Shown here: piece after piece, positions 1 through 50,773 of the stretch
Layout of the letters: each line of letters opens with the position of its first letter
Position numbering within the stretch: the first letter of the stretch is position 1
Virus record (IMG/VR): IMGVR_UViG_3300017913_002592
Span: 1-50,773 of that record
From: a virus
Taxonomy: Duplodnaviria; Caudoviricetes
Length of the DNA: 50,773 bases
Direction: 5' to 3' (one strand)
The notes under the pieces: generated by a model
What the model was told of the DNA's origin: nothing
Databases searched by the model: none
The model's input: the letters and a program-made list of their open reading frames with translations, nothing else
Translations under genes and position numbers: made by a program

Positions 1-218
1 CCAAGACTCAATTCAAGCCCATTGACTGTATCAACAGTTAATGCGTTTGCAGTCAGATCATTTACTGTCGTATCACCCGAAGAATCAATTGTCAGCGCAG
101 TGCTTGTGGCGTTATCATCTATGCCTGTAGAAGAAAAATCAGTAAGAGGATAGTCCAGATCTGCTGATACAATTGTATTTGCAGGAATTCCTAGAGAATT
201 AATAGTAGTGCGAGCCAT
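1..218 (-). CDS. Virion/tail-fibre-like protein, N-terminal part (runs off the window)
   Basis: ATG at 218 overlaps the upstream stop; open frame MARTTINSLGIPANTIVSADLDYPLTDFSSTGIDDNATSTALTIDSSG...; the GIDDNATSTALTIDSSG motif is typical of marine phage fibre proteins. Confidence 0.6.
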   Translation of the reverse strand, partial: MARTTINSLGIPANTIVSADLDYPLTDFSSTGIDDNATSTALTIDSSGDTTVNDLTANALTVDTVNGLELSL

Positions 219-439
219 TAGAGAGCCTCAGCTAACATTAGGCCCATTGTAACAACGAGACCGCCTAGAAAAAGAATTGCAGCACCTGCAGCATGAATTA
301 TCTTGCCTTCGATGCGTGCAAGAGTTTCGTCGATTTCTTCTAAACGATTGAATGTGGTTTTCCAACGCTCTTCGCACTGAGCATCGTGACTTGCCATAAA
401 TAGTTCAAGTTCATGAACCTTATCTTCAATTTTCTCCAT
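218..439 (-). CDS. Small coiled-coil protein with C-terminal TM helix (XhlA/holin-like)
   Basis: 73 aa; heptad-like N-half, hydrophobic AAGAAILFLGGLVVTMGLML. Confidence 0.55.
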   Translation of the reverse strand: MEKIEDKVHELELFMASHDAQCEERWKTTFNRLEEIDETLARIEGKIIHAAGAAILFLGGLVVTMGLMLAEAL

Positions 440-887
440 TTAGCAATTTGTCCATCAACTTTCCATAGTTGCCTTGGCCAAATGGAAGGCTACCATCATT
501 TATTTGCACATTATTTTGAGTGCGAATATTGGTAGTTGCTTTTTCAGCATCCGCCTGGGCCTTGATCTCATCCATTCTCATCTTATGAGCCATTTGCAAC
601 AGGTCTGCCAAATCTTTATTTGAGTACATTCCTGTTTCTTGAGCTTCTTCGAGTTTGGATGCAATTATCTCATCTAAGGCCGCGGCAATATTATTTTTAT
701 TGCGAAAACCCATGTCAAGATAAACTGTGTCTATATACTTTTTAACTTCTCGCTTATTTAGAGCTTCTACAACCCTGTCCTCTGAAACTTGGAGATGCTG
801 GCAAACGCCGCGAATATTCCCGAACTGCAAATATGAATTTGCAATTTCAAGTCCCTCTGGAGAAATTGTAGTTACTTCTTTACTCAT
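426..887 (-). CDS. terS: Terminase small subunit, T5-like
   Basis: SPEGLEIANSYLQFG...EVKKYIDTVYLDMGFRN...KLEEAQETGM...AHKMRMDE resembles the T5 small terminase as recalled. Confidence 0.8.
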   Translation of the reverse strand: MSKEVTTISPEGLEIANSYLQFGNIRGVCQHLQVSEDRVVEALNKREVKKYIDTVYLDMGFRNKNNIAAALDEIIASKLEEAQETGMYSNKDLADLLQMAHKMRMDEIKAQADAEKATTNIRTQNNVQINDGSLPFGQGNYGKLMDKLLNGEN

Positions 888-894
888 AATGTGT

Positions 895-923
895 ATTCTA
901 CTTTAAAAAGGTTAAAATGTCAA
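895..923 (-). promoter_or_regulatory. sigma70 promoter for terS (TTGACA-17-TAGAAT)
   Basis: Reverse complement of tgtcaa 918-923 and attcta 895-900. Confidence 0.75.
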
Positions 924-945
924 GAATTAATTTTCAAAGGGGTAG

Positions 946-972
946 AAAAAAAGGGGCACCGCCCCTTTTTTT
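946..972. terminator. Bidirectional intrinsic terminator
   Basis: A7-GGGGC-acc-GCCCC-T7. Confidence 0.85.
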
Positions 973-1159
973 ATGCAGGAGGGTTATTTGTATCAATAAC
1001 GGCCTGAAGTGCCGCAACTACTGTGGAGTCGTGGCCAATTGATGAAAGAAAGTCTACAAAGTACTGTGGTACATTCCACGCTGTACTTTGAGTAGTTTCA
1101 TCAAAAGATATACGAACACTAGGATCTTCATTAGAAGAGTTTTTATTAAAATCAATCAT
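971..1159 (-). CDS. Small hypothetical protein, paralog of 6267-6467
   Basis: AGGAG SD; shares MID..PSV..FDE...W..QY.VDFL...ALQ.V.D.N.P with 6267-6467. Confidence 0.75.
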   Translation of the reverse strand: MIDFNKNSSNEDPSVRISFDETTQSTAWNVPQYFVDFLSSIGHDSTVVAALQAVIDTNNPPA

Positions 1160-1185
1160 GATTTTCTCCTTTTACTTGCGCTTAG

Positions 1186-1644
1186 TCACGCGGGGGTTGT
1201 TGGCTTTTCGGGCCAGTTAATTCCAGCTATTACGGTTGCATTAGCATTTGCTGCAGGAATATCTCTCAATTGCTGTCTGTAAGTTCGCCATTGCTGTTTT
1301 TCGGACTCTGTCAACGGGGCATCGGGTAGCTGACTCCAGTCAGACTCTGTCAGCAAAAAATTTCTTCTTTTTTTCATTGCATCCCAGAACGGTTCCGATT
1401 GAAAGTTCCATCTACCATTCTCCCAAGTATGAAAATCTGAAGGAAGACTCGGACGTGTAGTCCATTCTTCTCTCTCAAAGTCCCAAACATTGGTTTTTAT
1501 AAACTCTACTGGGTTTTCATCATAAGAAATATGGACTGCTAAGTTTCCATTATAATATTCTCGATTTGTTATTAACGCATCAGTTCCAGGACTAGTAATA
1601 TAGTCTATTTCTCCTGACGGTTTTACAAAAGCTACTTGTATCAT
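1186..1644 (-). CDS. Tail (fibre) assembly chaperone
   Basis: C-terminal RNFLLTESDWSQLPDAPL...WRTYRQQLRDIP...WPEKP signature. Confidence 0.85.
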   Translation of the reverse strand: MIQVAFVKPSGEIDYITSPGTDALITNREYYNGNLAVHISYDENPVEFIKTNVWDFEREEWTTRPSLPSDFHTWENGRWNFQSEPFWDAMKKRRNFLLTESDWSQLPDAPLTESEKQQWRTYRQQLRDIPAANANATVIAGINWPEKPTTPA

Positions 1645-2345
1645 TGTTTTAATCTCACTACTAAATACGGGTTATTCGCTATACCCGAATAAAAACTTGT
1701 TGAAAGAGGGTTGTTACTTTGGTCATTAGTATAAAAATTCTGTAAGAACTTAAGGCTGCCATCTGAGTCAAAAAGATATCCTACAAAAATTTCGAAACTT
1801 CCTCCGACTGAAAAAAGGTCGGCATAGCTTTGAGTGGTATTATTTATTAATACATAAATATCTGTGTTAGTTTTCCAGTTAATACTTTGAAATGTGGTAG
1901 TACTAGTACTAGCTACTCCCGAAAATAGAATATCAAAAGAATTCTCAAAACCTTCTGTTATTAAAAGAGTGGAATCTCCTGAAGAGTTAAATACCTCTAG
2001 GCCGTACTCCGAAGGCGTAGCTGGAGACACCTGATTTGACAATGTCGCATATTTATAAGTTGTACTAGGATTTCGAAATCCGCTATAATTTGTCATCCAA
2101 TGCTCGCTCGCTGACTGAGTGGTATTACTATATGATACAAAGTTAGATATTGCGACTCCATATGGGCCTCCTGTATTTGTATTTGGTCGAGTGAACACTA
2201 AATTATCAGCTACATTAAAAGCAACTCTATTGCTTTCCGTAGATGTTAAAGTGGCCGTATTAGATAGTTTAACATTAGGGTACTCTTGATCGGAATCAAT
2301 AATTGTTCTTCCATCCCCGTTTGTTACTTTAAGTCCATATGTCAT
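1641..2345 (-). CDS. Tail-tip accessory protein
   Basis: Two YGL.V.N..G motifs (MTYGLKVTNGDG; EYGLEVFNSSG) typical of tail-tip proteins; coupled to the chaperone gene. Confidence 0.6.
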   Translation of the reverse strand: MTYGLKVTNGDGRTIIDSDQEYPNVKLSNTATLTSTESNRVAFNVADNLVFTRPNTNTGGPYGVAISNFVSYSNTTQSASEHWMTNYSGFRNPSTTYKYATLSNQVSPATPSEYGLEVFNSSGDSTLLITEGFENSFDILFSGVASTSTTTFQSINWKTNTDIYVLINNTTQSYADLFSVGGSFEIFVGYLFDSDGSLKFLQNFYTNDQSNNPLSTSFYSGIANNPYLVVRLKQ

Positions 2346-2347
2346 AA

Positions 2348-5300
2348 TTATCCGCTCTTAAATACCCGCCAATAGAATCCCCTTTCAGCATTATTTGTAT
2401 CCCCCGCAGGATCCTCTTCAGTGTTATTCGTTATAGTAAAAGAGTTAGTGCTTATATTTACTGAAAATTTTGGTAAAAATAAAATATTAGTACTAGAATT
2501 ATTAGTCCTAAAAACCGTAACAATTACATTCCAAGTATCGTCATCTGGTACTAATCCCGAAACCGAAATGGCACTGCTTGTAGTACCTTCTCCAGCTATA
2601 TTAACAGGGCCTCCGCTATCAACAGAACGGGCTACCCTAGAATTACCATCTATTAAAGTATTACCAGCACTATTATTAATTTGTAGACCATAGACTCCTC
2701 CGGCTCCAGGGTCTCCTGTATCGGTATCGGTGTCCGTATCGACTCCTGTAGTTAATGTCCATAGCTCTACATGGCCGGACCCAGTAAAGGTAACTCTTAT
2801 AGTTCTGGAAGTATTTTCTGCGCCTGAGGTTGTAAAAAGAATTGCTAAAGTATCCCCTTCTGTTATTGATTTATCACTATTGCTAAAAGCTCCGCCATTT
2901 ACACTCGACTCAGCCCATAATACCGAACCATTATTAGCGTTTTGTCTAACTGTAACAGTCTCTGTTCCAGAAATTCCATTTATAGTTATTGTACTAGATT
3001 CGTACTCCGTATTTGTAGCTCTATCCGTATTTGGAATACTATCAGTAATTGTAAAATCTTGTATTCTTCCAATAGTAAACGTTGAGTTTGTTCCCGTACA
3101 ATCTATGAAAGAATCAGTAGTTCCTGCTTCTCTAAACTGTACTTTATAGGATACAGTATCGCCTTCATCAGGTAGGTTTGCTAAAGAGATTGCAAGTGTG
3201 CCATTTCCTGTTCTAGTGCCTACAGTTGTGTCTGTAGTAGGAGGACTTCCATCACTATCAGCATCCGTAGACCCTGTTACTCTTATTCGATACTCAGTGT
3301 TATTATTTCCAGTAGCTATCGTTATGGTTTGAGACCCATCCGTAGGTGTAAGATTCTTTTTAGGAACTGTTACTGTAATATTACCGACAGGTGTAGTTCT
3401 TCTTCTAGCAAAAAATTCTGATAGATTAGTGTTGCTGGGATAAAATTTTGTACCATTTCCCCCTTGTGAAACTAGTTGGCGCCTCCAAAACTCATAGTCT
3501 ACTCTATTTTCGAGAGTAGGTAGATCTCCAGGGTTGAAAAGAGTGTATGTATCTTGAGTATCTCCTACGGGCAAAAGGAATGATGCAATTGTATCACCTG
3601 CAATATCTCCATTGCTTGTTGTTCCGGAAACTACATCTATTCCGTACTGAGTTCGCATAGTAACATTCGTGAAAAAGAAAGCGGCAGATCCAGAAGAGTC
3701 ATTTATATCAATAACGTTAGCAGTTCGGTTTCCTAATAAATCAAAAGTTACTGTTTCATTAACGTTATCTAATTCCTCAAGTAGTATTTCGTCATTGTTT
3801 GATATAAAATCTGGGCTTGCGTTTCCATTATCTTGGTTTAAAAATCCCCGTGCACTACCGCCAGAAGGGTTAAGAATTAACGTACTAGTAGTAGTAGTAA
3901 TATTAGAGTAACTAGGCGTACTACCCGCTCCTGTTACTACACTAACTCGGCGTATTCCTACATATATTGTTTGCGCTACCTTAGTATATGTAGTATCTCC
4001 TGAAAAATAGAAACCATCTTTATTTAGACCTCCTGTATCTACATTGTACCACCCTGAAGGAGTGGAAGTAGAAGTGCTCCAAGCAAGCTGTAAGTTACCT
4101 GCGTCAGAAGCCGACCCAGTATCTGTTAGCAAAACATAGGGTATTAATAGACCATAATTAGTACTAGCCATTGCTACGCCTAGTACTCCTGTTGGTGAAA
4201 CTAGTGCTGCTTCTCTGTCTATAAACGCAAATACAAGCGTAGTACCATCACTTTGGTCGAAACAAGATTCCCATATCCCTGTCCCATCGTCTACTTCGCG
4301 GACTCGTGTATACAAAAAATAATTTATTCCGGTTCCTGTTACTATATCGGAATTTGTTATTGTTCCAGAAAGAGAAGAATTTCCTGTCCCATAAGTAAAA
4401 TAAATAACCTCACTAGCATTTCCAGGCGCATAACCATTATTTATTCTGTATTCCTGACTAGTTTCTGTTGTCGCTACTCCAAGAGAGGGGTTTGTGGTAG
4501 TATTATTGTTTGCGATTAAATAATTTTGAAAAGGTACGTCAAGATTCACAACTCCTGTTCCACTAAGAATAATTTGGCCCGTTGTACTATCTACAGCTAC
4601 ATAATCAGAGCGAGTAATAGTCCACTCAGTCTCATTATTTGGGTTATATATAGCGAGAGCGGTGCATTCATGCTCCGTAACTCCATCCCCTCCTAGGTTT
4701 GTCGGAATAATACAAGTAATTCTATAGCCGCAAGTATTTCCTGGCGTAGGTAACTGAGAAAATGAACAGCCTCCCCCTGTAGTAGCAGCGTCTGGTTCTG
4801 TTCCTGAAGCAACCTGATTGTATATAATTCCTGCAGTAGCTCCACCTTGTGTAGTACCACTTACAATTCTTCCTATATAAGTAGCTCCAGAAATTACTCC
4901 TGACCCCGATACTCTTACTTGCTCTTTTAACCCTATGTCATAAGCATTATATTTCTGGGCTCCAATTGTGGATGAAGCCTCAAGAGGAGAACCGACCCGA
5001 GCAACTACACTTGCAAAAGGTCCTGCCCTATAATTTCGTGTTACGTTAAAAGTCGTAGCATTAGAAGTATTACCATTTCCTCCCTTGCTCGTTGGTCGTC
5101 TAACTTGAATTCTAACGCTTGTGGCGGTGCCTCTAGGAAGATTTGTGGAATTTACTGTGGCATTATTACATACTAGATTAAAAGTAGTTGAAGTAACAGC
5201 CGTAAAATTCTCAAAGAGTACTCCTGTATTTGAGGTTAGTACTGCTCGTACCTCGTCTCCGATTTGAACTCCTGTAAGAGTAGTAGTAAAAGAGGACGCA

Positions 5301-6259
5301 TCCCAAGTAATAGTAGGGCTAGATGCTGTGAAAGTTGTGTCTGCGGCAATTTGAGAAACTGTCAAGGTTCCTGTTGTACCGCTTGCATCTGTGTTATGCA
5401 GACCAACTTCTCTTATTTGAGCTTTTAATGTAAGAGGTCTTTCACTTCCTGTACCGTTATAAGTGTTATCTGCACTAAATACCTGCGTGATATTGTTACT
5501 TTCGTCTAAAAATCTATATTGGGTTGTAGACGCAGTATTTGTAGTACCACCACTTTCTCCGCACGTAAATACAAAGCTTCCATCAGTTTGATTGTTACTA
5601 GTAATACTTATAGAAGGTGTAGGGGCAACAACAGGTCTATATAAAGTTATACTATTGCTCGTGTCTTTAATACTCCCAGACGTGCTGCCGTATCTAGCAG
5701 TTACTCGAGCGGTGCTATCTCCATCGGTTTGATCTACACTATCTGCAGTTAAAGTAAGTGTTCCGCTTCCTCCAGAACCAAGCTGTCCGCTTTGGCTAGT
5801 AAATCCCCCTGATGTACTATTATAGTATAAAGTTCCATTATAGTTTGAACTCCAAGTAACACTAGCATCATCTCCTTCTGCCGTAGGGTTTGGTCCAAGA
5901 GACCCTAAACTTATAGTTACACTATTTGTTGTTACTGTAACAGTTTGTTGCTGTGTAGTACTCCCATTCGTAAGCCGACGTGCAAAAGTTACAGTGACCG
6001 ACCCGGTGGAGACCCCGCTTCCGTCCAGCTCTGAGCTTAGACTTGTATTCCAAGTTGCCGTAGTGCCGTGTGCGATATCACCTGTCTGAGCGCCTGTGGA
6101 AGCTGCTTGCGTAAAACTATCTGGAGAGGGACCACTGATAATAGCTATAGGTCTTCCACCACCTAAGCAATAGATGTCTACATCTTCTTCTGGATTTGCA
6201 TTGCCACTATCCGAAGCCGCATTAGCATCACTAACATTAACAGTGAAGGAAGCAGTCAC
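2348..6259 (-). CDS. Large Thr/Ser/Gly-rich beta-rich virion adhesin / putative receptor-binding protein
   Basis: 1303 aa, GTG start, Ig-like composition, C-terminal YGLQINNSAGNTLIDG motif; near terS as the T5 receptor-binding gene is. Confidence 0.6.
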   Translation of the reverse strand: MTASFTVNVSDANAASDSGNANPEEDVDIYCLGGGRPIAIISGPSPDSFTQAASTGAQTGDIAHGTTATWNTSLSSELDGSGVSTGSVTVTFARRLTNGSTTQQQTVTVTTNSVTISLGSLGPNPTAEGDDASVTWSSNYNGTLYYNSTSGGFTSQSGQLGSGGSGTLTLTADSVDQTDGDSTARVTARYGSTSGSIKDTSNSITLYRPVVAPTPSISITSNNQTDGSFVFTCGESGGTTNTASTTQYRFLDESNNITQVFSADNTYNGTGSERPLTLKAQIREVGLHNTDASGTTGTLTVSQIAADTTFTASSPTITWDASSFTTTLTGVQIGDEVRAVLTSNTGVLFENFTAVTSTTFNLVCNNATVNSTNLPRGTATSVRIQVRRPTSKGGNGNTSNATTFNVTRNYRAGPFASVVARVGSPLEASSTIGAQKYNAYDIGLKEQVRVSGSGVISGATYIGRIVSGTTQGGATAGIIYNQVASGTEPDAATTGGGCSFSQLPTPGNTCGYRITCIIPTNLGGDGVTEHECTALAIYNPNNETEWTITRSDYVAVDSTTGQIILSGTGVVNLDVPFQNYLIANNNTTTNPSLGVATTETSQEYRINNGYAPGNASEVIYFTYGTGNSSLSGTITNSDIVTGTGINYFLYTRVREVDDGTGIWESCFDQSDGTTLVFAFIDREAALVSPTGVLGVAMASTNYGLLIPYVLLTDTGSASDAGNLQLAWSTSTSTPSGWYNVDTGGLNKDGFYFSGDTTYTKVAQTIYVGIRRVSVVTGAGSTPSYSNITTTTSTLILNPSGGSARGFLNQDNGNASPDFISNNDEILLEELDNVNETVTFDLLGNRTANVIDINDSSGSAAFFFTNVTMRTQYGIDVVSGTTSNGDIAGDTIASFLLPVGDTQDTYTLFNPGDLPTLENRVDYEFWRRQLVSQGGNGTKFYPSNTNLSEFFARRRTTPVGNITVTVPKKNLTPTDGSQTITIATGNNNTEYRIRVTGSTDADSDGSPPTTDTTVGTRTGNGTLAISLANLPDEGDTVSYKVQFREAGTTDSFIDCTGTNSTFTIGRIQDFTITDSIPNTDRATNTEYESSTITINGISGTETVTVRQNANNGSVLWAESSVNGGAFSNSDKSITEGDTLAILFTTSGAENTSRTIRVTFTGSGHVELWTLTTGVDTDTDTDTGDPGAGGVYGLQINNSAGNTLIDGNSRVARSVDSGGPVNIAGEGTTSSAISVSGLVPDDDTWNVIVTVFRTNNSSTNILFLPKFSVNISTNSFTITNNTEEDPAGDTNNAERGFYWRVFKSG

Positions 6260-6266
6260 TTAAAGA

Positions 6267-6467
6267 TTACTCGGCTGGAGTATTAGAGTCTACTACCGTC
6301 TGAAGAGCAGAAACAGTTGCTGAGCTAAATCCTGCTGCCGCCAAAAAGTCAACCACATACTGAACAGTGGTCCACTCTGAAGAGTGTCGGCCTTCGTCGA
6401 AACGAACAGTAACTGAAGGAGCACCTTCTGTATTATCACCGCTGGCGTATTTTTGCATATCAATCAT
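6267..6467 (-). CDS. Small hypothetical protein, paralog of 971-1159
   Basis: AAGGA SD; clear similarity to 971-1159. Confidence 0.75.
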   Translation of the reverse strand: MIDMQKYASGDNTEGAPSVTVRFDEGRHSSEWTTVQYVVDFLAAAGFSSATVSALQTVVDSNTPAE

Positions 6468-6479
6468 AATTTTTTCCTT

Positions 6480-7091
6480 TTATCCCCATTGCTCTGCGAA
6501 AGCGTTGGCGATTCCTTGGTAAGTTAATGAACGTTCTTTTGCGCGGTTAGGAGTGTTTGATGTGTTGTCCCGACCACAATCATATTGATTCGCCCACCTC
6601 TGATACTTGCGACCAGAGGGGGATTGAATTATTCGTGGTGGAATCTCATTGGTAGGTTCAAGTTTAGCCAAGCCCCTCATCCATAGCCCCGTCTTTTTGC
6701 TAGCATCATCTCCAAACATATAGGGATGAATATATTGGGGCTTGGGCATAAACTTGAGTCGAGTGTTGATACAACCGACTGGATTCTCAATAGCCACTTT
6801 TGGTATTGGTGCCTTCCAAAGGGTTGTAACAAATTCTAGCGCCTCTTCTGTTTTGAGTGCTCGCTCCGGTCTTTTCTTATTCCAGTGTAAGCCAGAAGAT
6901 GCTAAATATGTACAGGGTGGATGAGCAATCATCAAGTCCCAGTTGTCATCTAATATGTCAAGGACATTGCCTTGATAGTGAGGGCCTTCACTCTCTGTCG
7001 GTAATATATCACACGACATAGCGAAATGCCCACGCGCAGTAAATGCGTCCCTAACTCTTCCTGAATATTCACAAGCTACCAATACTCTCAT
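6480..7091 (-). CDS. DNA cytosine methyltransferase-like protein
   Basis: MRVLVACEYSG, DLMIAHPPC (catalytic PC) and IENPVG motifs. Confidence 0.7.
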   Translation of the reverse strand: MRVLVACEYSGRVRDAFTARGHFAMSCDILPTESEGPHYQGNVLDILDDNWDLMIAHPPCTYLASSGLHWNKKRPERALKTEEALEFVTTLWKAPIPKVAIENPVGCINTRLKFMPKPQYIHPYMFGDDASKKTGLWMRGLAKLEPTNEIPPRIIQSPSGRKYQRWANQYDCGRDNTSNTPNRAKERSLTYQGIANAFAEQWG

Positions 7092-7116
7092 TTGATTCCT
7101 CGAATTTTAAGAGTAT

Positions 7117-7146
7117 ATTATAGCCTCATAGTACCTCGAATGTCAA
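7117..7146 (-). promoter_or_regulatory. sigma70 promoter (TTGACA-18-TATAAT)
   Basis: tgtcaa 7141-7146 and attata 7117-7122 with upstream A-tract. Confidence 0.75.
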
Positions 7147-7162
7147 GAAGTATTTTTTGAAT

Positions 7163-7261
7163 CTATAGAAATAAAAGCCCGATAGCAAAGCCAATGTTGA
7201 GGCCGATGGAACACACAAGAACCATATCACGGGCAAAAGATTTTTCAACGTACTCAGTCAT
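7163..7261 (-). CDS. 32-aa single-TM peptide
   Basis: MTEYVEKSFARDMVLVCSIGLNIGFAIGLLFL; start overlaps the upstream stop. Confidence 0.55.
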   Translation of the reverse strand: MTEYVEKSFARDMVLVCSIGLNIGFAIGLLFL

Positions 7262-7737
7262 TAATTATTTAGTGGATTGTCTAGAATTGTCTGAATCTTG
7301 TTTTCTAGATCCTTTCGCAGTTCTCGAATGTCTTGGTCAAGTGTTCTCATTCTCTCGTTGACTTTCTGCTCCATCGCATATACATCGTCGCGAACCTCTC
7401 GCTGTGTATCTGCAGTCTTGTCGTCCACCCTTCGAGCAATATTTTCTACTTTGTCCATATCATCTACAAGATTGTCTTTTGTCTCATCTACTTTTGTTTC
7501 AAGACTCTCTACGAGCACAATCAAGCTTTCCATAGTCTCTTGCTGCACTGCGAGTTGCTGCTCAATGTGTGAAAGGTCAGGAGCTACATATTCTTCGATC
7601 TGGGTTTTCATATTTCTATAGTCATTGTAAAACTCAAATGCACCCCAGGCTGCGCCGCCCAGAGTAGAAAGAGCAGTAAGAACTATAAACATCTTACCGC
7701 CTTTAAATGTCATGCCTGCAAATTCGAATTCTGCCAT
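7261..7737 (-). CDS. Membrane-anchored coiled-coil protein
   Basis: N-terminal TM (MFIVLTALSTLGGAAWGAF) followed by a long heptad-rich region. Confidence 0.75.
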   Translation of the reverse strand: MAEFEFAGMTFKGGKMFIVLTALSTLGGAAWGAFEFYNDYRNMKTQIEEYVAPDLSHIEQQLAVQQETMESLIVLVESLETKVDETKDNLVDDMDKVENIARRVDDKTADTQREVRDDVYAMEQKVNERMRTLDQDIRELRKDLENKIQTILDNPLNN

Positions 7738-7738
7738 T

Positions 7739-8173
7739 TTAGTTCTCGAATTTCAACGCTCTTAACTGTTGAATTTCTTGCTCAAGTTTCATTACTTCAA
7801 GTCTCTTTTTCCTCAACTCAAGCTGATACAATGTGTTACAGTTTAGTCTTTCTTTTGGTGCTCCAAGAGGTATAGTAATTTTTCCATATACACCAATATC
7901 TCTCATAAAATTATCATAATTATAGTTCATATAAGGATCCCCGGTTGCTAAATTATATGTTGGGTCTCCTTGATTTAATATACCTACAACTCCAAACTCT
8001 AGATTTGTAGAAGAACCAATGGCTGCTGAACACTCTAAGTCACCTGCTCTCATTCTATCGGATTGAAAAGATTGTGTAGTGTTTGGGATTGATAAATTCA
8101 AAGAGCTAGAGTCTGCAAACGCTTTTGCGCTTAAAAGAAAAATACTTATAATTATTAACGAATTTTTGAGCAT
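7739..8173 (-). CDS. Secreted protein with two Cys and a C-terminal coiled coil
   Basis: Likely start MLKNSLIIISIFLLSAKAFA (Sec signal peptide, AFA cleavage). Confidence 0.7.
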   Translation of the reverse strand: MLKNSLIIISIFLLSAKAFADSSSLNLSIPNTTQSFQSDRMRAGDLECSAAIGSSTNLEFGVVGILNQGDPTYNLATGDPYMNYNYDNFMRDIGVYGKITIPLGAPKERLNCNTLYQLELRKKRLEVMKLEQEIQQLRALKFEN

Positions 8174-8532
8174 ATTCTTGTAGACACCAAGTTTTGGGGA
8201 AGTGAACTTTTCAAGAACTTTGAGCGAGAACAAATGTACACTGCATCTCCTAAAGACTCTTCCCGTATATAAATTGTTACCTTTACCCTTTCTAAATAGT
8301 TTACATTATAAATTTTATTATTTGATGCAAAAGGGACAGGCTTAAAATTTTCATCTGTTACTTCTATTTCGAAGTAAGTTACGTCTTTTCGCTTATTGAA
8401 AAGCATCATATCGGTTTGAATTACTCCATCTATATAAGATGGAACAAATATAGGATATGTAGGAGTCCAAGAGTGGGCACTTGCGTACCCACTACAAAGA
8501 ACTAGCAGCAGTGCTATTACTTGGCGATGCAA
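8155..8532 (-). CDS. Secreted protein, PapD-like pilus chaperone N-domain (tentative)
   Basis: Signal peptide ending ASA; beta-rich MMLFNKRKDVTYFEIEVTD pattern recalls fimbrial chaperones. Confidence 0.5.
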   Translation of the reverse strand: MHRQVIALLLVLCSGYASAHSWTPTYPIFVPSYIDGVIQTDMMLFNKRKDVTYFEIEVTDENFKPVPFASNNKIYNVNYLERVKVTIYIREESLGDAVYICSRSKFLKSSLPQNLVSTRICSKIR

Positions 8533-9014
8533 TTTGCTTCTACCATCGCGGTATAGTTACCGCCAGGGAAAGGGCGGTCGCCGCCGTACTCTGCTGTTGA
8601 CTCCATTTCAAACCAAGTGCTTCCTGCAATTGTTAGGTTAAACTCTGTTGTATCATTGTACTTTACTTTATTTGTATTGTAGTCTGACATCAGAGGATCA
8701 GTAACTTCATAAACTGCTGCAGAACCTGTCCAAGCTACAACGTCATCGAGTGATGGACTTTCTGAGAATGAAGTTGGAGTAGTAATGACTGCCTTGTAGT
8801 AGTCTGCAAGAACTACATCATATCGAACAGTCGGAAGAACACCTCCGTCTACCACTGCAGTACTTAGCTTATCTGCGGTAGGGTTTCCATATACTCCAGA
8901 AGTTACTGGCACAACAATACAGTTACCATCTACAGTACCATTAATGGGAACATTTTCCGCATATACGCTTGCTGCAAAAAGGGCAACTGCACTTACCAAA
9001 AGTTTCTGAAACAT
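8517..9014 (-). CDS. Secreted pilin-like protein (chaperone-usher subunit-like, tentative)
   Basis: Signal peptide ending VYA; N-terminal INGTVDGNC and C-terminal PGGNYTAMV patterns as in fimbrial subunits. Confidence 0.5.
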   Translation of the reverse strand: MFQKLLVSAVALFAASVYAENVPINGTVDGNCIVVPVTSGVYGNPTADKLSTAVVDGGVLPTVRYDVVLADYYKAVITTPTSFSESPSLDDVVAWTGSAAVYEVTDPLMSDYNTNKVKYNDTTEFNLTIAGSTWFEMESTAEYGGDRPFPGGNYTAMVEANCIAK

Positions 9015-9023
9015 TTAAGTCTC

Positions 9024-9914
9024 CTATCGCTTGAATTGGGATTGTACCAATTCGTTATGTAGTTTATCTTGAGCATAGCTCATTCGTCTCCCCCTACTCG
9101 ACCGAACTAGTGAACGAACAATAGTTCTATTATCTTTCAGAGTTATAGTCTCTTCGTACTTTGTTGTAGGTAGTGGTGCTGTGTAAGAACTAGGTAAAAC
9201 ATTCATAGCATCTAACGCAGCTGCTGCGGCATTGTCCGAAGCTGCAAGAGCAGACTCTACCCCAATTCCCAACATCTCTTCGAGAGACTCTGTTTCTGGA
9301 TCGTTTTCTCCGTCCTCTTTAACGCGCTCACGATCTTCTTGTTCTTCTTCCTCGTCCGCCATTACTGCTTTGCGGTCGATTTCATCTTGTATATAATCTT
9401 CATCAAGTGGATCTGCTACATCCGGTATTTCAGGGATCGGAGGTATGAATCCTTCACAGTCTGGAGAGGACTGTGGATTGAAGCAGGGGTCGAAACGAAA
9501 ACTATATAAAACGGTTGCGTCTGTTACAGAGCCATCGCCGTCTACTTCAATTGAACCGTCTCCAAAACGATTTCCTAAAATATTTTGCAGCGGAATACTT
9601 TTTACAATTGTATTTGGAGGTAATCCACTCCAATCATCTGCAGATCGAAATATGTATTCTCCGGGATTTTGTGCATCTTCATTTTGCACATATACCCACA
9701 TATCATCTTCTATATTCTTCACTGTTGTATAGCGGTAAAACACATTTGTAACTTCCAGCCCCATCTGCTGAGGCAGTACGTTAGTCATTACCCAATTATA
9801 CCCGTCTGATGCCGCATTGAGCGACTGTCCAAAAACTATATCAGAGGAGTAAGAGAAGGGCGAGTAAAGCAGCAATACCGCCGCCAGCAGCCATCGTTTG
9901 TTTCTCTGTATCAT
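9024..9914 (-). CDS. Secreted acidic protein
   Basis: Likely start MIQRNKRWLLAAVLLLYSPFSYS; DPCFNPQSSPDC motif; Glu/Asp-rich stalk. Confidence 0.7.
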   Translation of the reverse strand: MIQRNKRWLLAAVLLLYSPFSYSSDIVFGQSLNAASDGYNWVMTNVLPQQMGLEVTNVFYRYTTVKNIEDDMWVYVQNEDAQNPGEYIFRSADDWSGLPPNTIVKSIPLQNILGNRFGDGSIEVDGDGSVTDATVLYSFRFDPCFNPQSSPDCEGFIPPIPEIPDVADPLDEDYIQDEIDRKAVMADEEEEQEDRERVKEDGENDPETESLEEMLGIGVESALAASDNAAAAALDAMNVLPSSYTAPLPTTKYEETITLKDNRTIVRSLVRSSRGRRMSYAQDKLHNELVQSQFKR

Positions 9915-10428
9915 TTGCAAACTCTTCTTCCGCAGACTTCTCTGCAGGCGCTTCGCCATTGTCTATTGCCCATCCTGCTTTTGCTTCTTCTCCAATCATT
10001 CCATTATATGGGCAAGGTGTTCCAGCATGCATCATTGCATCAAAAACTCTTTCGTCTTGACACATCATAGATACGGCAGCAACTTTCATGCCCATATCAT
10101 AAAGTGTCTTTGCGTTTTTGAGTCTTTCGCAATTTTCATCAGTAAACTGCGTACCGGTCGAGATTCCAAGAATCTGAGTTTGAATCGCACCTGCTACTCC
10201 AAATGTACACAAGTCGGAGTTCGAGGTGTTAATCGTGGGAGATATTGCTGAAGGAGGGGGAGACTTTAGAGTTGTTGTAGTATTACCATTCGTAGTGATA
10301 GTGCTATCCGTAGTGCTTTCAGTACGAATTACTTCTTGCGCATTCGCTTCGGCTAGAAAAAGGCCAAAAAATATAATTATTATGCCTATAACTAAGCTTC
10401 TAATCAGACTTGCATCCAAGTTATCCAT
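9841..10428 (-). CDS. Exported Cys-containing protein with C-terminal Gly-Gly hydrophobic tail
   Basis: N-terminal signal/TM, Thr-rich linker, four Cys, ends AAGGGIAALLALLLLL. Confidence 0.75.
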   Translation of the reverse strand: MDNLDASLIRSLVIGIIIIFFGLFLAEANAQEVIRTESTTDSTITTNGNTTTTLKSPPPSAISPTINTSNSDLCTFGVAGAIQTQILGISTGTQFTDENCERLKNAKTLYDMGMKVAAVSMMCQDERVFDAMMHAGTPCPYNGMIGEEAKAGWAIDNGEAPAEKSAEEEFANDTEKQTMAAGGGIAALLALLLLL

Positions 10429-10495
10429 TTTTTAAGTTTTGGTAGTTTCCTACGCTTAGGTGAAAAAATCCTCCTTAGGTATTTTTTATGAATAA

Positions 10496-10524
10496 ATTAT
10501 ACCGAGCTTGGAGTCAAATGTCAA
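10496..10524 (-). promoter_or_regulatory. Consensus sigma70 promoter of the secreted-protein operon
   Basis: TTGACA-17-TATAAT on the minus strand. Confidence 0.8.
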
Positions 10525-10599
10525 GAAATTTTTTTAAGCACCCTTTCGGATTTGACAAAAATACACAAGTTGTACGTGAGGGGTAGCGCGCGCGAACCA

Positions 10600-10618
10600 A
10601 ATGAGAATGAGTCTCATT
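10600..10618. promoter_or_regulatory. Fur-box-like 19-bp palindrome
   Basis: AATGAGA-ATGAG-TCTCATT, perfect 7-bp inverted arms, close to the gammaproteobacterial Fur consensus AATGAGAATNATTCTCATT. Confidence 0.6.
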
Positions 10619-10689
10619 ACCGCCCCCCCATACAGCACAGACCCCTGGCGGTCAAGCAATTTTTTGTGACATATTACCATTTTTATCTG

Positions 10690-10718
10690 TTGAGGTCATG
10701 GCTCAGGATGGGTATACT
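10690..10718 (+). promoter_or_regulatory. Putative first pre-early promoter (TTGAGG-17-TATACT)
   Basis: Correct spacing, upstream of a GAGGAGG SD. Confidence 0.5.
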
Positions 10719-10747
10719 AGGCACTTAATAAATGAGGAGGCTTTGCC

Positions 10748-10840
10748 ATGATTTGTCAACTGTTATTTGCTCTTTTTTGCGTCACTCTTTTTTCGGTTGT
10801 GGGCGGAATTTTAATGGCAAATTATTTTCACGATTTGTGA
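10748..10840 (+). CDS. 30-aa hydrophobic peptide
   Basis: GAGGAGG SD; MICQLLFALFCVTLFSVVGGILMANYFHDL. Confidence 0.55.
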   Translation: MICQLLFALFCVTLFSVVGGILMANYFHDL

Positions 10841-10850
10841 AATATTACCC

Positions 10851-10879
10851 TTTACTTTCTTGGGACATTCTGGGATAAT
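10851..10879 (+). promoter_or_regulatory. Putative promoter for the A2-like operon (TTTACT-17-GATAAT)
   Basis: Correct spacing; TG upstream of the -10. Confidence 0.55.
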
Positions 10880-10931
10880 CTTTTCATCGGTTAGGGGATG
10901 GGCCTCTGCCGAAAACACTAAGGAGGGCATT

Positions 10932-11243
10932 ATGCCTTACACTGAAAAGCAGGTTGCGGCACTGCAAAACGCCGCAAAGCAGCACGGTACGCTCAATGGG
11001 GAGCTTGCCGCCAAACTCGCAGCCGATCTCGGTCAGTCCAAGCGCAGCGTGATCGCAAAAATCAAGTCGCTGGATCTGCCCTACGCTGTAGCGGCAAAGC
11101 CCGTCAAGGGGACTCGCTCCACTAGCAAGGCCGAATATGTCGCGGCCATTGCCAAGGCACTTGACGCGGATGCGTCTACCCTTGCGGGTTTGGAGAAAGC
11201 TACCGCGCTTTCCCTTTCTGGCTTGTTGCAGGCGATCCGATGA
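10932..11243 (+). CDS. A2: T5 A2-like DNA-binding protein (copy 1)
   Basis: AAGGAGG SD; RSVIAKI...Y...KPVKG..SKAEYVAAIAK...LAGLEKA matches the recalled A2 pattern. Confidence 0.7.
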   Translation: MPYTEKQVAALQNAAKQHGTLNGELAAKLAADLGQSKRSVIAKIKSLDLPYAVAAKPVKGTRSTSKAEYVAAIAKALDADASTLAGLEKATALSLSGLLQAIR

Positions 11244-11440
11244 TTGTCTCGCTCGCCGCTTGGATCGGGGCCGTCTGCATGATGGCGGCCCCATTCATTA
11301 TAGACACCGACGCGGGCAAGCTTTTGGCGATCGCTGGATTGTCCCTCTTGACCTTGCAAGCTATAGCCACTCGGTGTTATAATCTGGTTTTACTTAACAT
11401 TGTCGGCATTGGAGGATATTTTTATGCGCTTTATCTATGA
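11240..11440 (+). CDS. Small multi-TM membrane protein
   Basis: 66 aa, about three hydrophobic segments; ATGA coupling. Confidence 0.7.
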   Translation: MIVSLAAWIGAVCMMAAPFIIDTDAGKLLAIAGLSLLTLQAIATRCYNLVLLNIVGIGGYFYALYL

Positions 11441-11897
11441 TTTGGACCACACTGTGATTGACTCAAGTCACCGTCAAGCTACTTTGTCAAATGGTGATCT
11501 TGACCTTGCACACTGGATTGAAAACAGCACACCCGAAAAGATAGCGGGAGACAAACTGCTACCGCTTGCGGATCACTGGAAAACTCAACGCGCTCGCGGT
11601 GCTGAAATCGTCGTCTGCACTGCTCGCGTTATGGGGGAAGCGGACTATCGGTTTCTAGCGGATCACGGACTGGTTTGGGATGGCATGATTTGCCGCACTG
11701 AGGGTGACAACTCTCGTGATGCGATACTAAAAGAGCGCGGTTTGCGAAACTATGCGGCTTGCGCTGGTATATCTTGGGCGCGATTTGTCCGGTTTTCTAT
11801 CATGCTCGACGATAACCAAACCGTGATACAGCACTTGACGGCTCGCGGACTGCGGGTTTATAATGCACTGGAATTAAACGCGAGGGCGGCAGCATGA
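11424..11897 (+). CDS. HAD-superfamily phosphatase
   Basis: GGAGG SD; YDLDHT (DxDxT), VVCTAR, K and MLDD motifs. Confidence 0.8.
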   Translation: MRFIYDLDHTVIDSSHRQATLSNGDLDLAHWIENSTPEKIAGDKLLPLADHWKTQRARGAEIVVCTARVMGEADYRFLADHGLVWDGMICRTEGDNSRDAILKERGLRNYAACAGISWARFVRFSIMLDDNQTVIQHLTARGLRVYNALELNARAAA

Positions 11898-12607
11898 ATA
11901 ACGCAAAAACTTTTCTGGTTCTGGACACTGAGACGGTCGGTCTTGAGGGTCACGTTTACGATATCGCCTGGGCGATTTGCAACAAGCGTGGTGAGGTTGT
12001 GCACACTCGCAACCATTTGGTGCGCGAAAACTTCACCAACCCCAAGCGCATGATGGGCGCATTTTATGCGGGAAAACTGTTTTCCCACTATGCGGAGATG
12101 TTGCAGGCTGGTGCTGTTACGCTGTTGCCTTGGGCTGAAATCTGCGCTCTGCTGGTTGCGGATTTCGAGGCTTTCGATGTTGATGTTGTTTGCGCTTATA
12201 ACGCGGGTTTTGACCTGCGCGTTATTCGCCAGACCCACGCTGATCTAGGCAATGGTGGGAAGGTATTGCCTCGCGCTTGTGATGTGCTGGACATCTGGCA
12301 ATTCGCCTGTGAAACCAAACTTTCACAAAAGCAATACCGCAACCTTGCACTCGCACAAGGTTGGGTATCGCCTGCTGGCAACATCAAAACGGGCGCGGAG
12401 TTTGCCTACCGTTTTGTTGGAGGTGACTGGGCTTTTGTCGAGGACCACACTGCGCTGTCGGATGTGTTGATCGAGGTTGCGATTCTGGCCGAGTGTTTCC
12501 GCCAGAAAAAATCTGTTCCCTACAATGTGGTAAACGGCCAGCCGTGGCGGTTGGTCAATCCGAAAGCTGGCGACGATGCCAACGTGCACGGCTCCAAGGT
12601 CGCGTAA
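11894..12607 (+). CDS. DEDDh 3'-5' exonuclease
   Basis: LDTET (ExoI), AYNAGFD (ExoII), HTALSD (ExoIII). Confidence 0.85.
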   Translation: MNNAKTFLVLDTETVGLEGHVYDIAWAICNKRGEVVHTRNHLVRENFTNPKRMMGAFYAGKLFSHYAEMLQAGAVTLLPWAEICALLVADFEAFDVDVVCAYNAGFDLRVIRQTHADLGNGGKVLPRACDVLDIWQFACETKLSQKQYRNLALAQGWVSPAGNIKTGAEFAYRFVGGDWAFVEDHTALSDVLIEVAILAECFRQKKSVPYNVVNGQPWRLVNPKAGDDANVHGSKVA

Positions 12608-12623
12608 TGTTCCACGTGGAACA
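12608..12623. promoter_or_regulatory. parS: parS centromere-like site
   Basis: Perfect palindrome TGTTCCACGTGGAACA, the Pseudomonas-type chromosomal parS. Confidence 0.8.
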
Positions 12624-12788
12624 GACCTGGGCCACGTCGCTACCTGCCTCCGGCCAGGCCGCGCTAAATTCGCTTGACATGGTGATTTTGGCGCGGCCGC
12701 GCCAGTAGTAGTACGACGACGATTTCTTTTGGTGGTACCTGGACGGGTGTGACCAAATTTGTGCGAATTGCTTAGTCTTTTTTAAGCT

Positions 12789-13115
12789 GCGCCGATTATA
12801 GTACAGTACCGATGCGATGTCAAGTGTTTTTTGCGGGTGCGGACCAAATTATTTTAATTTGTCTTGGTCTTGTAAAAGCGCCGCGCCGATTATACAGTAG
12901 TACGCCGACGATGTCAAGTACTTTTTGCACAATTCCCCAAAATAATTTGACGCGCAAGTCTCTCTTAGACCCCGTGCCCAACCCTGGTATTATATCATAA
13001 CCCAGGCGGGGTTGTCAAGGGTTTTTTCGATTCGGCCTGGAATTTGCGCCAAGTTATTCGACCCCGAGGCGGCGCCGATTATACAGTAGTATTGCGACGA
13101 TGTCAAGTACTTTTT
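12789..13115 (-). repeat. Array of four leftward consensus sigma70 promoters, three embedded in ~45-bp direct repeats
   Basis: -10/-35 at 12795/12823, 12889/12917, 12989/13018, 13078/13106; shared gcgccgattata...cgatgtcaagt. Confidence 0.85.
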
Positions 13116-13282
13116 GGGGTAATTCTGCATAATTTTAGAAGTAGAAGTCTGTGCGGGGTTGTGGTAAGATAAATTACGAAAATTTTGGACAATTGGAGAA
13201 AATAATTCTTGACACGCCGAGGTCGTGTGCGGCCCCCCGGAATTCGTTTGCGTTAACCTGGCGACCAATCCGGAAAAAGTTC

Positions 13283-13311
13283 TTGACAAAGTGCTCAGAT
13301 GCGCGTATAAT
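13283..13311 (+). promoter_or_regulatory. Consensus early promoter
   Basis: TTGACA-17-TATAAT. Confidence 0.85.
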
Positions 13312-13337
13312 AGTTACCATAAATCGGAGGACTATGC

Positions 13338-13526
13338 ATGAACGATACACAATTAGAAGCCTATAGCTTGTACGCAGGTATGCGTTTAGACGGTATGTCT
13401 AAGCTGGATGCATTCCTGTATACTATACAGTTGCTGCTTCCAAAGGAGGAGTACCCCAACGGATACGATGATGGTGCAATCGAATTATACTGGTGGCTGC
13501 GGGAGAAAGCAAAACTTGACGACTAA
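13338..13526 (+). CDS. Hypothetical protein
   Basis: GGAGG SD directly after the promoter. Confidence 0.65.
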   Translation: MNDTQLEAYSLYAGMRLDGMSKLDAFLYTIQLLLPKEEYPNGYDDGAIELYWWLREKAKLDD

Positions 13527-13956
13527 AGTAAAGTACATAACAAAAGCAAAAAATACATGGACTAAGCGTAAGCGACACCTTGTACGTCATGCTTTTCACT
13601 ATGCTTTTCGTAAGATGAATCTCTACAAACTTGATGTGCATATTGATTTTCGCCTAGTAGGGACGCCTTATGCCTCAGGTTCATGCATAGATGCTGATGA
13701 TAAGTATATTGTGCATATTGACGGGTATCAAGACGAACACGATATAGTGGAAACTCTGTTCCATGAGTTGCAGCACGTAATTCAATACGCTATGGGCTAT
13801 TTGCGAGACGAGGACGAAACTCGAGTATACTGGCTGGGTAGTTGGTATACTGGCGATTTCCAAGATACTGACAGCTTAGAGTACTGGAATGCACCTTGGG
13901 AAGTAGAAGCTCGAAAGGTTGGGAAAAGACTTCAAAAGAATTACTACCAAAGTTAA
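13516..13956 (+). CDS. Zinc metallopeptidase-like protein (HExxH)
   Basis: ETLFHELQHVIQY and PWEVEAR motifs; probable TTG start after GGAG. Confidence 0.75.
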   Translation: MTTKVKYITKAKNTWTKRKRHLVRHAFHYAFRKMNLYKLDVHIDFRLVGTPYASGSCIDADDKYIVHIDGYQDEHDIVETLFHELQHVIQYAMGYLRDEDETRVYWLGSWYTGDFQDTDSLEYWNAPWEVEARKVGKRLQKNYYQS

Positions 13957-13964
13957 AAAAGTTG

Positions 13965-13993
13965 TTGACAAGATGCTAAAACTGTTCTATAAT
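13965..13993 (+). promoter_or_regulatory. Consensus promoter
   Basis: TTGACA-17-TATAAT. Confidence 0.85.
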
Positions 13994-14038
13994 ATATTTT
14001 CAAAAGTTGGGAAACAAACATTTTCGGGAGAAAAATTT

Positions 14039-14365
14039 ATGTCTGAAGCTACTAAAGTTGTAAACTACACTGACGAAATGGTTGATGCTATCGTTGCTGA
14101 GTACGAAGCTGCCCCAGTTCGTGACACTGTTGACGCGCTGGCTGAGCGTTTCGGCAAGACCCCTCGCTCTATCATCGCTAAGCTGTCTACGCTTGGTATC
14201 TACAAGGCTCCTGCTCGTGTCACTAAGACTGGCAAGCCCGTAGTTAAGAAGGAAGCTCTGGTCGCTGAGATCGTTGCTGCCGTCGGTGTTGAACTGCCTT
14301 CCCTAGTCAAGGCTAACAAGCAAGACTTGGAAGCACTCGTTGCAGCTCTTGGCTCTAGCAGCTAA
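14039..14365 (+). CDS. A2-like DNA-binding protein (copy 2)
   Basis: NYTDEM...RSIIAKLS.LGIY...KEALVAEI...SLVKA; codon bias of a highly expressed gene. Confidence 0.7.
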   Translation: MSEATKVVNYTDEMVDAIVAEYEAAPVRDTVDALAERFGKTPRSIIAKLSTLGIYKAPARVTKTGKPVVKKEALVAEIVAAVGVELPSLVKANKQDLEALVAALGSSS

Positions 14366-14450
14366 GAGTTGTAGCCCAGGAGGTAGCCCATCTGCCTCCT
14401 GTTTCTTTTGTAAGTGCATTTGCTAAGTGTGCTTTCAAAAGGAGGATGCC

Positions 14451-14714
14451 ATGAAAAACAATTTTGTTGCTAAAAATGCACATAAGTTCAACCGTGCAAA
14501 CGTCATGGTTGATCGTAAGAAAGCTGCCAAAAAGTCTGGGTATGAACAAGACCAGGCCTGGCATTCTTTGGGGGAGTTTGAGCATAGTATCATACTCGAA
14601 TATTATGAAGCAGGCAATTGGGCTGGCTTAGAGGCTTATTGTAGTTGTGTGCTGCATCTGACCTCTGGTCAGTATCAAAGCCTTCTTCAGAGTTTGCGGG
14701 AGGGAATATCCTAA
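14451..14714 (+). CDS. Hypothetical protein with basic N-terminus
   Basis: AGGAGG SD; MKNNFVAKNAHKFNRA...DRKK. Confidence 0.65.
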   Translation: MKNNFVAKNAHKFNRANVMVDRKKAAKKSGYEQDQAWHSLGEFEHSIILEYYEAGNWAGLEAYCSCVLHLTSGQYQSLLQSLREGIS

Positions 14715-14923
14715 TGGAGTTTAGCGCATCACAAGGTCCCTGGAAGACGGTGATTGCCACACAAGCCGACAACAGGGTGGCTGTGATCCGCAAGATACCA
14801 CACCAAGGATTCCAAGTCACCATGGAGAATGGTGCACGTTGGCAAGGACAGTTTGGTGAGACCAATGTGGCATTTTTTCCAAGTCTCAGTAAGGCAAAGA
14901 AATTTGTAATGGAGGAAGCATAA
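14714..14923 (+). CDS. Hypothetical protein
   Basis: TAATG coupling; MEFSASQGPWKT... Confidence 0.6.
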   Translation: MEFSASQGPWKTVIATQADNRVAVIRKIPHQGFQVTMENGARWQGQFGETNVAFFPSLSKAKKFVMEEA

Positions 14924-15132
14924 TGGATGATGAAATGAAAATAGAAGGACTTCAACTGATTTTTGCTGACAATGGCGTAATTGTTGAATTTGATGGAAGA
15001 AATGCTGCTGGGGACTGGTGTAAGCGGAAAGAAGTATTTCCTACTTGGATTACTGCTTTTGAGCGTGCAAATACTGTCTGGGAGTCACGTTTCGATGGAT
15101 CTGTTTTTCAAAGGATTGATATTGACCAATAA
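14923..15132 (+). CDS. Hypothetical protein
   Basis: GGAGG SD, TAATG coupling. Confidence 0.6.
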   Translation: MDDEMKIEGLQLIFADNGVIVEFDGRNAAGDWCKRKEVFPTWITAFERANTVWESRFDGSVFQRIDIDQ

Positions 15133-15143
15133 AAAAATAGTTC

Positions 15144-15173
15144 TTGACTTTTTGTGGTTTTTCAAAGTATAAT
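15144..15173 (+). promoter_or_regulatory. Strong promoter of the ncRNA locus (TTGACT-18-TATAAT)
   Basis: Preceded by the phage motif AAAAATAGTTC. Confidence 0.8.
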
Positions 15174-15179
15174 ATCTTT

Positions 15180-15654
15180 TCAAATTTGGGGAAGCCAAGG
15201 ACGCTTAAAGCGCACATCGCTCGCGATAAGGCAGTAAAGATCCCGGTGAAAGTTGACTAGCCTATCCGGAGCCCCAACCCTTATTCTTGCAAGCCGTCAT
15301 GCTTGCATAAGCCCTCAGTAGCTATGAGGTGTGGTAATAGCTCAGCACCACAATAATCAAACTGCGGCTAGTTAGTGTAGTAACTATATACTCACCCGGA
15401 TGGAGCAAGCGGTATATTGTATCCTCCAGTATTCTTTTAATGGCAGTTGTTTACTGGGTCATCAAAAAACAAAAGCGGTCGTTGCGGAACTCATGAGACG
15501 TAACGAGGTATGACAGAGGCAGGAGCATACCATTTTCAAGTGTTATAAGAAATAGGGTCTACCTACTTAGACCCGCGAAGGAAGTAGGGGGTTGGTAAAC
15601 CAATAAAACTACCCTCAAATGGTCGGAGAGTTAACTGCTCTTCGGCCATTTTTT
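15180..15654 (+). ncRNA. Candidate ~470-nt structured non-coding RNA
   Basis: Own promoter and terminator, no credible ORF, more than ten hairpins and at least two potential pseudoknots. Confidence 0.65.
15617..15654 (+). terminator. Intrinsic terminator
   Basis: aaatggtcggagag/ctcttcggccattt stem plus T-tract. Confidence 0.85.
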
Positions 15655-15675
15655 ATGCGTGATTGAAAATAATTC

Positions 15676-15704
15676 TTGACATTTTTCTCAAAGTATGAGA
15701 GAAT
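15676..15704 (+). promoter_or_regulatory. Promoter (TTGACA-17-GAGAAT, extended TG)
   Basis: Same AAAATAATTC upstream motif as other phage promoters. Confidence 0.65.
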
Positions 15705-15773
15705 TATAAGAGTAAAAATTTGGGGAGAAAATTCTATGCTGAAATACGCAACGTACCTAGTAGGAGATAACTT

Positions 15774-16124
15774 ATGGGAGAAATAATCGATTTTGCATCA
15801 CGCAAGCGAACTCCAAAAGATCCAGAAACACGAGCATTGATGGATAAACTCCATACACTGCAAGATACTCTGGGTGAGATTTGGGGACACTTAGATGATG
15901 CCTATGCTAATCTTAATTTCATGGAAGAAGAATGTGGCAAGTTAGAAAAGTTCTATGACGAAGTAGTCCTGGAGCTTGCTAGGAAAATTGGTGGTGAAAA
16001 CATTCCCGTCGAGTTTCTAAACTACTCTAAAAATGTAGTACCAGAACTGCAATCAGATGGTACCTACAAGATGGTTATTAAAGAACCAGAACTGGAAATT
16101 ATTTTTACACCCGACGAGGACTAA
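15774..16124 (+). CDS. Hypothetical coiled-coil protein
   Basis: AGGAG SD; MGEIIDF start. Confidence 0.7.
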   Translation: MGEIIDFASRKRTPKDPETRALMDKLHTLQDTLGEIWGHLDDAYANLNFMEEECGKLEKFYDEVVLELARKIGGENIPVEFLNYSKNVVPELQSDGTYKMVIKEPELEIIFTPDED

Positions 16125-16127
16125 GTA

Positions 16128-16436
16128 GTGAATTATACAAAAGATCAAACTGAGTATATGATCGAGCGGTACAAAACCAATCCATCAAGGAATACGGTAG
16201 AGGAGCTAGCAGATGAATTCAGTAAAAGTGTTAAATCAGTCATTGGCAAACTATCACGCGAAGGCGTGTATCGCCGCGAGGTCTATAAGACTAAGGCTGG
16301 CGAGAACCCTATTACTAAAGTGGAGATTGTTGAAAGTATTGCCGAATGTTTGGGACTTGAGAGTGAGTCTCTGGCTGGTCTCGAGAAAGCTCCAAAAGCA
16401 ACTCTCAAAACAATCGAGAAAGTCCTATCAGAGTGA
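16128..16436 (+). CDS. A2-like DNA-binding protein (copy 3)
   Basis: NYTKDQ...KSVIGKLSREGVY...TKVEIVESIA...LAGLEKA. Confidence 0.7.
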   Translation: MNYTKDQTEYMIERYKTNPSRNTVEELADEFSKSVKSVIGKLSREGVYRREVYKTKAGENPITKVEIVESIAECLGLESESLAGLEKAPKATLKTIEKVLSE

Positions 16437-16600
16437 AAAAGTGGTGGAGAATCTGGGCAAGGAGCCTGGGAGAAAAAGTAAGTAACTCTGCAACGGAGAG
16501 TGATGTGGTGGCGGGCATTAGAACGTTCTGGTGGCTGCTACACGTCATTACTTGCTTCTTTATTATAGCAGGAAATGCTAAATCCCTAGGACTCTGGTAA
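16433..16600 (+). CDS. Small membrane protein
   Basis: GTGA coupling; MKKWWRIWARSLGEK...IRTFWWLLHVITCFFIIAG. Confidence 0.7.
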   Translation: MKKWWRIWARSLGEKVSNSATESDVVAGIRTFWWLLHVITCFFIIAGNAKSLGLW

Positions 16601-16606
16601 TCCTTA

Positions 16607-16626
16607 ACAGGGGTCTCAACGGGGTC
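16607..16626 (+). repeat. 20-bp motif ACAGGGGTCTCAACGGGGTC, exact copy at 20350-20369
   Basis: Direct comparison; related tandem at 42665-42688. Confidence 0.85.
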
Positions 16627-16700
16627 ATAGCAAATAGCAATATAGCAAATCTATTGAACTCTAGAAAAATTCTATTCAACTCTAGAAAAATTCTATCAAA
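16627..16700 (+). repeat. Iteron-like tandem repeats
   Basis: ATAGCAA x3, then 21-bp CTATT(G/C)AACTCTAGAAAAATT x2 plus a partial copy. Confidence 0.8.
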
Positions 16701-16849
16701 ACCATCAGCCCTAACGACAAATTTCCCAAAATCATTAAAAACCCATTAAAGTAGTTATTTTACGATTAAAAGCGGTTCATTCGAAATTGGGCCACGTTGA
16801 GTTGATTATTAAAAGACGAATTTTTAGTACGAATTAGAGGAAAGTTGAG

Positions 16850-17101
16850 GCGGGATCGTTAATGAGTTATTTGATTAACGGGGTCATTAACGATTGGTCG
16901 TAAGTGACACATAATTTGTACGATATTAGAATGAATCGTAGCGTGGTTATCGCTGACTTCTACATATCTTGCAGATATCCCGTGTAACCCAACGCCTTCG
17001 GCTTTAATGCTCCGGCGTTGGTTATGCACACAATAGCTGCATTATGTTTTGTCAGCATCTAGTTAGTGAGAAAAGCGATTGACCTCATTGCTTAACAATT
17101 A
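16850..17101 (-). ncRNA. Candidate leftward structured RNA / origin primer
   Basis: Minus-strand promoter TTTACT-17-TAAAAT (17136-17108); ~105-nt bulged rod 16952-17056; perfect 11-bp inverted repeat 16855-16894. Confidence 0.45.
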
Positions 17102-17236
17102 GTATATATTTTATCACACATTTTGGCATAAGTAAAGTATCTTTTTTGCCTAGGTCATCGAATAGTATTTATTAAAAAAGTTTTAGGAAACAAAAAAATA
17201 TTCTACCATTCCAGGGTAGCATTATGAAAAAACTTC

Positions 17237-17265
17237 TTGACTTTTCGTTTTTACTTTGCTATAAT
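17237..17265 (+). promoter_or_regulatory. Promoter (TTGACT-17-TATAAT)
   Basis: Consensus elements with extended TG. Confidence 0.8.
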
Positions 17266-17290
17266 ATGTTTTAAGAAATGGGAGGTGTAT

Positions 17291-17485
17291 ATGATTGTAA
17301 GACGCGAAAACATTTTCACTGGTGTAGTACGAGCCATAGACATTGATGTAACTTATGAGCAGATTGAACGCTGGCATAATGGTGAGTTGATTCAAGATGT
17401 AATGCCTCATTTGTCAGTAGACGAACGCGAGTTTCTCATCTCTGGTATGATTCCAGAAGAATGGGATGCTTATATTTCAGAATGA
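17291..17485 (+). CDS. Hypothetical protein
   Basis: GGAGGT SD; LIQDVMPHLSVDEREFLISG..PEEWD. Confidence 0.75.
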   Translation: MIVRRENIFTGVVRAIDIDVTYEQIERWHNGELIQDVMPHLSVDEREFLISGMIPEEWDAYISE

Positions 17486-17646
17486 CCTATAAGTATGCAG
17501 TATGGTGCGACTTTGGTTTTGACATTGGACTTCTTAGCGCCTGGGAAGATTATTATGACGCGATTCGAGAGTGTGATAGCTTGAATCGCTACGACAAACA
17601 GTATCTTTATTATATTACCTTAGAAGGAGTAAGAATTTATGGCTAA
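17482..17646 (+). CDS. Hypothetical protein
   Basis: ATGA coupling. Confidence 0.55.
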   Translation: MTYKYAVWCDFGFDIGLLSAWEDYYDAIRECDSLNRYDKQYLYYITLEGVRIYG

Positions 17647-17779
17647 AACACTTATCTACGACCCCGTTCTGACTCGTAAGTTTAAAATGGAAGCGAAGTA
17701 TAAAGGTAAGAAAACTACCTCTCATGGTAGCTATCGTGCAAAGCGTAAGCCGAACTCGCCTCGAGTACGGTCATCATGA
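17639..17779 (+). CDS. 46-aa highly basic protein
   Basis: AAGGAG SD; MAKTLIYDPVLTRKFKMEAKYKGKKTTSHGSYRAKRKPNSPRVRSS. Confidence 0.65.
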   Translation: MAKTLIYDPVLTRKFKMEAKYKGKKTTSHGSYRAKRKPNSPRVRSS

Positions 17780-18054
17780 GTCGCGAAAACCAAGAAAATG
17801 GTTATAGTGAAGCAGCTCACATGAAGCTACATCTCGTTACGATGGAAAACCCAATTAGTGATTTTCGATATGTACTTGGTGTATTCAACACAGCGCGAAA
17901 AGCGGAGGTAGCGGCACAGTACGAACTTCAAAGACGAAGAGCCGTAGGAATGCCAAAGGGACTAACTCCGCGAATTACAAAAGTAGATGTAGATCGAATA
18001 TACTCAGACTTAAATGTCGATGCACTAGAAAAAATGATTGAAAACCGAGCTTAG
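17776..18054 (+). CDS. Hypothetical protein
   Basis: ATGA coupling; followed by hairpin-T terminator. Confidence 0.6.
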   Translation: MSRENQENGYSEAAHMKLHLVTMENPISDFRYVLGVFNTARKAEVAAQYELQRRRAVGMPKGLTPRITKVDVDRIYSDLNVDALEKMIENRA

Positions 18055-18082
18055 TCTCGGTTTTTTACATAGGTAGTAATAT

Positions 18083-18775
18083 ATGAAAACACTACTAATG
18101 AGTGATGTACATATTGGATTTAAATTCTCAAGAGCAAAAGATGCGGCTGACGTACTAGAGAATGAAAAGTTCGATAGACTAATACTTGTTGGTGATATAT
18201 TTGATATTGAAAACATGATGAAGCGAGCATACTGGGACGAGCATCATACCGCATTTCTTAAAAAAGTTCTCAAGCTAGCAAAGAAGATTGAAGTTATTTA
18301 TGTTATCGGTAATCATGATTATCCGTTGTTTCATTTACAGGAGTATACAGGCAAACTCGCCGGTATCAAATTGTGTAGACAGTACGAATATGAGTCTGGG
18401 GAAAAGAAAATAACTTGCGTTCACGGTGACCAGTTTGACTCTGTATCGCACAGGCTACAATCAGTCGGCGACTTCTTTTATAATCTACTTTTACACTTAA
18501 ACACCTTCGTCGCTAGAATTCAAAAACTGTTTGGCATGAAATACTGGTCATTGAGCAAGTGGTGTAAGGATAAAGTTAAGAACACCATTAACAAAGCATT
18601 TTCAATTGATGACAAGTTGAGGCATCTAAACAATAGTGATGTTGTGGTGTACGGCCATACTCATATGCCTTATGTCTCTGATGATTTAGTTAATACAGGT
18701 ACGTTTGTTGAAATAGCAACGTATGTCATTGAAAAAGACGGCGTATTTACGCTGCAGGATTTAGACAAATGTTAA
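18083..18775 (+). CDS. Calcineurin-like metallophosphoesterase (LpxH-like family)
   Basis: SDVH, VGDIFD, GNHD, HGD and GHTH motifs. Confidence 0.85.
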   Translation: MKTLLMSDVHIGFKFSRAKDAADVLENEKFDRLILVGDIFDIENMMKRAYWDEHHTAFLKKVLKLAKKIEVIYVIGNHDYPLFHLQEYTGKLAGIKLCRQYEYESGEKKITCVHGDQFDSVSHRLQSVGDFFYNLLLHLNTFVARIQKLFGMKYWSLSKWCKDKVKNTINKAFSIDDKLRHLNNSDVVVYGHTHMPYVSDDLVNTGTFVEIATYVIEKDGVFTLQDLDKC

Positions 18776-18789
18776 AAAGTTTCGCATAA

Positions 18790-18814
18790 GAAGAAGGGGC
18801 TAACGCCCCTTTTT
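18790..18814. terminator. Bidirectional terminator between convergent genes
   Basis: aagaaGGGGC-taac-GCCCCttttt. Confidence 0.8.
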
Positions 18815-18815
18815 A

Positions 18816-20435
18816 TTAGAACAAACAAATATCTTGTTCTTCTAGTTCTAGTTCTACTGGAGTAGAGAATTGAATACCGTGCTCCATTTCATGTAACTGA
18901 CTGATTATCCAACGAGTACGAAGTATACTTTCTGCATTATTTGTAGGAGGGGGTCGCTGCTCTATAGGTTCTAAACAGAAACATCCACCCACCGTCCCAA
19001 GGCGTACAGACTGGCCAGTTTCCGGTATTTCACATCGTGCGTTGTAATCCGAAAATCTTCCTGTGGGTAAGTCTGCATACGACATGATGCTTCCGTATCC
19101 TCCCCACAATCCTTCGTAGTTTTCGTTGTCTGACTGGGGGTTATAGCCTGATAAGTTATACCCGAATGAGTATTCAAAGATACCAGGTTGATTCGCGTCT
19201 CTGTACTCATGTTGTGCCCCTAGTAGGTGACCTACTTCATGTGCAAATGTTTCATGTGCACGTTGGTAATATCTCGTAGTTGCATTCTCTTGGAAAGTGC
19301 TATTATGAAAACACTGAGTAATTCCTCTTGTTTTATCAATTCCTCGTGTTGCATCTAAGTTTGCAACTCCACAAGCAATAGGCTCTTCTGGCTTCTTCTT
19401 AAATAGAAAAGCTAAATCTGCTTCAGCTTCTCTTTGCCAATCATCTAATCCAGTAAATTCATATCTAGCATTAAAAAATGCAGCATATTGTCTGTATAAA
19501 TCTCCTGGAGCTACATCTACCATTTTGATACCCGCCACTCTAACCAAGGTATAAGTACCCGATAGCATATACATATGGTTTAATTCAAATACTTGCTTAT
19601 TTACAAACTCTTCAACTGTCATACCATCACGATCTTCCTCAGTAATATTTGTATCGAACACAATAAGCATATCTATGATAGCTCTTCCTGCGTGTTCTTC
19701 TCGAGGTTGATACGGAAAACTAACAGGGGTTCTTTGTTTTACACCATCACAGGTCATGTAATCATATCTAGAATCCCCAGTATCGGTTCTAGTAGTTGGG
19801 CACTCCTGGGGTATGGTCATTTGCGTAAAACAAGTTTGATCTAGGTGCACAGTACGTTCAGTATATGTACCACCCTCCCCATCTGCATAGTCCTGTAACC
19901 TATCTTCGGGCAGTAGGTGATTTATAGCTTCAAAATGAGAATCGTATTCTTCTGGCGTGAGTGTATCAGCACAGTATGCTTCGCCTAGAGCAGTGCCTTC
20001 TTCAGGATACGGTCTCCAACCACAGTCTTCTGAATTAGTTTCTACTATCTCGGTATACTCCCCGCCTTCACCGTCAGCAAAGTCTTGAACCTTATCAAAG
20101 TCGTCCAGGTTATTTAAAGTATTAAGTAGATTTAAAAATTGGCCCTGAGTAGCATTTGCACAATATGGATCGTTGAGAGGGGTGCTAAAGACAGGAGGGG
20201 GCTCATAGCCACACTGCTCGGAAGGATCCTCTACTGTTTCAGTGTAGGTTCCACCACTGCCATTGTGGTAGTTTTGAAGAAGGGCATATCCATCGCAGTA
20301 GGTAGCACCATCAGTGGTGCCAGATGCAGGATAAGAGGAGGTAGCTGTTACAGGGGTCTCAACGGGGTCGGAAGATCCTCCCCCGCTGCACGCAGTTAAT
20401 ACTAGAAAGGGTAGTGCTCTATAAAATATCTTCAA
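18816..20435 (-). CDS. Lipoprotein metzincin (reprolysin/M12B-like) metalloprotease
   Basis: Lipobox LVLTA-C, HEVGHLLGAQH zinc motif, SIMSY Met-turn, three Cys-containing N-terminal repeats. Confidence 0.8.
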   Translation of the reverse strand: MKIFYRALPFLVLTACSGGGSSDPVETPVTATSSYPASGTTDGATYCDGYALLQNYHNGSGGTYTETVEDPSEQCGYEPPPVFSTPLNDPYCANATQGQFLNLLNTLNNLDDFDKVQDFADGEGGEYTEIVETNSEDCGWRPYPEEGTALGEAYCADTLTPEEYDSHFEAINHLLPEDRLQDYADGEGGTYTERTVHLDQTCFTQMTIPQECPTTRTDTGDSRYDYMTCDGVKQRTPVSFPYQPREEHAGRAIIDMLIVFDTNITEEDRDGMTVEEFVNKQVFELNHMYMLSGTYTLVRVAGIKMVDVAPGDLYRQYAAFFNARYEFTGLDDWQREAEADLAFLFKKKPEEPIACGVANLDATRGIDKTRGITQCFHNSTFQENATTRYYQRAHETFAHEVGHLLGAQHEYRDANQPGIFEYSFGYNLSGYNPQSDNENYEGLWGGYGSIMSYADLPTGRFSDYNARCEIPETGQSVRLGTVGGCFCLEPIEQRPPPTNNAESILRTRWIISQLHEMEHGIQFSTPVELELEEQDICLF

Positions 20436-20595
20436 TGGAAAGTACCGTGGACTTAATTACGTCCACAAGCTGCATTCCAGATTGCACAACATATCTTTCA
20501 GATTGTGGATTATTAAGTTCTTTGGGAAGTGTCCCAATTATTGTTAATTTTTCCCCTGTTCTGTAGTGTTTAAATACTATGCGTTTCTTGTTCAT
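20419..20595 (-). CDS. Hypothetical protein (58 aa)
   Basis: ATGA-coupled; MNKKRIVFKHYRTGEKLTIIG... Confidence 0.6.
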   Translation of the reverse strand: MNKKRIVFKHYRTGEKLTIIGTLPKELNNPQSERYVVQSGMQLVDVIKSTVLSIEDIL

Positions 20596-20975
20596 ACACC
20601 CAAGATATCACTAAAGTCTGGAGCAAAAAAGTTCTCACTCTTCATTACTTTACCATCTTCACGATAAATTGCTTTACCGTCCGGACCGAGTTTACTCATA
20701 TTACTTTCATGCACTTCGAGGAAGCACTCATTCAAGTCAATACCAAACGCGTGGCCTGCACCGTATATGACATACAAAAGATCGGTCAGAGCGTCTGCGA
20801 CCTCAACCATATCTTTATTCTCAATCGCTTCTTCCAATTCTTCGTACTCTTCACGAATCAGTTCCAAGCGTAGTTCTCTTGTGGAGAAGTCAGGCCAATG
20901 GGGGTCACAATGGACCTCTTGTCCAAAACCTTCCATAAAATCTCCTACAAGTTCGAAATTACTTACACTTGCCAT
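20592..20975 (-). CDS. MazG-like all-alpha NTP pyrophosphohydrolase
   Basis: LIREEYEELEEA...EVADALTDLLYV.YG...EVHESNMSK...DGKVMK. Confidence 0.85.
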   Translation of the reverse strand: MASVSNFELVGDFMEGFGQEVHCDPHWPDFSTRELRLELIREEYEELEEAIENKDMVEVADALTDLLYVIYGAGHAFGIDLNECFLEVHESNMSKLGPDGKAIYREDGKVMKSENFFAPDFSDILGV

Positions 20976-21162
20976 GCTTTGTTTGCTCCTTTTGCATACG
21001 CCGACGTTCTCGTTGTTTCGCGGCTTTCTTGGCTTTATGCCTTCGCACTGCGGGTTTTTCAAAGTATTCACGCTCACGATATTCAAAAACTACATCGCTG
21101 CACTTCTTTTTGAAAACTCTCAGTGCTTTGTCAACATTATTATTTCTAACTCTTACTTTCAT
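20959..21162 (-). CDS. rpsU: Ribosomal protein bS21
   Basis: VRNNNVDKALRVFKKK...REREYFEKPAVRR..KKAA..R. Confidence 0.9.
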   Translation of the reverse strand: MKVRVRNNNVDKALRVFKKKCSDVVFEYREREYFEKPAVRRHKAKKAAKQRERRRMQKEQTKHGKCK

Positions 21163-21338
21163 TTTTCTTTTTTAAAATACCAACCCCGTTTACGAAGGTA
21201 GGTGACTTGTTTTCGAATTGAATTTGGACTACGGCCAGGCAGAATCTCAAGCAAATGCTCCATACTCAGAGTATAATAATAATCCCGAAGAATATGGCGT
21301 TCGGAATCTGACCAAGGCTGTTTGTCGTATTTTTTCAT
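21159..21338 (-). CDS. Small Myb/SANT-like HTH protein
   Basis: MKKYDKQPWSDSERHILRDYY...LPGRSPNSIRKQVTYLRKRG; resembles the D5 repeat units. Confidence 0.7.
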   Translation of the reverse strand: MKKYDKQPWSDSERHILRDYYYTLSMEHLLEILPGRSPNSIRKQVTYLRKRGWYFKKEK

Positions 21339-21345
21339 AGGATAT

Positions 21346-21446
21346 ATTATACGAAAAAATCAGTTGAATGTCAAGTACTTTTTTTGACGTATGTTCCTAA
21401 CAACCAAAAAATTTTTCTTGACTTTCATACTTATATTTGATATAAT
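21346..21446. promoter_or_regulatory. Divergent promoter pair
   Basis: Minus TTGACA-17-TATAAT (21374-21346); plus TTGACT-17-TATAAT (21418-21446). Confidence 0.85.
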
Positions 21447-21501
21447 TTGTGGGAAAATAAAGTTTAGCTTAATAAACTAAGTAAAAAATGGAGATAAGCC
21501 C

Positions 21502-21651
21502 TTGGATACAAATGTTGTTATATTTATCTTCTGCCTCATTGGGTGCGGAATACACTGTTGGAGGCTGGGTAAAATGGAAGGTATTGAAGGGACAGTTAAG
21601 TACTTCATAGACCAAGGATACATTGAGGTAGAAGAGCCAGATGTGGAATAA
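21502..21651 (+). CDS. Small membrane-anchored protein
   Basis: GGAG SD, TTG start; MDTNVVIFIFCLIGCGIHCWRLGKMEGIEGTV... Confidence 0.55.
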   Translation: MDTNVVIFIFCLIGCGIHCWRLGKMEGIEGTVKYFIDQGYIEVEEPDVE

Positions 21652-21892
21652 GATTAAAAATTGGTGGCTTACTTTTATCAAAGAGGAGTATGAGCTAACT
21701 ATTTTCTTTCCTGGCAAAACAGAAATTCTCGGGGATGGTACTCGTGTAACGAGTGGCAATCCTAAAACCTACAGAGCAGGTGTTATCAAGAAAGTCACCC
21801 CAACTCATTTTATATTTGTTGATCTCGACGGGCGAAAGCACGAGATCAAAGTTGTAGACCCTGTAGGTTACAATCTTAAAAAGATTTATTAA
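21641..21892 (+). CDS. Hypothetical protein
   Basis: 83-aa ORF in the operon. Confidence 0.65.
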   Translation: MWNKIKNWWLTFIKEEYELTIFFPGKTEILGDGTRVTSGNPKTYRAGVIKKVTPTHFIFVDLDGRKHEIKVVDPVGYNLKKIY

Positions 21893-21977
21893 GAGACCAT
21901 CTCTATAACTGGAATTTAATCAACCAGACGCCGAAAGGGTCTAATAGCGTACCGAAATGGGCGCATAGGAGAAAACT

Positions 21978-22211
21978 ATGAAATATCTAGTAGCAGGCTT
22001 ATGCCTGATGTTTGGTACATCTGCGCTGGCAGATGACAATTATGACAGTCATTATAGTATTTGTAAAGCTCAGGCAAAGATTCAGTATGGAGTTGACGCC
22101 ATTATCAAGCTGCATAAAATCAATCGTGATTCTGTCGAGTTAGTTGTCATCAAAGACGGCGAGACTATTGTTAGCTGTGATCGAGCGACTCTTGCTCTGT
22201 CAGAAGTTTAA
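21978..22211 (+). CDS. Small secreted protein with two Cys
   Basis: AGGAG SD; signal peptide ending ALA. Confidence 0.7.
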   Translation: MKYLVAGLCLMFGTSALADDNYDSHYSICKAQAKIQYGVDAIIKLHKINRDSVELVVIKDGETIVSCDRATLALSEV

Positions 22212-22231
22212 TAATAGACTGGGGGGCAGAC

Positions 22232-22654
22232 ATGACTAAGCAAATGATGAATATTAGTGACTTTCATAAATTCTTTTTGGGATTCGATCGCATTGATCCC
22301 GATTTCTTCTCAAATGCTCCGCTAGCGGGGTATCCTCGATACAATGTGCTGAAGGTAGGAGATGATGGCTATCGTGTAGAAGTCGCAGTTCCTGGCTGGG
22401 AAAAGGATGATATTGAAATCACCTTGCACAAATCCGAACTTCGTATCGAAGGAAAACAAAAACAAGAAGTAGAAGACGACGAAGAATTTATTTATAAAGG
22501 ACTAAGTGGTAAGACTTTTACGCGAGTATTTAAAGTCGGACCCAACATTAAACTGGATGGGGCGTTTATGAAAAACGGTCTGTTGTGCATTGAGTTGCAT
22601 GATGAAGTACCGGAGACTCAGAAACCGAGAGTTGTAGAGATTTATGACGCGTAA
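22232..22654 (+). CDS. hsp20: Small heat-shock protein (Hsp20/IbpA family)
   Basis: YPRYNV...YRVEVAVPG...F.R.F...NGLL.IEL..EVPE..KPR. Confidence 0.92.
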   Translation: MTKQMMNISDFHKFFLGFDRIDPDFFSNAPLAGYPRYNVLKVGDDGYRVEVAVPGWEKDDIEITLHKSELRIEGKQKQEVEDDEEFIYKGLSGKTFTRVFKVGPNIKLDGAFMKNGLLCIELHDEVPETQKPRVVEIYDA

Positions 22655-22748
22655 GCCCCTCTATCGTCCTTTAAACACTTATGGAATTTATCTATTAAGT
22701 TTATGGACAGCAATCACGATTACACTGTGTTTAATGTCACTAGCATAA
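22644..22748 (+). CDS. 34-aa TM peptide
   Basis: MTRKPLYRPLNTYGIYLLSLWTAITITLCLMSLA. Confidence 0.45.
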   Translation: MTRKPLYRPLNTYGIYLLSLWTAITITLCLMSLA

Positions 22749-22755
22749 CTAATCC

Positions 22756-22782
22756 CCGCCTGATTTCTCAGGCGGGCTTTTG
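22756..22782 (+). terminator. Intrinsic terminator
   Basis: CCCGCCTGA-tttc-TCAGGCGGG plus T-tract. Confidence 0.85.
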
Positions 22783-22790
22783 AGAACAAT

Positions 22791-23174
22791 ATGCCATACC
22801 TAATGATTTTATTGTTGATAGGTTCAATGGGCAGTGGAGCATTGTGGTATTATAAAGATACACAATCTACCATTGCAACTTTGCGAGAAAATAACTCTAA
22901 ACTTATGATCGCAGCAAAAACAAATCAAGAAACTATCAACTCAATGGCTCGTGACTATGCACTCGCACAAGAAAATATCTTAGTATTGCAAAAGCGAGCA
23001 AAAGAAGCAGAAGCGTATCAAGACGAGCTTTCTGCTAAACTACGACGACACGACCTCACTGCTCTTACATTACAGAAGCCAGGTCTTATTGAAAAGAGAG
23101 TAAATAATGCTACAGCTAAAATCTTTGATGAGCTCGAAATTGATTCTGGTAAGCAGCCTCCTGCTACTGACTAG
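22791..23174 (+). CDS. Inner-membrane spanin (Rz-like)
   Basis: N-terminal TM and coiled coil; overlaps a lipoprotein gene upstream of the endolysin. Confidence 0.7.
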   Translation: MPYLMILLLIGSMGSGALWYYKDTQSTIATLRENNSKLMIAAKTNQETINSMARDYALAQENILVLQKRAKEAEAYQDELSAKLRRHDLTALTLQKPGLIEKRVNNATAKIFDELEIDSGKQPPATD

Positions 23175-23544
23175 TGGGTGCACAAGTGTCGAACCCCAGG
23201 TAGTACTAAAAACAGATTATGTGGTAAAGGATATTCCAATTCAGCCACGACCAAAACCTCTTAATCTGCATAGAGTCAAGTGGTATGCAGTTACTCCAGA
23301 AAACATGGAAGAGTTTCTTACTCGATTCGAAGAAGAGTCAGGAATCAACGTATTTTTTGCAGTAAGTGTACCAGATTATGAAAATATGTCTTTGAATGTA
23401 GCAGAGCTACGAAGATATATTAACCAGCAGAAAGCTCTTATTGTATACTACGAAGAAAGTATTGAAACAATGATTAAAGAAACTCCGGAAGATACCGAGG
23501 AAGTAGTACAAGAAGGAACAATTAATAAATTGCTGGATTGGTAA
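23128..23544 (+). CDS. Outer-membrane spanin (Rz1-like lipoprotein)
   Basis: Lipobox LLTSG-C; Pro-rich segment. Confidence 0.7.
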   Translation: MSSKLILVSSLLLLTSGCTSVEPQVVLKTDYVVKDIPIQPRPKPLNLHRVKWYAVTPENMEEFLTRFEEESGINVFFAVSVPDYENMSLNVAELRRYINQQKALIVYYEESIETMIKETPEDTEEVVQEGTINKLLDW

Positions 23545-23606
23545 TGAAAAGGTAAGAATGGTAGTTCTTCCGGACGCTGAAAAGTGTAAATTTTTGGAGA
23601 AATACA

Positions 23607-24047
23607 ATGGATTTAAAGAAGCTGTACGAGGAGATCAAGGCAGATGAAGGTGAAATCCTTGAAATCTATAAAGACCATTTGGGTTATGAAACTTTTGGTA
23701 TAGGGCATTTAGTAGTTGAAGCCGATCCAGAACATGGACAGCCAGTAGGTACTCCAGTATCTGTAGAGCGAGTTCGAGAAGTGTTCGATAAAGATATTCA
23801 AACTTCTATTAACTACTGTGAGTCTCTCTTTGGTCAATGGCACAACTGGCCCGAAGAAGTACAGCTCATCATGGTCAATATGATGTTCAACATGGGGCCA
23901 ACTCGTATGGCAAAGTTTAAGAATATGATAGGAGCCCTTTCCGTAAGAGACTGGAAGCAAGCTGCTTTAGAGGGGCGAGACTCTTTATGGTATCGTCAAG
24001 TCACAAATCGAGCAGAAAGACTTATGACTCGATTGGAGAATGTCTAA
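23607..24047 (+). CDS. Endolysin, T4-lysozyme-like
   Basis: DEG....YKDHLGYETFGIGHL; NMMFNMG; DSLWYRQVTNRAERL. Confidence 0.9.
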   Translation: MDLKKLYEEIKADEGEILEIYKDHLGYETFGIGHLVVEADPEHGQPVGTPVSVERVREVFDKDIQTSINYCESLFGQWHNWPEEVQLIMVNMMFNMGPTRMAKFKNMIGALSVRDWKQAALEGRDSLWYRQVTNRAERLMTRLENV

Positions 24048-24055
24048 AATAAATC

Positions 24056-24084
24056 TTGACAAACTGCTTCGAATTTAGTATAAT
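24056..24084 (+). promoter_or_regulatory. Consensus promoter
   Basis: TTGACA-17-TATAAT. Confidence 0.85.
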
Positions 24085-24107
24085 ATATAAAATTATTCGG
24101 AGTACCT

Positions 24108-24704
24108 ATGAACTTATTTTACCTCGACGACGACCTCGACAAGTGTGCAGAAGCTCACGTCGATAAACACATCGTCAAAATGCCCTTGGAAGTAGCCCAG
24201 ATACTATGCACTTGTATCTGGATAGATAAAGTCCTGGGGTTTGTTCCTCGCGCTCTCACCAAAGAAGAGAATGCTATTCTGAATGAAGCGAAAGCTCCAG
24301 AGAAGCCTCTCAAGCCAGAAGAGCGTACTGTTACTCCCTACCTACCGATGATGTATAATCATCCATGCACAATTTGGGCACGCAGTTCACTTGATAACTT
24401 CGAGTGGACCCATTGTTATGGAAACGCACTGGGCGAGGAGTATCGTTACCGATATGGAAAACAACACAAATCAGTTACAGTCATTAATGAGCTACCAGAG
24501 CCTCAACGAATGGAGAGGCTTGGATTCACGACTTTCGGATTGGCAATGCCGGATGTACTCAAAGACTATGATAATCCTATACAGTCTTATCGTGACTATT
24601 ATCATCTCGATAAGGCTACTTTTGCCGTTTGGTCTCACAGACCAAAACCCAGTTGGTGGTATGATGAACTCGCAGACTATGAGAAGAGGATTACAGCGAA
24701 ATGA
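24108..24704 (+). CDS. Pyrimidine-dimer DNA glycosylase / endonuclease V-like family protein
   Basis: MNLFYLD...DKHIVKMPLEVAQIL...NHPCTIWAR...EYRYRYGKQH...AMPD...YRDYY. Confidence 0.75.
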   Translation: MNLFYLDDDLDKCAEAHVDKHIVKMPLEVAQILCTCIWIDKVLGFVPRALTKEENAILNEAKAPEKPLKPEERTVTPYLPMMYNHPCTIWARSSLDNFEWTHCYGNALGEEYRYRYGKQHKSVTVINELPEPQRMERLGFTTFGLAMPDVLKDYDNPIQSYRDYYHLDKATFAVWSHRPKPSWWYDELADYEKRITAK

Positions 24705-25147
24705 AAATTTATATAGGTAATTATCCGAAGTATCGTTGGTATCATCACTACTTGTATAAGTGGTTTGGTTATGCACCCGATCAGAAAAAGTATATTCATA
24801 TTGACAAGTGGGATACTTGGTCGATGGACCATACCTTGGGTGAGATTGCTTACCCAATGCTTGTACAACTTCGTAAAGCCGCACACGGTGCTCCTTTCGT
24901 AGATCCTATAGATGTACCTGAGGATCTTCGTCCTAGCCATAAGGCAGAACATGATGCAGTAGATAATACTCATTTTGAACGCTGGAATTGGGTTCTTGAT
25001 GAGATGATCTATGCCTTTGACTCTAAGATAAACAAGGATGACATCATGCTGCGTTTTGATGATATAGAGGACGCACGCGAAGAGCAGAATAGGATTAGTA
25101 ATGGCTTTCTACTCTTTGGAAAATACTACGAAAATTTATGGGACTAA
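24701..25147 (+). CDS. Conserved phage hypothetical protein
   Basis: DTWSMDHTL...WNWVLDEMIYAF...LFGKYYENLWD. Confidence 0.75.
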   Translation: MKIYIGNYPKYRWYHHYLYKWFGYAPDQKKYIHIDKWDTWSMDHTLGEIAYPMLVQLRKAAHGAPFVDPIDVPEDLRPSHKAEHDAVDNTHFERWNWVLDEMIYAFDSKINKDDIMLRFDDIEDAREEQNRISNGFLLFGKYYENLWD

Positions 25148-25150
25148 GTT

Positions 25151-25405
25151 ATGAATAACTCAATTTTGGATTTAGAACAACAAATGTTACAATTTGCAAA
25201 TGTCACTGATGATGTTGAAATGGTAACTCGATATTTCACAGAAGACCCGAAGTGGCAAGGAAGGGACGGCGAACTATGTGATGCCATTCTAAATAAGTTC
25301 GGTGCAATACAGCAATTGTACGAAATCAAGTTTCAGAATATGTGGGAGACATTTGAAGTAGTTTGTAAGGAGTATCATGAAAATAGAAATCGAGCTAACT
25401 ACTGA
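25151..25405 (+). CDS. Hypothetical protein
   Basis: 84-aa ORF in the operon. Confidence 0.65.
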   Translation: MNNSILDLEQQMLQFANVTDDVEMVTRYFTEDPKWQGRDGELCDAILNKFGAIQQLYEIKFQNMWETFEVVCKEYHENRNRANY

Positions 25406-25627
25406 AGAAAAGTGTAAACTCTGGCGCAAAATTTTGCTAATTCTTAAACCTAAGGAGAGAAAAGAAGTGCGCTGTGTTTGGGATTTAAACAATGAAGGAT
25501 GATGATATTTGTCCTAATTGTGGAGAATATTTAGCGGGGGATGGTTATACCATTCCTCTTCACTGTATAAATCGTTCAGAGGAAGAGTGGTGGTATTCTG
25601 AACCAGATAGTGGGCCTTGGTATTGCG

Positions 25628-25867
25628 ATGACACCTCAACAGATATTTGATTATAAACGCAGATGGATGCCGGGTTATCAAGTAATTGTTCACTCGGATT
25701 TGCGCGACCATGCAAAAGACTGGTGCAAGACTAGATTAGAAAAACACCAGTATGCAATTAAAACTTGGACTCATATTTATGCATTCACATACTGCTTCCA
25801 GCGACTAGAAATAGCCCAACAGTTTGAACAGGAATTTAAAAGTTGGGTAAACAAAGGAATTGATTAA
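25628..25867 (+). CDS. Hypothetical protein
   Basis: MTPQQIFDYK...; coupled to thyX. Confidence 0.6.
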   Translation: MTPQQIFDYKRRWMPGYQVIVHSDLRDHAKDWCKTRLEKHQYAIKTWTHIYAFTYCFQRLEIAQQFEQEFKSWVNKGID

Positions 25868-26556
25868 TGAATAAAGTAAGTTTAGTAGGAATTACCAAGC
25901 CAAGTGCAGCAACCGGCTGTCATACAGCCAATCAGCTGATTGCGTATACGGCTAGAGTAAGTAACCCCGAGAACCAAGAACATCACAAAAGCGCACCCCG
26001 TTTACTACGATACCTTATCAAGCACGGACACTGGTCGCCTTTTGAGATGGTGCATCTTACTATGGAAATAGTAACAACCCGAGATATTGCTCGTCAAATC
26101 TTACGGCATCGTAGTTTTAGTTTTCAAGAATTTAGTCAGCGATACGCAGTTCAAGAAAACTTTATTTTTCGTGCAGCAAGATTGCAAGACCCCAAGAATC
26201 GACAGAACAGCATTGAGCTGCAAGACGTGGAAGATTTCGGAAAGGGCGGCAACAAAACCTATGACGAAAGATTATATGAAAACTGGAACATGAAACAGGC
26301 GGATGTAATTCGACAAGCCAAAGAAGCATACCGGTGGGCACTGAATAATGGAATCGCCAAAGAACAGGCCCGCGCCGTTCTGCCCGAAGGAAATACAGAA
26401 TCAACTCTTTACATGTCCGGTACTCTGCGTTCGTGGATTCATTACTGCGAACTGCGGCGAGGTCATGGCACTCAAAAAGAGCATATGGTTGTAGCAGGCC
26501 AATGCTGGAATATTATTACACAACATTTTCCCGATATAGCAGAAGCAGTAGAATGA
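25867..26556 (+). CDS. thyX: Flavin-dependent thymidylate synthase
   Basis: HWSPFE, RHRSFSFQEFSQRY, EQARAVLP. Confidence 0.95.
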   Translation: MNKVSLVGITKPSAATGCHTANQLIAYTARVSNPENQEHHKSAPRLLRYLIKHGHWSPFEMVHLTMEIVTTRDIARQILRHRSFSFQEFSQRYAVQENFIFRAARLQDPKNRQNSIELQDVEDFGKGGNKTYDERLYENWNMKQADVIRQAKEAYRWALNNGIAKEQARAVLPEGNTESTLYMSGTLRSWIHYCELRRGHGTQKEHMVVAGQCWNIITQHFPDIAEAVE

Positions 26557-26990
26557 GCGGAATTAAGTATGACGGCGAAAAGCCGGATATGTACCTCTTG
26601 CCGCCCCTAGCTACGCTAGAAGTAGGCAAAGTATTAACATATGGCGCAAATAAATACAGTCCAGACAATTGGAGAAAGTTAGATGCGCTACAAGAGAGAT
26701 ACACCAGCGCAGCAATGAGACATCTTCTTGCCCACATGAGTGGAGAAGCGAACGATGAAGAAACAAATATGTCTCATCTAGCACACGCAATTTGTTGTTT
26801 ATTGTTTAAATTGGAGGATGAATTACTTGGCGAGAGTGAAGAAAAGAGATTACGAGAACCTGTCAGCATCGAATGTACAGAAAGTGATAACCCTCTTGAA
26901 TCCCCCACTCGAGAGTGGGGTAAGTCCTATTACAAAAAAAGAAGCGTGCCAGATTTTAAATATTTCGTACAATACCACGAGACTGAATAA
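26553..26990 (+). CDS. dATP/dGTP diphosphohydrolase-domain (DUF5664-like) protein
   Basis: GIKYDGEKP...VLTYGANKYSPDNW...AAMRHL...DEET.MSHLAHA. Confidence 0.8.
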   Translation: MSGIKYDGEKPDMYLLPPLATLEVGKVLTYGANKYSPDNWRKLDALQERYTSAAMRHLLAHMSGEANDEETNMSHLAHAICCLLFKLEDELLGESEEKRLREPVSIECTESDNPLESPTREWGKSYYKKRSVPDFKYFVQYHETE

Positions 26991-27549
26991 GATAATACAG
27001 GACTACGAGGACCGAGTAGCTTATGTACAATTACGAAAATCTCAAAATCGAGGTAAAGCAGCCTCAGACACAGAAATCGCAGAAGTCATTCGAGATTACC
27101 TACAAGGGGATTCAATATCAACCATTGCAAAGTCATTGTATCGTTCCCCGGGGTTTGTTAAAGCCATCGTGGAAAAAGTCGGTATCCCAAGTCGAGGCGT
27201 ATCTAAAGAAGAACGGCTTTCTGTAGGATATCTACCAGAAGAGTGTGTAGCCGAAGAGTTTGTGGTGGGAGAGACTGTATGGTCTGCTCGCCATCACGCA
27301 CCTGCAACTATTGAAGCAGAAATATCAGTAGACTATCAAGCTGAGAAAGCAGGCTTTCAAGATACGAACTACGAAAAGAAGTATGGAGCAAAATGCTATT
27401 CGATTTGGGTTCGAGAAGAGATCGACCAGGATAAAGAGTTTTGGGTAGCAGGTATTGAAACAGGGGGGTTCTCTTCGTTTGCTCTCTCATATGACCTGGG
27501 TAGTTTAAAGCATTTAGAAAAATACGGAGTTGACTTCTCACGTTTATAA
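26827..27549 (+). CDS. D2: T5 D2-like protein
   Basis: TKKEACQIL...YLQGDS...YRS..FVK...VAEEFVVGE.VW...LKHLEKYGVD resembles T5 D2. Confidence 0.75.
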   Translation: MARVKKRDYENLSASNVQKVITLLNPPLESGVSPITKKEACQILNISYNTTRLNKIIQDYEDRVAYVQLRKSQNRGKAASDTEIAEVIRDYLQGDSISTIAKSLYRSPGFVKAIVEKVGIPSRGVSKEERLSVGYLPEECVAEEFVVGETVWSARHHAPATIEAEISVDYQAEKAGFQDTNYEKKYGAKCYSIWVREEIDQDKEFWVAGIETGGFSSFALSYDLGSLKHLEKYGVDFSRL

Positions 27550-27558
27550 AAATAGTTC

Positions 27559-27587
27559 TTGACAACTTCCTTATATTGAAGTATAAT
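27559..27587 (+). promoter_or_regulatory. Consensus promoter
   Basis: AAAAATAGTTC-TTGACA-17-TATAAT. Confidence 0.85.
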
Positions 27588-27692
27588 ATATTTTCAAAAT
27601 TAAGGAAGGCTATGTCTGACCGATTTTATCAGCAACAACTTAAATCACTGGGTGTATGCCCAGGTTCAACCAACAAAAAGAGGAAACGTAGA

Positions 27693-28058
27693 ATGGCATG
27701 GGATGACGACAAAAAAGCTCAAGCGGTAGAAATGTACGAAGAGCAAGACCCCACACCTGAAACCAGCATGGAAATCGTAAAAGCTATCGCAGAGGAGCTA
27801 GACGAGTCACCCAACGGTGTTCGTATGATTCTTACCAAAGCTGGAGTATATGTAAAAAAGAGCCCGGCCTCTGGTTCCAAGCCTTCATCCAGTAATGGTA
27901 CTGGGGGCGGTCGTGTATCTAAAGCAGCAGCTCAAGAAGCTCTTATCGCAGCTCTGTCTGATGCAGGTCAAGAAGTTGACGAAGATGTAGTATCAAAACT
28001 TACTGGCAAAGCTGCTCAATACTTTGCTGGTATTATTACGGCTATCGGCGCAAACTAA
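27693..28058 (+). CDS. D3: T5 D3-like DNA-binding protein
   Basis: SMEIV..IA...PNGVRMILTKAGVYVKK...SKAAA...SDAG...KLTGKAA. Confidence 0.8.
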   Translation: MAWDDDKKAQAVEMYEEQDPTPETSMEIVKAIAEELDESPNGVRMILTKAGVYVKKSPASGSKPSSSNGTGGGRVSKAAAQEALIAALSDAGQEVDEDVVSKLTGKAAQYFAGIITAIGAN

Positions 28059-28073
28059 ATAAATTTTTAGTAT

Positions 28074-28101
28074 AACCACTTCCTTTCGGGGAAGTGGTTT
28101 T
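28074..28101 (+). terminator. Intrinsic terminator
   Basis: AACCACTTCC-tttcg-GGAAGTGGTT plus T. Confidence 0.85.
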
Positions 28102-28175
28102 CTGCTATCTGAAGAAAGAACCTTAGAGTTCGGCAAAGTAAAAAATTTTACTGACCTGCTACCTAAGGAGTACTT

Positions 28176-28442
28176 GTGGATAAAAAAGAACTAGCAGACC
28201 TTGTAAACGAGCATGGTGACGCAATCATTACTTATCGGAGTGAGAACTCAAATAAGTTAAAGTATAATGTTTGCACCTTGGATTTTTCCACACCATACAT
28301 ACAAAAAAAGAAAAACAGAGCGAAAGAATCTGACGAGACGCTTCTCTTATTTTGTTGGGATACGGACTCGTATCGCCTTCTAAAACCTAACAATGTAACA
28401 AGTGTAGTACCATTGTCCTCGGTTTTACAGAACGAGGATTAG
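28176..28442 (+). CDS. Conserved T5-like hypothetical protein
   Basis: AAGGAG SD, GTG start; syntenic with the T5 D3-ligase interval. Confidence 0.7.
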   Translation: MDKKELADLVNEHGDAIITYRSENSNKLKYNVCTLDFSTPYIQKKKNRAKESDETLLLFCWDTDSYRLLKPNNVTSVVPLSSVLQNED

Positions 28443-28444
28443 TT

Positions 28445-28747
28445 ATGGAGCTATATCAAGCACCGGAGATGTATGAGCGTGTCATACACTACGACGAAGA
28501 AAAAGAAGTACAGATACGGCTTACAGTAAGTATCTTTAGGGGGACTGAATACTTACATCTTCGTAAGTATTACTTAGATTTCAACGAAAAGTGGAAACCT
28601 ACACCAGAAGGTGTGGCAATGCCACTTGATTTCAACAATTCTAGAGAATTATTTGTAGGATTGACAGAGATATTATCTTTGGCTGAAAGTAAAGAAATTA
28701 TAGAAGAACAGTTCCAGGACCTAATTAATAACCTTTACTTAAAATAG
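28445..28747 (+). CDS. PC4/YdbC-like ssDNA-binding protein
   Basis: IRLTVSIFRGTEYLHLRKYY...WKPT.EGV. Confidence 0.8.
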   Translation: MELYQAPEMYERVIHYDEEKEVQIRLTVSIFRGTEYLHLRKYYLDFNEKWKPTPEGVAMPLDFNNSRELFVGLTEILSLAESKEIIEEQFQDLINNLYLK

Positions 28748-28750
28748 TTC

Positions 28751-28779
28751 TTGACATCTTCCTAAAACTCTAGTATAAT
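28751..28779 (+). promoter_or_regulatory. Consensus promoter
   Basis: AAAATAGTTC-TTGACA-17-TATAAT. Confidence 0.85.
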
Positions 28780-28803
28780 ATCTTTTCAAATTTGGGAGAT
28801 ACT

Positions 28804-29742
28804 ATGCGTGATTTTCTTGAAAAGGCGAGTGCTGCATACTACTCGGGCTTTCCGTTAATTTCGGATGCAGAGTTTGATGCCCTTGCTAAAAGGTACAATT
28901 TTGAAGAAGTAGGATATCAGGTAACTGATGGGATTCCGCATATGTTCAAAATGTACTCCCTACAGAAAGTTTTTAGTTTAGATGATATTCCTACACCCAA
29001 CTCAAAGTACCTATGTACTCCTAAGTTGGATGGTGCTGCTGTCTCTTTGACTTATATCAATGGACATTTCGCACTTGGATTGACTCGTGGGGACGGTAAT
29101 CTTGGCCGAGATATTACCGACAAACTAGAACTGTTGGTTCCGAACAGCATATCTCTCAAGGGAGAAGTTTTCGTTACTGGCGAAGTAGTTTGCCCTTCGA
29201 ATGTCACCAATGCAAGAAACGTCGCAGCGGGGTCACTGAATCTCAAGGATCTGGAAGAGTTCAAAACTCGTCCACTGACCTTCGTGGCTTACGAAGTACA
29301 AGGCGTTGAATACGAATTGTACACTGAGGCGCTTTCTCTCTTGGCCCAGGAAGGATTTAACACTGTTGATACCTTCGACTACCAAAACTATCCTACGGAT
29401 GGCATGGTTTACCGTATCAACTCTCGTAAATCTTTCATTAAGATGGGATATACAGCTCATCACCCTCGAGGCGCTTTTGCTCTCAAAGAGCAGAAGGAGG
29501 GTGTATATACAGAATTGCTCGATGTTGTGTGGCAAGTAGGCAAGTCAGGGGTGGTCAGCCCAGTTGCTATACTAAGTCCAGTCGAAGTGGAAGGAGCCAT
29601 TGTGGGCAGGGCTACTCTACACAATATCGAGTACATTCGCTCCCTGGAGCTAGAAATTGGATGTACAGTAGAAGTAATTCGGAGTGGAGAAATTATTCCT
29701 CGAATTTTAAGACGTGTTGACCATCCGAAAAATAGTTCTTGA
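28804..29742 (+). CDS. ligA: NAD-dependent DNA ligase, adenylation/OB subunit
   Basis: YY...ISDAEFD, PKLDG, TRGDG..G.DIT, RATLHN, SGEIIPRI. Confidence 0.92.
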   Translation: MRDFLEKASAAYYSGFPLISDAEFDALAKRYNFEEVGYQVTDGIPHMFKMYSLQKVFSLDDIPTPNSKYLCTPKLDGAAVSLTYINGHFALGLTRGDGNLGRDITDKLELLVPNSISLKGEVFVTGEVVCPSNVTNARNVAAGSLNLKDLEEFKTRPLTFVAYEVQGVEYELYTEALSLLAQEGFNTVDTFDYQNYPTDGMVYRINSRKSFIKMGYTAHHPRGAFALKEQKEGVYTELLDVVWQVGKSGVVSPVAILSPVEVEGAIVGRATLHNIEYIRSLELEIGCTVEVIRSGEIIPRILRRVDHPKNSS

Positions 29743-29767
29743 CTTTTACCTAACTTTTTCGTATAAT
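29739..29767 (+). promoter_or_regulatory. Promoter between the split ligase genes
   Basis: AAAAATAGTTC-TTGACT-17-TATAAT; the -35 overlaps the ligase stop codon. Confidence 0.8.
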
Positions 29768-29793
29768 ATATTTTACTTTTTCGGAGAACCTAA

Positions 29794-30549
29794 ATGCTGC
29801 GTGAGATTGTGCCTCCATCAGATTGCCCATCCTGTGGGTCTAGTCTTGAATGGATAAATCAACTTCTCTACTGCAAGAGTATTACTTGTCGCGCTCAAAA
29901 GCAAAAGAAAATCGAGCATTTTGCTAAAACTCTGAAAATCAAGGGCTTAGGCCCGTCAGCGATTGAAAAGCTGGGTATTCAGGATTTTGACCAGATTTAT
30001 ACTCTTGATATTGAGTACATGACTGAAGCTCTTAATTCTGAAAAAATTGCACTTAAGTTATACAGCGAGATAGACAACTCTATGTATGCTCCCCTGGACT
30101 TGGTGCTTCCTGCTTTTGGCATTCCTTTAATCGGAAAAACGGCAACGAAAAAGCTGTCTGAGACTGTTAAAAATATTACTGAAATTAATGCAGACACTTG
30201 TAAGCGTGCCGGATTAGGGCCAAAAGCTACTGAGAATCTTATGTTCTGGCTCATGGATGAGTACTACTCTTTCTATGGCAGTTGCCTGCCCTTCGATATG
30301 GAGTTTGCAGACGTACAGAAAGTAGAAAAGAAAGGAGTAGTTTGTATTAGTGGACGTTTGAAGAGTTTCAAAACCAAAGCCGATGCAACCGAAACTTTGT
30401 CAAGCCTGGGTTATGAAGTTAAGTCTAGCTTGACTAAAGACGTAACGATTCTCATAAATGAAAGCGGTATTGAATCGTCAAAGACTAAACAAGCCAGTGC
30501 ATCTGGTGTAACTATTATCACGGATTTAAAATCCTTTTTGGAGAACTAA
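29794..30549 (+). CDS. ligB: NAD-dependent DNA ligase, Zn-finger/HhH/BRCT subunit
   Basis: CPSC...C..C, IKGLG and GIPLIG HhH, C-terminal BRCT. Confidence 0.9.
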   Translation: MLREIVPPSDCPSCGSSLEWINQLLYCKSITCRAQKQKKIEHFAKTLKIKGLGPSAIEKLGIQDFDQIYTLDIEYMTEALNSEKIALKLYSEIDNSMYAPLDLVLPAFGIPLIGKTATKKLSETVKNITEINADTCKRAGLGPKATENLMFWLMDEYYSFYGSCLPFDMEFADVQKVEKKGVVCISGRLKSFKTKADATETLSSLGYEVKSSLTKDVTILINESGIESSKTKQASASGVTIITDLKSFLEN

Positions 30550-30551
30550 AT

Positions 30552-31277
30552 ATGGCACTTCCTAAGTGGACTGATGAGCGCACTGCTCAACTAACAGCTT
30601 TCGTTGGTGACGAGAGCCCTGTATCACAAAACACTGTTGCTGAAGCAGCAGACCAACTCGAAACTTCTACTCGTTCTGTTTCTAGCAAGCTGCGAAAAAT
30701 GGGCTACGAAGTAGAACTGGCTTCTGCTCGTGCCTCTCGCGCTTTTAGCGAAGCTCAAGAAGCCACTCTTGCTGCTTTTGTTGCTGACAACAGCGGTGAG
30801 TACACCTATGCTCAAATTGCTGAGCATTTTGAAGGCGGCGCTTTCTCAGCTAAGTCAATTCAGGGCAAAATCCTGTCTATGGAACTTACTGAGCACGTTA
30901 AGCCTGCTCCTAAAGTCGAAACCGTTCGCACCTACTCTCCCGAAGAAGAGTCTAAGTTTATCGCTATGGTAAATGATGGCGCATTCGTAGAAGCTATTGC
31001 TGAAGCTCTCGACCGATCTGTAAACTCTATCCGCGGTAAGGCTCTTAGCCTGCTTCGTTCAGGTGAAATTGACGCTATTCCTCGTCAAGAGCACACCAAA
31101 GGTGGTGTCAAGGAAGATCCCTTGGCTGACCTCGGTGATGTGTCCGGAATGACTGTTGAAGAGATCGCAGAAGCTATTGGCAAAACTGCTCGCGGTGTTA
31201 AGACTATGCTGACTCGTCGTGGCATTTCTGCGGTTGACTATGACGGTGCTTCTAAGAAAGAAAAGGCTGCTAACTAA
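30552..31277 (+). CDS. D5: T5 D5-like DNA-binding regulator
   Basis: Repeated HTH units (WTDE..., RSVSSKLRKMG, KSIQGKILS, NSIRGKALS, RGVKTMLTRRG). Confidence 0.85.
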   Translation: MALPKWTDERTAQLTAFVGDESPVSQNTVAEAADQLETSTRSVSSKLRKMGYEVELASARASRAFSEAQEATLAAFVADNSGEYTYAQIAEHFEGGAFSAKSIQGKILSMELTEHVKPAPKVETVRTYSPEEESKFIAMVNDGAFVEAIAEALDRSVNSIRGKALSLLRSGEIDAIPRQEHTKGGVKEDPLADLGDVSGMTVEEIAEAIGKTARGVKTMLTRRGISAVDYDGASKKEKAAN

Positions 31278-31292
31278 GTAGTATTTCTTTTT

Positions 31293-31327
31293 AGCAACCG
31301 TAGCGGGTGCGTTGCGGTTGCTTTTTT
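31293..31327 (+). terminator. Intrinsic terminator
   Basis: AGCAACCGTAGCG/CGTTGCGGTTGCT stem plus T-tract. Confidence 0.85.
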
Positions 31328-31346
31328 GTGTATTCGGGGAATTTAA

Positions 31347-32702
31347 TTGAATATTGCTTCTGCATTAATCAAACAGATTATTACGCTTCGGGATTCTGAT
31401 ACCTGGAGCTATTTGCGTAAGCATTACTTACCCAATGAATACCACACCATCTTCAGTATTATAGATGGACACTCTCAGAAGTATCATGCTGTACCTTCGT
31501 TTGAAGATTTAAAGTATGAGATTCGAGACAGTGCTACACGCGAGAAACTTCTTGCTATCGAAGCACTGGAAGTTGAGGCAGACGCTTCTATGCTGCTTCA
31601 ATACCTCAAGAACGAGTATACTCAAAAAGAGATTCTCGCCTCTCTTGAGACCTATATTGACCACTCCATATCTTTTGAAGATGCGGAAGAGTCAGTATCT
31701 CATCTGCACCAGATTGTTCTAGATATAGAAGAAAAAGTAGAGCTAGAGCAGCCCCAGGAAAGTATGCAACGTATTTCCCTGTTCCCTGCAGAAGAGGAAA
31801 TGGAAAAGTACCTGCCCCTCGGCTTGAATACCGCATTCGACGAGGAATTCAAGTTTTCTCCCCGAGACTTGATTCTTGTCGGGGGCCGCCGCGGGGCAGG
31901 GAAATCCATCACGTGCTGTAACATTGCTAACAATGTTTACGAAAGTGGAAAGTCGGCAATCTATTTTACTATTGAGATGGATAGTCGAGAGATTTTACAA
32001 AGATGTTGTTCAATATCTACAGGCATTGCCCATGAAAGAATACGAAAGAGAAATCTTAGTCTTTTGGAATGGGAGAAGGTCGCGGCTTGGTGGACAAGTC
32101 GTTTTGTAGATGGGCAAGATAAATTGATGGACTACAAGGAGGATCATCGAGACTTCGATCGTCTACACTACGAACTCAAAACTAACTGTGAGCTTCTCCC
32201 GACTCAACAGTTAGATGTAGTCTACGATGCTTCTCTTACTTTATCAAAGATTCGAGCCGAGCTAGATAAGAAGATAAAAAGCGCAATGAATGTTGGTGTA
32301 ATTATTGTTGATTATATCAACCAAGTAAAACGTTCCAACCTTCCATCTCGTGCAGGTCAGTATGACTGGACTGAGCAGATAGAAGTAAGTAAAGCATTGA
32401 AGTCAATGGCTCAGGAATATGAAGTACCAATCTATAGCCCATATCAAATTGATGCCTCAGGCGAAGCTCGCTTTGCCAAAGGTATTCTTGACGCAGCAGA
32501 TGCAGCGTTTACTATTGATACTTGGAAAACAGAAGATGCGATTATGACATTTAACTGTACGAAAATGAGAAGTGGTAAGATGGGAACCTTCACTTCTTTT
32601 ATGGATTGGGAAACTCTAAAGATAGGGCCAGAATCAGCACTTACACCAGACGAGAGGGAGGAAGAGGCCCATAAAACTGGTGAAGAAATAAACGACATCT
32701 AA
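31347..32702 (+). CDS. Replicative DnaB-like helicase (T5 D6-like)
   Basis: Walker A GRRGAGKS, FTIEM, IIVDYIN. Confidence 0.9.
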   Translation: MNIASALIKQIITLRDSDTWSYLRKHYLPNEYHTIFSIIDGHSQKYHAVPSFEDLKYEIRDSATREKLLAIEALEVEADASMLLQYLKNEYTQKEILASLETYIDHSISFEDAEESVSHLHQIVLDIEEKVELEQPQESMQRISLFPAEEEMEKYLPLGLNTAFDEEFKFSPRDLILVGGRRGAGKSITCCNIANNVYESGKSAIYFTIEMDSREILQRCCSISTGIAHERIRKRNLSLLEWEKVAAWWTSRFVDGQDKLMDYKEDHRDFDRLHYELKTNCELLPTQQLDVVYDASLTLSKIRAELDKKIKSAMNVGVIIVDYINQVKRSNLPSRAGQYDWTEQIEVSKALKSMAQEYEVPIYSPYQIDASGEARFAKGILDAADAAFTIDTWKTEDAIMTFNCTKMRSGKMGTFTSFMDWETLKIGPESALTPDEREEEAHKTGEEINDI

Positions 32703-32711
32703 AAATAGTTC

Positions 32712-32740
32712 TTGACACTCCTGCTGATTTTTGATATAAT
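32712..32740 (+). promoter_or_regulatory. Consensus promoter
   Basis: AAAAATAGTTC-TTGACA-17-TATAAT. Confidence 0.85.
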
Positions 32741-32767
32741 ATATCTTCAATTGACAGGAGTTTTTTT

Positions 32768-33070
32768 ATGGGACTTTACTATGGATCACTACGGCACACA
32801 ACATCTGGACGACGTAAGCAAAGCACTAAGAAAAGGGTTAATAAATCTTTTTCCAAAGTTGTTAGAGCTGCAGCAGTATCAAGCAGCCCGTACCGAAGAG
32901 AAACACCACAGTACCCCTCAGCTCCCGATACAACTGGAGTTGCCGCTAGAGTGGAGCCTCCACAATACACAGGAACGCTTGTTAAAGGCATCGGAACCAT
33001 GCACAAGTCCAATGCCGTACCTGTTATAGACGAACAACAAATGAAAGAACTAGCGAGTATGCGGCGTTAA
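32768..33070 (+). CDS. Basic conserved phage hypothetical protein
   Basis: AGGAG SD; YTGTLVKGIGTMHKSNAVPV...ASMRR. Confidence 0.75.
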   Translation: MGLYYGSLRHTTSGRRKQSTKKRVNKSFSKVVRAAAVSSSPYRRETPQYPSAPDTTGVAARVEPPQYTGTLVKGIGTMHKSNAVPVIDEQQMKELASMRR

Positions 33071-33501
33071 TGAAAGTTTTAAAAAAGACTGTGCATCGCA
33101 CGATATTACATTTAGAAAAAGCCCTGCTGCTATTTATAGTTGCAGGTACCGTATGGGCGGCAGGGTTTGATATTGTAGGTATGTTCAGTTCCCAGGGTAA
33201 GATGGCCCTGGCGGATTTATTTTTGCTATTTATATACGCAGAGATATTAGGTATGGTAGGCGCATTTTACAATGACCATCGTATTCCAGTTACACTGCCT
33301 ATCATTATTGCTATTACTGCATTAACGCGAATGATTGTACTAACAACAAAAGGTTCCGAGCCAGAATATATATTGTATGAAACTACTGGCATCTTTATAC
33401 TCGCAGTTAGTGCTCTTATACTTAGCGCAAAAGATAGATTAAGTTTAGCGAAATTAAAATTAATCGAAGGAGAGAAAGATGGCCTTAGCAGCCGAACTTG
33501 A
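33070..33501 (+). CDS. PsiE-family membrane protein
   Basis: Four TM; DLFLLFIYAEILGMV..FY..HRIPV..PIIIAITALTR. Confidence 0.8.
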   Translation: MKVLKKTVHRTILHLEKALLLFIVAGTVWAAGFDIVGMFSSQGKMALADLFLLFIYAEILGMVGAFYNDHRIPVTLPIIIAITALTRMIVLTTKGSEPEYILYETTGIFILAVSALILSAKDRLSLAKLKLIEGEKDGLSSRT

Positions 33502-33742
33502 AGCTAAAGTAAGCCCATACTTTGACATACTTGAAGTAGCTATGGAAGAGGGAAACGTAGAGCTTGCAGAAATAATGTTAGCCCGCATATCTCCTTACTC
33601 TCATCTTTTAGATGACGAGCACATAGACTACTACTATAGTTGTCAGTATGGTTTAGAGCAAAGCTTATCCGATAGTATGGAGGAGTACTATAGCGAACCT
33701 ACTGAATATGATGAATGGCAATCTTTTGACGCGGACTGTTAG
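33479..33742 (+). CDS. Acidic hypothetical protein
   Basis: GGAG SD; ends EPTEYDEWQSFDADC. Confidence 0.7.
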   Translation: MALAAELEAKVSPYFDILEVAMEEGNVELAEIMLARISPYSHLLDDEHIDYYYSCQYGLEQSLSDSMEEYYSEPTEYDEWQSFDADC

Positions 33743-34569
33743 TGAACGTAGAAGAATTATTACAATCCAAACAAGTACATTATGTTCCTAAGGGCAAAGA
33801 CTATGTAGTATCTTGTCTAAGCCCCGAACATGATGACAGCAATCCCAGTATGCGAGTCGATCAAATTACTGGTATTTTTCATTGTTTCTCTTGTGGTTAC
33901 AAGGGAAATTTATTTGTGCACTTCGGCGAAAGGGCAAGTTTTCTACACTTACGCAGGGAACTTGTGAAGAAGAAAATACGTGAAAAGAGAGCTGAAAGTG
34001 TAGGCTTGCCCTTTCCCTCAAGTGCATTACCCTATGTTGGAACATGGAGAAACATTAAAGCCGAGACTTATCGCAAGTTTGAAGCGTTTCAAGACCATGA
34101 TGCTTTCATAGGTAGACTAGTCTTTCCAGTTCGTGATATATCTGGAAAGATTGTAGCATTTAATGCTCGACACATGACCGGAGGTACTCCGAAGTATCTC
34201 ATTAGCCCTCCTGGGGCACGAATGCCTCTGTATCCATCGAAAGTAGCACCGATACAGGGCAGTGTCATTCTCGTAGAAGGAATCTACGATATGATAAACC
34301 TGCATGATAAAGGATTGACAAATGCAGTTTGCTGTTTCGGCACAAGGAATATTAACGAAGATAAGCTGTCTATTCTTCGGTTACAGGGAGTTGAGCGAGC
34401 AGTAATATTTTTTGATGGAGACGAGGCAGGTCAAAATGCCGCAGTAAAAGTTCGAGAAATGTGCGAAAAAGTAGATTTATTGACAGCAAATGTAAATATA
34501 CCTGATACAGACCCGGGTGGTCTGTCTGAAGGACAAGTGGAGAAATTACGAAAAAAACTTTACGCATAG
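33742..34569 (+). CDS. DNA primase (Zn finger + TOPRIM)
   Basis: C..PEH.D..PS...HCFSC; VEGIYD; FDGD.AG. Confidence 0.92.
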   Translation: MNVEELLQSKQVHYVPKGKDYVVSCLSPEHDDSNPSMRVDQITGIFHCFSCGYKGNLFVHFGERASFLHLRRELVKKKIREKRAESVGLPFPSSALPYVGTWRNIKAETYRKFEAFQDHDAFIGRLVFPVRDISGKIVAFNARHMTGGTPKYLISPPGARMPLYPSKVAPIQGSVILVEGIYDMINLHDKGLTNAVCCFGTRNINEDKLSILRLQGVERAVIFFDGDEAGQNAAVKVREMCEKVDLLTANVNIPDTDPGGLSEGQVEKLRKKLYA

Positions 34570-34573
34570 GAGT

Positions 34574-36868
34574 ATGCAAATGACGAGCCCAAGGGTTGCT
34601 CTAATAGAAACCAAGCCAAGTAAAACGAATTTTAAAAGTGAATTTGATAACGCTTTTGAGTTTGACCAGTTCCAGCTATGTTCTGATCCTACACTAAAGA
34701 AAGTTTTAAAGCGTGACTGTGATATACAAATTGATACAGATAACTACGACTGGATTATTCTAGTAGGTTCTGATGCTCTTAAATACTTTACTAAGATTAA
34801 CTCAGTAACAGAATACTCTGGTAAGAAAGTAGAAGGAAAGTATCTACCAGTAATCAATCCTGCTATGCTTGCTTTTAAACCTGAGGCAAGAACAACATGG
34901 GAATCTTCGAAAGAAAATATTATTTCTTATATTCGAGGAGAAATTGAAGAGGTCATCATAGATGATAGTATTGCATTCGGTATTCAAGACACAGAAGAAG
35001 CTAATAGATTTATTAAAGATGCGATTAAGCATCCAGGCAAATATATTGCTCTCGACTCCGAGACCACAGGACTTTATCCTCGTAATGGGCACATGCTTGG
35101 CATATCTCTATCATATGATGGTTTAAAGGGTGCATATATTGACACGGACTGCTTTGATGGAGATACAGAGCAGTTACTACAACTCCTATTTAATAACAAG
35201 ACTGTAGTATTTCATAACGCCAAGTTTGATATGGCGTTCTTTGAGTATCATTTTAACTTTAAGTTTCCGAGCTTTGAAGACACCATGCTGCTCCATTACC
35301 TCATAGACGAGAATCCCGGAGGACATGGTCTCAAACAGTTATCACTAAAGTATACTCCCTATGGAGATTACGAAAAGCCAATGTTTGACTGGATTGACCA
35401 GTATCGTAAAGAACACGGTATTTTAAAGGGAGACTTTCAGTGGCAGTCTATTCCCTTCGATGTAATGAAAACTTATGCAGCAATGGATGCTGTATGTACT
35501 TTTCTCATCTATGAAAAATTTGTAAAGATTAAGCAGAACAAGAAGCTGGCATGGGTATACGACAATATTCTTATTCCTGGGTGTAGATTTCTCACGGACA
35601 TACAAGACAATGGCGTTCCATTTGATCGTATTCGACTAGAGAAGTCCCAAGTCTTGATGCAGGAAGATATTGATAAAGCTATCGAAACTTTGTATGAAAA
35701 TCCAAAGATTCGTAAGTTTGAAGAAATTCAAGGTAAAGAGTTCAACCCAAATAGCACACTTCAACTTCGTAAGTTGTTGTTTGATATGTTGGGCTTACGT
35801 CCTACAGGTAAGAAAACTGGCACTGGAGCAGACTCTACAGATGCGGAAGTGTTGAAAGAACTTGAGTCTCAGTCAGAAGTACCTGGACTTATTCTTGATA
35901 TTCGTCAGAAGTCCAAAATCAAGAATACTTATCTTGATAAAATTATTCCTCAGCTCGACAGAGATAGTCGTTTGAGAACAAACTTCAATCTGCATGGCAC
36001 GACTTCTGGTCGATTGTCAAGTAGTGGTAAGTTGAATATGCAGCAGTTGCCTCGTGATAATCCGATTGTAAAAGGATGTATCAAAGCGGCTCCAGGTCAT
36101 AAAATTGTGGCTATGGACTTGACAACTGCTGAAGTATATGTTGCAGCAAAATTAGCAGAAGACGAAGCACTAATGAATGTATTTCGTAGCGGTGGAAACT
36201 TTCACAGTACGATTGCTAAAACAGTGTTTAAACTTCCTTGCCAAGTGGAACAAGTGGCGGAGCTATACGGCACACAGCGCCAAGCAGCTAAAGCAGTAAC
36301 ATTTGGTATTATGTATGGCGCAGGCCCGAAGAAGATTAGTGAGCAAGTTACTAAAGATTCGGGAACCTATTTTAGCCAGCAAGAGGCAAAAGAAGTTATT
36401 GATGATTATTTTCGATCTTTTCACAAATTGAGAAAGTGGATTGACGATAATCAAAAGTTCATTGAGCACAATGGATTTATATATAGCTTCTTTGGCCGTA
36501 AAAGGAGATTGCCGAATGTCTCATCTACAGACGCAGGTATCAAAAGTCATAGCATTAGGTCTGGTCTTAACTTTCTGGTGCAGTCTACTGCTTCTGATAT
36601 TAACCTGTTAGGCGCAATAGATATGGGACAGTTTATTAAGTCTCAAAGAATGAAATCAAGAATCTTTGCATTAGTACACGACTCAATTCTGGCAGAAGTT
36701 CCAGAAGATGAAATTTCGTATTACTCTGAGATCTTGCAGAAGTTTGTTCAAATGGATAGAGGAGTATCTATTTCAGGCGCACCTGTAGGATGTGACTTTG
36801 AAGTAGGAGACGACTATTCTATGGGCAAATTTGAAAAGACGTATGATAATTACTTACAAAGAGATTAA
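34574..36868 (+). CDS. polA: Family A DNA polymerase with 3'-5' exonuclease
   Basis: LDSETTG, HNAKFD, TTSGRLSS, RQAAKAVTFGIMYG, LVHDS. Confidence 0.95.
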   Translation: MQMTSPRVALIETKPSKTNFKSEFDNAFEFDQFQLCSDPTLKKVLKRDCDIQIDTDNYDWIILVGSDALKYFTKINSVTEYSGKKVEGKYLPVINPAMLAFKPEARTTWESSKENIISYIRGEIEEVIIDDSIAFGIQDTEEANRFIKDAIKHPGKYIALDSETTGLYPRNGHMLGISLSYDGLKGAYIDTDCFDGDTEQLLQLLFNNKTVVFHNAKFDMAFFEYHFNFKFPSFEDTMLLHYLIDENPGGHGLKQLSLKYTPYGDYEKPMFDWIDQYRKEHGILKGDFQWQSIPFDVMKTYAAMDAVCTFLIYEKFVKIKQNKKLAWVYDNILIPGCRFLTDIQDNGVPFDRIRLEKSQVLMQEDIDKAIETLYENPKIRKFEEIQGKEFNPNSTLQLRKLLFDMLGLRPTGKKTGTGADSTDAEVLKELESQSEVPGLILDIRQKSKIKNTYLDKIIPQLDRDSRLRTNFNLHGTTSGRLSSSGKLNMQQLPRDNPIVKGCIKAAPGHKIVAMDLTTAEVYVAAKLAEDEALMNVFRSGGNFHSTIAKTVFKLPCQVEQVAELYGTQRQAAKAVTFGIMYGAGPKKISEQVTKDSGTYFSQQEAKEVIDDYFRSFHKLRKWIDDNQKFIEHNGFIYSFFGRKRRLPNVSSTDAGIKSHSIRSGLNFLVQSTASDINLLGAIDMGQFIKSQRMKSRIFALVHDSILAEVPEDEISYYSEILQKFVQMDRGVSISGAPVGCDFEVGDDYSMGKFEKTYDNYLQRD

Positions 36869-37337
36869 AAAAGTACAGTTCCCTGTTTTTGTGATGCATA
36901 GTAGCAACTGGGAGACGGTGGACGGTATTCTATTTCTTGATAATGAAGTAGTTGACGATAAAAATATGCCTGGAGCTACTCTGGGCATTCGTCGTCTACA
37001 AACCCCTTTTACAGAGTTAGTTCCTCTTAAACACTCTATAAACTCTTTAATTGGAATATTGAAGCAGAACGCAAAAACTTTTATTGATAGTAGGGGAACT
37101 CCGTTTATATATCAAAAAACTTTAAATTGTTCGCTAAGGTATTACAAAATAAGAAAAATAGAGCAGAAGGAAGTAGCTTCTGTACTGTGGTTGAAGGATA
37201 TAAATTTTCCTTTTACCATACCACGACCTCCACCCAAAGAAATGACTTGGGCAGGGGTTTTACACATGGGCGGACTGCCTTGGCTATTGTACGAGTATTC
37301 TGAAGAAAAGTTAAAAGACACTCGAAGAAAAGTATAA
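36843..37337 (+). CDS. Conserved T5-like protein downstream of the polymerase
   Basis: DDKN.PG.TLG.RRLQ; synteny. Confidence 0.7.
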   Translation: MIITYKEIKKVQFPVFVMHSSNWETVDGILFLDNEVVDDKNMPGATLGIRRLQTPFTELVPLKHSINSLIGILKQNAKTFIDSRGTPFIYQKTLNCSLRYYKIRKIEQKEVASVLWLKDINFPFTIPRPPPKEMTWAGVLHMGGLPWLLYEYSEEKLKDTRRKV

Positions 37338-37341
37338 TTTT

Positions 37342-38001
37342 ATGGCTAGAAGAAAAAAGACTCTTGCGGGAGCAAATTTAGACTTACAAGAAATCGAGCC
37401 TCTCACTAAAAATCAAGTAATTGCATTTGAGAGCGATAAAAACTTAATGCTACATGGCGTAGCGGGCACAGGTAAGACTTTTATATCTTCATATCTTGCA
37501 TTTGATGATATGGCAAAAGGTATATATGAAAAACTAGTAATTATAAGAAGTGCCGTTCCCACTAGAGATATTGGCTTTCTGCCTGGGAATGAAAAAGAAA
37601 AGGCTTCAGTATATGAAGAGCCTTACAAAGATATTTGTATTGAACTTTTCCAGCGCGGAGATGCTTATGAAATACTTAAAACAAAAGGATTAGTTCATTT
37701 TATGACTACTTCCTTTATTCGAGGAGTTACTCTGCGAAATGCAGTAATACTCATTGACGAATGTCAAAATATGAGTTTTCATGAGCTAGACTCAATTATT
37801 ACTAGAATAGGGCAAGAGTGTAGAGTTATCTTTTGTGGTGACTTTCGACAAGCCGATTTAGCAAAAAATGGCTTAAAAGATTTTGTAAGAATCTTAAAAG
37901 CTATGAATGAATTTGACTTTGTTGACTTCGATATAAAAGATATTGTACGAAGTGACTTTGTTAAGCAGTACATCACAGCAAAAACGGACTTAGGATTATG
38001 A
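37342..38001 (+). CDS. phoH: PhoH-family ATPase
   Basis: GVAGTGKT, IGFLPG, RGVT, IDECQN, TRIG, GDFRQ.D, DIVRS. Confidence 0.93.
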   Translation: MARRKKTLAGANLDLQEIEPLTKNQVIAFESDKNLMLHGVAGTGKTFISSYLAFDDMAKGIYEKLVIIRSAVPTRDIGFLPGNEKEKASVYEEPYKDICIELFQRGDAYEILKTKGLVHFMTTSFIRGVTLRNAVILIDECQNMSFHELDSIITRIGQECRVIFCGDFRQADLAKNGLKDFVRILKAMNEFDFVDFDIKDIVRSDFVKQYITAKTDLGL

Positions 38002-38543
38002 ACGAAGGAAAACGAGTACCCTCAGTAGTTTTCAAAATACGAGTCCCCGATACGTCTGGCGCAGGGCGAGAAAACCCTTTTGTATGGAAAGATTCACCTA
38101 CTTCTGAATTTTTTCAAAGCAAAAGAGTTTTAGTAATCTCCCTGCCAGGCGCTTTCACGCCAACTTGTAGCACCTATCAAGTACCAAACTTTGAAAAGAA
38201 CTACAACAAGATTAAAAACCTGAATATTGATGAAATCTATGTAATTTCTGTCAATGATGCTTTTGTTATGCGGAAATGGAGAATTGACCAGAATGTAGAG
38301 AAAATCAAGTTTATTCCAGACGGTAATGGGCAGTTTACTCGACATATGGGTATGCTAGTGGATAAGTCAAACCTCGGATTTGGTATGCGCTCTTGGCGTT
38401 ATGCTATGGTAGTAGACCATGGTATTATCGAAAAGATGTTTGTAGAGCCGGGGTATTCCGATAACGCATCGAAAGACCCATATGGTGAAACTTCTCCAGA
38501 AAATGTCATTAACTACTTAGAGGGTGCCCCACGGCGTCTATGA
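37998..38543 (+). CDS. Peroxiredoxin (Prx5 type)
   Basis: PGAFTPTCS, SVNDAFVM, DGNGQFT, RSWRYAM. Confidence 0.93.
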   Translation: MNEGKRVPSVVFKIRVPDTSGAGRENPFVWKDSPTSEFFQSKRVLVISLPGAFTPTCSTYQVPNFEKNYNKIKNLNIDEIYVISVNDAFVMRKWRIDQNVEKIKFIPDGNGQFTRHMGMLVDKSNLGFGMRSWRYAMVVDHGIIEKMFVEPGYSDNASKDPYGETSPENVINYLEGAPRRL

Positions 38544-39823
38544 AAGCTGTAATTAGTAACCGAATTTATCTCGAAGTAACGCGAGATTATAAAGAGCAAC
38601 TCAGCAAAGAGTTGACTTATAAAATTCCGTCACCGAATCCTAAAGATCCGCCCATTGTCATAAAAAATATGGCGCGGGTTCGAGAAAATTTGGTTACTAT
38701 TCCTATCGGAAGAACAGATTTAATACCAGAGGACTATGAAATTGTTGACAAAAGGATTAGTATGCCTGTGGATTTTCCTGATTTTAAGTATCCTCTACGC
38801 GAGTCACAGCAAGCAGTCTACGACGAACTTGATGATAACTGTATCATCAATGCGTGGGTAAGTTGGGGAAAGACTTTCACTGGGTTGGCGATAGCGGGAA
38901 AACTCGGACAAAAGACACTAGTGATAGTGCATACTGTACCTCTAAGGAATCAATGGGCAAAGGAAGTAGAGAAAGTCTATGGAATTAAGCCTGGCATCAT
39001 AGGAAGCGGTAAGTTTGAGATAGACGCCCCTATCGTAATTGGAAATACTCAGAGCCTCTACAGAAATATTCAGAAAATTAGGAAAGAGTTTGGAACAATT
39101 ATACTGGATGAAATGCACCATGTAAGCAGTCCAACTTTTTCGAAAGTCATCGACACAAACTATGCTCGCTATAAAATTGGACTTTCTGGTACAATTGAAA
39201 GAAAGGATGGCAAGCACGTTGTGTTTCGTGACTATTTCGGAAGTAAGATATTCAAACCGCCAAGAGAAAACTTCATGACTCCAGTTGTGCATATTATGCG
39301 CTCTGAAGTGAGGTTTATGGACGGAGCAAGAATACCTTGGGCAAATCGTGTAACGGCTCTCGCCAACAATGAAGAATATCGACACAGTGTAGCCCTGCTC
39401 GCAGCATTTTATGCGTCGAAAGGGCACAAAGTCCTCGTAGTGTCCGACCGAGTGCATTTTTTACAGAGCTGCGCCGAACTCGTTGGAGAAAAAGCAATTT
39501 GTGTTACGGGTGTGGTACCGCACGAGGAAAGAGAAACGCTAATAGATGAAATTACTCATGGGAATAAGCAAATTTTATTTGGCACTCAAGCAATTTTTAG
39601 CGAGGGTATTTCAGTTAATGCCCTCTCTGTCCTTATACTCGGTACGCCCATTAACAACGAACCACTCCTCACCCAGCTCGTCGGAAGAGTCATTCGAGAA
39701 CAAGAAGGAAAACAAACTCCAGTAATTGTAGATATTCATCTAAAAGGCAATACTGCAAAAAGGCAGGCGTCCAATAGAATGGGATACTATATGAGACAAG
39801 GCTGGAAAATATCCGAGATATAG
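38540..39823 (+). CDS. D10: SF2 helicase, T5 D10-like
   Basis: SWGKT, LDEMHH, LSGT, QLVGRV. Confidence 0.9.
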   Translation: MKAVISNRIYLEVTRDYKEQLSKELTYKIPSPNPKDPPIVIKNMARVRENLVTIPIGRTDLIPEDYEIVDKRISMPVDFPDFKYPLRESQQAVYDELDDNCIINAWVSWGKTFTGLAIAGKLGQKTLVIVHTVPLRNQWAKEVEKVYGIKPGIIGSGKFEIDAPIVIGNTQSLYRNIQKIRKEFGTIILDEMHHVSSPTFSKVIDTNYARYKIGLSGTIERKDGKHVVFRDYFGSKIFKPPRENFMTPVVHIMRSEVRFMDGARIPWANRVTALANNEEYRHSVALLAAFYASKGHKVLVVSDRVHFLQSCAELVGEKAICVTGVVPHEERETLIDEITHGNKQILFGTQAIFSEGISVNALSVLILGTPINNEPLLTQLVGRVIREQEGKQTPVIVDIHLKGNTAKRQASNRMGYYMRQGWKISEI

Positions 39824-39839
39824 GATAGAAAAATAGTTC

Positions 39840-39868
39840 TTGACATCAATCTAATTTTTTAGTATAAT
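39840..39868 (+). promoter_or_regulatory. Consensus promoter
   Basis: AAAAATAGTTC-TTGACA-17-TATAAT. Confidence 0.8.
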
Positions 39869-39870
39869 AT

Positions 39871-40287
39871 ATGCTTCTATACGACTGGAAAAAGATATAT
39901 AATATCGCAAAGGGCCATCCAACAGGTATTTTTAAAATATTTGAGATGATGGTAAAAGGCTCTATACCCAAAAATAAGTATGACCCTATCTATAAGTATT
40001 ATGGGAAAGATTTTAAGGGCGAGTCTTTTTTAGCGCATCCAGATGTTCTTTTATACAATGCGTTTAGACACTCTCGTAGAGACATCTCAATATACTTAGC
40101 TTTAGCAAGTATGAGGTCTTTAGGGGAATATTTCGCCTCTGGCGAAACAACACTAGGTCTCTTGGAATTACCATTAGATCCATTTCAACACTTAGAAAAT
40201 CTAGAAGATAGGCTACTTTATATAGAAGGTGATAGATTATGCTTTTTGTATGAAGAAGTCCCACAGGAGAAAAAACAATGGCATTAA
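39871..40287 (+). CDS. Hypothetical protein between D10 and D11
   Basis: 138-aa ORF, T5-like synteny. Confidence 0.7.
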   Translation: MLLYDWKKIYNIAKGHPTGIFKIFEMMVKGSIPKNKYDPIYKYYGKDFKGESFLAHPDVLLYNAFRHSRRDISIYLALASMRSLGEYFASGETTLGLLELPLDPFQHLENLEDRLLYIEGDRLCFLYEEVPQEKKQWH

Positions 40288-40907
40288 GTTTTAACAAATC
40301 AAAGGGCGCTGCTCAAAAATCAAATATCACCACTTTTAGCTATCAAGATGGTGATAACTCTATTCGTCTCGTTGGGGATATTCTCGCTCGATATGTTTAT
40401 TGGATTACTGGTGAAAATGACAAGAACATTCCTTTAGAGTGTCTGTCTTTTGACCGTAACGAAGAGCGTTTCAACAACAAAGAAAAAGACTGGGTTCGTG
40501 AATACTACCCCGATCTGAAGTGTGGCTGGAGCTATGTGATGCAGTGCATTCACAATGGCGAAGTTAAAATCATCAATCTGAAGAAAAAGCTGTGGGAGCA
40601 AATTCTTACTGCTGCTGAAGATTTAGGTGATCCTACTGATCCCGAAACTGGCTGGGACGTTAAGTTCAAGCGAGTTAAGACTGGCCCTCTGCCCTACAAT
40701 GTTGAGTATCAACTTCAAGTATTGAAGTGCAAGCCTCGTGCTCTTAATGATGACGAACTTGCTCTTATCGAAGGCTTGAAGTCTATGGATGATGTTATGC
40801 CTCGTCCTACTCCCGATGCTCAGAAAGAGTTGCTTGATCGTGTTCGAGAAGTCGATACGAATGAGATTGACGAAGAGGCGCTTGATAAGGAGTTTGCCAT
40901 TTCATGA
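40278..40907 (+). CDS. D11: T5 D11-like putative ssDNA-binding protein
   Basis: IRLVG.IL.RYVYW...ECLSF...KKKLWEQI...GDPTD...VEYQL; acidic tail. Confidence 0.8.
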   Translation: MALSFNKSKGAAQKSNITTFSYQDGDNSIRLVGDILARYVYWITGENDKNIPLECLSFDRNEERFNNKEKDWVREYYPDLKCGWSYVMQCIHNGEVKIINLKKKLWEQILTAAEDLGDPTDPETGWDVKFKRVKTGPLPYNVEYQLQVLKCKPRALNDDELALIEGLKSMDDVMPRPTPDAQKELLDRVREVDTNEIDEEALDKEFAIS

Positions 40908-41863
40908 TTCTATTTACGGCAGATTGGCACTTAAAGCTGGGACAGAAAAATGTCCCAGTTTCTTGGGCAATGAATCGCTACAAATTGTTTTTCGAGCAGA
41001 TTCACTCTCTCGAACAGCAGTGCAATATGCACATTATTGGTGGTGATTTATTTGATCGTCTGCCGAACATGGAAGAGTTGGAACTTTACTTCTCGTTTAT
41101 TCGGGAAGTAAAGATTCCGACTATTATCTATGACGGTAATCACGAAGCAACTAAAAAGAACAGAACATTTTTTACACAATTAAAGCAGGTTACTAGAGAT
41201 ATTAACCCTTTAGTACAAGTTGTAGATATTTCTTACATTGACCCTGATATGAAGTTTGGTATTCTTCCATATGCCGATCTTCATAGAACTGATAGTATCG
41301 AAAAGTTTGATACAAACTATCCGTTATTTACTCATGTTCGTGGCGAAATTCCTCCCCATGTCAAGCCAGAGGTGGACTTAGACAGGTTTGAAGATTTTCC
41401 AGTCGTTTTTTCAGGCGACTTACACGCACATAGTAATACTCAACGAAATATTGTGTATCCTGGTAGTCCAATGACTACATCTTTTCATCGTACTGAAGTT
41501 TCTACAGGCTATGTTCTTATCAATCCTTCTGATTGGAGTTGGATGTGGGATGCTTTTGACCTTCCACAACTGCTACGAAAAACAGTATCTTCTCCAGATG
41601 AGATGGAACCTACAGAGTTTCATCATACCATCTACGAACTAGAAGGAGATATTCAAGACTTAGCGAATGTAAAAAATAGTGAGCTACTTGACAAAAAAGT
41701 TGTAAAACGAAGCAGTGAAGCAGCACTGGTAATAAGTAAAGAAATGAGCATCCAAGAAGAGCTAGTAGAATATCTAGCATATATCTTGGAGTTAGAAGAT
41801 GAGAAAATTCAGAATATAGTAGGCACTTTTAATGATTACGCTCAAAAAACTTCAATGGGATAA
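40904..41863 (+). CDS. D12: SbcD/Mre11-like nuclease (D12)
   Basis: ADWH, GGDLFD, GNHE, GDLH, YPGSP. Confidence 0.9.
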   Translation: MILFTADWHLKLGQKNVPVSWAMNRYKLFFEQIHSLEQQCNMHIIGGDLFDRLPNMEELELYFSFIREVKIPTIIYDGNHEATKKNRTFFTQLKQVTRDINPLVQVVDISYIDPDMKFGILPYADLHRTDSIEKFDTNYPLFTHVRGEIPPHVKPEVDLDRFEDFPVVFSGDLHAHSNTQRNIVYPGSPMTTSFHRTEVSTGYVLINPSDWSWMWDAFDLPQLLRKTVSSPDEMEPTEFHHTIYELEGDIQDLANVKNSELLDKKVVKRSSEAALVISKEMSIQEELVEYLAYILELEDEKIQNIVGTFNDYAQKTSMG

Positions 41864-43628
41864 CTGCTTTAGCTATGGGCCAGGAAATACACTGAACCTA
41901 GAAGAAAATACAGTAACTCAAATAATTGGTACTAACGGTATGGGCAAGTCGTCCATACCGTTAATTATTGAGGAAGCTCTTTTTAATAAAAATTCAAAGG
42001 GTATCAAAAAAGCAGATATACCCAATAGGTATGTAAACAAAGGCTACAATATAAATCTTGAGTTTACCAAAGACGAAGATGCGTATGTAGTTTCAATTGA
42101 TAGAAAAACAAATATTAAAGTTGCATTTCTAAAAAATGGCGAAGATATATCTAGTCATACAGCAACGAACACGTTCAAAACAATTCAAGAAGTTATAGGC
42201 ATTGACTTCAAGACATTCTCTCAGCTAGTATATCAGAACACAAATGCGAGCTTGCAGTTTTTAACTGCTACAGATACAACTCGTAAGAAGTTTCTGATTG
42301 ACCTTCTGCACCTTGAAGAATATGTACAACTTTTTGAATTATTTAAAGAAGTATCAAAAGACTTATCCCTTGAGCTTTCTGGGATACGTTCTAAAATTGC
42401 AACAGTAGAAAAGTGGTTATCTGATAACAAATTGAGTGATACCAATATACTGCCTATGCTAAAAATTGAAAATGAGACGGAAGAACTTGAGAATGAATTC
42501 CGTTCATTAACGAAAGAAATTGAAAATATTTCGGAAAAAAATAAAAAAATCTCAAAAAATAATCAGTACATTGACCTGCTGAAACAAATCAATATTCAAG
42601 AGATACAAAACATTGAAGTGACCGCAAAAGAATCGTATGATACTTTGCAATCCGAACTCGGCAATCTCAACGGGGTCGTAACGGGGTCACGAAAAATGAT
42701 GAAAAAACTAGAAGATTTAGGAGGAAAGTGTCCTACTTGTGAACAAAGTGTGGAGGAATCTTTTAAGCAGAGTCTGATTTCAGAGGAAGCTACAAGAATT
42801 TCCTACGCAGAGGAGAAAATGCGTGAAATTAGAACAAGAATTCAAGAAATTAAACGAAATAATGAGCGTTTCGATTACAAAAATAAAATGCAGAGAGAAT
42901 GGGAAGAACTGTACCGAAGCATTGATCGAGATCTTCCAGTGGCCGTCTTGGATAAAGGAGAGCTTTCTACACGGCTACAATCAGTACGAACTGACTTGGC
43001 AAAAGCGAAAGAGTCTGTGGAGAGAGTATCGGCAGAAAATGAAAGAAGAACGAAACAAAACACGCGGATTCAAGTAATTCAAGAACAGACCGACAGCTTT
43101 ATTGAACAGTTAGAAGAAGCACAAGAATCTTTAGGAAAAGTAGAAAGTGTATATTCTAACTTAGAAGTATTGAAAAAAGCATTTAGCACAAATGGCTTAA
43201 TCGCTTACAAGATTGAAAATCTAGTAAAAGAGCTAGAAGAGTTAGTAAATACCTATTTGGGAGAACTTTCAGACGGGCGTTTCACTCTTGAATTTGTTGT
43301 AAGCAATGACAAGCTAAATGTGCAAATAACAGACAATGGAAACATTGTCGATATTCTTGCTCTTTCCAGTGGAGAATTAGCAAGAGTAAACACGGCTACT
43401 CTTATAGCAATTCGTAAGCTAATGAGTAGTATTTCTAAGTCACGAATCAATATTCTTTTTCTAGACGAAGTGATTAACGTACTGGATGAAACAGGTAGAG
43501 AAAAGCTCGTTGAAGTTTTACTTGGCGAAGAAAACCTCAATACTTATGTAGTCAGTCACGGTTGGACACATCCTCTGCTAGAGAAGATTGAAGTTGTAAA
43601 ACGAGAAAATGTGAGCGCACTTGAATGA
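41832..43628 (+). CDS. D13: SbcC/Rad50-like ATPase (D13)
   Basis: GTNGMGKS, CPTC zinc hook, LSSGE, LFLDE, VSH. Confidence 0.92.
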   Translation: MITLKKLQWDNCFSYGPGNTLNLEENTVTQIIGTNGMGKSSIPLIIEEALFNKNSKGIKKADIPNRYVNKGYNINLEFTKDEDAYVVSIDRKTNIKVAFLKNGEDISSHTATNTFKTIQEVIGIDFKTFSQLVYQNTNASLQFLTATDTTRKKFLIDLLHLEEYVQLFELFKEVSKDLSLELSGIRSKIATVEKWLSDNKLSDTNILPMLKIENETEELENEFRSLTKEIENISEKNKKISKNNQYIDLLKQINIQEIQNIEVTAKESYDTLQSELGNLNGVVTGSRKMMKKLEDLGGKCPTCEQSVEESFKQSLISEEATRISYAEEKMREIRTRIQEIKRNNERFDYKNKMQREWEELYRSIDRDLPVAVLDKGELSTRLQSVRTDLAKAKESVERVSAENERRTKQNTRIQVIQEQTDSFIEQLEEAQESLGKVESVYSNLEVLKKAFSTNGLIAYKIENLVKELEELVNTYLGELSDGRFTLEFVVSNDKLNVQITDNGNIVDILALSSGELARVNTATLIAIRKLMSSISKSRINILFLDEVINVLDETGREKLVEVLLGEENLNTYVVSHGWTHPLLEKIEVVKRENVSALE

Positions 43629-43700
43629 ATCGACTAGCAGCACAGCGTAGAATGTGGATGTTACAGAAAGCAAAAGATCAAGACCTAAAGGAGGCACTAG

Positions 43701-43913
43701 ATGAGAGAGCTGAGTCAGAGTATTATAAAAGCCTTGACGAAAAAATACGAAGGGCAAATGGCGGAAGCAGAAGCAAATGTAGCAGTATATATGAACAACC
43801 CAGCAGGGATCGGAGAGCATCCCGAAATTCTTGAGGCGATAGATTCTCAAGTTGCAAAATACGTGGAAGCTGAAGAAAAGCTCCATGCCTTGGGCAGTAT
43901 TATAAATGGTTGA
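43701..43913 (+). CDS. Conserved marine-phage hypothetical protein
   Basis: GGAGG SD; NPAGIGEHPEI motif. Confidence 0.7.
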   Translation: MRELSQSIIKALTKKYEGQMAEAEANVAVYMNNPAGIGEHPEILEAIDSQVAKYVEAEEKLHALGSIING

Positions 43914-44364
43914 TAGTAGAGCAAAGGGGGCAAGAGGAGAATATTTAGTACGAGATATGTTGCGGGTCGCAACGGGATTACAGTTTGAAAGAGTTCCTAA
44001 CTCTGGAGCACTAGAATACCTCAAAGGCGATTTGTACGTTCCGAACGAAAAGAATAGATTTTGTATCGAAGTAAAAAACTATTCGGAATCTCCTCTAAGC
44101 GACAAAATATTTACAGCGAAGAAAACAAACAATCTTATTCGCTGGTGGAAAAAGGTGCAAGTACAGGCAGAAGGTGGAGATCAAGAACCATTACTATTCT
44201 TCAAGTACAATCGATCCCCTGTATTTGTAGTTACAAATTTACAGCCAAAGCAAAGTGAAGAATGGATGTTTATACAGTTTCTTAACTGTTTTATTCTTCT
44301 CGCAGAAGATTGGCTAGAGAATGAAACAGTGGAGTTTTTAAAGAATGGCATTCAGTTTCAGTGA
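43906..44364 (+). CDS. D14: T5 D14-like PD-(D/E)xK nuclease / resolvase
   Basis: SRAKGARGE...RVPNSGA...KGD...IEVK. Confidence 0.85.
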   Translation: MVDSRAKGARGEYLVRDMLRVATGLQFERVPNSGALEYLKGDLYVPNEKNRFCIEVKNYSESPLSDKIFTAKKTNNLIRWWKKVQVQAEGGDQEPLLFFKYNRSPVFVVTNLQPKQSEEWMFIQFLNCFILLAEDWLENETVEFLKNGIQFQ

Positions 44365-45190
44365 TAAAATTATAAATCCGAGTGATAAAACCACTCTGAT
44401 TGTAGATGCACTGAACTTAGCTTTTCGATGGAAGCATCAGGGTCGCACAGATTTTCGTTATGACTATCAACGGACAGTTGAAAGTTTGGCAAAATCATAT
44501 GACTGCAAAAGATTAATTATTGCAGCAGACTGGGGATCTTCTAGTTATAGAAAAGGTATTAATCCTGAGTATAAACAAAATCGAAAAGAAAAGTTTGCAG
44601 AACAAACTGAAGAAGAACGAATCGCATTTGAAGAGTTTTTCGAAGAGTTCGAAGCATCGCTAGAAGTACTCGAAGAAGCTGGGTATACAGTTCTTCGATA
44701 CAAGGGTGTAGAGGCAGATGATATTGCTGCACACCTAGTAAAAGATAAAGATAAATACGGCTTAGAGTATATTTGGCTAATTTCAAGTGATCGTGACTGG
44801 GATCTTTTGATTCAAGAAAATGTAGGTCGATTCTCTTATGTGACGAGGAAGGAAGTCACGCTAGAGACTTGGAGTGACCATTATGAATGTTCTCCCGAAG
44901 AATATATCTCACTCAAATGCCTCACTGGGGACAAAGGTGATAATGTCCCAGGGATACCTGGAATAGGCCCAAAGAGAGCTGTACAGTTAATTCAACAATA
45001 TGGAGATGCAATGAGTATTTATGATGCAACTCCAATTGATAGTCGGTATAAGTTTATTCAAGCATTAAATGAAAATGCAGAACAAATCTTAGAAAACTAT
45101 GAACTTATGGATTTAATAACATATTGCGATGATGCAATTGGCGCTGATAATATATCAGATATACAAGGGAGACTATTAAGTGTCGTTTAA
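44345..45190 (+). CDS. D15: Flap endonuclease / 5'-3' exonuclease (D15)
   Basis: IVDALNLAFR, YKQNR, EADD, SSDRD, GDKGDNVPGIPGIGPKRA. Confidence 0.93.
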   Translation: MAFSFSDKIINPSDKTTLIVDALNLAFRWKHQGRTDFRYDYQRTVESLAKSYDCKRLIIAADWGSSSYRKGINPEYKQNRKEKFAEQTEEERIAFEEFFEEFEASLEVLEEAGYTVLRYKGVEADDIAAHLVKDKDKYGLEYIWLISSDRDWDLLIQENVGRFSYVTRKEVTLETWSDHYECSPEEYISLKCLTGDKGDNVPGIPGIGPKRAVQLIQQYGDAMSIYDATPIDSRYKFIQALNENAEQILENYELMDLITYCDDAIGADNISDIQGRLLSVV

Positions 45191-46961
45191 TGTAACAGTA
45201 GATTATCGACGAGATAGGTATCTATCAGAGTTCAGCAAGAAAACTCTACAAGATAGGTATTTAATTGATGGGGAGATATCTCCACAAGACGCATTTGCAC
45301 GAGCAGCAAAGGCTTTTGCCAACGACGAAGCTCATGCACAGCGATTATATGATTATGCTAGCAAACTATGGTTTATGTTCTCTACTCCTGTACTTTCTAA
45401 TGGAGGTACTACTCGAGGGCTGCCTATTAGTTGCTTTCTTAACTATGTTGATGATAGTAGGGAAGGTCTTACAAATCACTACACAGAAAACGCTTTTCTT
45501 AGTAGTGTTGGCGGTGGCATTGGCGGGTGCTGGAACGGGGTTCGGAGTGTAGGCTCGAAAACGAGCAATGGCTCCGAAAGTACGGGGGTTATTCCTTTTC
45601 TGAAAGTTGTAGATGCAGAAATGCTGGCATTTAGCCAAGGCGTTACACGTCGTGGAAGCTATGCTGCATATCTTGACATTTCTCACCCAGAAGTAGAAGA
45701 GTTCTTAGATGTGCGTAAGCCTACTGGCGGTGACGTAAATCGTAAGTCTGTAAATCTTCATCATGGAGTAATTATTTCAGATGAGTTTATGGAGCTTATT
45801 GAAAGTGCTACGAGAGAAGAAGGGTTTGATGACTCCTGGGACTTGATTGATCCTCATTCTGGCAGAGTTACAAAGACTGTGTCCGCTAAAACACTTTGGG
45901 TAAAACTTATTCAGAATCGAGTAGAAACTGGTGAGCCTTATATTATGTTCAAGGATACTGTGCAGGATGCTTTGCCGCAGTGTCAGAAAGATAAAGGACT
46001 ACAAGTACATCACTCAAATCTTTGTAGTGAAATTACTCTTGCGACGGACGACGAGCGTACAGCAGTATGTTGTCTATCAAGTGTAAATTTAGAAGAATTT
46101 GATGAGTGGCAGCATGACCCTCATTTTATTCCTGATCTAGTTGCAATGCTTGATAATGTACTATCACACTTTATTGAAAAAGCTCCAAATGAGTTATGGC
46201 GAGCTAAGCATAGCGCAGAGCAAGAACGAAGTATTGGGCTAGGAGCAATGGGGTTTCACGCCTATCTTCAAAGACATCATGTGCCTTTTGAAGGCGTAAT
46301 GGCAAAGAGTGCAAACATGAGAATGTTTCGTCACATAAAAACGGAGGCACTGAATGCCACACGAAAATTGGCTGAAGAAAGGGGTGAAGCTCCTGACGCA
46401 GAAGGTTATGGAGTTCGTAATGTTCATTTGCTGGCTGTTGCTCCTAATGCTAGTAGTTCTATCATTTGTGGTAACACTAGTCCCAGTATTGAGCCTTATC
46501 GAGCTAATGCATTTACACAGAAAACTAAGTCAGGTTCCAGCTTACAAAAGAATGAGTACTTGGAACACATTCTTCAAGAACTAGGAGAAGATAACGATGA
46601 AGTATGGAAAAGCATTATTACAAACAATGGTTCAGTACAGCATCTTGAGTTTTTGGACGACTTTACAAAAGACGTCTTCAAAACCGCAGTTGAGATTGAC
46701 CAAAGATGGATTATTGATTTTGCAGCCGATCGACAAGAACATATCTGTCAAAGTCAGTCCCTAAACGTATTTTTCCCTGCAAATGTATCAAAGCAGGAAC
46801 TTCATGCTATTCATATGATGGCGTGGAAAAAGAAAGTAAAAACTTTGTATTATCTACGAAGTGAGGCGTATAAGCGTGCTGAAAATGTATCTGACGAAGC
46901 TCTTCGACAGTATATCTTTGAAAGCATGGATGAAGAGGGGTGTCTTGCCTGTGAAGGATAA
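45180..46961 (+). CDS. nrdA: Class I ribonucleotide reductase alpha subunit
   Basis: ISCF, SNLCSEI, APNASSS, TLYYLR, C-terminal CLAC. Confidence 0.95.
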   Translation: MSFNVTVDYRRDRYLSEFSKKTLQDRYLIDGEISPQDAFARAAKAFANDEAHAQRLYDYASKLWFMFSTPVLSNGGTTRGLPISCFLNYVDDSREGLTNHYTENAFLSSVGGGIGGCWNGVRSVGSKTSNGSESTGVIPFLKVVDAEMLAFSQGVTRRGSYAAYLDISHPEVEEFLDVRKPTGGDVNRKSVNLHHGVIISDEFMELIESATREEGFDDSWDLIDPHSGRVTKTVSAKTLWVKLIQNRVETGEPYIMFKDTVQDALPQCQKDKGLQVHHSNLCSEITLATDDERTAVCCLSSVNLEEFDEWQHDPHFIPDLVAMLDNVLSHFIEKAPNELWRAKHSAEQERSIGLGAMGFHAYLQRHHVPFEGVMAKSANMRMFRHIKTEALNATRKLAEERGEAPDAEGYGVRNVHLLAVAPNASSSIICGNTSPSIEPYRANAFTQKTKSGSSLQKNEYLEHILQELGEDNDEVWKSIITNNGSVQHLEFLDDFTKDVFKTAVEIDQRWIIDFAADRQEHICQSQSLNVFFPANVSKQELHAIHMMAWKKKVKTLYYLRSEAYKRAENVSDEALRQYIFESMDEEGCLACEG

Positions 46962-47178
46962 AATAACAGTGTGGGGTACAGAAGATTGTCGCTTCTGCCA
47001 TTTGGCGGAAGATCTGGCAAGAAGTAAAGGGTTTGAAATCGAAAGTATCGAAGCAAGCCAAGATATGATAAAATTTATGGAATTATTTCCCGGAGTCAAA
47101 ACAGTACCTCAAATACTTATTGGAGATACTTGGATAGGCGGGTATAGCGACTTGAAAGAAGTCTTAGAGAGCATTTAA
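46951..47178 (+). CDS. Glutaredoxin
   Basis: CRFC, TVPQI, IGGY; likely GTG start. Confidence 0.88.
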   Translation: MKDKITVWGTEDCRFCHLAEDLARSKGFEIESIEASQDMIKFMELFPGVKTVPQILIGDTWIGGYSDLKEVLESI

Positions 47179-48137
47179 TGAATTTACTAGCAGAAAGAGA
47201 ATATTATAAGCCATTTAACTATCCGTGGGCATTTAAACATTATAAAACTCAGCAACACATGCACTGGCTTCCTGATGAAGTCAATCTTGCTGATGATTTG
47301 CGAGATTATCGAGATAGGTTGACTCCTGAGAATCGTCGACTTATAAATCAGATTTTTCGATTTTTTACGCAGGCTGATGTAGATGTTTGCTGTGGGTATG
47401 CCAAGCATTATCTGCCAACATTTAAGCAGCCTGAAGTAAGAATGATGCTATCTGCTTTTGCAGCAATGGAAGCAGTGCATCAAGAAGCCTATTCACTATT
47501 GCTAGAAACTCTTGGTTTTGGTGACGGCGAATACCAAAAGTTTTTTGAACATAAAGCAATGATGGATAAGCACGAGCATCTTTCCAATTTTGGAATGGAT
47601 ACTCCAATGAATATCGCTAAAACAATGGCAATTTACTCTGGATTTACTGAAGGAGTACAATTGTTTAGTAGTTTTGCGATTCTACTGAACTTTCCAAGAC
47701 ATAACTTGATGAAAGGTATGGGGCAGATTGTTACCTGGTCGATTCGTGATGAAACATTGCACGTTGAAGGTATGTCACAGCTATTCCGCACTTTTATTCA
47801 AGAGAATCCCGAGCTATGGAATGATGATTTAAAATATGAAATCTACTGTGCGGCAGAGCGTACTGTAGAGCTAGAAGATGCTTTTATTGATTTGTGTTTC
47901 GAAGGTGCGGAAGTACCTGAGCTAACACCAGAAGAAGTAAAAGAGTATATTCGTTATATTGCAGATCGTAGACTCCTTGGCTTAGGAATGAAGAAAATCT
48001 TTGGAAGTGAGAAAAACCCTCTGCCTTGGCTTGACTATATGTTAAACGGTGTAGAGCATACTAACTTTTTTGAAAACCGTGCCACCGAGTATGCGCGCGC
48101 GAGCACTACCGGAAACTGGCAAGACATCTTTAAATAG
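47178..48137 (+). CDS. nrdB: Class I ribonucleotide reductase beta subunit
   Basis: EAVH..AY, EGVQLFSSF, DETLH, NFFE. Confidence 0.95.
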   Translation: MNLLAEREYYKPFNYPWAFKHYKTQQHMHWLPDEVNLADDLRDYRDRLTPENRRLINQIFRFFTQADVDVCCGYAKHYLPTFKQPEVRMMLSAFAAMEAVHQEAYSLLLETLGFGDGEYQKFFEHKAMMDKHEHLSNFGMDTPMNIAKTMAIYSGFTEGVQLFSSFAILLNFPRHNLMKGMGQIVTWSIRDETLHVEGMSQLFRTFIQENPELWNDDLKYEIYCAAERTVELEDAFIDLCFEGAEVPELTPEEVKEYIRYIADRRLLGLGMKKIFGSEKNPLPWLDYMLNGVEHTNFFENRATEYARASTTGNWQDIFK

Positions 48138-48145
48138 GAATTCTT

Positions 48146-48322
48146 ATGGCAAATGAAAGTATCAAACTTGACCTATCTCTACAAGAAATTAATATAATTC
48201 TTGGAGGACTGGGAGAGCTTCCAGCAAAACAAAGTATGGGAGTGATTAGTAAACTTCAACAGCAGGCACAACAGCAAGTTGTACCAGAACCTGTTGCAGC
48301 GGAAGAGGAAGGGGCTGAATAG
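48146..48322 (+). CDS. Small hypothetical protein
   Basis: MANESIKLDLSLQEINIILGGLGELPAKQS... Confidence 0.65.
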   Translation: MANESIKLDLSLQEINIILGGLGELPAKQSMGVISKLQQQAQQQVVPEPVAAEEEGAE

Positions 48323-48328
48323 CCCCTT
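48309..48328. terminator. Terminator between convergent early and late blocks
   Basis: AAGGGGCT-gaat-AGCCCCTT followed by a T-rich tract. Confidence 0.75.
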
Positions 48329-48393
48329 TACTTTTATTGTTATTGTTATTTTATGGTAAAGCTAATATCCAGCTAGTGGCATTTTTACACGCA

Positions 48394-49209
48394 TTAAAAT
48401 CTTAATGTTGAGGCGAACCAAGCGTCACTATAGGTGCCGCCAAATTCTGGAGGGTTTTCGGTCGTTGATGTAGATGTAATCTTGTATTGAATCGCCGTAG
48501 ACGATCTATAAGTCCCGCTAAAAAAAGTGGCTCCCGCTAGCAAATACCCACTTCCCGCAGTCATATTCACTCCGTCATCATCCAAGTGGCCCGTAGCAAC
48601 AATTAACTTAGTGCCTGAAGTGCTTGAAAGGGAAGGTGGGTTAGGCATTCCCGAAGAGTCAGATGTTGAGCTACTACCTAATAGTGACGTATTGGTATTT
48701 CTAAAAACAGCCCCCACTAGACTGTAATAGTCACTCCCACTGTTTGTACTTAAACTATACGGGTTTGAATCGTTAGACGACCATATTCCGTAGTAGACAC
48801 CGTATTGCGGATTTCTAGCTGTAGGGGCTGCAAATGCAGCATTTAAAGAGGACATACCTGTTATTTCGTATCCAGACTCCGGCCCCCTTCTCTTCGCAGT
48901 AATAGCAATAACAACTAAGTCTCCAGCTTGAACCCCTGCGCCAGTAATATTGAGTGGGTTACTAGAATTCCAATCCCTTGGTCTTTGATAAGTTAAAGTC
49001 GCAGAACCAACAAAAGACGCAGCCGAGCTAGCACCGTAAAAATCACCAAAGTCTATCTCTGTTCCAGGCGATGTATTAATAGTTTTTCCAGACGCGGGTG
49101 TTAAGCCCCGAATATCAGAATCGTTTAGAGACGCCTGAGTGCCACTAGTGCCGCCTGCCTCAACGTGAATATCGTTTAAACTAATTGAGCCGCTAGTCTG
49201 AAGAGGCAT
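48394..49209 (-). CDS. Tail-fibre-associated virion protein
   Basis: MPLQTSGSISLNDIHVEAGG...DFYGAS N-terminus typical of genes following S74-chaperone fibres. Confidence 0.65.
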   Translation of the reverse strand: MPLQTSGSISLNDIHVEAGGTSGTQASLNDSDIRGLTPASGKTINTSPGTEIDFGDFYGASSAASFVGSATLTYQRPRDWNSSNPLNITGAGVQAGDLVVIAITAKRRGPESGYEITGMSSLNAAFAAPTARNPQYGVYYGIWSSNDSNPYSLSTNSGSDYYSLVGAVFRNTNTSLLGSSSTSDSSGMPNPPSLSSTSGTKLIVATGHLDDDGVNMTAGSGYLLAGATFFSGTYRSSTAIQYKITSTSTTENPPEFGGTYSDAWFASTLRF

Positions 49210-50773
49210 TCTTCAGCTCCTCTACTTCTGCTTTAAGGTCTTTAACAGCTTCAATCAAATAGCCAACAATATTTCCATACGCTACTGACAGGTACTCGTT
49301 AGAGTCGTTGACAAGCTCAGGCGCAACCTTCTGAAGTTCCTGAGCAACTACACCAGACGACTGTTGCCCGTTCATCACGAACGAGACGCCGCGCATGTTG
49401 TAGACCTTGGAGCCGTCGAGGGTTTCGATGTCCGACTTGAGTCGCTCATCCGAGTAGCCTGTGACGTTACCAGTCGCGAGGATGTTACCGGCGATATGAA
49501 GCTTCTCAGTAGGGGTCACGCCAACGCCCAAGTTGCCGGTGCTAGTGATACGGACGCGCTCGGTAGCGCCAGCGGTAAACGTCATCGCGTCATTGTCGTG
49601 CTCATAGGTAATCCGTCCAGCAAACGTGCCATCGCCGAATGTAATTGCGCCGTCTGCGGTGGTGCTTTCGCTGTGAATCAAAATGCCGCCAGAGCCAGCC
49701 GTCGATACCTGAAGATTTCCAATGCTTGTATAGGTTTGTCGAGGAATGTTGCTGGTTGCGATTACTGCTCCAGTGCTTTTGTGGACTGTTAATCCTGCGT
49801 CTGGTGTTGAGTCACCAATGCCAACGTTACCGCTGGAGGTGATGCGCATACGCTCGTTCGCGCCTGATGTGCTGAACGTCAGCGCCGTGGTGCTGTTGGC
49901 GCGTATGTTTACAGCAGAGTTGTTCCACACGATCTTCCCGTTCTCGGTGGTGCCGTCTTCCTGACGAAGCGCGATGGTGCCGAAGTTACCGGCTGACGTA
50001 TCAGCGTTCAGCATCAAAGTGCCGCCAGAACTGTTGGAGGCTACGTGAAGCGGGTAGGAGGGGGTGATCCCACCGATTCCCACGTTACCGGCGGTGTTGA
50101 TACGGAGCGCCTCCTCACCTACTGATGTCTCAAACTTGAAGGTGCCGTCAACATCATTACCGGCGATGAATGTCATCACTTTGCCAGTGTCGGGGGAGGA
50201 TACGTCGTTGCGAATCCCCGTGTTACCTGCTTGATCCTGATAGAGTATGAAAGAATCGGCTGCGTTCTCGTTCTTCAGGTCCACCCGCGCCCAGTTAGCT
50301 GCGTCGTCGTTGGAAAACACACGCAGACCTGACTCGTAAGCGTTCCCAGTGTTCTTAATGGCCAGTTGGTTCGTGCCGGGAGCAGTTGTACCAATCCCTA
50401 CGCGGCGATCCGAGTTGATAGTGACAGCAGTCCTGTCGTTACCGGCAGAGGAACCTACGTTAAACTCCCACCCGACCTGCGAGCCGTTGCTTCCCGGACT
50501 TGTGGCGCGAATAGAACCTTTGACTCCAGCGCCAGCGCCCGAAGCGTCGGCAGAGTCTACAAGAAGCCCGCCCCACTCAGTGCTCAGGAAATTAGTTGCG
50601 GCGTTCTCTAATCCAATGTACGTCCCTGATGACTGTTCCTTTGCGTCTAACGAAAGTGTGTACGATGGGGTAGGCGCACCAATGCCAAAGTTGCCATTGG
50701 AGTGGACGCGAGCCTTCTCAGAACCGCCCAGAGAAAACGACAGCCTACCGTTGGACAATTCGTTGTTGAAGTC
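49193..50773 (-). CDS. Tail fibre with C-terminal intramolecular chaperone (peptidase S74); 5' end outside the window
   Basis: Repeated (E)R.RI...GN.GIG units; YSDERLKSDIE; GVVAQE...PELV; frame open to the window edge. Confidence 0.88.
   Translation of the reverse strand, partial: DFNNELSNGRLSFSLGGSEKARVHSNGNFGIGAPTPSYTLSLDAKEQSSGTYIGLENAATNFLSTEWGGLLVDSADASGAGAGVKGSIRATSPGSNGSQVGWEFNVGSSAGNDRTAVTINSDRRVGIGTTAPGTNQLAIKNTGNAYESGLRVFSNDDAANWARVDLKNENAADSFILYQDQAGNTGIRNDVSSPDTGKVMTFIAGNDVDGTFKFETSVGEEALRINTAGNVGIGGITPSYPLHVASNSSGGTLMLNADTSAGNFGTIALRQEDGTTENGKIVWNNSAVNIRANSTTALTFSTSGANERMRITSSGNVGIGDSTPDAGLTVHKSTGAVIATSNIPRQTYTSIGNLQVSTAGSGGILIHSESTTADGAITFGDGTFAGRITYEHDNDAMTFTAGATERVRITSTGNLGVGVTPTEKLHIAGNILATGNVTGYSDERLKSDIETLDGSKVYNMRGVSFVMNGQQSSGVVAQELQKVAPELVNDSNEYLSVAYGNIVGYLIEAVKDLKAEVEELKNASSD

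Follow-up and report, generated by a model that had tools for sequence, protein, structure and literature searches.

A host-type parS site in the likely terminal repeat of a marine T5-like phage and its possible use of host ParB

A perfect chromosomal-type parS palindrome lies in the likely terminal repeat of a marine T5-like phage, and its sequence pattern, placement and conservation indicate that host ParB would very probably load on it. The DNA analysed here (the window) is the whole 50,773-nt stretch of IMG/VR record IMGVR_UViG_3300017913_002592. The wider reading, that through this host-type parS the ParA of the host positions the single incoming genome and retains it, is put forward tentatively, with somewhat less than an even chance of being right.

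The parS site and its setting in the phage genome

Sixty of the 175 listed open reading frames (ORFs), chosen as likely genes, were scanned for protein families. They comprise a T5-like gene set (a split NAD ligase, D5, DNA polymerase A, an SbcCD-like pair and spanins) together with a T5-type small terminase, A2 and Dmp, which identifies the phage as T5-like (Demerecviridae-like); the nearest cultured records are T5-like phages with only ~40–51% identity. No integrase was found among the 60 ORFs, and the T5-like gene content suggests a lytic, virulent phage. The spanin genes point to a Gram-negative host cell. No tRNA genes were found in the window. All 20 sequencing runs listed with part of the region are marine or viral metagenomes, and contigs of four were examined. 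A host assignment from genome-bin matches was rejected, as the five short contigs (683–5756 bp) sit in MAGs of unrelated taxa and are best taken as binning contaminants. The PsiE homologue encoded by the phage gave matches in only 2 of 401 sampled Pseudomonadota genomes, at 40–44% identity. Besides PsiE, the window encodes PhoH, a redoxin, Hsp20 and a metallopeptidase (33070–33501, 37342–38543, 22232–22654 and 18816–20435 for the set as a whole). The metallopeptidase is reprolysin-like and belongs to the early region, in which it runs in the opposite orientation (18816–20435, minus strand). Four A2-like (phrog_1725) paralogues are present in the window (10932–11243, 13919–14365, 16128–16436 and 27576–28058).

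The 16-mer TGTTCCACGTGGAACA occupies positions 12608–12623, and its first base is located directly 3´ of the TAA of the ORF at 11894–12607 (237 aa). It is the only exact match (16/16) in the whole window to the chromosomal-type palindrome pattern TGTTNCACGTGNAACA. The next-best matches, three in number, have 3 mismatches each and are at chance level (expected mean 2.16), and ~2e-4 exact matches are expected from base composition. The sequence-only reading had described a perfect site abutting the exonuclease stop codon, very unlikely to arise by chance, and both statements hold. Contigs from runs X1, X4 and X5 span the site with no other letter at any of its bases; although run X1 may be the source of the window record itself, these contigs come from two studies, and their agreement excludes an assembly error. 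The 16-mer is identical to the P. putida consensus listed in PMC7022226 (Table 1 therein) and fits the near-universal chromosomal parS. The site therefore fits many bacteria, and the earlier view of it as a sign of a Pseudomonas-like host is not sustained.

The same reading had seen no parAB and had proposed a check for parB in the rest of the genome. A six-frame search of the window record, which is 52% complete (CheckV), gave no match to ParB_N (PF02195) or to the ParA-type AAA_31 family (PF13614). Neither family was found in any of five long relatives, one of them 91% complete, and no complete ParABS cassette with parA and parB in cis was found in the window record or these five relatives. 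The combination known from phi29-type phages, namely a virulent phage with a host-type parS and no ParB of its own, is therefore seen here, in a 52%-complete record and with the lytic lifestyle taken from gene content.

Table 1. Features of the pre-early block and likely terminal repeat (window coordinates).
Feature	Coordinates	Strand	Basis
Likely direct terminal repeat / pre-early block	10574..13237	+	Contig depth, GC, end homology; boundaries about ±30 nt
Predicted left genome end, with Fur-box-like palindrome at 10600–10618	10574..10632	+	End homology to phi 3 and Ceto; Fur-like match
A2-like DNA-binding protein	10932..11243	+	phrog_1725, E 6e-06; 42% over 57 aa to T5 A2, pairwise E 2e-05
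Small ORF, 66 aa, without family match	11240..11440	+	ORF list, family search
Dmp-like deoxynucleoside-5´-monophosphatase, T5-type pre-early	11424..11897	+	36% over 162 aa to phi 3 Dmp, pairwise E 8e-23
DEDDh-type 3´-5´ exonuclease-like gene, stop codon abutting parS	11894..12607	+	phrog_192, E 1e-11; RNase_T look-alikes
parS palindrome, chromosomal type, perfect; predicted host-ParB loading site	12608..12623	.	Pattern match, PMC7022226 Table 1 consensus, conservation
Conserved GC-rich palindromic landmark	12686..12705	+	17–64 nt 3´ of parS in 25/32 representative sites
Promoter-like sites (four, each 12/12 to the sigma-70 consensus) oriented towards parS, within repeated units	12795..13106	-	Position comparable to T5 injection-stop region
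Conserved motif, right edge of high-depth block	13209..13237	+	Conservation in relatives, depth

The parS is part of a block with 52–53% GC, compared with ~40% around it. Near-identical contigs of run X1 have depths of 58.5, 62.3 and 51 over 10601–13228 and 20.9–25.1 on either side, a step of 2.1–3.0-fold at the block edges that supports a repeat but does not prove it, as the depth of contigs does not measure copy number and relatives may inflate it; runs X4, X5 and X7 lean in the same direction. Positions 10597–10632 match the left end of phage phi 3 (first 62 nt) at 29 of 35 nucleotides, and Ceto has a motif similar to the left end of the window at its own terminal-repeat boundary. Taken together, the depth step and the end homology make a terminal repeat of ~2.65 kb likely. 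In the predicted repeat, ~2.0 kb separate parS from the left end and 0.6 kb from the right end, and with a repeat at either terminus each virion genome would contain parS twice.

The arrangement resembles that of T5, in which a terminal repeat with A2-like and dmp genes is followed by a repeat-rich non-coding end bearing a host-protein site. The T5 injection-stop region (iss) is annotated at 9140–10149 of a 10219-bp terminal repeat, and its DnaA boxes have been proposed as docking sites for host proteins (bioRxiv 10.1101/866236). Unlike T5, the repeat is ~2.65 kb rather than 10.2 kb, at most one weak DnaA-box-like match is present, and A1 was not found; T5, in turn, has no intact parS. The A1 gene is required with A2 for second-step transfer in T5-type injection. 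No A1 homologue was found in any of five clade records, three of them at least 90% complete, with a query that matches 1135 cultured phage records, and two-step injection is thus unproven for this phage. In the accessible text of the same preprint, two-step injection is itself assumed, on the grounds of A1, A2 and iss. The earlier description of the region as putative first-injected DNA depends on the end homology with phi 3 and Ceto and is weakened by the lack of an A1 match in the five clade records. The pre-early block of the clade instead has the DEDDh exonuclease-like gene, in which D11, E13, D107, H185 and D190 are invariant across 25 homologues; no close homologue was found in cultured phages (best 33%).

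From parS to ~13240, the block consists of repeats and promoter-like sites, without genes of known family. The four minus-strand promoter-like sites are antisense to the pre-early operon and have no known gene downstream; they might act as an RNA-polymerase trap or an injection brake. Their position raises the alternative that ParB spreading tunes or silences nearby pre-early promoters and ties phage timing to the ParB/CTP state of the host. The parS is indeed flanked by the end of the pre-early operon on one side and, on the other, by these four promoters pointing towards it, and overproduced ParB2 silenced promoters up to ~1 kb away by spreading (PMC3688505). However, this silencing took a 10–14-fold excess of ParB2 (PMC3688505), and the nearest upstream pre-early promoter-like sites are 0.7–1.9 kb away; we regard promoter control as improbable. 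The sequence-only reading had further listed a Fur box. A Fur-like match is present at 10600–10618, but within the conserved genome-end motif, and it may not be a Fur site. Fur-box-like palindromes often occur ~30–50 nt 5´ of parS (as in six relatives), Fur-box-like arrays occur in some parS-less relatives, and similar repeats are found in the T5 iss.

Conservation of the site in marine relatives

Related phages were scanned for parS at the syntenic position, as the sequence-only reading had suggested. Of the 60 informative relatives in viral and genome collections, 38 have the site, as do 51 of the 61 metagenome contigs that were informative among the best 80 of 318. The first set comprises 77 relatives found through the exonuclease (72 viral and 5 from genome bins); within 2 kb 3´ of this gene, 38 carry parS with ≤1 mismatch, 22 are without it and 17 end too early. 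Counted as 95%-identity clusters with the window included, 25 of 40 informative clusters have parS. In the metagenome set, which shares some contigs with the first, 10 close relatives are without parS at an intact landmark, 17 contigs stop short of the landmark, and two were dropped (look-alike match, contig ending before the usual place). Whole-record scans showed exactly one site in each of 10 positive records and an intact site in none of 9 negative records, and the parS-less relatives include three records at least 90% complete that were scanned whole. On the tree, from which four short or interrupted rows were left out, the parS-less rows do not form one branch; the pattern takes 11 changes, 9 of them forced by well-supported branches. 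A collection-wide parS scan (~10,000 stretches, estimated) mixes host, plasmid and prophage DNA and was kept out of all counts.

The 16 bases are retained while the surroundings change. Among 32 representative sites, the flanks reach ≤0.56 bits per position while the site holds, an invariance to which, at the 14 fixed positions, the choice of sites at ≤1 mismatch itself contributes. In the 2-kb regions 3´ of the exonuclease (80 kb in total), 21 sites match exactly and 6 have one mismatch, while two-mismatch sites are absent; the other 393 kb of the same loci contain neither exact nor one-mismatch sites. Neighbouring genes also turn over, and the exonucleases are only 56–74% identical to that of the window. 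Captured host DNA persisting as a neutral relic, or chance, would agree with the patchy presence on the tree, but not with 16 bases conserved amid such turnover, and hardly comes into consideration. In many relatives, a gene is often inserted between the exonuclease and parS, which stays beside the landmark; its motif is that of what we take to be a polyphosphate-kinase-2-like protein. In four parS-less relatives, the gene order after the pre-early block is unlike that of the window, suggesting a rearranged subgroup.

Variation within the site follows the tolerance of ParB. The two unconstrained positions of parS carry only C/T and G/A in all 32 sites, and all 64 arms are GTTCCAC, GTTTCAC, GTTCCAT or GTTTCAT, which are four of the six variants enriched in ParB ChIP of P. 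aeruginosa (PMC5961200). In the metagenome set, 103 of 104 arms are within the ParB-enriched variants, the exception being GTTCTAC, so that variation is confined to ParB-tolerated half-sites in the viral set and, with this one exception, in the metagenome set. An alternative is that the palindrome is a site for a phage protein, or a hairpin for injection stop or packaging, and that its likeness to parS is coincidental. Palindromes abound in the T5 injection-stop region (bioRxiv 10.1101/866236), positions 5 and 12 are complementary in 29 of the 32 sites, and several DNA-binding proteins are encoded by the phage. Nevertheless, 12 of the 32 sites are imperfect palindromes, the hairpin is weak (−3.6 kcal/mol) and is not called as a terminator, and the coincidence would be needed twice, for parS1 and for the Vibrio parS2 described below, each in the matching host group. 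This explanation is accordingly very unlikely, and the pattern of variation fits a protein site better than a DNA structure. As far as such patterns can tell, the marine parS is selected but accessory, with sister lineages lacking it. No substitute centromere was found in the 22 parS-less loci, in which neither a matS-like match nor a shared palindrome was detected, and parS2 is absent from all 78 marine loci.

Centromere type and host in cultured T5-like phages

Sixteen cultured T5-like records, chosen to span genera, were scanned whole for parS and for NTTTACANTGTAAAN, the centromere parS2 of Vibrio chromosome II (PMC7022226, Table 1 therein), which is restricted to vibrios and photobacteria (PMC3141006). 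Exact parS2 was observed in 6 of 6 Vibrio T5-like phages, which are kin and do not represent six independent events, and in 0 of 10 others. Every copy is intergenic within the A2-A1-dmp pre-early block, although the genes flanking it in 70E37.6 are unnamed and were judged by size. River4, pVp-1, Ceto and VspSw_1 have parS2 pairs, 23–24 nt from start to start, just 3´ of A2, and two phages have them again just 5´ of A1. The universal parS occurs as an exact match only in phi 3 (KP280063.1), twice per terminal repeat. At 2934–2996 of this phage, between A1 and A2, parS1 is followed by a parS2 5 nt later and by a second parS2 29 nt further on. Neither site is intact in the 8 enterobacterial-type phages, among which Eos is counted although its host is not recorded; T5 and EPS7 contain only core-broken matches. 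The Enterobacteriaceae have no chromosomal par genes (PMC7022226, section 4). Neither of two Aeromonas T5-like phages, one with a partial record, carries either site. No ParB_N match was found in the 11 cultured phages scanned for it. Searches of cultured phages with 30-nt blastn queries served as leads only, short matches being biased by the flanks. A match of centromere type to host is thus seen for the cultured Vibrio relatives only.

Exact parS cores without a ParB_N match also occur in Pseudomonas phages that are not T5-like. There is one in phiPsa374, in its terminal repeat, six in vB_PpS_SYP, five of them in the first 7.7 kb, and four in XD2; these phages were picked because they match and give no frequency.

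The suggestion of the sequence-only reading that the phage loads host ParB is strengthened by the selected host-type parS, the lack of a detected partition gene, the likely terminal-repeat location and the host-matched type in cultured kin. It had also included SMC as an effector. In that form, ParB would recruit SMC, and SMC translocation would pull in the remaining genome. ParB loads SMC in several bacteria (PMC7022226), parS adjoins injection-stop-like repeats, and a clade without an A1 match may transfer its DNA otherwise than T5. An essential entry step, however, should persist in close relatives, some of which lack the site. Moreover, Vibrio has MukBEF and is not known to have Smc-ScpAB, and the Vibrio phages use parS2 and keep A1. 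SMC pulling is therefore unlikely as a function shared with the Vibrio relatives and, for the marine site itself, highly improbable.

The number of sites bears on another alternative, in which replicated phage copies draw ParB off the host origin by titration, so that segregation or replication in the host stalls. Replication based on oriCII was disturbed by ~20 ectopic parS2 copies in a plasmid assay, but not by 10 (PMC3141006, section 10), and the terminal-repeat location would double the dose. Yet titration needs no fixed position and a decoy should favour arrays, whereas almost every marine relative with parS has just one copy (as in all 10 positive records scanned whole), tied to one landmark. 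We consider titration distinctly unlikely.

Possible roles of host ParB and relation to known systems

In the reading that we favour, the left end near 10574 would enter first, so that parS would be inside the cell after ~2 kb. Host ParB, as ParB-CTP clamps, would bind parS and spread soon after entry, and the ParB-coated end would engage ParA on the nucleoid and be held or moved like an origin. In this way, the genome would be placed and, should division of a slow-growing host come first, would pass undivided into one daughter cell. ParA engagement with origin-like holding has, given ParB loading, close to an even chance. It is preferred because ParAB can position a plasmid that has a single parS (PMC7022226, section 4), because phi29 uses Spo0J for segregation, and because both centromere types share ParA as a partner. 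Against this positioning role stand the 22 of 60 informative relatives without parS, the 10 close metagenome relatives without it at an intact landmark, and both Aeromonas T5-like phages without either site type. In addition, the Vibrio phages encode A1, which in T5 is annotated as involved in host DNA degradation, and loss of the nucleoid by A1-type degradation would cut ParA-based positioning short.

Alternatively, host ParB may coat and compact the entering end and its pre-early genes against host or phage nucleases, with ParA unneeded. The sites lie among pre-early genes beside nucleases (the exonuclease here, A1 in the Vibrio phages), and unrelated lytic Pseudomonas phages place parS near their ends (the phiPsa374 repeat; the first 7.7 kb of vB_PpS_SYP). 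On the other hand, T5-like phages of enterobacteria manage to shield this DNA with no help from ParB. ParB clamps slide and are lost from free DNA ends, and they would fall off the entering end. Coating is thus unlikely, though it is an alternative to be taken seriously beside ParA-linked positioning.

The closest precedent is that of phi29 and Nf, virulent Bacillus phages in which a host-type parS is used with host Spo0J (ParB) (PMC2731898). phi29 has five sites and relies on spore entrapment, whereas here there is one site per terminal repeat and no sporulation context, in a ~97-kb T5-like phage with spanin genes (Gram-negative host) whose relatives switch to the Vibrio parS2. The likeness to chromosomal ParABS lies in the 16-mer, which equals the listed P. 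putida consensus, and in its variants, which are ParB-bound arms (PMC7022226); the phage site differs in that no parA or parB was found in cis and in that it is carried by a lytic phage and not near a bacterial oriC. SGI1 is a mobile element reported to use the partition system of another replicon, the parABS of an IncC plasmid (PMC10954446), but it is an integrative element relying on a helper plasmid, rather than a lytic phage relying on a chromosome. The accessible text of the T5 preprint (bioRxiv 10.1101/866236) has no mention of parS or ParB, and that of a Hi-C study of PAK_P3 (PMC13510664) only mentions host parS. No report of host parS or parS2 in T5-like phages was found among titles and abstract openings, in a search that covered few subscription papers. 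Among the papers found, only those on phi29-type phages and spore entrapment demonstrate that a virulent phage employs a host centromere. The principle known from phi29 and Nf would here extend to phages of Gram-negative hosts, with a host-matched centromere in the cultured Vibrio relatives.

On balance, we lean towards a general reading in which T5-like and unrelated lytic Pseudomonas phages have repeatedly placed a host centromere in first-entering DNA, with the sequence swapped to suit the host ParB, and in which ParB acts, so far unrecognised, as an early host factor of general importance to lytic phages that infect Gram-negative bacteria. Three host-matched forms would then be represented, namely the universal parS, the Vibrio parS2 and both side by side, each forming a borrowed partition complex within the first kilobases. 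As the marine T5-like clade is abundant and keeps parS, and Vibrio T5-like phages keep parS2, this is testable in cultured phages and hosts. The finding bears on how T5-like phages handle the DNA that enters first, and hosts of uncultured phages might become easier to predict from whether they carry the site and in which type. If the reading is true, ParB would join the host factors that decide the fate of phage DNA in the first minutes.

Follow-up and report, generated by a model that had tools for sequence, protein, structure and literature searches.

A modular array of small structured RNAs in an uncultured T5-like marine phage and its relatives

RNA gene clusters of large lytic phages, such as the tRNA regions of T4 and T5, give rise to abundant and stable small RNAs whose function is not established. 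Several described systems come close to the locus presented here. ROOL, GOLLD, and OLE are large, pseudoknot-rich, and abundant RNAs, of which ROOL and GOLLD are phage-borne and often located near tRNA islands; in OLE and GOLLD, loops switch between palindromes, and such a palindromic loop together with adjacent covarying columns marks an intermolecular bridge (PMC12286853). In the aquatic cyanophage S-CREM1, three structured RNAs of unrelated families, wcaG, manA, and abiF, adjoin one another on the same strand at 9745-10567 (PMC9964418), and the abiF RNA antitoxin (RF03085) neutralizes its HEPN-like toxin in trans (10.1101/2025.04.15.648962). PhiTE pseudo-ToxI, ToxI, CptI, and TenpI are phage-made H-type pseudoknots of 35-50 nt with A-rich linkers that occur in series (PMC3594212, PMC12283969), with a precedent for phage pseudoknots as antitoxin mimics (PMC3594212). 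Finally, the ncRNA arrays of UG27 reverse transcriptases (RTs) consist of ~150-nt homologous phage units, including a pseudoknot, that are gained and lost and are tied to the RT and two more proteins (10.64898/2026.09.22.753630).

In the linear, 50,773-nt record of an uncultured, T5-like marine virus (completeness estimate 52 %), the whole of which is hereafter called the window, we analyzed a stretch at 15180-15654 that an earlier note had described as a single pseudoknot-rich non-coding RNA of ~470 nt. This array is a string of ~10 small folded modules that are gained, lost, and swapped among related phages, and it represents a genuine, new family of modular RNAs among the large non-coding RNAs of phages. 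It shares with ROOL, GOLLD, and OLE its size, its wealth of pseudoknots, and its abundance, and with the latter two also a loop that switches between palindromes; unlike these, it is unmatched in Rfam, and its domains are exchanged and reordered across families without covarying inter-domain helices. The S-CREM1 cluster is made of other families, whereas the array is a closed promoter-terminator unit of uncatalogued modules. Pseudo-ToxI and type III antitoxins are tandem copies of one unit directed against one toxin, whereas the units of the array all differ, and in contrast to the UG27 units they are unrelated, measure 20-90 nt, and are accompanied by no RT that we could find. An orphan abiF copy stands beside the array of one relative, termed L118, and is absent from the window and from the arrays themselves. 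Unlike the stable RNAs of T4 and T5, the array is similar to no cultured phage record, and the window holds no tRNA gene. In its workings, the array corresponds to no proven system: neither a model match to ROOL, GOLLD, or manA, nor the tandem repeat of pseudo-ToxI, nor the RT of UG27 was found. More than 15 small, covarying, and uncatalogued RNA folds are thereby catalogued in one natural test bed. As the module borders have already been cut by evolution, the 20-90 nt units can be synthesized singly and assayed one by one, and the old question of the role that abundant, stable RNAs play in lytic phages is now testable.

Transcription unit and genomic setting

The window encodes a T5-like gene set (NAD ligase, D5-like regulator, and DNA polymerase), the best cultured matches of the polymerase (~43 %) lying among T5-like phages. 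A strand switch at ~10.5-10.8 kb opens a rightward block of small genes that holds the array. The landmarks are as follows:

426-887, minus strand: terminase small subunit
10860-11243: third A2-like paralog (phrog_1725)
14039..14365, plus strand: gene of an A2-like DNA-binding protein (phrog_1725), upstream of the array (E 3.6e-4; synteny)
15144..15173, plus strand: sigma-70-type promoter of the array (11/12 consensus matches; predicted start ~15179-15180)
15619..15655, plus strand: intrinsic terminator, a 13-bp hairpin and six T (z -6.6)
15676..15704, plus strand: promoter of the next gene block (consensus scan)
16128..16436, plus strand: A2-like paralog (phrog_1725), downstream of the array (E 3.9e-5; synteny)

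The strong promoter and the clear terminator that the earlier note had claimed are both present. Equivalent promoters stand ahead of all 44 complete arrays (see below), and at the position of the terminator, whose hairpin a simple terminator scan did not list, the relatives carry different hairpins with a T run. The promoter of the next block makes the array a separate transcription unit; it is kept behind 44/44 complete arrays, of which it served as the end marker. The proposed lack of a credible open reading frame likewise held: none of at least 50 aa lies inside the array, and the short ones have no start or stop in common with relatives. A hidden peptide was considered and rejected, the matches stemming solely from the DNA of module A without a common start.

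The array is located between A2-like paralogs, ~4.5 kb from the strand switch that adjoins the terminase-side late block, and the three phrog_1725 paralogs of the window lie within 6 kb. For the product of 14039..14365, tblastn gave weak matches (E 0.2-0.7) to the "A2 protein" of T5-like Vibrio phages, and the gene at 16128..16436 found no match in cultured phages; one or both A2-like genes adjoin the array, by synteny, in most of 25 loci examined. Since A2 belongs to the genes that T5 transfers in the first step (10.1101/866236), the array region may be injected and transcribed first, a placement in the early region to which the weak A2 similarity points.

Folded modules and their exchange

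As a single sequence, the array folds only marginally better than chance (z -1.88; 5/100 shuffles fold as well), and evidence beyond chance therefore comes from homologs. Through the flanking proteins, three syntenic relatives were found in which the 5′ domain is conserved and the remainder variable. A motif derived from this domain returned 16/20 true loci in IMG/VR and 58/59 in metagenomes, and a gapped pattern gave 74 matches, comprising 16 already known loci, ~40 chance matches, and 18 further loci (15 distinct contexts); the chance matches (4/20, 1/59, and ~40/74) were dropped before counting. The true motif loci amount to 61 distinct sequences with 44 complete promoter-to-terminator arrays of 330-687 nt, the count including the window and a 99.8 % identical relative. 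In the 18 further loci, module A is joined to other module sets and either occupies the 5′ or the 3′ end or follows other RNAs.

With simple patterns for 17 module types, 22 module orders were distinguished in the 44 complete arrays. Module A occurs in 44 of them by construction, the arrays having been found through it, followed by F and G (43 each), B (35), C (33), H (31), Z and the E-hairpin (17 each), I (16), K (15), J (13), M and Q (10 each), O (8), N (6), L (5), and B2 (3). Within the family, the order is fixed, and A, F, and G are almost always kept. Exchange is evident from module F, which differs by at least 25 % in 17/56 array pairs whose module A differs by at most 5 %; F and G more often move as a pair (distance correlation 0.84). 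The idea of one ~470-nt fold thus gives way to a chain of small modules exchanged between relatives. Internal repeats are lacking in the array, self-BLAST showing promoter look-alikes alone. In the window, the modules are:

15186..15277, plus strand: module A, branched domain (covariation, 40 sequences), with helices P1 15186-91/15272-77, P2 15194-96/15230-32, P3 15202-04/15223-25, and P4 15243-46/15266-69
15288..15307, plus strand: module K, hairpin whose loop holds an invariant CATG (z -3.8)
15313..15329, plus strand: module L, short hairpin with palindromic TAGCTA loop (covariation)
15330..15370, plus strand: module P, hairpin TGTGGT/ACCACA (read from the sequence)
15369..15386, plus strand: module X, hairpin TAGTTA/TAACTA (in the sequence)
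15386..15424, plus strand: module E, putative small H-type pseudoknot (from relatives)
15426..15476, plus strand: module F, H-type pseudoknot, CCAGT/ACTGG crossed by TTGTTT/AAACAA (covariation)
15479..15531, plus strand: module G, two abutting hairpins (43/44 complete arrays; loop columns)
15555..15588, plus strand: module J, classical H-type pseudoknot, GGGTCT/AGACCC, 1-nt loop, CCTACTT/AAGTAGG (covariation)
15590..15614, plus strand: module M, small hairpin or pseudoknot (10/44 complete arrays; 4 variants parsed)

All helices named in the earlier note were found in place, and compensatory changes back TTGGGG/CCCCAA, TGCAAGC/GCTTGCA, CCTC/GAGG, TCGTTGCG/CGTAACGA, and GGTATG/CATACC. Covariation, which it had suggested as a check, is present in module A (by RNAalifold and shuffles) and in F, J, K, and L. 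For module A, RNAalifold on 40 sequences recovered P1-P4 with 8/15 pairs compensatory. The domain additionally contains conserved A-rich joints and an invariant 2-bp GG/CC cross-pair (15199-200/15261-62), to which a third pair can be added that holds in 27/40 sequences. With this 3-bp cross-pair included, 97.6 % of the cells are paired, as compared to 83.7 % in shuffled (0/500 as high) and 30-47 % in slid alignments; the pair-type counts are not above those of shuffles. The middle pair of P2, left free on both sides by the search pattern, is concordant in 55/55 distinct copies. A GGA/TCC pseudoknot in module A was ruled out, as divergent homologs change TCC. G-U outnumbers A-C by 20:1 in the stems of A and by 9:0 in those of J and C, and the plus-strand RNA is therefore the selected molecule.

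Compensatory stem changes were also found in module K (6 distinct variants in 20/76 arrays), and module L alternates between CCTC/GAGG and CTCC/GGAG (3 variants in 5/76 arrays). The loop AGCT of module P possibly pairs with GGCT behind an A-rich linker, which would close it into a pseudoknot; look-alikes in L024 and L060 were recognized by eye, as the pattern used there missed the window. No homolog of module X was found. Module E probably consists of ATATAC/GTATAT crossed by GGAT/ATCC, in a register before CCAG that matches covarying small pseudoknots of relatives. The crossing pair TGGAG/CTCCA proposed earlier for this site is probably wrong, as it overlaps the conserved stem CCAG/CTGG of module F; its last G is changed in the 99.8 % identical relative, and homologous modules favor GGAT/ATCC.

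In module F, a U-rich loop faces an A-rich tail, and a Watson-Crick loop-tail helix of 4-7 bp is formed in 33/33 distinct variants parsed (11 different sequences), likely as part of a triple helix. Module G carries the palindrome CTCATGAG in its loop 1 (15490-15497) and a purine-rich loop 2. The pseudoknot at 15555-15588 (module J) withstood scrutiny in that both sides of both stems undergo compensatory changes (12 variants in 15/76 arrays); it is better drawn with stems of 6 and 7 bp and a 1-nt loop between them, since the seventh A-T pair of the proposed GGGTCTA/TAGACCC is A-C in 6/12 variants. In IMG/VR, module J is confined to this clade. In module M, GGTA would pair with TACC behind an A-rich linker. 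The description as pseudoknot-rich was apt, yet it had overlooked two more pseudoknots (F and the putative one of M). The compact H-type pseudoknot with A-rich linker, a trait of type III antitoxins, is found in F and J, with covariation in both.

Known families and expression

Rfam yielded no gathering-level match in the whole window and none up to E 10 within 15180-15654, ribozyme and riboswitch families included, and ARAGORN reported 0 genes, in agreement with the earlier statement that the RNA was not recognized as a tRNA, tmRNA, RNase P, or SRP RNA and may be new; the Rfam comparison that it had put forward thus matched no known family. In 12 homologous loci, no riboswitch family appeared up to E 10 and terminator-like matches only, and in further homologous loci the matches were neighboring tRNA, tmRNA, and abiF. 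The Rfam covariance models of ROOL, GOLLD, OLE, and manA, as well as those of riboswitch aptamers and self-cleaving ribozymes, found no match in the window or in homologous loci. In the window, the modules also matched no known antitoxins, CRISPR repeats, or other Rfam families, and the abiF model (RF03085) gave no above-gathering match. A likeness to Cas13 repeats, CsrA sites, the sarcin-ricin loop, ribozymes, or riboswitches was considered and set aside, as Rfam gives it no backing.

BLAST against cultured phages and plasmids returned chance matches only, and a pattern scan of 185,579 prokaryote genomes gave 5 matches, all by chance and none with module A context, three of which had a model score of 14-17 bits. 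No module was found beside a bacterial toxin gene in one genome scan and in plasmid and phage BLAST, and an RT gene (PF00078) is absent in 5/5 relatives, 2 of them at least 90 % complete. The modules matched nothing in the tables of PMC10690425 (Fremin et al. 2023), and single modules may be among the candidates in the 8,495 DNA-virus alignments of that work. A literature search, thin on subscription journals, returned no paper on the array RNA or on such a cassette.

Metagenomic and metatranscriptomic runs were searched with the relative L037 instead of the window's own variant, as its words are shared more widely than those of the window. Part of the L037 array is present in 20 runs of 7 studies, 10 of the runs being on record as RNA; four of these (X2, X3, X7, and X8), selected for holding the array, were examined. 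Contigs inside the L037 array reach a depth of 247 and 458 in X2 and X3, which are samples from a single study, whereas flanking contigs of the same phage (at least 99 % identity) stay at 2.4-8.8, so that the array is ~30-150 times deeper; X7 and X8 have a depth of 4-5 and no excess over the L037 array. For module A, the depth is 5 in X2, whereas X3 has no cover of it and its deep contig begins right behind module A, at array position 110; the cover in X2 also has a hole inside the array. These data are contigs, which carry no strand, no ends, and one depth each, and the low cover of module A is accordingly not read as an RNA end. The expectation that metatranscriptomes would contain the RNA is thus borne out for the array of a relative, whose RNA is abundant in some seawater samples, with an excess in only 2/4 runs.

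Possible functions of the array

Any functional reading starts from the established unit borders, covarying folds, plus-strand polarity, and module exchange, and from the high RNA-library depth of a relative. With a probability of roughly 45 %, and hence tentatively, we favor an early cassette of independently folding, putative RNA decoys against host RNA-binding defence proteins that also pair with themselves. Host RNA polymerase would synthesize one stable transcript from the strong sigma-70 promoter, presumably early, as part of the genome portion that matches the first-injected segment of T5. Each 20-90 nt module would fold alone and offer a ligand surface resembling known RNA antitoxins in size and type, i. 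e., H-type pseudoknots with A-rich linkers and hairpins with fixed loops. Palindromic loops could join the RNAs into two-fold dimers or larger clusters with higher avidity for dimeric targets, and the decoys would bind and neutralize host defence proteins, for example, RNA-inhibited toxins. The changing module set would then follow changing host defences, much like protein anti-defence islands.

This reading is suggested by the modularity, the helices within modules, the RNA depth, the early position, and the abiF RNA beside the L118 array; against it speak the absence of any antitoxin match or toxin-gene neighbor, the restriction of abiF to 1 relative, and X7 and X8 without excess. Moreover, the retention of A, F, and G, the fixed order, and the F-G correlation of 0.84 suit one integrated RNA and argue against decoys. 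Of the three functions that the earlier note had offered, the decoy thus has indirect support, whereas the ribozyme finds no family match. If the modules are decoys, RNA counter-defence would be a swappable arsenal instead of one mimic per phage, and the modules could serve as baits for new RNA-regulated defence systems.

The abiF clue comes from L118:990-1021, which scores 45.4 bits (gathering 37) with 32/32 consensus letters. In this relative, tRNA-Thr and tRNA-Met are followed by the abiF RNA, more hairpins, and the module-A array, with abiF 280 nt upstream of the array in a neighboring transcription unit outside it; the 14-kb fragment contains no Abi_2 gene, and among the relatives this is the only one with abiF beside the array. 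At least 120 viral loci with an abiF core were found (L193-L312; ~370 estimated), 80 of which had flanks and represent 67 distinct contexts. In these contexts, 0/45 nearby same-strand downstream ORFs of at least 150 aa are Abi_2, and 22 of the 67 have no same-strand ORF of at least 150 aa nearby; tRNA genes lie near abiF in at least 18/80 loci. Orphan abiF antitoxin RNAs are common in phages, often among tRNA genes. Together with the S-CREM1 cluster, these data indicate that phage RNA clusters collect at least one orphan antitoxin RNA, and the modules of the window may be of the same kind. Look-alikes of abiF also occur in cultured phages, e. g., Acinetobacter phage Acj61 and mycobacteriophages, in which the decoy idea is directly testable.

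A bolder version, which we deem unlikely, envisages an RNA-only anti-defence island of first-injected, recombining, unrelated decoys, each against a different host defence protein, that would self-assemble by kissing loops into a multivalent particle; if it were true, each module would report a new RNA-regulated bacterial defence system.

A self-assembling scaffold of the ROOL, GOLLD, OLE, or manA kind, with A, F, and G as core, further modules as optional domains, and a kissing-loop cage or condensate as product, is the main rival; it is likewise rather unlikely and draws on the evidence for self-pairing. The palindromes of the G loop alternate between TGCA, CGCG, and CATG: in loop 1, the two columns at the center read GC in 33 arrays and AT in 9, those flanking them TA in 26 and CG in 16, both column pairs are complementary in 42/42 arrays, and they switch together. 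As adjacent bases cannot pair within one chain, this switching points to pairing between molecules, and the array RNA is predicted to pair with its own copies via palindromic loops, of which L, K, and the H module of relatives carry further ones. A palindrome count on MFE loops mis-picked some loops, and aligned columns were used instead. Pairing of G loop 1 with loop 2 is possible in some variants and was discarded as a general feature. The RNA is furthermore phage-borne and abundant, some relatives have tRNA or tmRNA genes close to it, and short RNAs such as manA form cages (10.64898/2026.07.01.735769).

On the other hand, the array matches none of the Rfam models of ROOL, GOLLD, OLE, and manA, module A changes position and occurs without F and G, the length varies twofold, and no convincing covarying helix connects the modules, in a test to which non-Watson-Crick contacts are invisible. 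Among A, F, and G of 42 arrays, seven stacked covarying helices lie within modules and one between them, the latter judged spurious and not pairing in the window, so that the long-range covarying helices of one integrated fold were not found for these three modules. The 54 inter-module "pairs" of a loose column scan were mostly G-U noise, of which the strict stacked test left 1. This amounts to a weak negative, as the test considers Watson-Crick helices only and missed the F pseudoknot through alignment shifts. Self-assembly and decoy function are not exclusive, and if the modules are assembly units, nature would offer in them short building blocks from which RNA cages or condensates can be made.

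A role of the modules as orphan aptamers that sequester small molecules, be they immune signals, alarmones, or cofactors, and thereby form an RNA counterpart of phage sponge proteins, appears improbable. In modules A and C, short stems are indeed surrounded by many unpaired bases that do not vary, as in ligand pockets, module A may resemble the T-loop and receptor pairs of known riboswitches, and related phages contain glutamine aptamers; however, no riboswitch family was matched up to E 10 in the array region or in 12 homologous loci, and one ligand per RNA would be a weak sink for most metabolites. A role in RNA handling, with A as self-cleaving or processing element and pseudoknots that block exonucleases and stabilize the inner RNA, is quite improbable: the low or absent cover of A in X2 and X3 and the deep X3 contig starting behind it would fit, but contig ends are not RNA ends, X2 has its hole inside the array, ribozyme families are unmatched, and there is no constant cargo to protect. 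A cis-acting DNA element akin to the repeats of the T5 terminal repeat or its injection-stop signal, or a selfish element from which the phage gains nothing, is very improbable, since the location among A2-like genes and the untranslated, palindrome-rich regions near the A2 gene of T5 (10.1101/866236) are outweighed by the G-U polarity, the pseudoknots, the own promoter and terminator, and the RNA-library depth, all of which point to RNA, and by the lack of RT in the five relatives.

Several further observations concern the surroundings of the array. Downstream of it, 16600-17230 is AT-rich and ORF-poor, contains a tandem repeat of 21 nt as well as an inverted repeat of 11 bp, and could be the counterpart of the T5 injection-stop region. 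At 12780-13120, a 48-nt leftward sigma-70 promoter cassette occurs three times (spacing 94 and 189), none of the copies being followed by a credible ORF, and relatives have comparable clusters. On the opposite strand inside the early block, 18816-20435 (minus) encodes a lipoprotein-like ORF of 539 aa with a reprolysin-like metallopeptidase domain. A gene for ribosomal protein S21 (PF01165) lies at 20959-21162 (minus); S21 has been proposed as a binding partner of OLE RNA (PMC12286853), and a link to the array is conceivable.

Neither a tmRNA gene nor a tRNA gene is present in the window, and the complete relative G001 likewise has no tRNA gene. Permuted two-piece tmRNA genes lie near the array in L192 (1257-1710), L109, L117, L125, L150, and L160, and module A of L120 is directly preceded, at L120:1000-1300, by a tRNA-like element that ends in CCA and that neither ARAGORN nor Rfam detected. 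More distant T5-like marine relatives contain ORF-poor promoter-terminator stretches of ~850-950 nt with other modules. This second array family (L017:845-1790, L018:1360-2185, L183, L185, L019:1370-1800, and L021:330-890) features a repeated AGTAGTAAA motif, and the module profiles found no match in L017 and L018. Lastly, glnA (glutamine) riboswitch aptamers stand ahead of a small ORF in related phages (L009:7315-7365, plus strand; L012:5275-5389, L013, L014, and L015, minus strand), four of them with a 65-nt insertion.
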